Translations under genes and position numbers: made by a program | Shown here: positions 1 through 25,586 of the stretch, in pieces | Layout of the letters: each line of letters starts with the position of its first letter | Position numbering within the stretch: position 1 is the stretch's first letter | DNA from: a virus | Length of the DNA stretch: 25,586 nt | Strand: one strand, 5' to 3' | UHGV virus genome: UHGV-0108017 | Notes under the pieces: model-generated | What the model was told of the DNA's origin: nothing | Seen by the model: only the letters and a program-made list of their open reading frames with translations | Database searches by the model: none

Positions 1-54
1 CATATTGGTCATAGCGCTATCCTTCACGGCTGCATTATATAAAGAGGTAAATCA

Positions 55-67
55 TTTGATACTGCTG
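55..67 (+). repeat. left-end repeat copy 1 (TTTGATACTGCTG), candidate transposase-binding site L1
   Basis: 13-bp motif recurs at 159-171 and 201-213 in direct orientation; followed by AAAAATCCGGG, reminiscent of the Mu L1 region as recalled. Confidence 0.5.
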
Positions 68-158
68 AAAAATCCGGGAGGAAAGTGGATCAAACGGGAT
101 TTGATGGGATAAAACAAACAGTTATGACGTAAAACAGTGTTATGCGCACAACATGTGA

Positions 159-171
159 TTTGATACTACTG
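159..171 (+). repeat. left-end repeat copy 2 (TTTGATACTACTG), candidate transposase-binding site L2
   Basis: Exact 13-mer shared with 201-213; 104 bp from copy 1, close to the Mu L1-L2 spacing as recalled. Confidence 0.5.
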
Positions 172-200
172 TCGCAAAGAAAGCTAAAAACGAAAAAATA

Positions 201-213
201 TTTGATACTACTG
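201..213 (+). repeat. left-end repeat copy 3 (TTTGATACTACTG), candidate transposase-binding site L3
   Basis: Exact 13-mer identical to copy 2; 42 bp downstream of it, close to the Mu L2-L3 spacing as recalled. Confidence 0.5.
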
Positions 214-239
214 ATTTCTGCGATTTTAACGTTTTAAAC

Positions 240-281
240 AGGTTAAAAAACCAGCCGCGGGCTATTGGAATTAGCCCGCCT
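240..281 (-). terminator. putative rho-independent terminator of the repressor transcript
   Basis: 8-bp stem GCGGGCTA (257-264) / TAGCCCGC (272-279) with 7-nt loop; on the minus-strand RNA the hairpin is followed by a UUUUUU run (plus-strand A-run 245-250). Stem overlaps the stop codon at 271-273. Confidence 0.45.
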
Positions 282-855
282 TCGATTCTAAACTACTTGA
301 GAGTTTATCGCTTTCAATTTCTGCCAAAATCTCTCTAACTCTTTCATCCGATAAATGATCTAAAAGTAGAGCTGCTGCACGTTTTCGTCCTTCAAGTTGG
401 ATTAGTTCTTGATTCTCTGGTTCAAGTAACCGTGACAAGTACTTAGCTCCATTTAGCGCGAGGATTTTTGATAATCGCTCTGCCTCTGATGCTTCTAAAG
501 CACTTAGTATAGCAAGAAGGCGCTGTAGCGTTATATCTAGGGGCAATTGGACGTTTTCATCTATTTTAGGTGATATTGGTTCTATATCCTCCTTGCCAAA
601 AACAAGCCAATCAATGCTCACCCCTTCTGCAAAAGCAATCTGACCAGCTACTTGTAGAGATGGTGTCGCATCTTTCTCAAAGTAGTTGTTAAGTGTTGAG
701 AACGGTAGCCCCCACGCCTTCGCCACGGCAGTCTTGGAGCGCCCGCGCATTAACATGGCTAGGCGCTCTTTAATGCTTTCTTTTTGAAACACAGGAAAAG
801 AAAAATCACTTTCTTTTTCAGTGCTTCTTTCTTTTCTGTTAACTATATGATTCAT
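271..855 (-). CDS. prophage repressor (Mu c-like by position), HTH DNA-binding protein
   Basis: Only leftward gene, divergent from ner at the left end. Start taken at ATG 853-855 (MNHIVNRKER...); the ORF-track start at 906 is a GTG. HTH-like segment SKTAVAKAWGLPFSTLNNYF. GC much lower than the rest of the window. Confidence 0.6.
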   Translation of the reverse strand: MNHIVNRKERSTEKESDFSFPVFQKESIKERLAMLMRGRSKTAVAKAWGLPFSTLNNYFEKDATPSLQVAGQIAFAEGVSIDWLVFGKEDIEPISPKIDENVQLPLDITLQRLLAILSALEASEAERLSKILALNGAKYLSRLLEPENQELIQLEGRKRAAALLLDHLSDERVREILAEIESDKLSSSLESKAG

Positions 856-995
856 AAAGAAATATCCTTTTGTAGATAAAAACCACCAAAGAAAGAGATA
901 AAACACCTTTACTTTTCTTTTGTAGTGATCAAATATTTATATGTAGAGATTATCCGGCGGTGTTATCCGCGCAGATAACTTTTAAGGATAAACGA
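856..995. promoter_or_regulatory. divergent early promoter / operator region between repressor and ner
   Basis: Repeated TGTAG(A/T)GAT motifs (871-879, 921-929, 942-950), 18-bp near-palindrome GTTATCCGCGCAGATAAC (962-979), IHF-like GATCAAATATTTA (927-939). Confidence 0.55.
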
Positions 996-1232
996 ATGAT
1001 GTCTATAAATGAAGTTGTTAAACAGGACTGGCACCCCGCGCATGTTGTCGCGGCGGTGCATGTAAAAGGTTTTACTTTACGCTCTCTGTCCATTGAAGCC
1101 GGTTTAAACCAGGATTCTTTAAAGAATGCCCTGTACCGCAAATGCCCAAAATATGAGCGCATTATTGCTGATGCTATTGGTGTTGCTCCGGAGGAGATCT
1201 GGCCCAGCCGTTACGCTCGTAAGGTGGTATAA
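996..1232 (+). CDS. ner: Ner-like DNA-binding early regulator
   Basis: ATG 996 with AAGGA 8 nt upstream. Recognisable Ner/Nlp signature (DWHPAHVVAA...GFTLRSLS...IIADAIGVAPEEIWPSRY). Stop overlaps the RBS of A. Confidence 0.8.
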   Translation: MMSINEVVKQDWHPAHVVAAVHVKGFTLRSLSIEAGLNQDSLKNALYRKCPKYERIIADAIGVAPEEIWPSRYARKVV

Positions 1233-1234
1233 AA

Positions 1235-3322
1235 ATGTTTGTATCAGTTAATGAGCTTGTAGGGCTACCAGGTATGCCGGGAACTGCGCAAGGGGTGCGG
1301 TATTCCATAAGGAAACTGGCCTCATCTGAGCATTTCAGGCGCAAACGTGCGGGTTCAAAAACCATTGAATACAGCATCGACTGCCTCCCTCCGATTACAC
1401 AACGGGCGTTACGTGAGCGACATGTAGCTCAACTGATGGCAAGCGCCCCGCAGGAGATAACTACCCAGCCTCCTGTAAAGCGTGAACGCAAACAAAATGT
1501 TGTACAGCCTGTTGAGGCATATCGCGGTTCGCCACAATTGGTAGAAGAGCGTCTGAATGCGCTTACGGAAAATCAACGTAAAGTTGCAGAAGCGCGCATT
1601 GCTCTTGTCTGTGAAGTTCTACGAATTAGCCAGGAGCCGGGATTCAGTTGTGCCAGCGCTATACGTTTTATTGTGTCGCGGTTAGCACAGGGTAACCTGG
1701 AAGAACGCCTGGAATCTTTGGTCATTACTGCTAATGCCCGTAAAGGAAAAGAGCGAACTCTGAGCGCAATTACGCTCAAACGTTGGATAGCTGCGTTTAA
1801 CAAAGCACAGAATGCCGCAGAACGACTGCTGTTACTGGCACCAGGAAAGCGCGACGAAATAAAACCGGAAGAAATTAGCTGGCTGCCTGAATTTCTGGCG
1901 CAGTATCGTCAGGCTAACGGCAGGCCTATGTCTGAAGCCTATGAGGATTTTGTCGCTGATTGGCAGCGTCGCCATGCGGACGAACCATACATGCTGGAGG
2001 TGATGCCTTCCTATGATGTTGTCCGGTATGCCATGAAAAAACTGCCGGAAGTGGTGAAACAAAAAGGGCGCGTTACCGGCAGTGAATACCGTCAGCTTGA
2101 AGGATTCACCCGCCGCGACTGGACAGCTATGCCGGTGAATTATGTCTGGATTGGTGACGGTCACGGTATGAAGCTGAAATGTGCGCATCCGGTTCACGGG
2201 CGTCCATTTTCACCGGAAGTTACGTTTGTGATCGACGGTGGAACCCGGTTTGTGGTTGGCTGGAGTCTTGATCTTGCGGAGAACGTGTTCGCTGTTGCCG
2301 GGGCGATACAACACGGCATTCGCAATCATGGAAAACCATTCCTGTATTACTCGGATAATGGTTCCGGTGAAACGGCAGATATGCTGGATAAAGAGATCGT
2401 CGGGATTCTGCCCCGTCTGGGGATTAACCACCCCACCGGTATTGCGGGAAATCCGCAGGGACGCGGCATTATTGAACGCCTGAACCGAACATTACCGATG
2501 CGTATAGCCAGGAGGTATCGCACCTATTTCGGCAAGGGTGCTGACCGGGAATCGTTGCGAGTACTTAATCGTGATCTGCGTTCAGCGTTTAATGCCCTGC
2601 AACAGGACAAGCCACTGAGCGCCCGTCAGAAAGCCGCAATGCGCGAGCTGCCGTCCTGGTCAGAACTGATTGAGGCTATCCGTGAGGGGGTGGAGTGGTA
2701 CAACAACCGCCCACATTCTGAATTGCCGATGAAACCAAACGGAAAGCATTACAGCCCGGCAGAGTTCAGAAAAAAACGCTTAGCGGAAGAAGACACTGAA
2801 ATTGAGTGGCTGAGTGATCTTGAGCTGCGCGACATGTTCCGCCCGATGGTGGAGCGTCCGGTAAGACGCTGCGAAATCCAGTGGCTGAACAATATTTACT
2901 ACGCGCCAGAGCTGCGTGATGAACATGGTCGCAAAGTACTTATCAGCTATGACATTCACGATGCCGAGCGAATTACGGTACGCCGTAAGGACGGTAGCTT
3001 TATCTGTGAGGCGATATGGAACGGCAATAAACGCGCAGCCTTTCCTGTCACGGCTGAATATCACAAACAACAGCAGCGTATTAAAGGCATGCGCAAGCGT
3101 GCTGAGGAAAAAATTCGTGATGCAGAGGATGAAGGTATTCAGATTCTGGAACACAAACAGGCTGAACCCTGGCTGGATAATGTTTATCGCCCGGTTGGTA
3201 ATACGGTAACCATCCGGCAACAGGATTATGAGGAAGATTACGACGAAGATTATGAACGCGATTTCAGGCTGGGTTTGCAAAAACTTGCAGCCATACAGGA
3301 ACAGGATGATCCGCTGGCCTGA
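1235..3322 (+). CDS. A: DDE transposase (MuA-like)
   Basis: 695 aa immediately after ner. N-terminal winged-helix-like region resembling MuA; candidate catalytic residues D308 (WIGDGH), D375 (YYSDNGSGE), E414 (IIERLNR) by inspection. Confidence 0.85.
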   Translation: MFVSVNELVGLPGMPGTAQGVRYSIRKLASSEHFRRKRAGSKTIEYSIDCLPPITQRALRERHVAQLMASAPQEITTQPPVKRERKQNVVQPVEAYRGSPQLVEERLNALTENQRKVAEARIALVCEVLRISQEPGFSCASAIRFIVSRLAQGNLEERLESLVITANARKGKERTLSAITLKRWIAAFNKAQNAAERLLLLAPGKRDEIKPEEISWLPEFLAQYRQANGRPMSEAYEDFVADWQRRHADEPYMLEVMPSYDVVRYAMKKLPEVVKQKGRVTGSEYRQLEGFTRRDWTAMPVNYVWIGDGHGMKLKCAHPVHGRPFSPEVTFVIDGGTRFVVGWSLDLAENVFAVAGAIQHGIRNHGKPFLYYSDNGSGETADMLDKEIVGILPRLGINHPTGIAGNPQGRGIIERLNRTLPMRIARRYRTYFGKGADRESLRVLNRDLRSAFNALQQDKPLSARQKAAMRELPSWSELIEAIREGVEWYNNRPHSELPMKPNGKHYSPAEFRKKRLAEEDTEIEWLSDLELRDMFRPMVERPVRRCEIQWLNNIYYAPELRDEHGRKVLISYDIHDAERITVRRKDGSFICEAIWNGNKRAAFPVTAEYHKQQQRIKGMRKRAEEKIRDAEDEGIQILEHKQAEPWLDNVYRPVGNTVTIRQQDYEEDYDEDYERDFRLGLQKLAAIQEQDDPLA

Positions 3323-3323
3323 A

Positions 3324-3360
3324 TAAAAAACAGTCCGCGGGAACGGACTGTTAAGTAAAG
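3324..3360 (-). terminator. hairpin between A and B; intrinsic-terminator geometry on the minus strand only
   Basis: Perfect 8-bp stem ACAGTCCG (3330-3337) / CGGACTGT (3344-3351), 6-nt loop; preceded on + by AAAAAA, so the minus-strand RNA has hairpin then U-run. No U-tract on the + strand. Confidence 0.4.
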
Positions 3361-3394
3361 GAAACAAAGCTGATTTGAATAAACGGAGAATAAT

Positions 3395-4327
3395 ATGACC
3401 GATATTAATGATGTTTTCAACACAATTAATGCGCTGATTACTGACGGTGTAAAAACACAAAGCGCTATCGCCAAAGAAGCTGGCGTGTCGGAGGCCACTC
3501 TTTCTGAACTTCGCAAAGGCCGTTACAAAGGCGATACCGAAGGGATGCACAACAAATTACTGATGTGGCATCAGGGCTGGCAGAAAAGTCTGGAGTTGCC
3601 CGGCACCCCACAACTTGTGGAAACACAGACCCTGCGTGATTTGCGTGAACTTTTTCAGACAGTGCGTGTTATGGGGTGTATCAGCGTTCTGGTGGGTGTG
3701 CCGGGGGTAGGAAAAACCGTTGCGGCCCGTGAATACAGTAACCGCGTATCTAATACCTGGATGGTAACCCTTTCCCCTGCACACTCAACGGTGACGGAAT
3801 GTCTGCTGGAACTGGCAGACGCGCTGGGAATTGATAACCCGCAAAGGAATAAAGGCGCGCTGACCCGTGCCATTCGCAAAAAACTGAACGGTACACGCGG
3901 TCTGGTGATTGTGGATGAAGCTGACCACCTGAGCATTGACGGGCTGGAACAATTACGTGCCATTCAGGATGCCACCGGAGTCGGGATGGTATTGATTGGT
4001 AACCCCAGTCAGTTAGCCAAAGCCACACATCGGGGAACGGATGACCTTGCACGTTTGTTCAGTCGTTTCGCCAGGACAAAGCAACTACGTAAAGCCAAAA
4101 AGGCTGACGTGGTGGCAATTGCGAAAGCCTGGGGCATTGAGGGCGAAGATGAATTATCACTCATGCAGAGCATCGCGGAAAAGCCAGGCGCATTGCGTGT
4201 ATTAACTCACACGCTGAATCAGGCGTGGCTGGCAGCCAGCGGGAAAGGCGTTCCTCTGTCCAAAGGCTACATAAAAGCGGCTTTTAAAGAGGTTTACAGC
4301 AACCCGAAATTACTGAACTGGTGGTAA
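3395..4327 (+). CDS. B: transposition ATPase / target DNA activator (MuB-like, AAA+)
   Basis: 310 aa; Walker A GVPGVGKT (K107) and Walker B LVIVDEADHL seen in translation; N-terminal HTH-like region; sits directly after A as in Mu. Confidence 0.85.
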   Translation: MTDINDVFNTINALITDGVKTQSAIAKEAGVSEATLSELRKGRYKGDTEGMHNKLLMWHQGWQKSLELPGTPQLVETQTLRDLRELFQTVRVMGCISVLVGVPGVGKTVAAREYSNRVSNTWMVTLSPAHSTVTECLLELADALGIDNPQRNKGALTRAIRKKLNGTRGLVIVDEADHLSIDGLEQLRAIQDATGVGMVLIGNPSQLAKATHRGTDDLARLFSRFARTKQLRKAKKADVVAIAKAWGIEGEDELSLMQSIAEKPGALRVLTHTLNQAWLAASGKGVPLSKGYIKAAFKEVYSNPKLLNWW

Positions 4328-4341
4328 GGGGATAATAAATA

Positions 4342-4569
4342 ATGATGTCACGAAATATAAAAATGGCAACGGATGCGCAGAACTGGTTACAGGCGCGCGG
4401 GAGTCATGTAAATGAATCATATCTCGGCGTGGCGCGTCCGATTCTTGAAATCACTTACCCACCGGTGGAACTGGTAAAAAACGCGGTCAGAATTATGGAG
4501 CATAAGTCCGGGGTGGCCCGTTCTGTATGGACGGCCCGTTTTAATGGTTGCCAGATAATCTGGAGATAG
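4342..4569 (+). CDS. hypothetical early protein (at the position of kil in Mu)
   Basis: 75-aa ORF with AAGGGG RBS, immediately after B; AT-rich relative to flanking genes. No recognisable motif. Confidence 0.5.
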
Positions 4570-4576
4570 CATTTAA

Positions 4577-4789
4577 ATGATGGTGATAAATATTCACGAT
4601 AATCTGGGAATCAGTAAGTTAATCAACCTTGATAATGTCAGTGTAATGGAAACGACTGTTGAGGGCGGTATTGCTTTTGAATTTATTGATGGTCACCGGC
4701 TGGTCGTTCATGTCGGCAACCATCATCACGCAGAAGATGTGTTTTGGGAACTTAACAAAATCACAAATGCAACACCCGTTAATCAATAA
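4577..4789 (+). CDS. hypothetical early protein
   Basis: 70-aa ORF, tandem ATG start, tightly packed in the early operon; AT-rich; His-rich patch HVGNHHHAED. Confidence 0.45.
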   Translation: MMVINIHDNLGISKLINLDNVSVMETTVEGGIAFEFIDGHRLVVHVGNHHHAEDVFWELNKITNATPVNQ

Positions 4790-4796
4790 GCAGGTA

Positions 4797-5072
4797 ATGA
4801 AAATGGCAAAAGTAATCTTTGAATTTAACAATACAAGAAATATTGAGTTTCAGGATAATGGAGGTTTTGCCGTAAATATGAATGTGCGACTGGAAGAATC
4901 CTCACCTGAGGACCAGACCGGGCCACATGATGTAATGGCAGGCATCATCAAGAGCATGGCTCCTGAAATCATTAAAAAAGCGACCGAGGAGTTGTTGAAA
5001 TCAGCCAGGGAGCTTGGGCTGGAAGCCGAGGGGGAATTATTCAGCTATAACCCGAATGCAGCCAGACATTAA
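4797..5072 (+). CDS. hypothetical early protein
   Basis: Start chosen at ATG 4797 (or 4803) after the stop of the previous gene; the ORF-track entry 4659 overlaps the previous gene. Acidic C-terminal half. Confidence 0.45.
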   Translation: MKMAKVIFEFNNTRNIEFQDNGGFAVNMNVRLEESSPEDQTGPHDVMAGIIKSMAPEIIKKATEELLKSARELGLEAEGELFSYNPNAARH

Positions 5073-5092
5073 TTCACAAAGGAACGCTGACA

Positions 5093-5512
5093 ATGAACGT
5101 CAAAATCCGAAATGAAATTCAGGCATTAATCCGAATTCAGGAACGCAATAACAACGGTGGTGAATTACGCGAGTTTATTTGCGCCCGAAAAGTTGATGAT
5201 TGTGGTGAAAAGACTTACCTGATTGCTTTCGACCATTACAGCATCTGTGCGCGTTATTGCGGCGAAAGCATATCCCGCGCCATTGCATTTGGCGGTGCGT
5301 TCAACGTGGATTTATGGGAGTACGTCATGGACCGGGAATACATCTGCGCATCAGACCCTGAAGCCCGTGAAATGTGGCAGCGTATCTGGCGCGATTACCG
5401 GTTAATGGCAAAAGGCTGGGCGCGCTGCTGTTATTCCTCGCTTGCCCTGAAAGCGGTTCAGTTATCGCTGCGGCATATTCCGGCATCACTGCGCGAGCCT
5501 CTGCTGTACTGA
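5093..5512 (+). CDS. hypothetical cysteine-rich early protein
   Basis: 139 aa, AAAGGA RBS; multiple Cys (CARK, DDCGEK, SICARYCGE, YICASD, ARCC); stop overlaps the next start (TGAATG). Confidence 0.5.
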   Translation: MNVKIRNEIQALIRIQERNNNGGELREFICARKVDDCGEKTYLIAFDHYSICARYCGESISRAIAFGGAFNVDLWEYVMDREYICASDPEAREMWQRIWRDYRLMAKGWARCCYSSLALKAVQLSLRHIPASLREPLLY

Positions 5513-5812
5513 ATGGTGGCTGACATGAAGTGTAATCGTAAGCGCTGGTCACGCGAAGACCGGGAATTTATCGAAGCCAACGTCGGGAAAATGACCGTTG
5601 AAGAAATGGCGGAAAAACTGAAAGTCGCCACAACCGCCCTCCGGGCACATGCCAGAAGGCACGGAATATCATTGTGTGTATACCGAATCAGTGAACACGA
5701 CAAATATTTATGTCGTGAACTTTATAAAGAAGGGCTGGATATTCATGTCATTGCCCGAAAGATGGAATTAAGCAATCGAGCTGTATCCAGCATTGTATAC
5801 AGCGGATATTAA
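5513..5812 (+). CDS. hypothetical early protein with putative HTH-like segment
   Basis: 99 aa (alternative ATG at 5525); segment WSREDREFIEANVGKMTVEEMAEKLKVATTALRAHARRHGIS looks like a small helical DNA-binding fold; translationally coupled to the upstream gene. Confidence 0.45.
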   Translation: MVADMKCNRKRWSREDREFIEANVGKMTVEEMAEKLKVATTALRAHARRHGISLCVYRISEHDKYLCRELYKEGLDIHVIARKMELSNRAVSSIVYSGY

Positions 5813-5831
5813 TTAACAGGAGCTTTAATTT

Positions 5832-6356
5832 ATGGCTAAACCAGCAAAACGCATCAAAAGTGCCGCAGCGGCTTATGTGCCACAAAACCGCGATGCGGTG
5901 ATTACCGATATTAAACGCATCGGGGATTTACAGCGCGAAGCATCACGTCTGGAAACGGAAATGAATGATGCCATCGCGGAAATTACGGAGAAATTTGCAG
6001 CCCGGATTGCACCGATTAAAACCGATATTGAAACCCTTTCAAAAGGCGTTCAGGGATGGTGTGAAGCGAACCGCGACGAACTGACGAACGGCGGCAAAGT
6101 GAAGACGGCGAATCTTGTCACCGGTGATGTATCGTGGCGGGTCCGTCCACCATCAGTAAGTATTCGTGGTATGGATGCAGTGATGGAAACGCTGGAGCGT
6201 CTTGGCCTGCAACGCTTTATTCGCACGAAGCAGGAAATCAACAAGGAGGCGATTTTACTGGAGCCAAAAGCGGTCGCAGGTGTTGCCGGAATTACGGTTA
6301 AATCGGGAATTGAAGATTTTTCCATTATTCCGTTTGAACAGGAAGCCGGTATTTAA
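5832..6356 (+). CDS. gam: Gam, host-nuclease inhibitor (Ku-like DNA end-binding protein)
   Basis: 174 aa; translation (MAKPAKRIKSAAAAYVPQNRDAVITDIKRIG...) matches Mu Gam as I recall it, essentially end to end; AGGAG RBS 9 nt upstream. Confidence 0.85.
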   Translation: MAKPAKRIKSAAAAYVPQNRDAVITDIKRIGDLQREASRLETEMNDAIAEITEKFAARIAPIKTDIETLSKGVQGWCEANRDELTNGGKVKTANLVTGDVSWRVRPPSVSIRGMDAVMETLERLGLQRFIRTKQEINKEAILLEPKAVAGVAGITVKSGIEDFSIIPFEQEAGI

Positions 6357-6398
6357 TACCACCATTAATATTTAATTAATTCACATTCTTTTAATTAT

Positions 6399-6428
6399 GG
6401 CGCGATGCGTCAGGGGATTGCTCGCGCC
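6399..6428 (+). other. GC-rich stem-loop in an AT-rich intergenic region (no U-tract)
   Basis: 7-bp stem GGCGCGA (6399-6405) / TCGCGCC (6422-6428), 16-nt loop, within the 98-bp gap between gam and the next ORF; TTAATTAA palindrome just upstream. Confidence 0.3.
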
Positions 6429-6454
6429 TGAAACATATTACAGAGGAATAAAAC

Positions 6455-6994
6455 ATGGTTGATGCAAAAATTCTGAATGGTGTCAGCACATTATTACGGG
6501 CTTACGGACGCCTGACCTGTGGAGTTCTGGCTGAAAAAATGAATATGCTGCCCTCGTCAATGGTGTATTTCCTGCGTGATGCGGTTGATGCCGGAGTGCT
6601 CACCGAATGCAACGGATTTTATGACGTACCGCGTCCCCGTACAGAGCAGCCTGTAAGACGAAACGCAACTGAGCAGCCTGCTGTTGATGATGCGGTGTGG
6701 TGCAACTGGCGTCGCTCATTACCCTGGGTGGAAGGTAATACCATCCCTGCGCTGGCAAAAGAGTTTGCGACGGGCGTGCTGACCTGTGAGTCAGTCCACA
6801 TTGTTGCTGAGGTGGATAACAGAATGTGCGAACAGGGAATGCCCCGTTTTGTGATGGCTTATATCGATATCCGGCTGGGGCGTTTTATTTGCAGTTCAAG
6901 CGCCTGGAATATCACCGACCATGTACTGCGTTATCTCATCATTGATTTTTCATCAGCACCGGGTGTGGTGCAGGAGGCTGGTTGTGAAATTTGA
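6455..6994 (+). CDS. hypothetical early protein, possible winged-helix N-terminus
   Basis: 179 aa; AGAGGA RBS 7 nt upstream; N-terminal LLRAYGRLTCGVLAEKMNMLPSSMVYFLRDAVDAGVLTE is wHTH-like by eye. Confidence 0.5.
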   Translation: MVDAKILNGVSTLLRAYGRLTCGVLAEKMNMLPSSMVYFLRDAVDAGVLTECNGFYDVPRPRTEQPVRRNATEQPAVDDAVWCNWRRSLPWVEGNTIPALAKEFATGVLTCESVHIVAEVDNRMCEQGMPRFVMAYIDIRLGRFICSSSAWNITDHVLRYLIIDFSSAPGVVQEAGCEI

Positions 6995-7688
6995 AGACTG
7001 GGGTATTGATAAAAGTTGTGGCCGGGACGTCCTGGTGTACAAAAGCTGTAGCGTGATTGAAGGAGAAGATGCCTGGCAGGTTCTGGATATACTTCGTTCT
7101 GCTTTATGCAGAGCTGGCTATGTTACGCCAGCGTCAGTTAATGGCGGAACTGCCACTACCTGTATCAGAAAGCAACTTTATAGTTTTTATACAGCCTACA
7201 ACCGATGGTTAAAGAATGGGGCAATGGAGACGGGCGATGATGTATTTACCCGGGCTGCCGGATTATGTGCCAATGCTTACGATTATTTTGAATCAACCGG
7301 TGCAGACAGTGAAGCCGCATTAGAACAATTACATGCGGACTTTATCTCAGCAGGGCTGAATGAGAAATTGCCATTTAACCGGGACAGCAAACATTACAGA
7401 AACGAAAGCAAATTGGCCAGATGCCACCAGAATTCAGCACGTGTGGCATGGGTTGAAAAACACTGTATTAGTTCTGATTCAGAAATAACGGGGAAAAAGA
7501 CAGTCGGTGAAACATCGTATTCGTGGCTGGGGAAATTTACCACGGTGAAACAGGAATGCCCGACCTGCGGTAATGAATCCCCTGAATATCTGAAAGAGTG
7601 TCCCCATTGTGGCGGGCAGAAATGCAACCACTGTGATATGGGCGATGACACGGCGTGCATGAATTGTGAAGGTGAACAGAATGAATAA
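6984..7688 (+). CDS. hypothetical protein with C-terminal 4x CxxC zinc-ribbon cluster
   Basis: Start proposed at GTG 6984, 6 nt after AGGAGG (6972-6977); the ORF track extends to 6921 inside the upstream gene. C-terminus CPTCGN...CPHCGGQKCNHCD...CMNCEGE. Confidence 0.5.
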   Translation: MKFEDWGIDKSCGRDVLVYKSCSVIEGEDAWQVLDILRSALCRAGYVTPASVNGGTATTCIRKQLYSFYTAYNRWLKNGAMETGDDVFTRAAGLCANAYDYFESTGADSEAALEQLHADFISAGLNEKLPFNRDSKHYRNESKLARCHQNSARVAWVEKHCISSDSEITGKKTVGETSYSWLGKFTTVKQECPTCGNESPEYLKECPHCGGQKCNHCDMGDDTACMNCEGEQNE

Positions 7689-7989
7689 TGGCGTATTTAC
7701 AAAATCCGAGGAACTGACAGCGTTGTTGACGGCGGCTGGTTTTCCTGAAGATGTGATCGGTAACTTTGTGGCGGCGGTATATGCCCCGTCTTATAACCGT
7801 GCAATTGATGAGGTCATGGCGTACCGACTCGGCATTGTTGCTGAGTCACTGAGTCCTCACTGGATTATTGAAAATCTCCGCGCTATTGCTGATGGCAACG
7901 ATAAATCAGCAGCCGTTGCTGCACTGGATGTGTTACGGCAAATGAGTCTGAAATTTTATCCTGAATTTATTCTGAGGGCCGCAAAATGA
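7681..7989 (+). CDS. hypothetical early protein
   Basis: ATG 7681 overlaps the upstream stop; the ORF-track start 7666 is a GTG. 102 aa, no recognisable motif. Confidence 0.45.
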   Translation: MNNGVFTKSEELTALLTAAGFPEDVIGNFVAAVYAPSYNRAIDEVMAYRLGIVAESLSPHWIIENLRAIADGNDKSAAVAALDVLRQMSLKFYPEFILRAAK

Positions 7990-8288
7990 ACAATGAAGAT
8001 AAATTTACTCCCCTTAATATTGATAACGTCATGGCTGAAAAAAGGATGCTGGAACGTGTTCGCGCTATCGTTGAATATGGTATTAAGCATGAACTCACCG
8101 CCAGAGAAGTTCGTGACATTATCAACCGCGAAATGAATCGTCTGGAAACATTAGTGGCACTGCAAAATGAAACAGCCCGCGAGGAGTACATCCGCCGCAG
8201 GCTGGGGTTATCAGACCAGGATATTGTTACTGACGCTCATGTGTTTGAGGCTTTTGAGATCCGTCAGCATCTGGGCCTTACGAACTGA
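7986..8288 (+). CDS. hypothetical early protein (predicted helical / coiled-coil)
   Basis: 100 aa, ATGA overlap with the upstream gene; charged helical composition. Confidence 0.45.
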   Translation: MNNEDKFTPLNIDNVMAEKRMLERVRAIVEYGIKHELTAREVRDIINREMNRLETLVALQNETAREEYIRRRLGLSDQDIVTDAHVFEAFEIRQHLGLTN

Positions 8289-8300
8289 TGTGTAAATTCA

Positions 8301-8327
8301 GGCGGTGTTGCAGCACCGCCTCTTTCC
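8301..8327 (+). terminator. terminator-like hairpin (possible attenuator) upstream of gemA
   Basis: 7-bp GC-rich stem GGCGGTG (8301-8307) / CACCGCC (8314-8320), 6-nt loop, followed by TCTTTCC. Confidence 0.3.
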
Positions 8328-8339
8328 GGAGGTACGATC

Positions 8340-8891
8340 ATGAGTCGCACATCCCTGATTAAATTAATCCATGTTGCCCGTCGGGAGCTACAACTCGACG
8401 ACGACACTTACCGCGCTTTTCTGATGCAGAAAACGGGCAAAATCAGTTGCCGCGAGCTTACGGTTACGCAACTGGAACAGGTGCTCGATGCCATGAAAGA
8501 ACGCGGCTTTAAGAAGCTGAATAAATACCCCCGTCGCCGCTTTAAGGGACATGTCACACCCCGCGAGAAGGTGTATAAAATCTGGCAGCAGATGGCAGAA
8601 GACGGTTTTATTACCGATGGCGGTGATGTGGCGCTGGACAGATATGTTCAACGCCTGACCGCGAAACGCAACGGCGGACAGGGTGTTTCCACACTGGCGT
8701 GGTGTCATGGCGACACGCTGCTGACAGTCCTCGAAACACTCAAGCAGTGGCACATCCGCTGTATTCGTGAAGCCTTTTCCCGTCACGGGCTTCCGTTGCC
8801 GGTCAGTCCGTCCGGTCGTGAACTGCGCGGCTATGATGCCATGACGGCGGCTTATGCCCATGCCAGAAAGACACGGAGGATGGCACAATGA
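8340..8891 (+). CDS. gemA: GemA-like protein (Mu gp16 family)
   Basis: 183 aa directly upstream of and overlapping mor, as in Mu; N-terminus MSRTSLIKLIHVARRELQLDDDTYRAFL resembles the GemA family as recalled; GGAGG RBS. Confidence 0.65.
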   Translation: MSRTSLIKLIHVARRELQLDDDTYRAFLMQKTGKISCRELTVTQLEQVLDAMKERGFKKLNKYPRRRFKGHVTPREKVYKIWQQMAEDGFITDGGDVALDRYVQRLTAKRNGGQGVSTLAWCHGDTLLTVLETLKQWHIRCIREAFSRHGLPLPVSPSGRELRGYDAMTAAYAHARKTRRMAQ

Positions 8892-9277
8892 CGGAAGATT
8901 TATTTGGTGATTTGCAGGATGACACCATCCTGGCACATCTTGACAATCCCGCAGAGGATACGTCACGCTTTCCGGCACTGCTGGCGGAGCTGAACGATTT
9001 ACTACGCGGGGAATTGTCCCGGCTGGGTGTTGATCCTGCCCATTCACTGGAGATTGTTGTGGCTATCTGTAAGCATCTGGGCGGCGGTCAGGTCTACATT
9101 CCACGCGGTCAGGTTCTGGACTCGCTGATTCGGGATTTGCGTATCTGGAATGATTTTAACGGTCGCAACGTCAGCGAACTGACCACCCGTTATGGTGTCA
9201 CTTTCAATACGGTTTACAAGGCCATTCGCCGGATGCGACGGCTGAAATACCGCCAGTACCAGCCCTCACTTCTGTAA
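8888..9277 (+). CDS. mor: Mor-like middle-operon transcriptional activator
   Basis: 129 aa; C-terminal region is clearly paralogous to the C-like protein at 10070-10492 (GG-Q-YIP-G...RD...FNGRN..EL); ATGA-coupled to gemA. Confidence 0.8.
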   Translation: MTEDLFGDLQDDTILAHLDNPAEDTSRFPALLAELNDLLRGELSRLGVDPAHSLEIVVAICKHLGGGQVYIPRGQVLDSLIRDLRIWNDFNGRNVSELTTRYGVTFNTVYKAIRRMRRLKYRQYQPSLL

Positions 9278-9282
9278 ACAGT

Positions 9283-9308
9283 AAAGCCGGTTAATCCGGC
9301 TTTTTTTA
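9283..9308 (+). terminator. rho-independent terminator after mor (end of early operon)
   Basis: Stem AGCCGG (9285-9290) / CCGGCT (9296-9301), loop TTAAT, followed by a 7-T run. Confidence 0.7.
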
Positions 9309-9354
9309 CGCCCTCAATATCCTGTGATGAATAACCGTACCGGGGGAAATCATC

Positions 9355-9573
9355 ATGGGTAAAGGCTGGAATGCATCCTTTCATCTTGGCAGACGTGAGC
9401 GGCTGCGTCAGGAGGTTTTGCACCGTGTCGCCGGTGGGCCACGGCCTGCGCCCCGCGACTATACCGGTCATGATGGCACCCACGGCAGTTATTACATGAA
9501 AGGCTGGCAGTCAGTTGATATGCCGGAAATTCTTCATCATTGCCTGCTTTACAGGGAGAAACATGATGTCTGA
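9355..9573 (+). CDS. questionable small ORF at the start of the middle region
   Basis: 72-aa ORF with an odd composition; may be non-coding if the middle promoter lies here. Confidence 0.25.
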   Translation: MGKGWNASFHLGRRERLRQEVLHRVAGGPRPAPRDYTGHDGTHGSYYMKGWQSVDMPEILHHCLLYREKHDV

Positions 9574-9928
9574 GCGTTCTGCTCGTCAGTGGCCTGATTT
9601 TTTATCGGTGGTGTTACTGGCGCTGTTATTGTGGATAAGTCTGTTTTGTGGCTGGCGCGCGCTGATGTTTTGCTGTGCCTCGGTTTTCAGTGTTGCTTTA
9701 TGTGTTGCCGGTGATTGTCTGGATGCGCTGATAATGAGCTGCCGGGTGCCTGAACATTTTGCCCGGTTCGTCTGGCCTCTGACCTGGCTGGGGAGTCTGT
9801 CCGGGCTGGGATTAGCCGTGATGGCAACGTCTCAACTGAAAACGGGTCCTGAGCATGTCATCTGGGCGCTGGCCGGATTGCTGACGTTCTGGCTCTCCTT
9901 TCGTTTTCGCGCTCGTCTGTTCGGGTAA
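9563..9928 (+). CDS. predicted multi-pass membrane protein (middle operon)
   Basis: ATG 9563 with GGGAG RBS; hydrophobic segments LSVVLLALLLWISLFCGW, VFSVALCVAG, LGLAVMATS, VIWALAGLLTFWL; Cys-rich. Confidence 0.5.
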   Translation: MMSERSARQWPDFLSVVLLALLLWISLFCGWRALMFCCASVFSVALCVAGDCLDALIMSCRVPEHFARFVWPLTWLGSLSGLGLAVMATSQLKTGPEHVIWALAGLLTFWLSFRFRARLFG

Positions 9929-9937
9929 AGGGGCACC

Positions 9938-10057
9938 ATGTACAGAAAATTCAGTGATGAATGTTTCGGGCCGTCCACGCTGATTAGTGCGATAAAAGTG
10001 ATTGCCCTTGTGGTTCTGATAACCATCAGTGCCGTGGTGTATCTTTCTGTCTGTTAA
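9938..10057 (+). CDS. small single-pass membrane peptide (39 aa)
   Basis: ATG 9938 with AAGGGG 6 nt upstream; MYRKFSDECFGPSTLISAIKVIALVVLITISAVVYLSVC; not in the ORF track (below its length cutoff). Confidence 0.4.
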   Translation: MYRKFSDECFGPSTLISAIKVIALVVLITISAVVYLSVC

Positions 10058-10069
10058 CCGGGGGAAAAT

Positions 10070-10492
10070 ATGCAGCATGATTTATTTGAACACGATCCGG
10101 CAATTCGCCAGTTAATCGGACATATTGATAACATCCCGGCCCCGGAACTGGAATCACGCTGGCCCCGTTCGGTGGTTGATCTGATTGATGTTCTGGAAAA
10201 CGAACTGAAACGCCAGAACGTCAGCAATCCCCGTGAGCTTGCCCGTAAACAGGCCGTTGCCCTGTCCTGTTTTCTGGGCGGACGGCAGTTTTACATCCCC
10301 TGCGGCGATACGATCCTGACCGCGTTACGCGACGATTTGCTTTACTGCCAGTTCAATGGTCGTAACATGGAAGAACTGCGTCGCCAGTATCGCCTGTCCC
10401 AGCCGCAGATCTACCAGATTATTGCCCGCCAGAGAAAGCTGCATACACGACGTCATCAGCCTGATCTGTTCTCACCTGAAAGCCAGAAATAA
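10070..10492 (+). CDS. C: C-like late-gene transcriptional activator (Mor/C family)
   Basis: 140 aa; paralogous to the Mor-like protein; sits immediately upstream of the lysis/late region as in Mu. Confidence 0.8.
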   Translation: MQHDLFEHDPAIRQLIGHIDNIPAPELESRWPRSVVDLIDVLENELKRQNVSNPRELARKQAVALSCFLGGRQFYIPCGDTILTALRDDLLYCQFNGRNMEELRRQYRLSQPQIYQIIARQRKLHTRRHQPDLFSPESQK

Positions 10493-10513
10493 CCGGCATC
10501 CTGCCGGTTATTT
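10491..10513 (+). terminator. terminator-like hairpin after C
   Basis: Stem AACCGGCA (10491-10498) / TGCCGGTT (10502-10509), 3-nt loop, followed by ATTTCC (weak U-tract). Confidence 0.4.
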
Positions 10514-10516
10514 CCT

Positions 10517-10583
10517 GTCACCATAATCCCGCACCTGCCATCTGATTTTTTAGACTGCCATCAGAGCATTTTTTCAGGGAAGC
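10517..10583 (+). promoter_or_regulatory. candidate C-dependent late promoter upstream of lys
   Basis: Contains ATAATCCC and TCCCGCACCT (10527-10536), a 10-mer repeated upstream of gene I (18111-18120). Confidence 0.4.
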
Positions 10584-11102
10584 ATGATGGCGGGGATACC
10601 AAAAAAACTGAAAGCCGCACTGCTGGCGGCAACGATTGCCGGTGGCAGTGTGGGTGGTTATCAGGAAATGACCCGTCAGTCTCTGATCCATCTGGAAAAT
10701 ATCGCTTATATGCCTTACCGCGATATTGCCGGTGTGCTTACGGTCTGTGTGGGACATACCGGGCCGGATATCGAAATGCGCCGTTACAGCCATGCGGAGT
10801 GTATGGCTCTTCTCGACAGTGATTTAAAACCGGTTTATGCGGCAATCGATCGTCTTGTCAGGGTGCCGCTGACGCCATATCAGAAAACGGCGCTGGCAAC
10901 GTTTATTTTCAACACCGGTGTTACCGCATTCAGTAAATCAACGCTGCTGAAAAAACTCAATGCCGGTGATTACGCCGGAGCGCGTGACCAGATGGCCCGC
11001 TGGGTGTTTGCCGCAGGCCATAAATGGAAAGGACTGATGAACCGTCGCGAAGTGGAAATGGCTATCTGGAATATCAGGGGGGCGGATGACCTTCGCCAGT
11101 AA
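10584..11102 (+). CDS. lys: endolysin, phage lysozyme (GH24-like) with SAR-type N-terminus
   Basis: E-x8-D-x5-T catalytic spacing (ENIAYMPYRDIAGVLT); weakly hydrophobic Gly/Ala-rich N-terminus LKAALLAATIAGGSVGG. Confidence 0.8.
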   Translation: MMAGIPKKLKAALLAATIAGGSVGGYQEMTRQSLIHLENIAYMPYRDIAGVLTVCVGHTGPDIEMRRYSHAECMALLDSDLKPVYAAIDRLVRVPLTPYQKTALATFIFNTGVTAFSKSTLLKKLNAGDYAGARDQMARWVFAAGHKWKGLMNRREVEMAIWNIRGADDLRQ

Positions 11103-11472
11103 AAGTTTACTGCTGGCAGCCGTGTTTGCCGCCGTTCTGTCCGGGGTGTTGTGGCACAGGCTGGACAGCACCCGCCACGATAACCAGACGCTGCGCCGTG
11201 AATTACAGACGGAGCAACAGGCCCGCCACACTGCTGAATGGTTGTTACACGGTCAGGAACAGACGATGCAGGTATTTTCCGCTATCCGTGCCGCAAATCG
11301 TGCCGCACGGCTGGCAGATGAGACAGAACATCATGATGCAAAAGAAAAAATTACAACCGCCATTACCGGTGACAATTGCAGCACTCGTCCTGTGCCTGCC
11401 GTTGCTGCTGACAGGTTGCGGGAACTCGAAAAACGCACCCGTGCCATCGGTGGTGATCCTGCCCGAAACTGA
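11086..11472 (+). CDS. i-spanin (Rz-like)
   Basis: N-terminal TM (LLLAAVFAAVLSGVLW) followed by a charged coiled-coil region; start overlaps the end of lys. Confidence 0.65.
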   Translation: MTFASKSLLLAAVFAAVLSGVLWHRLDSTRHDNQTLRRELQTEQQARHTAEWLLHGQEQTMQVFSAIRAANRAARLADETEHHDAKEKITTAITGDNCSTRPVPAVAADRLRELEKRTRAIGGDPARN

Positions 11473-11674
11473 TGCAGAACTGACGGAAGCCACGCCCGTT
11501 CCGCCCATGCCACAGCCCCTGACGTGGGGTGCATCCCTTCTCTGGAATGCTGACCTGTTGATGGCGCTCGGGCAGTGCAACCGCGACAAGGCATCAGTCC
11601 GGGAACAGGAGACCCGAAGGAAAGAAATTTATGAACGAAGACCAGAACCGGGCGGTGGCGCTGCTGCTCGCTGA
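11318..11674 (+). CDS. o-spanin (Rz1-like outer-membrane lipoprotein), overlapped with the i-spanin gene
   Basis: In the +1 frame of the i-spanin; signal peptide with lipobox LLTGC; proline-rich mature region; start among ATG 11318/11333/11336. Confidence 0.6.
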   Translation: MRQNIMMQKKKLQPPLPVTIAALVLCLPLLLTGCGNSKNAPVPSVVILPETDAELTEATPVPPMPQPLTWGASLLWNADLLMALGQCNRDKASVREQETRRKEIYERRPEPGGGAAAR

Positions 11675-11825
11675 ACTCTGGCAGGGGGATACCCGTGATA
11701 TTCCCCGCCCGGCGGCGTATGACCCGCCTGTATTGTGTGCCGGTTGCGGTCGTGAGCTGCGGCCTGATGTGCTGAGACAGCAGCCGATGGCGAACTACTG
11801 CCACTGGTGCCGTGGAGCAGAATAA
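11631..11825 (+). CDS. TraR/DksA-like C4 zinc-finger protein
   Basis: 64 aa; CAGCGRELRPDVLRQQPMANYCHWC = CxxC-x17-CxxC; AAGGAAAG RBS. Confidence 0.6.
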   Translation: MNEDQNRAVALLLAELWQGDTRDIPRPAAYDPPVLCAGCGRELRPDVLRQQPMANYCHWCRGAE

Positions 11826-12124
11826 TGGATTTGATTTCAGTTTTAGCGTTATGGCCTTACCTGTTGCCTGTTGTGGCCGGTGGGGCCGTCTGGGCGATGC
11901 GTCGTAGTTTTGCCAGCACCGAGCGTGTGGAGCGTCTTGAAAACCGGATGACCGAAATGGAAACCCGCTACGCCAGCATCCCTGGCACAGAAGATGTACA
12001 CGAAATGCGCCTGCGAATTGCAGAGCTGTCCGGCGATATCCGGGTGCTGTCCCAGCGGGTGCAGTCATTTTCCCATCAACTGGAGCTGCTGCTTGAAAAC
12101 GCAGTAAACCGGAGTAATTCATGA
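11825..12124 (+). CDS. membrane-anchored coiled-coil protein (Mu gp25-like position)
   Basis: ATG 11825 overlaps the upstream stop; the ORF-track start 11807 is a GTG. N-terminal TM (LISVLALWPYLLPVVAGGAVWA) then helical region. Confidence 0.55.
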   Translation: MDLISVLALWPYLLPVVAGGAVWAMRRSFASTERVERLENRMTEMETRYASIPGTEDVHEMRLRIAELSGDIRVLSQRVQSFSHQLELLLENAVNRSNS

Positions 12125-12411
12125 TTAACGATATTCTGACCGAAGACCGTCGTCTGGTCATCCTGCGTTCCCTGATGGACTGCAATAACGAAGCCAACGA
12201 ATCCATCCTTCAGGACTGTCTGGATGCATACGGACACAACGTTTCCCGTGATGTGGTTCGCGGCCAGATTGACTGGCTGGCAGAGCAGCAACTGGTCACC
12301 GTGGAAAACCTGCGCGGCTTTTATGTCGTAACGCTGACCTCCCGTGGTCAGGATGTGGCGGAAGGCCGTGCCCGCATTGCCGGTGTCAAGCGTCCGCGTC
12401 CCCGTGCATGA
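12121..12411 (+). CDS. hypothetical protein (Mu gp26-like position)
   Basis: 96 aa, ATGA-coupled to the upstream gene; conserved late-operon position. Confidence 0.5.
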   Translation: MINDILTEDRRLVILRSLMDCNNEANESILQDCLDAYGHNVSRDVVRGQIDWLAEQQLVTVENLRGFYVVTLTSRGQDVAEGRARIAGVKRPRPRA

Positions 12412-12998
12412 CAGGAGGCGTGATGGACAGGAAAACACGGGGACGGGCTTCAAAAGTGGATTTACTGCCGGAAAATGTACGTAAAACGCTGCATGAAATG
12501 CTGCGTGATAAGGCGATCCCACAGGCCCGCATTCTTGAAGAAATTAACGCACTGATTGAAGACGCTGGCCTGCCGGATGAGATGAAACTCTCCCGTTCAG
12601 GTCTGAACCGTTACGCGACGAACGTCGAGCAGGTAGGCCATAACCTGCGGCAGATGCGTGAAATGACGTCAGCACTGACCGCAGAACTTGGCGACAAGCC
12701 AATGGGTGAAACCACAAAGCTGATTCTGGAAATGGCCCGCAGCCAGCTTTTTAAGGCCATGATGCGGCAAATCGAAAACCCGGAATCTGACGTGGATATT
12801 GACCTGCTGAAAAATGCCATGCTGGCGGCACAGCGTCTGGAATCCACGGCAATGTCCAGCCACCGGCGCGAGAAAGAAATCCGCCAGGCATTCGCAGAAG
12901 AAGCGGCAAACGCCGTCAGTGAAGAACTGCGCGGGCAGGATGGCATCAGCGAAGAGCTGGAGCAGCGTATCCGTGATGTGCTGCTGGGTAAGGCATGA
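12408..12998 (+). CDS. putative small terminase subunit (Mu gp27-like)
   Basis: 196 aa immediately upstream of the large terminase; AGGAGG at 12413-12418 suggests the true start may be ATG 12423. Confidence 0.5.
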   Translation: MTGGVMDRKTRGRASKVDLLPENVRKTLHEMLRDKAIPQARILEEINALIEDAGLPDEMKLSRSGLNRYATNVEQVGHNLRQMREMTSALTAELGDKPMGETTKLILEMARSQLFKAMMRQIENPESDVDIDLLKNAMLAAQRLESTAMSSHRREKEIRQAFAEEAANAVSEELRGQDGISEELEQRIRDVLLGKA

Positions 12999-13005
12999 GA
13001 GGGTT

Positions 13006-14661
13006 ATGAACACCAGAGAAAACAATCTTAAAGCCCTTCATGCCCCCCGAAAAATCGACCTGCGTAAGGAAGCCGAACTGCTGGGCGTGAATATCGTTAC
13101 CGATATCGGGGAAGCACAGCCTCGCAATGAACCGGTTTTTCTGGGTTATCAGCGCCGCTGGTTTGAGGATGAAAGCCAGATTTGTATTGCTGAAAAATCC
13201 CGTCGTACCGGTCTGACATGGGCCGAAGCGGGCCGCAATGTCATGACGGCAGCAAAGCCGCGTCGCCGTGGCGGTCGCAACGTTTTTTATGTGGGTTCCC
13301 GTCAGGAAATGGCGCTGGAATACATTGCCGCCTGTGCCCTGTTTGCCCGCGCCTTTAACCAACTGGCAAAGGCTGACGTATGGGAGCAGACCTTCTGGGA
13401 CAGCGACAAAAAAGAAGAAATCCTCACTTATATGATCCGTTTCCCTAACAGCGGATTTAAGGTGCAGGCGCTGTCAAGCCGTCCGTCTAACCTGCGTGGT
13501 TTGCAGGGAGACGTGGTGATTGATGAGGCGGCATTTCATGAAGCCCTGGACGAACTCCTGAAAGCGGCTTTTGCTCTCACCATGTGGGGTGCCCGCGTGC
13601 GGATCATATCGACACATAACGGCGTCGATAACCTGTTTAACCAGTACATTCAGGATGCGCGCGAGGGGCGCAAGGATTACAGCGTTCACCGCATCACGCT
13701 GGATGATGCCATCGCTGACGGGTTGTACCGACGTATCTGTTACGTCACGAATCAGCCGTGGTCGCCGGAAGCGGAAAAAGCCTGGCGTGATGGCCTGTAC
13801 CGGAATGCGCCGAATAAAGAGAGTGCCGACGAGGAATACGGCTGCATTCCCAAAAAATCCGGGGGCGCTTATCTGTCACGCGTGCTGATTGAAGCCGCCA
13901 TGACGCCAGTGCGGGATATCCCGATTCTGCGTTTTGAAGCCCCGGACGATTTTGAATCGCTGACACCACAAATGCGCCACGGCATCGTTCAGGACTGGTG
14001 TGAACAGGAGCTGCTCCCGTTGCTCGATGCGCTGTCGCCGCTCAATAAACACGTACTGGGCGAAGACTTTGCACGCCGTGGCGACCTGACGGTGTTTGTG
14101 CCGCTTGCCATCACTCCTGACTTACGCAAACGCGAATGTTTCCGCGTGGAGCTGCGTAATGTGACCTATGACCAGCAGCGACAAATCCTTTTATTCATTC
14201 TGTCCCGTTTGCCCCGTTTTACCGGCGCTGCATTTGATGCCACCGGTAACGGCGGTTATCTGGCAGAAGCCGCCCGTCTGATTTATGGCCCGGAGATGAT
14301 CGACTGCATCAGTCTGACCGCCGCCTGGTATCAGGAGTGGATGCCGAAACTGAAAGGCGAGTTTGAAGCGCAGAACATCACGATTGCCCGGCATCAGACC
14401 ACACTCGATGACCTGCTTCATATCAAGGTGGACAAAGGTATTCCGCAGATTGATAAGGGGCGCACAAAAGATGAAAGCGGTAAAGGCCGACGACATGGTG
14501 ACTTTGCCGTGGCGCTCTGTATGGCTGTCAGGGCGTCTTATATGAATGGTTTTGTTATCGACGAGGACAGCATACAGGCGCTGCCACCACGCCACCGTGG
14601 TGATGATGTTGATAACGATGATTTTGATGATTATCACCAGTTTGAACGAGGGGGCTGGTAA
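13006..14661 (+). CDS. terminase large subunit (Mu gp28-like)
   Basis: Start at ATG 13006 just after the small-subunit stop; the ORF-track start 12814 lies inside the upstream gene. Deviant Walker A (AEKSRRTGLT), Walker B (VVIDEAAF); 551 aa. Confidence 0.8.
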   Translation: MNTRENNLKALHAPRKIDLRKEAELLGVNIVTDIGEAQPRNEPVFLGYQRRWFEDESQICIAEKSRRTGLTWAEAGRNVMTAAKPRRRGGRNVFYVGSRQEMALEYIAACALFARAFNQLAKADVWEQTFWDSDKKEEILTYMIRFPNSGFKVQALSSRPSNLRGLQGDVVIDEAAFHEALDELLKAAFALTMWGARVRIISTHNGVDNLFNQYIQDAREGRKDYSVHRITLDDAIADGLYRRICYVTNQPWSPEAEKAWRDGLYRNAPNKESADEEYGCIPKKSGGAYLSRVLIEAAMTPVRDIPILRFEAPDDFESLTPQMRHGIVQDWCEQELLPLLDALSPLNKHVLGEDFARRGDLTVFVPLAITPDLRKRECFRVELRNVTYDQQRQILLFILSRLPRFTGAAFDATGNGGYLAEAARLIYGPEMIDCISLTAAWYQEWMPKLKGEFEAQNITIARHQTTLDDLLHIKVDKGIPQIDKGRTKDESGKGRRHGDFAVALCMAVRASYMNGFVIDEDSIQALPPRHRGDDVDNDDFDDYHQFERGGW

Positions 14662-16199
14662 TGGGCCGTATTCTGGATATTTCCGGGCAGCCGTTTGATT
14701 TTGACGATGAAATGCAGACCCGCAGCGATGAGCTGGCAATGGTCATGAAGCGCACGCAGGAGCATCCTTCCAGTGGTGTGACGCCGAACCGGGCCGCGCA
14801 GATGCTGCGTGATGCCGAACGCGGTGATCTGACCGCACAGGCTGACCTGGCCTTTGATATGGAAGAAAAGGACACCCACCTTTTTTCCGAACTGAGCAAG
14901 CGCCGCCTTGCCATTCAGGCGCTGGAATGGCGCATCGCTCCGGCACGTGATGCCAGCGCACAGGAGAAAAAAGACGCCGACATGCTGAATGAATATCTGC
15001 ATGATGCGGCGTGGTTTGAAGATGCCCTGTTTGATGCCGGTGATGCCATTCTCAAGGGTTATTCCATGCAGGAGATTGAATGGGGCTGGCTGGGCAAAAT
15101 GCGCGTGCCGGTGGCGCTGCATCATCGCGATCCGGCGCTGTTCTGCGCGAACCCCGATAATCTGAACGAATTACGTCTGCGTGATACGTCTTATCACGGG
15201 CTGGAGCTGCAACCGTTCGGCTGGTTTATGCACCGGGCCAAATCCCGCACCGGGTATGTTGGCACCAATGGCCTTGTGCGCACGCTTATCTGGCCTTTTA
15301 TTTTTAAAAACTATTCCGTGCGTGATTTTGCAGAGTTTCTGGAAATTTACGGACTCCCCATGCGCGTCGGTAAATATCCGACCGGCTCCACAAACCGTGA
15401 GAAAGCCACGCTGATGCAGGCCGTGATGGATATCGGGCGACGTGCCGGTGGCATTATTCCGATGGGGATGACGCTGGATTTTCAGAGCGCCGCAGATGGT
15501 CAGTCAGACCCCTTTATGGCGATGATTGGCTGGGCAGAAAAAGCGATTTCAAAAGCCATTCTTGGCGGCACCCTGACCACAGAGGCTGGCGATAAAGGTG
15601 CACGGTCGCTGGGTGAAGTGCATGATGAGGTTCGCCGGGAAATCCGTAACGCGGATGTGGGCCAGCTTGCCCGCAGTATTAACCGTGACCTGATTTATCC
15701 CCTGCTGGCACTGAACAGTGACAGCACCATTGATATTAACCGCCTGCCGGGCATTGTATTTGATACCAGTGAAGCGGGTGATATTACGGCACTGTCTGAC
15801 GCCATTCCGAAACTGGCGGCGGGAATGCGTATTCCGGTCTCCTGGATACAGGAAAAACTTCATATTCCACAGCCGGTCGGTGATGAAGCCGTGTTTACTG
15901 CTCAACCGGTTGTCCCGGATAACGGTCCGCAGAAAGAGGCCGCATTATCCGCTGAAGATATCCCGCAGGAGGATGATATCGACCGGATGGGCGTCTCACC
16001 GGAAGACTGGCAGCGTTCGGTTGATCCCCTGCTGAAACCCGTCATTTTTTCTGTGCTGAAAGATGGCCCGGAAGCCGCCATGAACAAAGCCGCTTCATTA
16101 TATCCGCAGATGGATGATGCAGAACTTATCGACATGCTGACCCGTGCCATTTTTGTTGCCGATATATGGGGGCGTCTGGATGCCGCAGCAGACCATTGA
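14661..16199 (+). CDS. portal protein (Mu gp29-like)
   Basis: 512 aa directly after the terminase with TAATG overlap; conserved position and size. Confidence 0.75.
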   Translation: MGRILDISGQPFDFDDEMQTRSDELAMVMKRTQEHPSSGVTPNRAAQMLRDAERGDLTAQADLAFDMEEKDTHLFSELSKRRLAIQALEWRIAPARDASAQEKKDADMLNEYLHDAAWFEDALFDAGDAILKGYSMQEIEWGWLGKMRVPVALHHRDPALFCANPDNLNELRLRDTSYHGLELQPFGWFMHRAKSRTGYVGTNGLVRTLIWPFIFKNYSVRDFAEFLEIYGLPMRVGKYPTGSTNREKATLMQAVMDIGRRAGGIIPMGMTLDFQSAADGQSDPFMAMIGWAEKAISKAILGGTLTTEAGDKGARSLGEVHDEVRREIRNADVGQLARSINRDLIYPLLALNSDSTIDINRLPGIVFDTSEAGDITALSDAIPKLAAGMRIPVSWIQEKLHIPQPVGDEAVFTAQPVVPDNGPQKEAALSAEDIPQEDDIDRMGVSPEDWQRSVDPLLKPVIFSVLKDGPEAAMNKAASLYPQMDDAELIDMLTRAIFVADIWGRLDAAADH

Positions 16200-17499
16200 T
16201 CTGGCGTATGCCGCACGCCTCCCGCCAAAGGAGGCTGTCGCGTATTTCCGCGCCAAAGGCTACAACATCACCTGGAACTGGTACGAACAACTGGCAGACG
16301 CGCACGCCCGCGCCTTTACCGTTGCCAAAGCCACCCGGATGGATGTCCTGACCACAATCCGTGAGGAAGTGGAGCGGGCTGTCAGTGAAGGCATCACCCG
16401 TGAGGAATTTACCCGCACACTGGCCCCCCGGCTGCAAAAACTCGGATGGTGGGGAAAACAAATCATCGTGGATGCAGAGGGAAACGCAAAGGTAATCGAG
16501 CTGGGCAGTCCGCGTCGTCTGGCAACCATTTATAACGTCAATACCCGTACGGCGTATGGGGCAGGACGTTATGCGCAGATGATGAATACCGCAGATTTGT
16601 ATCCGTACTGGCAGTATGTTGCCGTTATGGATGGCAGAACACGCCCGGAACATGCGCGGCTGCACAATATGGTTTTCAGGTATGACGACATTTTCTGGCA
16701 GACGCATTACCCGCCCAATGGCTGGAACTGCCGCTGTCGCGTCCGGGCGGTGTCTGCGGCCCGCATGAAAGAACTGGGGCTACAGGTCAGTTATGGTGCG
16801 TCATTCATGAACACCCGCGAAGTGGATGCCGGTACGGATGAAAGCACCGGAGAGATTTTCCGCACATCGTCAACCACATTTGACAACGGTCGGGTAAAAA
16901 TGACGCCGGATGTAGGCTGGTCATATAACCCTGGTTCGGCGGCATTTGGTACGGATCAGGCACTGATTCGAAAACTGGTGGAAATTCACGACGCGCAGCT
17001 GCGTGAGCAGGTTGTGCAGACACTGAATAACAGCCGGGAGCGTCAGCTTGCTTTTTCCCTCTGGCTTAAACGCCTGGCAGGATCACGTCAGGCCGGTCAT
17101 GAAATCCGGGCGCTGGGTTTTATGACGGGATCCGTGGCTGAAGCCGTATATCAGCGCACCGGGAATATGCCAGCCCGTTTGCTTGTAATGAACGGGAAAA
17201 GTCTGGCGACCACTGCTGATGCCGCCCTGAAACCGGAAGATTTACAGCGTCTGCCGTCGCTGATGGCAAAACCACAGGCGGTATTGTGGGACAGGGAGAA
17301 CCACCAGTTGCTGTATGTTGTGGCAACCCGCGACGGCACTGCAAAAGTTGTGGTCAGAACATCGCAGGCTGTCAGCAAACAGAATGACCGGGCGGATGTG
17401 CTGGTCAGTATCAGCCGCGTATCTGCACTGTCGCTTGAAGCCGCGATTGCTGACGGGATGATTGACATACTGGAGGGGCATGTGGAGGTGAATAAGTGA
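16180..17499 (+). CDS. F: head morphogenesis protein (Mu F / gp30-like)
   Basis: Motifs resembling the Mu F family (RTRPEHARLHNMVFRYDD...PPNGWNCRCR); ATG 16180 preferred over the GTG at 16144. Confidence 0.75.
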   Translation: MPQQTIDLAYAARLPPKEAVAYFRAKGYNITWNWYEQLADAHARAFTVAKATRMDVLTTIREEVERAVSEGITREEFTRTLAPRLQKLGWWGKQIIVDAEGNAKVIELGSPRRLATIYNVNTRTAYGAGRYAQMMNTADLYPYWQYVAVMDGRTRPEHARLHNMVFRYDDIFWQTHYPPNGWNCRCRVRAVSAARMKELGLQVSYGASFMNTREVDAGTDESTGEIFRTSSTTFDNGRVKMTPDVGWSYNPGSAAFGTDQALIRKLVEIHDAQLREQVVQTLNNSRERQLAFSLWLKRLAGSRQAGHEIRALGFMTGSVAEAVYQRTGNMPARLLVMNGKSLATTADAALKPEDLQRLPSLMAKPQAVLWDRENHQLLYVVATRDGTAKVVVRTSQAVSKQNDRADVLVSISRVSALSLEAAIADGMIDILEGHVEVNK

Positions 17500-17966
17500 G
17501 TCTTGATATGAACGTTGCCGTGGATGTGCGACGTATTCAGCTTGCACTGGATGAACTGGGAACCGTTACACGTGACCGCGCCATTCCCCGTGTGATGGCT
17601 GCGGCGCTGCTGTCATCCACGGAACAGGCATTTGAACGGCAGGCAGACCCGGATACAGGGAAAGGCTGGGAAGCGTGGAGCGATTCGTGGCTGGCATGGC
17701 GTCAGGATCATGGTTTTGTTCCGGGCAGTATCCTTACCCTGCATGGCGATCTGGCACGCAGCATTACCACCGATTATGGACAGGATTATGCCCTGATTGG
17801 TTCGCCAAAAATTTATGCTGCCATTCATCAGTGGGGCGGTACACCCGATATGGCACCCCGCCCGGCAGGCGTTCCTGCGCGTCCTTATATGGGGCTGGAT
17901 AAGACCGGGGAACAGGAAATTTTTGATGCCATCAGAAAACGCGTCAGCACCGCTCTGAGGCAATAA
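17496..17966 (+). CDS. G: virion morphogenesis protein (Mu G-like)
   Basis: GTG start 5 nt after GGAGGTG; 156 aa; position between F and I. Confidence 0.65.
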   Translation: MSLDMNVAVDVRRIQLALDELGTVTRDRAIPRVMAAALLSSTEQAFERQADPDTGKGWEAWSDSWLAWRQDHGFVPGSILTLHGDLARSITTDYGQDYALIGSPKIYAAIHQWGGTPDMAPRPAGVPARPYMGLDKTGEQEIFDAIRKRVSTALRQ

Positions 17967-18162
17967 ACAGAATCAGGCATAAAATCAGCCGCACAGATTT
18001 TTTAAAACGCGCCACGGGATTTTTAAACCGGTATTTAACGGTGTATGAATCCCGTTTTATCTTCCTTCCACTTTCTTTCTCCAGTACTCAAATAGCATAA
18101 CCCCAGATTTTCCCGCACCTCCCGCAAACTGACTGCTCATAAACCATGATGAGCAGCAGGAC
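17967..18162. promoter_or_regulatory. G-I intergenic region: candidate late promoter (P_I) and candidate strong gyrase site
   Basis: 196-bp non-coding gap, unusually long for this genome. Inverted repeat ACGGGATT (18015-18022) / AATCCCGT (18049-18056); direct repeats GATTTTT(T)AAA; ATAACCCC and TCCCGCACCT (18111-18120). Confidence 0.45.
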
Positions 18163-19248
18163 ATGAAAAAACACGCGATTGGCATTGCCGCACTGAGTGC
18201 GCTGTCCATTGACGATGACGGCTGGTGCCAGCTATTGCCTGCCGGTCATTTCAGTGCCCGTGATGGTCGTCCGTTTGATGTGACAGGCGGTCAGGGGTGG
18301 TTCATCGACGGTGAGATTGCCGGGCGTCTGGTTGAAGGCGTTCGCGCGCTCAACCAGGACGTGCTGATTGATTACGAGCATAACCAGCTACGTAAGGACA
18401 AAGGATTACCCCCGGAACAACTCGTCGCGGCTGGCTGGTTTAACGCCGATGAAATGCAGTGGCGTGAAGGTGAAGGATTATTTATCCACCCACGCTGGAC
18501 GGCGGCGGCCCAGCAGCGCATCGATGACGGCGAATTTGGTTATCTCTCTGCGGTTTTTCCGTATGACACCGACACCGGTGCAGTGCTGCAAATCCGCCTT
18601 GCTGCGCTGACCAATGACCCCGGTGCCACCGGCATGAAAAAGCTGACCGCACTGGCGGCAGACCTTCCCGACATCCTTCAACAGGAGAACAAACCCATGA
18701 ATGAAACGCTGCGCAAGCTGCTTGCGCGTCTTGGGGTGACGGTCCCCGAAAATGCAGACATCACCGATGAACAGGCCAGCGCGGCCCTGAGTGCGCTTGA
18801 TGCGCTCGAAACAGATGCCGGAAAAGTGGCGTCGTTATCCGCCGAACTGGAAAAGGCACAGAAAGCCGCCGTTGACCTGACGAAATACGTCCCGGTGGAA
18901 AGCTACAACGCCCTGCGTGATGAACTGGCACAGGCGACTGCACAAAGCGCCACAGCCAGCCTGAGCGCCGTTCTGGACAAGGCGGAACAGGAAGGCCGCA
19001 TTTTCAAAAGCGAACGCACTTACTTGGAACAGCTTGGCGGTCAGATTGGCGTGGCGGCACTGTCGGCACAGCTTGAGAAAAAACAGCCCATCGCTGCGTT
19101 ATCTGCCATGCAGACCACCACAGCGAAAATCCCGTCGCAGGAAAAACCGGCGGTGGCGGTGCTGTCTGCTGATGAACAGGCAGCAGTGAAGGCGCTCGGC
19201 ATTACTGAGGCTGAGTATCTGAAAATGAAACAGGAACAAGAAAAATGA
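18163..19248 (+). CDS. I: prohead protease / scaffold (Mu I-like)
   Basis: 361 aa; N-terminal region resembling the Mu I protease family; Ala/Glu/Gln-rich helical C-terminal half consistent with a nested scaffold domain. Confidence 0.75.
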   Translation: MKKHAIGIAALSALSIDDDGWCQLLPAGHFSARDGRPFDVTGGQGWFIDGEIAGRLVEGVRALNQDVLIDYEHNQLRKDKGLPPEQLVAAGWFNADEMQWREGEGLFIHPRWTAAAQQRIDDGEFGYLSAVFPYDTDTGAVLQIRLAALTNDPGATGMKKLTALAADLPDILQQENKPMNETLRKLLARLGVTVPENADITDEQASAALSALDALETDAGKVASLSAELEKAQKAAVDLTKYVPVESYNALRDELAQATAQSATASLSAVLDKAEQEGRIFKSERTYLEQLGGQIGVAALSAQLEKKQPIAALSAMQTTTAKIPSQEKPAVAVLSADEQAAVKALGITEAEYLKMKQEQEK

Positions 19249-20162
19249 TTGTCACCCCGGCATCCATTAAAGCCCTGATGACCTCCTGGCGTAAGGATTT
19301 TCAGGGCGGTCTTGAAGACGCCCCGTCGCAGTACAGCAAAATTGCAATGGTGGTGAACTCTTCCACCCGCAGTAATACCTATGGCTGGCTGGGTAAATTC
19401 CCGACCCTGAAAGAATGGGTGGGTAAGCGAACCATTCAGCAAATGGAAGCGCATGGCTACTCCATCGCCAATAAAACGTTTGAAGGCACCGTGGGTATTT
19501 CCCGTGATGACTTCGAGGATGACAATCTGGGTATTTATGCGCCGATTTTTCAGGAGATGGGCCGTTCTGCGGCAGTTCAGCCGGATGAGCTGATTTTTAA
19601 ACTTCTGAAAGATGGCTTTACCCAGCCCTGCTATGACGGTCAGAACTTCTTCGACAAGGAGCATCCGGTATATCCGAATGTGGATGGCACGGGCAGCGCG
19701 GTTAATACCTCCAACATCGTTGAGCAGGACAGCTTCAGCGGTCTGCCATTCTATCTGCTGGACTGCTCCCGCGCAGTCAAACCGCTGATTTTCCAGGAGC
19801 GCCGCAAACCGGAACTGGTCGCACGAACCCGTATCGATGACGACCACGTTTTTATGGATAACGAGTTCCTGTTTGGTGCCAGCGCCCGCCGTGCTGCCGG
19901 TTACGGCTTCTGGCAGATGGCTGTCGCGGTAAAAGGCGATCTGACGCTGGATAACCTCTGGAAGGGCTGGCAACTGATGCGCTCTTTTGAAGGTGATGGC
20001 GGTAAGAAGCTGGGCCTGAAGCCGACACATATCGTTGTACCGGTCGGGCTGGAAAAAGCCGCAGAGCAACTGCTTAACCGTGAACTGTTCGCGGATGGCA
20101 ATACCACCGTCTCCAACGAGATGAAGGGCAAGCTGCAACTGGTTGTCGCTGACTACCTGTAA
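19245..20162 (+). CDS. T: major head subunit (Mu T-like)
   Basis: 305 aa; ATGA-coupled to I; N-terminus MIVTPASIKALMTSWRKDFQGGLEDAPSQY matches the Mu T family as recalled. Confidence 0.8.
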   Translation: MIVTPASIKALMTSWRKDFQGGLEDAPSQYSKIAMVVNSSTRSNTYGWLGKFPTLKEWVGKRTIQQMEAHGYSIANKTFEGTVGISRDDFEDDNLGIYAPIFQEMGRSAAVQPDELIFKLLKDGFTQPCYDGQNFFDKEHPVYPNVDGTGSAVNTSNIVEQDSFSGLPFYLLDCSRAVKPLIFQERRKPELVARTRIDDDHVFMDNEFLFGASARRAAGYGFWQMAVAVKGDLTLDNLWKGWQLMRSFEGDGGKKLGLKPTHIVVPVGLEKAAEQLLNRELFADGNTTVSNEMKGKLQLVVADYL

Positions 20163-20170
20163 CCGTCATT

Positions 20171-20196
20171 AAAAGGCGGTTCAGACCGCCTTTTAA
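20171..20196 (+). terminator. rho-independent terminator / attenuator after the major head gene
   Basis: Stem AAAGGCGGT (20172-20180) / ACCGCCTTT (20185-20193), loop TCAG, followed by TTTTAACC. Confidence 0.6.
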
Positions 20197-20228
20197 CCTG
20201 ATTTAAAGGAAAAGGAGGAGCATGTGTT

Positions 20229-20639
20229 ATGTCAGGCACTTCGCTTAATTCACAACGGCTGGACACTTCTCGCATCACTTGCACGGCGATTATTAAATGC
20301 CTTCGTCCGGTCTACCGCCGCGCCGGAATCGCCTTTACGCGTGGCGAAAACACCGTGGAAGTCACCGAAGAACAACTGGCGATCATTCGTGCCGACAGCG
20401 TGCTGTCTGTGGTATCTGCATCGTCAGCAGAAACGCTCGCTGAGGCTGGGGGGCTGGACGTTCTGGGTGTGGGCGATCTGAATACCCGTATCCGTGCGAC
20501 CGTTGCCGGTCTGGATAAGGCAAACCCGGAGCACTTTACCGCAGGGGGAGAACCCAAAGTGAAAGCCGTCAGTGCGGCGCTGGGGGAACCGGTGAGCAGT
20601 GCGCAAATCAAAGCGGCGCTGGTTGAGGCGGATGCATGA
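20229..20639 (+). CDS. hypothetical head/tail structural protein (Mu gp35-like position)
   Basis: 136 aa, AGGAGG upstream; conserved position after the major head gene. Confidence 0.5.
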   Translation: MSGTSLNSQRLDTSRITCTAIIKCLRPVYRRAGIAFTRGENTVEVTEEQLAIIRADSVLSVVSASSAETLAEAGGLDVLGVGDLNTRIRATVAGLDKANPEHFTAGGEPKVKAVSAALGEPVSSAQIKAALVEADA

Positions 20640-21061
20640 ATTACGCGACGGTAAATGACCTGTGCGCCCGCTATACACGTACGCGGCTGGATATTCTCAC
20701 CCGCCCTAAAACAGCGGACGGGCAGCCGGATGATGCCGTGGCAGAACAGGCACTGGCAGATGCTTCGGCCTTTATTGATGGTTATCTCGCCGCACGCTTT
20801 GTTCTGCCGCTTACAGTCGTCCCCTCACTGCTGAAACGGCAGTGTTGCGTGGTGGCCTGGTTTTATCTGAATGAATCACAACCCACCGAGCAGATCACCG
20901 CTGCCTACAGGGACACAGTGCGCTGGCTGGAACAGGTGCGCGATGGCAAAACAGATCCCGGCGTGGAAAGCAGGACGGCAGCCTCGCCGGATGGTGAAAA
21001 CCTTGTGCAGGTGCAGTCTGACGCGCCGGTCTTCTCACGAAAACAGAAGGGGTTTATCTGA
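20636..21061 (+). CDS. hypothetical head-tail joining protein (Mu gp36-like position)
   Basis: 141 aa, ATGA-coupled. Confidence 0.5.
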   Translation: MNYATVNDLCARYTRTRLDILTRPKTADGQPDDAVAEQALADASAFIDGYLAARFVLPLTVVPSLLKRQCCVVAWFYLNESQPTEQITAAYRDTVRWLEQVRDGKTDPGVESRTAASPDGENLVQVQSDAPVFSRKQKGFI

Positions 21062-21609
21062 TGCTGGAAGAAACCGAAGCCGCACTGCTGGCGCGCGTTC
21101 GTGAGTTGTTTGGGGCAACCCTGCGGCAGGTGGAACCCCTTACCGGCACATGGACTAACGAGGATGTGCACCGTCTCTTTCTGGCCCCGCCATCGGTATT
21201 TCTGGCATGGATGGGCTGTGGTGAGGGGCGTACGCGTCGGGAAGTTGAAAGTCGCTGGGCATTTTTTGTCGTGGCGGAGTTGCTGAACGGGGAACCGGTA
21301 AACCGGCCCGGTATTTATCAGATTGTGGAGCGACTGATTGCCGGTGTTAACGGTCAGACGTTTGGCCCGACCACCGGGATGAGGCTGACGCAGGTCAGAA
21401 ATCTTTGTGACGACAACCGTATCAATGCCGGTGTGGTGCTTTACGGCGTTCTGTTCAGTGGCACAACCCCGCTGCCGTCCGTGGTGGACCTGGATTCGCT
21501 GGATGATTACGAGCGTCACTGGCAGACCTGGAAATTCCCGGACGAAACCCCGGAATTTGCCGCACATATCAATGTGAATCAGGAAAAGGATCATGATGCT
21601 GAAAATTAA
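21061..21609 (+). CDS. hypothetical tail-completion protein (Mu gp37-like position)
   Basis: 182 aa, translationally coupled on both sides. Confidence 0.5.
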   Translation: MLEETEAALLARVRELFGATLRQVEPLTGTWTNEDVHRLFLAPPSVFLAWMGCGEGRTRREVESRWAFFVVAELLNGEPVNRPGIYQIVERLIAGVNGQTFGPTTGMRLTQVRNLCDDNRINAGVVLYGVLFSGTTPLPSVVDLDSLDDYERHWQTWKFPDETPEFAAHINVNQEKDHDAEN

Positions 21610-21799
21610 ACCCGCAGCGGGAAAAGCCATCCGTGACCCGCTCACGATGAAATTACTGGCTCCGGAGGGAGAAGAAAAGCCCCGTAACAGTTTCTGGATA
21701 CGTCGCCTTGCAGCCGGTGATGTGGTTGAAGTCGGGAGCACCGAAAACACGGCGGATGATACCGACGCTGCGCCGAAAAAACGGAGTAAATCGAAATGA
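21593..21799 (+). CDS. small hypothetical protein (Mu gp38-like position)
   Basis: 68 aa, basic C-terminus, immediately upstream of the sheath gene; alternative start ATG 21596. Confidence 0.45.
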
Positions 21800-23283
21800 G
21801 CGATATTTCATTTAACGCGATCCCGTCAGATGTTCGCGTTCCTCTGACGTATATCGAATTTGATAACAGCAATGCCGTCAGCGGAACACCGGCTCCCCGC
21901 CAGCGCGTGCTGATGTTCGGGCAAAGCGGAAGTAAAGCCAGTGCCGCACCGAACGTGCCTGTCCGTATCCGTTCCGGCTCACAGGCCAGTGCGGCATTTG
22001 GTCAGGGTTCCATGCTGGCACTGATGGCAGATGCATTCCTGAACGCTAACCGCGTGGCGGAGCTGTGGTGTATCCCGCAGGGAAACGGCACCGGTAATGC
22101 TGCTGTCGGTGAAATCTCACTGTCAGGAACTGCAGGCGAAAACGGCTCGCTTGTGACCTATATTGCCGGTCAGCGACTGGCGATATCCGTCGCAGCAGGT
22201 ACAAAAGGGGCTGCGCTGGCTGACCTACTGGTTGCCCGAATCAAAGGCCAGCCGGATTTACCGGTGACGGCAGAAGTTCGCGCAGACAGCGGAGATGATG
22301 ATACCCATGCGGACGTGGTTCTGAGTGCAAAATTTACGGGTGCATTATCTGCCGTGGATGTGCGCTGGAACTATTACGCGGGTGAAACCACCCCTTACGG
22401 GATTATCACGGCATTCAAAGCCGCCTCCGGGAAAAATGGCAACCCGGATATCAGCGCAAGTATCGCGGGAATGGGCGATCTGCAATACAAATATATTGTG
22501 ATGCCCTATACCGATGAACCGAACCTGAATCTGTTACGCACTGAATTGCAGGAACGCTGGGGACCGGTCAATCAGGCTGATGGCTTTGCTGTGACAGTGC
22601 TGTCCGGCACGTATGGGGACATTTCCACGTTTGGTGTCAGCCGTAATGACCATCTGATTTCCTGTATGGGGATTGCCGGTGCACCGGAACCGTCATATCT
22701 GTACGCCGCCACACTGTGTGCCGTTGCCAGCCAGGCGCTTTCCATCGACCCGGCGCGTCCACTCCAGACGCTGACGTTGCCCGGAAGAATGCCGCCTGCG
22801 GTGGGGGATCGTTTCACCTGGTCAGAACGTAATGCGCTGCTGTTTGACGGCATCTCCACGTTTAACGTGAATGATGGTGGTGAAATGCAGATTGAACGCA
22901 TGATCACGATGTACCGCACAAACAAGTACGGTGACAGCGATCCGTCTTATCTGAACGTGAATACCATCGCCACGCTGAGTTATCTGCGTTATTCGCTGCG
23001 AACCCGCATCACGCAGAAATTCCCGAACTACAAGCTGGCAAGTGATGGCACCCGCTTTGCCACCGGTCAGGCCGTGGTGACGCCATCCGTGATCAAAACG
23101 GAGCTGCTGGCACTGTTTGAAGAATGGGAAAACGCCGGACTGGTCGAGGATTTCGACACGTTCAAAGAGGAGCTGTATGTGGCACGTAACAAGGACGACA
23201 AAGACCGTCTTGATGTGCTGTGTGGCCCGAATCTGATTAACCAGTTCCGCATTTTCGCGGCACAAGTTCAGTTCATTCTGTAA
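21796..23283 (+). CDS. L: contractile tail sheath protein (Mu L-like)
   Basis: 495 aa with GGAG RBS, followed directly by a ~118-aa tube-sized gene; classic sheath-tube pair. Confidence 0.8.
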
Positions 23284-23292
23284 GGAGCATTT

Positions 23293-23649
23293 ATGGCTGG
23301 AAATCAGCGTCAGGGGGTGGCGTTCATCCGTGTCAATGGCATGGAGCTTGAAACGATGGAAGGTGCCTCCTTCACACCTTCCGGCATCACCCGTGAAGAA
23401 GTGACCGGCTCGCGGGTTTATGGCTGGAAAGGTAAACCACGTGCCGCAAAGCTGGAATGCAAAATTCCGGGCGGTGGTGATATCGGTCTGGATGAAATCA
23501 TCGGCTGGGAAAACATCACGGCAGAGTTTCAGGCAGACACCGGTGAAACCTGGATGATGGCGAATGCCTGGCAGGCAGATGAACCGAAAAACGACGGCGG
23601 CGAAATTTCGCTGGTACTGATGGCAAAACAAAGCAAACGCATTGCATAA
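23293..23649 (+). CDS. M: tail tube protein (Mu M-like)
   Basis: 118 aa, AAGGAG RBS 5 nt upstream, directly after the sheath gene. Confidence 0.75.
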   Translation: MAGNQRQGVAFIRVNGMELETMEGASFTPSGITREEVTGSRVYGWKGKPRAAKLECKIPGGGDIGLDEIIGWENITAEFQADTGETWMMANAWQADEPKNDGGEISLVLMAKQSKRIA

Positions 23650-23658
23650 GGGGAAACA

Positions 23659-24093
23659 ATGGACGAAATGAATTTAGGTCCTGAAGCACAGGAACTGCAT
23701 GACAGCATTGTGGCAGAAATTCAGTCCGGCGTGCTGAAACTGAAAGACGGCCTGCCGTTCGGCACCGGTGACGAGACTGAAATGCAGTATGACGTGACAC
23801 TGCGTGAACTGACCGCAGGCGATCTGATTGATGCCCAGGCGGCTGCTGAAAAGCTGGTAATGAGCAAGGAAGGCCCGGTGCTGGTCAGTTCCCCGTCCCG
23901 GATGGGACTGGAAATGCTGCGCCGACAGATTGCCAGCGTGGGTTGCATCAAAGGCCCGTTATCGCTGGCGCTGATGCGCAAGCTGTCTGTTGATGACTTC
24001 CAGCGTCTGTCGCTGGCTACAGAGATGCACGACATGGCTGTGGCGGCATCGCTGACGCAAGAACGGGGGCGAGTGGCTGCGGTGCCGGAATGA
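23659..24093 (+). CDS. tail assembly chaperone-like protein (Mu gp41-like position)
   Basis: 144 aa between the tube and tape-measure genes; AAGGGG RBS. Confidence 0.5.
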   Translation: MDEMNLGPEAQELHDSIVAEIQSGVLKLKDGLPFGTGDETEMQYDVTLRELTAGDLIDAQAAAEKLVMSKEGPVLVSSPSRMGLEMLRRQIASVGCIKGPLSLALMRKLSVDDFQRLSLATEMHDMAVAASLTQERGRVAAVPE

Positions 24094-24237
24094 TATTGAG
24101 AAAGCGGCGACAGCGATTGGCGTTATTCTGAAAAGTGGCCCGGAATGGGCCTTGTCTCTCCCGCTGTCCCGCTTTTTCCGGCACTGCCAGCAGGCTAAAA
24201 CCCTCTCTCAATATCACCGTTAAATCAGGAAATCTCT

Positions 24238-25586
24238 ATGACCGGGAAACGCTTAAAGGCGTCTGTCATTATTGACCTTAATGGCAATCTTTCCCGGCGT
24301 TCCCGCCAGTATTCGAACCAGATAAACGCCCTGTCCCGTAGCGGGCAAAGTTCCCTGCGTGCCCTGCGTATGGAGGTTGTGCGCGTTTCTGGTGCCATTG
24401 ACAGAATGGGTTCACTGTCAACCCGTACATTCCGAATGCTGTCAGCCGGGGCGCTGGGTATCGCTGGTGTGGGTTACACCGCCAATAAACTGTTTATTGG
24501 TGCAGCCGCCCAGCGTGAGCAGCAAATTATCGCCATGAACTCGCTGTATCACGGCGATAAGGTCAGAGCGCAGGCCATGATGGCCTGGGCGAAGCAGAAC
24601 GCGAAGGACACCACGTGGGGGCTGAGTGGTGTTCTGGATGAGATCCGTTCGTCGAAAGGCTTCGGCATGACGGATGAACAGACGAAACAGTTCATCACCA
24701 TGTTGCAGGATCAGGGGGCCATGCACGGCTGGGATTTACCCACTGCACAGGGTGCCTCACTGCAACTGAAACAGATGTTTGCCCGCCAGCAAATCACGGC
24801 GGCGGATGCCAACCTGCTGACCGGTTACGGTATCAACGTTTATCAGGCGCTGGCGGATGCAACGGGAACGGACGTTAAAAAAATCCGTGATCTGGGTACA
24901 AAGGGCAAGCTGGGCATGAAATCCATTCTGACGGTATTCAGAACGCTGTCAGAACAGTCAAAAGGTGCACAGGCCAGTGCGATGAACTCCTGGGACGGGA
25001 TGTTCGCCCAGATGGAAGCTAACCTGCTTGAATTTCGCATAAAGGTGGCAAACAGCGGCCCCTTTGAAGAAATCAAGAACGAGATGCGCCGGGTGCTTAA
25101 CTGGCACGACATGGCGGATAAATCCGGGGAACTTGACGCACTGGCAGAAAACATTGGTCAGAAATTTCTGACCACGTTCAGAACGGTAAAAATCGCGGCG
25201 CAGGAATTATGGCGCTGGCTGAAACCGGGTAAAGATGCGCTGGCATGGGTTGACCAGAATATTGTCAGCCTGAAAAAACTGGCTGCTGTTCTGGTGTCTG
25301 TCTGGCTTGCCAATAAAGCCCTGAGAGCAGGCTGGGCTGTGGCAAAACCCTCATGGCAGGTTGCCAGTTATCCGTTTAAAACCGGACGTCGTATGTGGCG
25401 CTGGATGCGGAACCGCAAACGTGGGCAGGCAGGTCTGCCGGTCCCGGATGCCATGACGTCTGAGACGCTGTTGCAGGGTATCGGCATTCAGCGTGTGTTT
25501 GTCATCAACTGGCCCCGTGGATTTGGTGGCTACGGGAGTGGCGGCGGTCGTCGCGGACGGAGCGGCAGAAGAATGGCCCCGCTGTT
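24238..25586 (+). CDS. N: tail tape-measure protein, 5' partial (continues past window end)
   Basis: ATG 24238; open frame with no stop to the window end (about 449 codons); helical Ala/Gln/Leu-rich composition, internal hydrophobic segment, Gly/Arg-rich stretch at the end. Not in the ORF track because it has no stop. Confidence 0.75.
   Translation, partial: MTGKRLKASVIIDLNGNLSRRSRQYSNQINALSRSGQSSLRALRMEVVRVSGAIDRMGSLSTRTFRMLSAGALGIAGVGYTANKLFIGAAAQREQQIIAMNSLYHGDKVRAQAMMAWAKQNAKDTTWGLSGVLDEIRSSKGFGMTDEQTKQFITMLQDQGAMHGWDLPTAQGASLQLKQMFARQQITAADANLLTGYGINVYQALADATGTDVKKIRDLGTKGKLGMKSILTVFRTLSEQSKGAQASAMNSWDGMFAQMEANLLEFRIKVANSGPFEEIKNEMRRVLNWHDMADKSGELDALAENIGQKFLTTFRTVKIAAQELWRWLKPGKDALAWVDQNIVSLKKLAAVLVSVWLANKALRAGWAVAKPSWQVASYPFKTGRRMWRWMRNRKRGQAGLPVPDAMTSETLLQGIGIQRVFVINWPRGFGGYGSGGGRRGRSGRRMAPL

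Follow-up and report, generated by a model that had tools for sequence, protein, structure and literature searches.

We conclude with high confidence that the two sites at which the 10-mer TCCCGCACCT recurs in the virus genome UHGV-0108017 (25,586 nucleotides, the whole of which we call the window) are the canonical late promoters Plys and PI of a Mu-type prophage, and that the 10-mer is not the operator of the late activator C. The original prediction had taken this word, shared by the regions upstream of lys and upstream of I, for a recognition element of a C-like activator. That part does not hold up: the word sits in a different register at each promoter, diverged relatives do not conserve it, and the published operator lies upstream of it. 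Because the 10-mer sits in long-studied promoters and the true C site is the adjoining box, CATAAYCCC, the finding is an ordinary one. The late-promoter architecture of Mu and a 10-bp match between lys and I are already known, and there is little discovery value here, as the architecture was defined between 1989 and 1997 and has lately been seen by cryo-EM. The 10-mer itself appears to be without function.

Late promoters of a Mu-type prophage

The window holds a Mu-type prophage whose C-lys and G-I intergenic regions each differ from phage Mu by two nucleotides in pairwise alignment, and both regions share 98-99% DNA identity with phage Mu, D108, SfMu, and several Yersinia and Escherichia Mu-type phages. 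In the Plys region, the window has T for the C of Mu at 10541 and C for A at 10568; in the PI region, it has C for T at 18069 and T for C at 18140 (approximately +3/+4). None of these differences falls within the 10-mer, the adjoining box or the -10 hexamer of either promoter, and Plys 10511-10529 is identical to Mu in the pairwise alignment. The late-promoter features of the Mu record AF083977 (Mu 10403-10469 for Plys and 17977-18043 for PI) lie exactly under both sites; the record cites Margolin et al. 1989 (PMID 2522923) for the late promoters and marks Plys as C-activated. Mu Plys and PI occupy the same places as the sites in the window, after C and before lys in one case and after G and before I in the other, and they carry the same box, -10 hexamers and 10-mer. 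The two Mu promoters were reportedly characterised by Margolin, Rao and Howe in 1989 and by Chiang and Howe in 1993. C-dependent transcription from Mu late promoters has been shown experimentally (PMC4461284; PMC2582627), and near-identity to Mu suggests that both sites in the window would be C-dependent late promoters of the Mu type. The features on which the argument rests are as follows.

10070-10492, + strand: gene C, late transcription activator of the Mor/C family (Pfam PF08765, E 9e-34; Mu annotation)
10491-10509, + strand: hairpin AACCGGCA-TCC-TGCCGGTT, middle-transcript terminator (perfect 8-bp inverted repeat)
10511-10529, + strand: Plys activator region, -52 to -34 (Mu identity, PMC2582627, and the oligonucleotide geometry of Swapna 2015)
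10512-10527, + strand: Plys 16-bp imperfect dyad, bound by C as in Mu (PMC2582627, start-site geometry)
10522-10530, + strand: right arm of the Plys dyad, CATAATCCC (conserved box CATAAYCCC)
10527-10536, + strand: first copy of the 10-mer, TCCCGCACCT, approximately -36 to -27 of Plys (exact match)
10551-10556, + strand: Plys -10 hexamer, TAGACT (ungapped alignment of the four Mu promoter features)
10563-10564, + strand: Plys transcription start, placed to about 1 nt (geometry of the lys F oligonucleotide)
10584-11102, + strand: gene lys, SAR endolysin, first gene of the lys late transcript (Pfam PF00959, Mu annotation)
18085-18103, + strand: PI activator region, equivalent of -52 to -34 (in register with Plys, PP and Pmom)
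18096-18104, + strand: right arm at PI, CATAACCCC (conserved box CATAAYCCC)
18111-18120, + strand: second copy of the 10-mer, approximately -26 to -17 of PI (exact match)
18125-18130, + strand: PI -10 hexamer, CAAACT (in the column of TAGACT, TATCCT and TAAGAT of Mu)
18137-18138, + strand: PI transcription start, placed to about 1 nt (geometry of the I F oligonucleotide)
18163-19248, + strand: gene I, head maturation protease and scaffold, which heads the I late transcript (Pfam PF10123, E 2e-97; Mu annotation)

The original prediction was right to place the two sites at Plys and PI, because the identity to Mu, the promoter features of AF083977, and the identities of the C, lys and I genes all bear this out. 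It was right also about the activator gene at 10070-10492, whose product is identical to Mu C at 138 of 140 residues, with the differences confined to the last three. The extreme C-terminus of the protein (10478-10489) reads SPESQK, against SPETPK in Mu, just after the motif QPDLF; this motif, reported as a beta-clamp-binding motif of C (PMC12867686), is intact in the window.

Directly 3' of the C stop codon stands the hairpin at 10491-10509, the T-rich tail of which enters the left edge of the Plys C site. Its Mu equivalent is given as a terminator in AF083977 (TransTermHP), and a simple terminator scan did not call the hairpin in the window. A simple promoter scan likewise found no sigma-70 -35/-10 pair in the Plys or PI region; both promoters carry a -10 hexamer in the -10 columns without a usable -35 hexamer. 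The Plys hexamer is preceded by a T run at 10546-10551, and the PI hexamer, CAAACT, occupies the same column as CACACT in a relative (L028). At 18140, the window has T where Mu and approximately 23 other close relatives have C (CACAAA to CATAAA), which gives a closer likeness to a -10 hexamer immediately past the mapped PI start.

Unlike Mu, the phage in the window is a mosaic, and its first 3 kb are not Mu-like in DNA. The prophage begins near base 32-38 of the window, after a short host flank. Positions 1-3000, on the side of the repressor, ner and the transposase, are 98.7% identical to the Yersinia phages vB_YpM_5 and vB_YpM_6 and gave no megablast match to Mu. Because the first 3 kb resemble Yersinia phages and not Mu, we regard the element as a mosaic phage of Mu type that is Mu-like in its late region. 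At least 80% of the window is present, at approximately 96-98% identity, in nine complete E. coli genomes.

Register of the C operator and of the shared word

In Mu, the C site is a 16-bp imperfect dyad with its centre at -43.5 (Jiang and Howe, 2008; PMC2582627). C protects approximately -30 to -55 from DNase I, single-base mutagenesis of Plys has defined -52 to -34 together with the -10 region as required, and bases immediately downstream of the dyad are also reported to matter (PMC2582627). The C-binding site lies upstream of the -35 position (Swapna et al., 2015; PMC4461284), and a cryo-EM study has placed a C tetramer on the dyad upstream of that position (preprint 10.1101/2025.05.02.651988). 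The consensus of the operator has been given as TTAT-N5-6-ATAA (PMC12867686). Isomerisation is the step at which C acts at lys, I and P; the step activated at mom is a different one (PMC4461284).

When set against this operator, the Plys copy of the 10-mer overlaps the 16-bp dyad by its first base alone, and the PI copy lies clear of the dyad. The box CATAAYCCC beside it, by comparison, is the right arm of the Mu C operator and occupies the same columns as the ATAA of Pmom, the promoter at which the operator is said to have been best studied, by Sun, Hattman and Kool in 1997 and by Ramesh and Nagaraja in 1996. The words ATAAYCCC, which the original prediction had noted as a mere flank of the 10-mer, turn out to be part of the real C site; the 10-mer, which it had taken for the element, is not that site. 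The left arms, TCCT in Plys and CTCA in PI, fit the TTAT of the consensus poorly. A dyad at Plys composed of TTAT (10508-10511) and ATAA (10523-10526) was considered and rejected, as its N11 spacing would put the centre near -46, against the published -43.5.

The four late-promoter features of AF083977, each of 67 bp, were aligned without gaps on their -10 hexamers and start sites. Late promoters have also been aligned by their -10 hexamers in published work (Fig 1A legend, PMC2582627). The segments that fall in the columns of the box are these.

Plys: columns 12-21, CCATAATCCC; -10 hexamer TAGACT, columns 42-47
PI: columns 12-21, GCATAACCCC; -10 hexamer CAAACT, columns 42-47
PP: columns 12-21, CCATAACCCC; -10 hexamer TATCCT, columns 42-47
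Pmom: columns 12-21, CAATAACCAC; -10 hexamer TAAGAT, columns 43-48

In this frame, the 10-mer falls at columns 18-27 in Plys but at 28-37 in PI, 10 bp out of register. The Plys activator region corresponds to the conserved columns 3-21 of ten promoters. This mutationally required region takes in the first three bases of the Plys copy, the remainder of which lies over the -35-equivalent position; the PI copy falls wholly outside the stretch that corresponds to it by alignment, and sits downstream of the C site in the spacer leading to the -10 hexamer.

The same offset is seen in the lys, I and P oligonucleotides of Swapna et al. (2015), which include 20 nt downstream of the S1-mapped starts (PMC4461284). 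CATAA stands at insert position 25 in lys F, I F and P F alike, and this geometry puts the box near -41 in all three promoters; the 10-mer stands at position 30 in lys F and at position 40 in I F. The start sites and the limits -52 to -34 used here are second-hand, in that they rest on later papers and on oligonucleotide design. Both the lys and the I promoter oligonucleotides carry TCCCGCACCT, and the legend to Fig 1B of the same paper marks a 10-bp match between lys and I, to which the paper assigns no function (PMC4461284). Going by that legend, we infer that the marked match is this 10-mer.

Aligning the promoters on the 10-mer instead was rejected. The -10 hexamer then implied for PI would be GCTCAC (GCTCAT in the window), a very poor one, and the matrix score of PI would drop from 27.7 to -13.2; the relatives, moreover, fix the spacing from box to -10 at 30 bp. 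In Plys and PI, the box starts 29-30 bp before the -10 hexamer, and this matches Mu PP, Pmom and six promoters of diverged relatives. CATAAYCCC occurs only twice in the window, at Plys and at PI. The original prediction would have the 10-mer recur at the other C-dependent promoters, and had named its absence there as evidence against itself; Mu PP and Pmom contain no match to it with two or fewer mismatches.

The position matrix was trained on eight other promoters, namely Mu PP and Pmom and six from relatives. When restricted to the informative columns, it ranked PI first and Plys fourth among 51,080 window positions; with all columns, Plys ranked sixth of 51,080. The second- and third-best hits, at 25305 (- strand) and 3135 (+ strand), scored far below PI and are probably due to chance. 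The hit at 3135 lies inside an open reading frame, and that at 25305 overlaps no listed one.

In the model we propose, C would be made from the middle transcript and would bind the imperfect dyad near -43.5 with its conserved right arm CATAAYCCC, as published work on Mu indicates for an operator that is identical here. At Plys, PI and PP, it would then help sigma-70 RNA polymerase isomerise to the open complex, the late promoters having a -10 hexamer and no -35 hexamer to work with. The Plys copy of the 10-mer starts at the last base of the dyad and covers the -35-equivalent, and the PI copy sits one helical turn further downstream. The 10-mer most likely represents a chance or relic similarity of two C-rich spacers, partly seeded by the YCCCG with which the box ends.

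Occurrence, conservation and standing of the 10-mer

As originally reported, the 10-mer occurs exactly at 10527-10536 and 18111-18120, both on the + strand; the window contains no other exact copy, and none on the minus strand. The flanking words ATAAYCCC and ACTGC also exist at both promoters, but at distances from the 10-mer that differ between the two. At Plys, ATAATCCC (10523-10530) overlaps the first four bases of the 10-mer, and ACTGC (10554-10558) stands 18 nt past its end; at PI, ATAACCCC (18097-18104) ends 6 nt before the 10-mer, and ACTGC (18132-18136) stands 12 nt past it. Because the flanking words are at different distances, there is no single extended motif.

Recurrence as such is ordinary, with 917 distinct 10-mers repeated on the + strand of the window (1056 pairs). 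Allowing one mismatch, the 10-mer has a count of 4, a value reached in 11 of 100 shuffles. It is the longest word common to the two promoter segments, and a shared word of at least 10 bp between these two 67-bp segments has a probability of approximately 0.004 by shuffles and 0.007 by random window pairs, a post hoc value that rises to approximately 0.03 over the six pairs of late promoters. In Plys, the 10-mer opens with the TCCCG that closes the conserved box, which accounts for part of the match. TCCCGCACCT shows no dyad symmetry of its own, and no inverted partner lies close by.

Relatives were collected through their C proteins, which gave 26 IMG/VR loci and 5 genome loci, the latter from a profile search of genome contigs with a three-sequence C alignment. 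Because the genome-contig search gave 5 loci, phylogenetic depth is modest, with three diverged lineages.

Three IMG/VR contigs and Erwinia tracheiphila (L025-27 and L030, the last being Erwinia): C identity 66-67%
Kluyvera (L031-33): C identity 64-65%
IMG/VR (L028-29): C identity 54%

In 21-22 close relatives with near-identical C, the Plys copy of the 10-mer is invariant. The PI copy is not: among 14 close loci that reach PI, one (L008) has CCCCGCCCCT with the box intact, and 2 of 9 further metagenomic PI copies are variant, with CCCCGCACCT in L038 and CCCCGCCCCT in L042, in a scan that held the flanks fixed and reported variation inside 14 free positions only. These variants sit in otherwise near-identical prophages (L008 near 18053-18062, L042 and L038). 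In the diverged relatives L025-L033, the 10-mer is found at neither Plys nor PI, and the sole copy in L025-L029 lies on the minus strand upstream of C in L029. All of L025-L033 keep the box 30 bp before the -10 hexamer at both promoters, in the form CCGGAATCCCC, CCGGAATCACC, CCATAATCCCC or GTGTAAACCCC. Among ten non-redundant promoters, the informative positions are columns 3-21 and the -10 hexamer. Columns 22-41, into which the whole PI copy and the greater part of the Plys copy fall, are close to uninformative.

How, then, might the two promoters have come to share a word? One thought is that the PI and Plys spacers descend from a single ancestral module, and that the word was shifted in PI when 10 bp were gained there, by slippage or insertion, between runs of CCC. 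Taking 10 bp (AGATTTTCCC) out of PI leaves CATAACCCCGCACCT, identical at 14 of 15 positions to CATAATCCCGCACCT of Plys, and both promoters have a GATTTT run, on opposite sides of the word. The spacing of 30 bp from box to -10 is, however, identical in both promoters and in all relatives, and because it is identical everywhere any such insertion must have been exactly compensated. No intermediate form was seen among the relatives, and with present data this history is indistinguishable from chance; we regard it as unlikely.

It is also tempting to see in the 10-mer, or in its core TCCCGCA, a secondary element peculiar to lys and I that tunes the action of polymerase or of C from the same face of the helix. 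The offset between the two copies is exactly 10 bp, one helical turn, and TCCCGCA occurs once in Plys and twice in PI (18111-18117 and 18120-18126) at a spacing of approximately 9-10 bp. The low chance probability of the shared word, the importance of bases just downstream of the dyad (PMC2582627), and the activation step that sets lys, I and P apart from mom (PMC4461284) all point the same way. The invariance of the Plys copy in close relatives counts against the preferred reading. On the other hand, PP has the mechanism of lys and I but does without the word, these columns show no common word among the diverged relatives, and CCCCGCCCCT and CCCCGCACCT are tolerated in prophages that are otherwise near-identical. 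The same contact is impossible at both -36 to -27 and -26 to -17 relative to a fixed polymerase, and we consider such an element very improbable. In the later papers surveyed, we found no mutagenesis of PI -26 to -17. Equally slight are the prospects that TCCCGCA(CCT) is a helically phased modulator of the open complex at lys and I, or a vestigial right-arm half-site (ATTT-TCCCG) in PI.

The poorest prospect of all, which we give next to no chance, is that C recognises the 10-mer itself: the word is present in both C-dependent promoter regions, is rarely shared by two such segments by chance, and has its first Plys bases inside the published footprint and the required region, but it stands in different registers at the two promoters, finds no near match at PP or Pmom, varies by one or two substitutions at PI in nature, and is missing from relatives in which both the box and a homologous C persist, while the published operator, a dyad with its centre at -43.5, has a consensus of its own, and an asymmetric, C-rich 10-mer is ill matched to a dimer or tetramer that binds a dyad.

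Operator arms in diverged prophages

The preferred reading, in which the box is the C site and the 10-mer a fortuitous or relic neighbour, has a practical side. Anyone annotating Mu-like late promoters should look not for the 10-mer but for the box (C)CATAAYCCC, or the form that it takes in a given lineage (for instance CCGGAATCCCC), with a -10 hexamer 30 bp further on. Set beside the window, the Erwinia and Kluyvera prophages also lend independent phylogenetic support to the published limits of the operator, and the natural PI variants CCCCGCCCCT and CCCCGCACCT could serve directly as alleles in which to test whether the word has a function.

The relatives show further variation in the operator itself. 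Plys and PI of L025-L027 and L030-L033 share an in-register box of 16-18 nt, TCAGATACCGGAATC(C/A)CC, which holds the near-palindrome GATACC|GGAATC. This suggests that the operator specificity of C may have shifted in the Erwinia, Kluyvera and related prophages, whose C proteins share 64-67% identity with that of Mu. At the Mu-type PI, the left arm, GTACTCAAATAGC (window 18084-18096), is nearly identical to the Plys left arm of the Erwinia and Kluyvera prophages, GTACTCAGATACC (L025 9443-9455), whereas the left arm of Mu Plys, ATTTCCTGTCACC, differs. Judging from these sequences, the left arms of the operator seem to have been exchanged between promoters, or to have diverged independently.

Follow-up and report, generated by a model that had tools for sequence, protein, structure and literature searches.

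The lysis system of phage Mu, encoded by the gp22–gp25 cassette, was dissected experimentally in 2022 and consists of a SAR endolysin, a releasin, and overlapped spanins, with no holin. Chamblee et al. (2022, mBio, PMC9239132) identified Mu gp22 as the SAR endolysin, gp23 and gp23.1 as the spanins, and gp25 as a 'releasin' on which the liberation of gp22 depends. Deletion of gene 25 blocks lysis in Mu, and gp22 and gp25 supplied from two plasmids suffice for lysis at ~50 min without gp24 (PMC9239132). The same report traces the dependence on gp25 to K6 and K7, basic residues of gp22, whose N-terminal SAR domain is weakly hydrophobic, and describes heterologous SAR endolysins whose release is also aided by gp25 alone. 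An 'unknown partner' model is among the mechanisms proposed for the releasin, and DUF2730, the domain matched by gp25, is present too in phages with cytoplasmic endolysins (PMC9239132). For the spanins, an amber mutation at W65 of Mu gp23.1 leads to a spherical-cell spanin phenotype, in a test in which lambda RzRz1 was supplied in trans (PMC9239132). A second set of described proteins relevant here is the TraR/DksA family. Lambda Orf73 is less active when D3 or D6 of the DxxDxA motif (D3, D6, A8) is substituted, in agreement with earlier work on TraR, and function depends on both aspartates (Gopalkrishnan et al. 2022, PMC9239242). DksA tip-Asp mutants retain RNA polymerase (RNAP) binding (PMC9239242).

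The locus described here belongs to a Mu-type phage, UHGV-0108017, and the window is the whole stretch of its DNA that was analysed (25,586 nucleotides). Positions 10000-13000 form an ungapped 3001-nt match that is 98.6% identical to Mu DNA, across which the window coordinate equals the Mu coordinate plus 107, and only 9 positions in 11086-12124 (1039 nt) differ from phage Mu. The left 4.3 kb of the window phage, its immunity region, is of neither Mu type nor D108 type. The Mu GenBank record (AF083977) labels the same ORFs SAR endolysin, i-spanin, o-spanin, and releasin, and gp24 is a 'hypothetical protein' in both the GenBank and RefSeq records of Mu. The cassette and its promoter are arranged as follows.

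10510-10576, plus strand: Plys, the protein C-activated late promoter that drives the cassette, transferred from AF083977 (Mu 10403-10469).
10587-11102, plus strand: gp22, SAR endolysin and functional partner of gp25, just outside 11086-12124 (Pfam Phage_lysozyme, E = 1e-37).
11086-11472, plus strand: gp23, i-spanin of 128 aa with an N-terminal transmembrane segment, a helical periplasmic domain, and a single Cys98 (PHROG 214 'Rz-like spanin', E = 5e-35; AF083977 annotation).
11333-11674, plus strand: gp23.1, o-spanin of 113 aa in the +1 frame, with ATG 11333 and stop 11674 (Pfam LysC, E = 7.4e-15; PHROG 3001, E = 9.5e-30).
11631-11825, plus strand: gp24, a C4 zinc-finger protein of 64 aa, the same in every residue as its Mu counterpart (PHROG 3260 'unknown function').
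11825-12124, plus strand: gp25, releasin of 99 aa with an N-terminal transmembrane segment, an RR junction, and an acidic cytoplasmic coiled-coil domain, 100% identical to Mu gp25 (Pfam DUF2730, E = 2.5e-13).

All sequence features that a first-pass annotation had described for 11086-12124 were found where it had placed them. The region is very probably the late-transcribed lysis cassette of a Mu variant that works as it does in Mu, with gp24 a degenerate TraR descendant. What the present analysis establishes directly is the sequence identity, the geometry of the genes, their synteny, and the loss of motifs. The roles of gp22, gp23/gp23.1, and gp25 are experimental in Mu and, by analogy, would carry over to this near-identical variant. 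The cassette has already been published almost entirely, and the addition made here is limited to the ancestry of gp24.

Within the spanin pair, 126 of the 128 gp23 residues are the same as in Mu; residues ~5-23 (SKSLLLAAVFAAVLSGVLW) are hydrophobic and are followed by charged, helical-type sequence. gp23.1, which shares 109/113 residues with its Mu counterpart, starts 247 nt into gp23 in the +1 frame, overlaps it for 140 nt, and runs 202 nt past its stop, in agreement with the earlier description of a +1-frame o-spanin that carries an LLTGC lipobox and extends about 200 nt beyond the i-spanin stop. The 3' end of gp23.1 shares 44 nt with gp24, which bears out the claimed overlap with the zinc-finger gene. 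An N-terminus of MMQKKK... and the lipobox LLTGC, with Cys29 and with Gly30 at +2 (no Asp), predict an outer-membrane lipoprotein whose mature part would comprise 85 aa, be Pro-rich, and contain Cys82. W65, the site of the Mu gp23.1 amber, is present. Judging from their significant PHROG/Pfam matches, the ORFs of gp23, gp23.1, and gp25 are evidently not chance ORFs, and the proposal of an overlapped two-component spanin is supported by the near-identical Mu genes, for which it has experimental backing (PMC9239132). The first-pass annotation had also singled out the o-spanin as relatively long. Proteins of this size are usual in the overlapped class of P2 LysC type, and length was dropped as an anomaly because the +1-frame overlapped architecture of this LysC-family protein is a standard class. 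In the last step of lysis, inner-membrane gp23 and the outer-membrane lipoprotein gp23.1, encoded in overlapping frames, would join in a complex across the periplasm and break open the outer membrane.

The endolysin and releasin are conserved to a similar extent. gp22 has 169/171 residues in common with Mu gp22, begins with MAGIPKKLKAALLAATIAGGSVGG, and retains K6 and K7; its SAR segment carries two conservative changes relative to Mu, V15A and G21S. The DUF2730 match of gp25 (MDLISVLALWPYLLPVVAGGAVWAMRR...) spans 30-100 of 105. In the Mu annotation gp25 begins at ATG 11825, which overlaps the stop codon of gp24 as TAATG; GTG 11807 is no more than the mechanical start of the ORF. A link between gp25 and SAR-endolysin release, offered earlier with low confidence, proves to be sound, as Mu gp25 is the published releasin and the window protein is identical to it. 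In the mechanism expected from Mu, gp22 would be exported as a membrane-tethered SAR endolysin, and gp25, a membrane-anchored cytoplasmic protein, would free it from the inner membrane, leading to cell-wall degradation by gp22; no holin would take part.

Between the spanins and the releasin lies gp24. It adjoins gp25 and is translationally coupled to it through the TAATG, and the 'unknown partner' model of the releasin mechanism could accommodate gp24 as a cytoplasmic cofactor of gp25 in SAR endolysin release. Such a role is rejected, however, because gp22 and gp25 alone are sufficient for lysis in the two-plasmid experiment, and the aid given by gp25 alone to heterologous SAR endolysins also argues against it. 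A cofactor function is, on this evidence, extremely improbable, and gp24 would be dispensable for endolysin release.

The architecture of gp24 is instead reminiscent of TraR. Its cysteines (C36-x2-C39-x17-C57-x2-C60) reproduce the exact CxxC-17-CxxC spacing of TraR, a helix is predicted at 3-16, and the zinc finger occupies residues 36-60, compared with 37-61 in TraR. C36, C39, C57, and C60 are invariant among 19-20 members of the gp24 clade, so the TraR-like cysteines recognized in the first-pass annotation are indeed conserved in homologues. The clade has dN/dS values of 0.08-0.46, indicative of purifying selection. The N-terminal motif of Mu gp24 reads E3-x-x-N6-x-A8 instead of DxxDxA; an acidic N-terminus (E3, D4) and A8 are kept, and position 6 varies among N, T, A, Q, I, and L within the clade. 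Only 4 residues follow the last Cys in gp24 (4-6 in its clade), compared with 12 in TraR and 8-16 in Mu-like TraR proteins. Ending 4 residues past this Cys, gp24 lacks the C-terminal helix through which TraR touches the RNAP beta lobe (Si1).

Direct family searches with gp24 in Pfam, NCBIfam, PHROGs, and PDB sequences gave nothing significant. PF01258 (zf-dskA_traR) was matched by 0/20 clade members with the E-value limit relaxed to 0.01 or 10; the NCBIfam DksA_like model gave E = 0.019 and 15.3 bits, below its 105-bit cutoff; and phmmer returned 0 matches among PDB sequences. A Pfam NinF match (E = 0.008) covered 12 residues only and was dismissed. Pairwise BLASTP against F TraR is weak (17.7 bits). 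Profile alignment with hhalign pairs the gp24 clade with F-plasmid/phage TraR at 76.8% probability and with Mu-like TraR at 82.7%, with collinear alignments in each case (29-62 against 30-63). An AF2 model built from 19 sequences has a pLDDT of 84.4 (76.6 for an earlier 4-sequence model), and the best PDB match in Foldseek is RNAP-bound TraR (6n57_M), with E = 0.13-0.29, above 0.1 for both models. DksA zinc fingers superpose on the gp24 model at 0.8 A over 30 residues. A word-indexed homologue search with gp24 alone recovered 5 proteins, and an HMMER search run exhaustively over 1.84 billion representatives recovered 3 full-length representatives plus 2 frameshifted N-terminal fragments, without reaching TraR from the gp24 sequence alone. 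Multi-stretch matches to long unrelated proteins in the HMMER search were taken as spurious. The small number of homologues from the exhaustive search indicates a very narrow family.

Gene order provides a further view of gp24. Among 80 Mu-like loci collected by anchoring on gp27, DUF2730 is present in all 80, and a zinc-finger ORF lies just upstream of it in 78, of gp24 type in 30 and of TraR type in 48. All 24 of the TraR-type proteins tested from this slot match PF01258. These observations bear on the suggestion that gp24 resembles TraR by convergence, as a small zinc ribbon of separate origin that serves the neighbouring packaging genes (winged-helix gp26 and the gp27/gp28 terminase) or another late function. 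Every direct statistic for gp24–TraR similarity falls below the usual thresholds (hhalign <90%, Foldseek E = 0.13-0.29, NCBIfam E = 0.019), and short zinc ribbons can converge. The gp24-gp25-gp26-gp27 order keeps a tight synteny with the terminase genes, and the occurrence of DUF2730 in phages with cytoplasmic endolysins suggests that the block may have roles beyond lysis. Against convergence stand the exact 17-residue spacing, the L-R-x-x-P-x-A-x-x-C motif that gp24 has in common with Mu-like TraR proteins, and the match in slot, orientation, and size to PF01258 genes in 48 of the 80 related loci. A slot shared so widely makes a continuous replacement history much likelier than the separate arrival of an unrelated zinc ribbon at one and the same junction, and we regard convergence as decidedly unlikely.

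If gp24 is related to TraR, it might also act like TraR, with its N-terminal helix in the RNAP secondary channel and late host transcription reprogrammed as a result. gp24 falls into the TraR length class and has the TraR layout, RNAP-bound TraR is the best structural match to its predicted model, the acidic N-terminus and A8 persist, the gene is under purifying selection, and other Mu-like phages hold canonical TraR homologues in its position. D6, however, is replaced across the clade, and D3 and D6 are both required for function (PMC9239242); the helix that contacts Si1 is gone; and no clade member matches PF01258. With both DxxDxA and the C-terminal helix lost, gp24 is unlikely to inhibit ribosomal promoters in the canonical TraR manner, and a working TraR-type regulator is an unlikely reading of it overall. 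gp24 might nevertheless bind RNAP despite the DxxDxA loss, since DksA tip-Asp mutants do so.

The earlier view of gp24 as a TraR-like protein that could modulate host RNA polymerase thus separates into two parts. TraR ancestry stands, on the cysteine spacing, hhalign probabilities of 77-83%, TraR as the top Foldseek match, and PF01258 genes in the same slot; modulation of RNA polymerase in the manner of TraR is not supported, given the loss of DxxDxA, the absence of the C-terminal helix, and the failure of all 20 clade members to reach the Pfam model. On sequence grounds, gp24 is best read as a degenerate TraR derivative and not as a canonical RNA polymerase regulator; both its ancestry and the loss of TraR-type activity are what we infer from these comparisons. 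The gene would descend from the TraR/DksA-type zinc-finger gene that most Mu-like phages have in this slot. Its Mu-clade form would have lost DxxDxA and the C-terminal helix while remaining a selected, folded, predicted zinc-binding protein. More tentatively, the gp24 clade (Mu and its enterobacterial relatives) might be a TraR descendant kept by selection for a new function after loss of the DxxDxA tip, which reaches the active site, and of the helix that binds the beta lobe, a reading that we consider rather unlikely. gp24 might passively occupy the RNAP secondary channel late in infection, shutting out DksA/Gre factors, or might have gained a target unrelated to RNAP. Were such a new function real, Mu gp24 would be a natural 'separation-of-function' TraR variant. 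The literature searched contained neither a link between Mu gp24 and TraR nor RNAP data for gp24. This protein of a model phage can now be placed as a probable diverged member of the TraR/DksA lineage directly upstream of the releasin gene, with the features required for TraR activity lost specifically in the Mu clade.

Among described systems, the Mu gp22–gp25 cassette (AF083977; Chamblee et al. 2022, mBio, PMC9239132) is closest, with the same genes, order, overlaps, and frames. The gp22, gp23, and gp23.1 proteins are 96-99% identical to those of Mu, and K6/K7 in gp22, the LTGC lipobox, and the gp25 RR junction are likewise kept. Besides the two gp22 changes, the cassette proteins differ from those of Mu by T15A and G21V, both in the transmembrane segment of gp23, and by L12P, I46T, T48A, and I94T in gp23.1. 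The spanins resemble P2 LysB/LysC (Pfam LysC PF23793; architectures in Kongari et al. 2018, PMC6139136) in that the o-spanin start codon lies within the i-spanin gene, in the +1 frame, and the o-spanin reading frame passes the i-spanin stop, but differ in that the 3' end of the o-spanin gene also runs into the following gene, gp24. In the related E. coli Mu-like element L015, by contrast, these two genes do not overlap.

Compared with F-plasmid TraR, lambda Orf73, P2 Orf82, and VP882 Orf61 (PMC9239242), gp24 is similarly small (64 versus 73 aa), shares the N-terminal helix, and places CxxC-17-CxxC at identical residue numbers; the finger-loop Pro and Ala8 are conserved as well. It departs from them in its degenerate DxxDxA (ExxNxA), absent C-terminal helix, missed Pfam/NCBIfam cutoffs, and location within a late lysis operon. 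The TraR/DksA genes of Pseudoalteromonas HS6 (gp35), Shewanella MuM16-2 (p23), Klebsiella Kp4866-3, the Stx1_JNE122137 Mu-like element, and Burkholderia KS10 (gp7) occupy the slot of gp24, directly upstream of DUF2730 and before gp26/gp27, and their products share with gp24 the finger-loop motif L-R-x-x-P-x-A-x-x-C. Unlike gp24, these proteins pass PF01258 (27.7-48.6 bits), and most of them start with M-x-D-x-x-D-R-A and end in a 10-16-residue C-terminal helix tail, both of which gp24 lacks.

Tightly packed genes, all on the + strand, fill 10300-12700 (ORF listing and direct reading), and the cassette at 11086-12124 comprises the four short genes that follow the lysozyme gene.

10070-10492, + strand, Mor/C-family activator gene
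10587-11102, + strand, phage lysozyme gene (gp22)
11086-11472, + strand, gp23, i-spanin
11333-11674, + strand, gp23.1, o-spanin, starting 247 nt inside gp23 in the +1 frame
11631-11825, + strand, gp24, with a 44-nt overlap with the tail of the o-spanin gene
11825-12124, + strand, gp25, starting at the ATG of a TAATG junction

The gene geometry claimed for this cassette in the first-pass annotation is borne out by a script run on coordinates, frames and overlaps and by matches to family models. In megablast of 10000-13000 against GenBank phages, identity to bacteriophage Mu is 98.6%, full-length and ungapped (Mu coordinate + 107 gives the window coordinate throughout), and D108, SfMu, PhiR68_1 and several Yersinia Mu-like phages align likewise at 98.3-99.0%. 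The current Mu record (AF083977) labels gp22 SAR endolysin, gp23 i-spanin, Mu_55 (gp23.1) o-spanin, gp24 hypothetical protein, gp25 releasin, gp26 winged-HTH protein and gp27 terminase small subunit. A scripted comparison finds 9 nt differences from Mu in the 1039 nt of the cassette; gp24 and gp25 are identical to their Mu counterparts, gp23.1 carries 4 substitutions, and gp23 and gp22 carry 2 each, with gp22 K6 and K7 kept. The phage is a near-identical variant of a model phage, and the cassette is a known system already characterised by experiment.

The left end (1-4330: attL, immunity region and the 5' part of the transposase gene) has no megablast match to Mu or D108 and matches only Yersinia phages vB_YpM_5 and vB_YpM_6 (97.7%, from position ~33-38 on); the immunity/early module of this phage therefore differs from theirs. 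Host DNA next to the phage probably accounts for the first ~30 bases.

The two spanin genes overlap by 140 nt, and gp23.1 runs 202 nt beyond the gp23 stop. This overlapped +1-frame layout is one of three standard spanin classes (Kongari et al. 2018, PMC6139136). The i-spanin matches PHROG 214 (E = 5e-35), and the o-spanin Pfam LysC (E = 7e-15) and PHROG 3001 (E = 1e-29); the latter has the signal peptide MMQKKKLQPPLPVTIAALVLCLPLLLTGC, a lipobox Cys29 with Gly at +2, and a Pro-rich mature form of 85 residues. Described earlier as relatively long, it is of typical length, because it belongs to the same family as P2 LysC. The earlier reading of overlapped spanins and a low-confidence link of gp25 to SAR endolysin release were both right, and both were already published. 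In Mu, precisely this set of genes was the subject of Chamblee et al. 2022 (mBio, PMC9239132). That work identified the overlapping, previously unannotated gene 23.1, tested a 23.1 amber mutant with lambda RzRz1 in trans, and found the classic spherical-cell phenotype in spanin amber mutants (PMC9239132).

gp25 matches Pfam DUF2730 (E = 2.5e-13) and PHROG 736 (E = 5e-33); a GTG at 11807 is only its mechanical ORF start. Deletion of Mu gene 25 blocks lysis for hours despite active gp22, and Mu has no holin (PMC9239132). Dependence on gp25 maps to gp22 K6 and K7 according to the abstract of that paper, and its models have gp25 act by proteolysis, by neutralising charge, through a transient channel or with a host partner (PMC9239132). 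Homologues of gp19 and gp20, two membrane proteins of the middle operon that had earlier been put forward as holin and antiholin of Mu, lie upstream of C at 9515-10057; gp19 and gp20 have no holin activity according to Chamblee et al. (PMC9239132). In two IMG/VR loci (L035 and L036), where gp27 shares 96% identity with that of Mu, an endolysin ORF truncated to 142 aa almost abuts the gp25 homologue (1977-2717), and neither the spanin genes nor gp24 are present; these loci are a natural deletion variant or defective prophage.

In the best-supported account of lysis, Plys, activated by protein C, transcribes gp22 through gp27 and further; gp22 is exported, and its SAR domain keeps it in the inner membrane until gp25 releases it and murein is degraded; the gp23/gp23.1 complex then disrupts the outer membrane. 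In this account gp24 is dispensable for export, release and outer-membrane disruption. That gp24, encoded directly ahead of the releasin, serves as its cofactor is hardly credible; gp22 and gp25 from two plasmids suffice for lysis, and gp25 was given the name 'releasin' (PMC9239132).

The 64-aa gp24 is absent from the text of Chamblee et al. (PMC9239132; 0 occurrences), and a literature search found no paper tying Mu gp24 to TraR; one recent GenBank record (PhiR68_1) notes it as 'TraR/YbiI family protein'. It has no match to Pfam PF01258 (zf-dskA_traR) even at E <= 10 and none among PDB sequences, and residues 35-62 alone match NCBIfam DksA_like (E = 0.019; 15.3 bits against a cutoff of 105). 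BLASTP similarity to F TraR is weak (17.7 bits). The family is narrow, with 5 matches in a word-indexed search, 3 full-length representatives among 1.84 billion proteins, and 22 clusters at 90% identity in a clade-profile search, all 'hypothetical', those named being from E. coli, Salmonella, Citrobacter and Erwinia. Its CxxC-17-CxxC has the exact spacing of TraR at nearly the same residue numbers (36-60 vs 37-61), and an N-terminal helix is predicted ahead of the finger. Collinear profile-profile alignments pair gp24 with F-plasmid/phage TraR (76.8% probability, E = 2e-5) and Mu-like TraR proteins (82.7%, E = 1e-5). For both AF2 models the top Foldseek match is RNAP-bound TraR (6n57_M; E = 0.29 and 0.13), and next come the zinc fingers of DksA, DksA2 and YbiI, which superpose to within ~0.8 A across 30 residues. 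None of the spacing, profile or Foldseek values is significant on its own.

The evidence taken to settle the ancestry is synteny. Pseudoalteromonas phage HS6 and Shewanella phage MuM16-2 each have an annotated DksA/TraR zinc-finger gene directly ahead of DUF2730, and Klebsiella phage Kp4866-3 and a Mu-like element within an Stx1 phage carry a small C4 ORF in this position; all four proteins exceed the PF01258 gathering threshold (27.7-48.6 bits). In Burkholderia phage KS10, a dksA/traR gene separates the lysis genes from the terminase small subunit (PMC2628397). Among 80 IMG/VR loci anchored on gp27 (62-100% identity), every one has a DUF2730 ORF, and 78 have a zinc-finger ORF just upstream, 48 of TraR type and 30 of gp24 type; PF01258 matches 24/24 of the former tested and 0/20 of the latter. 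TraR-type proteins (68-80 aa; loci with 62-82% gp27 identity to Mu) mostly begin M-x-D-x-x-D-R-A and carry 8-16 residues after the last Cys (…CQxxxERKEAxRVGxHR); gp24-type proteins (64-67 aa; about 80% or more) begin M-N-E-D-Q-N-R-A in Mu, vary at position 6 (N/T/A/Q/I/L) across the clade and end after 4-6 residues.

Two further variants occupy the gp24 position. A 51-aa PF01258-type finger without the N-terminal helix (L093 2235-2387, L095 2165-2317, L096 2260-2412) represents a second kind of truncation of the slot's TraR gene, independent of the one in gp24. In a gp24-type subclade (L042, L043, L045, L048, L049 and L050; ~2197-2415) the spacing is CxxC-16-CxxC, the Q-P-M-A loop motif is lost and extra cysteines are frequent; the finger loop keeps evolving inside the Mu clade.

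gp26 (12121-12411), a winged HTH of the NCBIfam VpaChn25_0724 family (E = 5e-38) and PHROG 436 (unknown), directly follows DUF2730 ahead of gp27 in the annotated relatives examined, and across the 80 loci the zinc-finger stop lies mostly ~565-700 nt from gp27, room for DUF2730 and gp26. From this conserved order and spacing, zinc finger, DUF2730, gp26 and gp27 behave as one conserved module, which may have a role beyond lysis. A zinc ribbon that serves packaging and resembles TraR by convergence would suit a module that includes the terminase small subunit and the lack of PF01258 matches; with TraR-type proteins in the same slot, it is quite improbable, and we infer a TraR ancestry for gp24.

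A working TraR has a DxxDxA helix tip, where D3 or D6 substitution lowers the activity of TraR and lambda Orf73, a C4 globular domain, and a C-terminal helix contacting beta Si1 (Gopalkrishnan et al. 2022, PMC9239242). The four cysteines, whose conservation in homologues bore on the TraR-like reading, are kept across the gp24 clade together with an L-L-x-E-x-W-Q motif, and pairwise dN/dS ranges over 0.08-0.46, or 0.08-0.34 when the 44-nt overlap is left out. Judged by this conservation, gp24 is not a decaying pseudogene. Such constraint would also fit a functional TraR, which is unlikely with the tip and C-terminal helix lost; most likely, gp24 derives from TraR and has given up TraR-type regulation. 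It could possibly be a passive occupant of the RNAP channel, because DksA tip-Asp mutants still bind RNAP (PMC9239242).

The original observation is confirmed and its interpretation essentially right: for the TraR-like label, ancestry is supported (synteny, Cys spacing, profiles) and TraR-type regulation is not. A small addition to what was known is that Mu gp24 can be placed, as a degenerate member, in a TraR lineage whose genes are syntenic with that of the releasin across Mu-like phages. Compared with a working TraR, gp24 keeps, of the three defining elements, the globular domain only.

Follow-up and report, generated by a model that had tools for sequence, protein, structure and literature searches.

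The G-I intergenic region of a mosaic Mu-like prophage is nearly identical in sequence to the Mu control region, with the strong gyrase site, the late promoter P_I and a predicted terminator

The DNA analysed here, referred to as the window, is a stretch of 25,586 nucleotides of the virus genome UHGV-0108017, which judged by its sequence is a Muvirus prophage. Its sequence from position 4330 on shares about 98% identity with Mu, D108, SfMu and several Mu-like phages of Yersinia pestis, and the locus of interest lies in this part of the window, between two genes transcribed in the same direction:

17496-17966, plus strand: gene G (virion morphogenesis or neck protein), an open reading frame matching Pfam Phage_tail_S (E = 1.5e-42), with 99% identity to Mu gene 31/G
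17967-18162: the non-coding G-I gap, 196 bp from the stop of G to the start of I
18163-19248, plus strand: gene I (head maturation protease or scaffold), an open reading frame matching Pfam Mu-like_Pro (E = 1.6e-97), homologue of Mu gene 32/I

With G ending at 17966 and I starting at 18163, these boundaries agree with the non-coding gap of 196 bp described in an earlier reading of the bare sequence (the original prediction), which had likewise reported no open reading frame of consequence. Plus-strand frames of at least 20 aa are indeed absent inside 17967-18162, and the minus strand holds only mechanical frames of 23-50 aa that overlap the flanking genes or the promoter. The gap had furthermore been called AT-rich, which is true to a moderate degree and no more, its GC content being 0.44 against 0.52 for the window. 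Over the 1.3 kb centred on the gap the identity to Mu, D108, SfMu and related phages amounts to 98.5-99.8%, and the alignment to Mu has a coordinate offset of +107 (window minus Mu) and shows 2 substitutions among the 196 bases of the gap, at 18068 and 18140, both of them outside the gyrase site described below. A further substitution near the gap, at 17949, lies in G and changes an Ala of the Mu protein into Thr.

[quoted passage not shown] The end of G and the adjoining part of the gap match this site:

17919-18051, no strand assigned: strong gyrase site, equivalent to the 133-bp Mu SGS fragment (131/133 identical)
17986^17987, no strand assigned: putative top-strand gyrase cut, placed by adding the offset of 107 to Mu 17879^17880 (NC_000929, AF083977)

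The 133-bp fragment is given in a supplementary table and was used for gyrase binding and Topo-Seq (Sutormin et al., PMC6379681). What the original prediction had put forward as a candidate strong gyrase site, with alignment to the Mu SGS as a check, goes beyond mere resemblance, since by alignment the element is a near-identical copy of the experimentally defined site: identity is 99% over the G-I region, 131 of the 133 bases match the published fragment, and the core and the right arm are identical to GenBank Mu. The element is, as far as its sequence tells, the already known SGS of Mu, accompanied by the known promoter P_I and a predicted terminator, and as it has already been characterised in Mu, the word 'candidate' understates what is known.

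The two mismatches to the published fragment fall at 17949, in the left arm, and at 17988. pMP1000, the template of that fragment, carries the nuB up-mutant SGS (PMC6463007), and the window keeps the wild-type base of Mu at 17988, where the pMP1000-derived fragment differs. A prophage of E. coli RM8082 has ATCACCCGC in place of ATCAGCCGC in the cleavage core, homologous to 17988, and carries there the same base as pMP1000 (nuB). By homology to Mu, a 4-bp stagger is predicted at 17987-17990 (AGCC). The layout reported for the Mu site consists of a left arm of ~40 bp, a core of 50 bp and a right arm of 60 bp, the latter footprinted from +26 to +85, with phased bending signals and with its first 40 nt being essential, and the fragment binds gyrase with exceptional affinity (PMC6463007); the left arm has been reported to be dispensable (PMC10052514). 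Because the 133-bp fragment maps to 17919-18051, the SGS straddles the stop codon of G, with ~48 bp in G, including the left arm, and ~85 bp in the gap, the centre of the site being 20 bp past the stop. The earlier placement of the gyrase site in the gap thus holds for the cut and the right arm, but the site begins inside G and the right-hand 40% of the gap belongs to P_I and the leader of I. Counted from the cut, the essential stretch of the right arm corresponds to ~18014-18053, which is exactly the inverted repeat to be described below. The right arm does not vary among nine Mu-group sequences, the differences between which cluster in the 20 bp around the cut. A count of matches to the published 133-bp consensus, made either by exact base or by strong-weak class, was also tried as a gyrase score and was rejected as uninformative, as it favours GC-rich coding DNA: the SGS ranks at the 81st-95th percentile, according to strand and measure, and GC-rich coding DNA ranks highest, a middling result for the SGS that is explained by the consensus being 69% GC.

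The core and the right arm of the site share a repeat pattern:

17992-18038, no strand assigned: phased T-tract/A-tract repeats (direct repeat family D1), with CACAGATTTTTTAAAACG and CACGGGATTTTTAAACCG 21 bp apart and TATTTAA 12 bp further on

The direct repeats pointed out in the original prediction are found as described, GATTTTTTAAA at 17996 and GATTTTTAAA at 18018, and are part of an 18-nt repeat spaced 21 bp, the copies of which occupy 17992-18009, in the SGS core, and 18013-18030, in the right arm. From one T-to-A junction to the next the three T-tracts are 21 and 12 bp apart, which is close to two helical turns and one, and three TTTRA motifs at this 21/12 spacing occur once in the window, both strands included, against 0.007 expected per 25.6-kb window from 300 first-order Markov simulations, and once in the whole 36.7-kb genome of Mu. 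The 10-11 bp AT periodicity of the right arm furthermore ranks at about the 99th percentile of the window. The pattern also recurs in three diverged Mu-like prophages, those of E. coli SE11 (73% DNA identity), an Enterobacteriaceae MAG (70% aa identity in G) and Citrobacter braakii (55% aa identity in G), where it is found once per locus, on the same strand and just past the G stop, with spacings of 20-21 and 11-12 bp despite the drifted sequence. The G-I gap of these loci is ~200 bp long, with three or four phased TnRAA tracts that start ~35-45 bp past the G stop, and the loci of SE11 and the MAG also carry the core motif AATCA(C/G)(G/C)CGC, as does the window. When the four sequences are aligned, the columns that do not vary in the right arm are those of the T-tracts and of AA. 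The comparison with the diverged prophages indicates that it is the phasing of the T-tracts, and not the sequence as such, that selection has maintained, in agreement with the published bending model, according to which the right arm is helped to wrap on the GyrA pinwheel by phased bending signals (PMC10052514, PMC6463007, PMC11626157), and by analogy the T-tracts in the right arm described here may act as such bending signals.

The site of the window nonetheless belongs to the Mu-identical class and not to that of the diverged loci, which are at most ~73% identical to it. Most of the SGS-like sites of diverged Mu-like prophages tested by Oram and Pato (2004) could not replace the Mu SGS, as far as the account of that work in PMC10052514 goes. 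The strong sites of pSC101 and pBR322 and the Topo-Seq motif (Sutormin et al. 2019) have a footprint of ~130 bp with central cleavage and flanking arms of ~10.5-bp AT/GC periodicity. The right arm in the window shows periodicity as in the Topo-Seq gyrase motif, without sequence homology to the pSC101 and pBR322 sites, and when placed at the centre of Mu these two plasmid sites gave no support of Mu replication (PMC10052514).

The essential part of the right arm coincides with a potential RNA hairpin:

18014-18060, plus strand: inverted repeat I1 (hairpin) followed by TTTTATCTT, identified by folding and by TransTermHP in Mu, inside the essential SGS right arm
18015-18060: terminator predicted by TransTermHP, annotated in the Mu record at Mu 17908-17953

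The inverted repeat ACGGGATT / AATCCCGT noted in the original prediction exists, but had been placed one base off, its true arms being 18014-18021 and 18048-18055, and it extends to arms of 20 nt that are 80% complementary. The 8-bp repeat is by itself weak evidence, since a perfect one arises in 6.5% of shuffled gaps, and it is the fold of the larger hairpin that is better than most shuffles, with an RNA folding energy of -19.8 kcal/mol (z = -2.9; 3 of 200 shuffles are as good). The stem is interrupted, encloses 26 nt and is followed by UUUUAUCUU. Going by the folding energy and by the software prediction in the Mu record, the hairpin with its U-rich tail probably ends the lys-G late transcript. 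A simple promoter and terminator scan of the gap returned no terminator and no sigma-70 consensus promoter, as is to be expected with a C-dependent promoter and with a hairpin of long loop, which the scan missed on account of its loop limit of 8 nt. A hairpin at this place is clear in the window and in Citrobacter; SE11 has one that folds no better than shuffled sequence, and that of the MAG is unconvincing.

The right-hand part of the gap corresponds to P_I, the C-dependent late promoter of Mu that was reportedly described by Margolin, Rao and Howe in 1989:

18071-18157, plus strand: late promoter P_I, activated by the Mu C protein, assigned by Mu homology and by the match to the I-promoter oligonucleotide
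18084-18150: late promoter feature of the Mu record (Mu 17977-18043)
18096-18104, plus strand: C-box CATAACCCC, which aligns with the box of Plys, PP and Pmom
~18125-18131, plus strand: -10 region of P_I
~18137-18140, plus strand: P_I transcript start, deduced from the 20 nt that the oligonucleotide is stated to hold downstream of the start
18151-18153: ribosome-binding site of I, from the Mu record (Mu 18044-18046)

The 92-mer I-promoter oligonucleotide, stated to extend 20 nt past the start (PMC4461284), aligns with 18071-18157, the single mismatch being at 18140. The promoter annotated in Mu is identical here at 66 of its 67 positions, and the C-box lies at the same distance from the start codon of I. 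At 18140, which is at about +2 to +3 of the transcript, the window has T where Mu has C, and a local inverted repeat thereby grows from 7 to 8 bp. The box ATAAcCcC is common to all four Mu late promoters (P_I, Plys, PP and Pmom), and P_I in the window has, by its sequence, what is expected of a late promoter, namely a C-box some 40 bp ahead of the start and a weak -10, without a -35. The gene of the activator, C, is also present, within the stretch with 98% identity to Mu. With the SGS footprint reaching to ~18073 and P_I beginning at 18071, essentially no DNA of the gap would be left unexplained. Very probably, then, the G-I gap is the orthologue of the Mu G-I control region, holding three known elements within 196 bp, and we found no datum that contradicts this reading. 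What was computed here are the identities, the positions, the anatomy of the repeats and the persistence of the phased pattern among diverged relatives; that gyrase binds and cleaves, that replication is affected and that the promoter is active is taken over from the literature on Mu.

The site is housed in a mosaic prophage, in which the repressor, ner, A, B and the left end are not those of Mu:

271-906, minus strand: repressor of the CI/HTH_3 type
1235-3322: transposase A, 22% identical to MuA, with a Mu transposase domain
3395-4327: protein B, 44% identical to MuB, with a MuB domain

These genes belong to an early module for immunity and transposition at 31-4330, and a search of the window for the left-end sequence of Mu gave no match. 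Two Yersinia phages, vB_YpM_5 and vB_YpM_6, carry the same early module, as do several E. coli prophages that are inserted at different places. The left end of the prophage lies at ~31-37, matches to prophages at other chromosomal sites beginning at 32-43, and the first 30-36 bases of the window are host chromosome flank and not prophage. About half of the complete E. coli genomes match a short piece somewhere in the query at 99% identity or more. The flanking genes of the SGS are the same as in Mu, and the putative cut is ~17.95 kb from the left end, the corresponding distance in Mu being 17.88 kb. The right end is beyond the 25.6-kb window, and the position at the genome centre, which the original prediction had assumed, is therefore unreadable from the window itself. 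In a full-length relative that shares the early module, the prophage inserted in ydcO of E. coli 1290, the homologous point is at 49.4% of a length of 36,075 bp. As the transposase is only 22% MuA-like and the ends differ, we infer rather than observe that the SGS serves this module; by analogy with Mu it would likely cooperate with this non-MuA transposition module as well.

The gap might instead be an ordinary spacer between two operons, consisting of the lys-G terminator and the I promoter, with gyrase having no special role in this prophage. Such a spacer would account for the U-tailed hairpin, which folds better than shuffles and is a predicted terminator in the Mu record, and for the right-hand part of the gap, which is a bona fide late promoter, but it leaves unexplained both the identity at 131 of 133 positions to a fragment of exceptional gyrase affinity and the fact that the three phased T-tracts persist where the hairpin is not conserved. 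That the transposase is not MuA-like, and that dependence of this module on the SGS is a matter of extrapolation, may also be taken in its favour; gyrase is however a host enzyme that reads DNA and not the transposase, and the identical sequence should therefore be bound equally well in an E. coli host. We hold the spacer to be a very improbable explanation. Even harder to credit is that the gap hides a small RNA, for which an Rfam search of the gap gave no family at E <= 1, or a small protein gene like '31.5' of D108, a CDS of 42 aa annotated at the homologous position, since the frame 17972-18100, although open in the window, starts on ATC and lacks ATG, GTG and TTG as start codons in its first part, no gene is annotated at this place in Mu or PhiR68_1, the diverged relatives carry indels across the frame, and the DNA is already accounted for by the SGS, the terminator and the promoter. 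A homologue of '31.5' at 17972-18100 was rejected on these grounds, having no canonical start and not being conserved, and '31.5' of D108 is itself probably an annotation artefact.

If the gap is the orthologue of the Mu G-I control region, host DNA gyrase would bind with the segment ~17970-18005 at its DNA gate and cleave at 17986^17987, and the right arm (~18014-18073) would wrap around the C-terminal pinwheel of GyrA, in line with the cryoEM structure, in which the right arm is wrapped on one pinwheel and presents the T-segment (PMC11626157). The phased T-tracts of the right arm would ease the wrap and fix its register, and it is proposed that gyrase would for this reason supercoil very processively and so extrude a plectonemic loop, the apex of which is the SGS. 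With the site in a probably central position, this loop is further proposed to bring both prophage ends together at its base, and the pairing of the ends would speed up assembly of the transpososome and replicative transposition after induction. Deletion of the SGS delays Mu replication by ~100 min and central placement is optimal, off-centre placement being worse (PMC10052514), and the paired-end prophage domain requires the SGS (PMC3820752). The retention of a Mu-identical SGS in natural mosaics whose transposase, repressor and ends are very different is in keeping with a site working by way of the host enzyme and DNA topology rather than through transposase contacts. The main value of the present analysis lies in a correct annotation, and no new principle is implied. 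A tentative extension, which we consider possible but rather doubtful, is that the 40-50 bp of 18014-18060 are dual coding, serving both as the DNA wrapped around the GyrA pinwheel and, when transcribed, as the hairpin that terminates the 7.5-kb lys-G late operon; the end of this heavily transcribed operon would then have been set deliberately on the gyrase site, and the SGS would moreover be independent of transposase lineage.

A few minor features are found around the start of the I transcript, the leader of which is ~25 nt long up to the start codon:

18133-18156, plus strand: perfect 8-bp inverted repeat I4, CTGCTCAT N8 ATGAGCAG, straddling the P_I start just upstream of the I ribosome-binding site

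As RNA this segment has a folding energy of -15.7 kcal/mol (z = -6.0), and the inverted repeat is kept in SE11 with one mismatch. Its candidacy as a leader hairpin is nonetheless weakened, since the P_I start falls in the 5' arm and that arm is largely upstream of the start; with the stem straddling the putative start in this way, the full fold would form only in read-through transcripts. The leader region also contains a six-codon upstream frame at 18146-18166, ATG ATG AGC AGC AGG ACA TGA, the stop of which overlaps the start of I (ATGA) and which may be incidental. In SE11 a one-base insertion brings the upstream ATG in frame with I.
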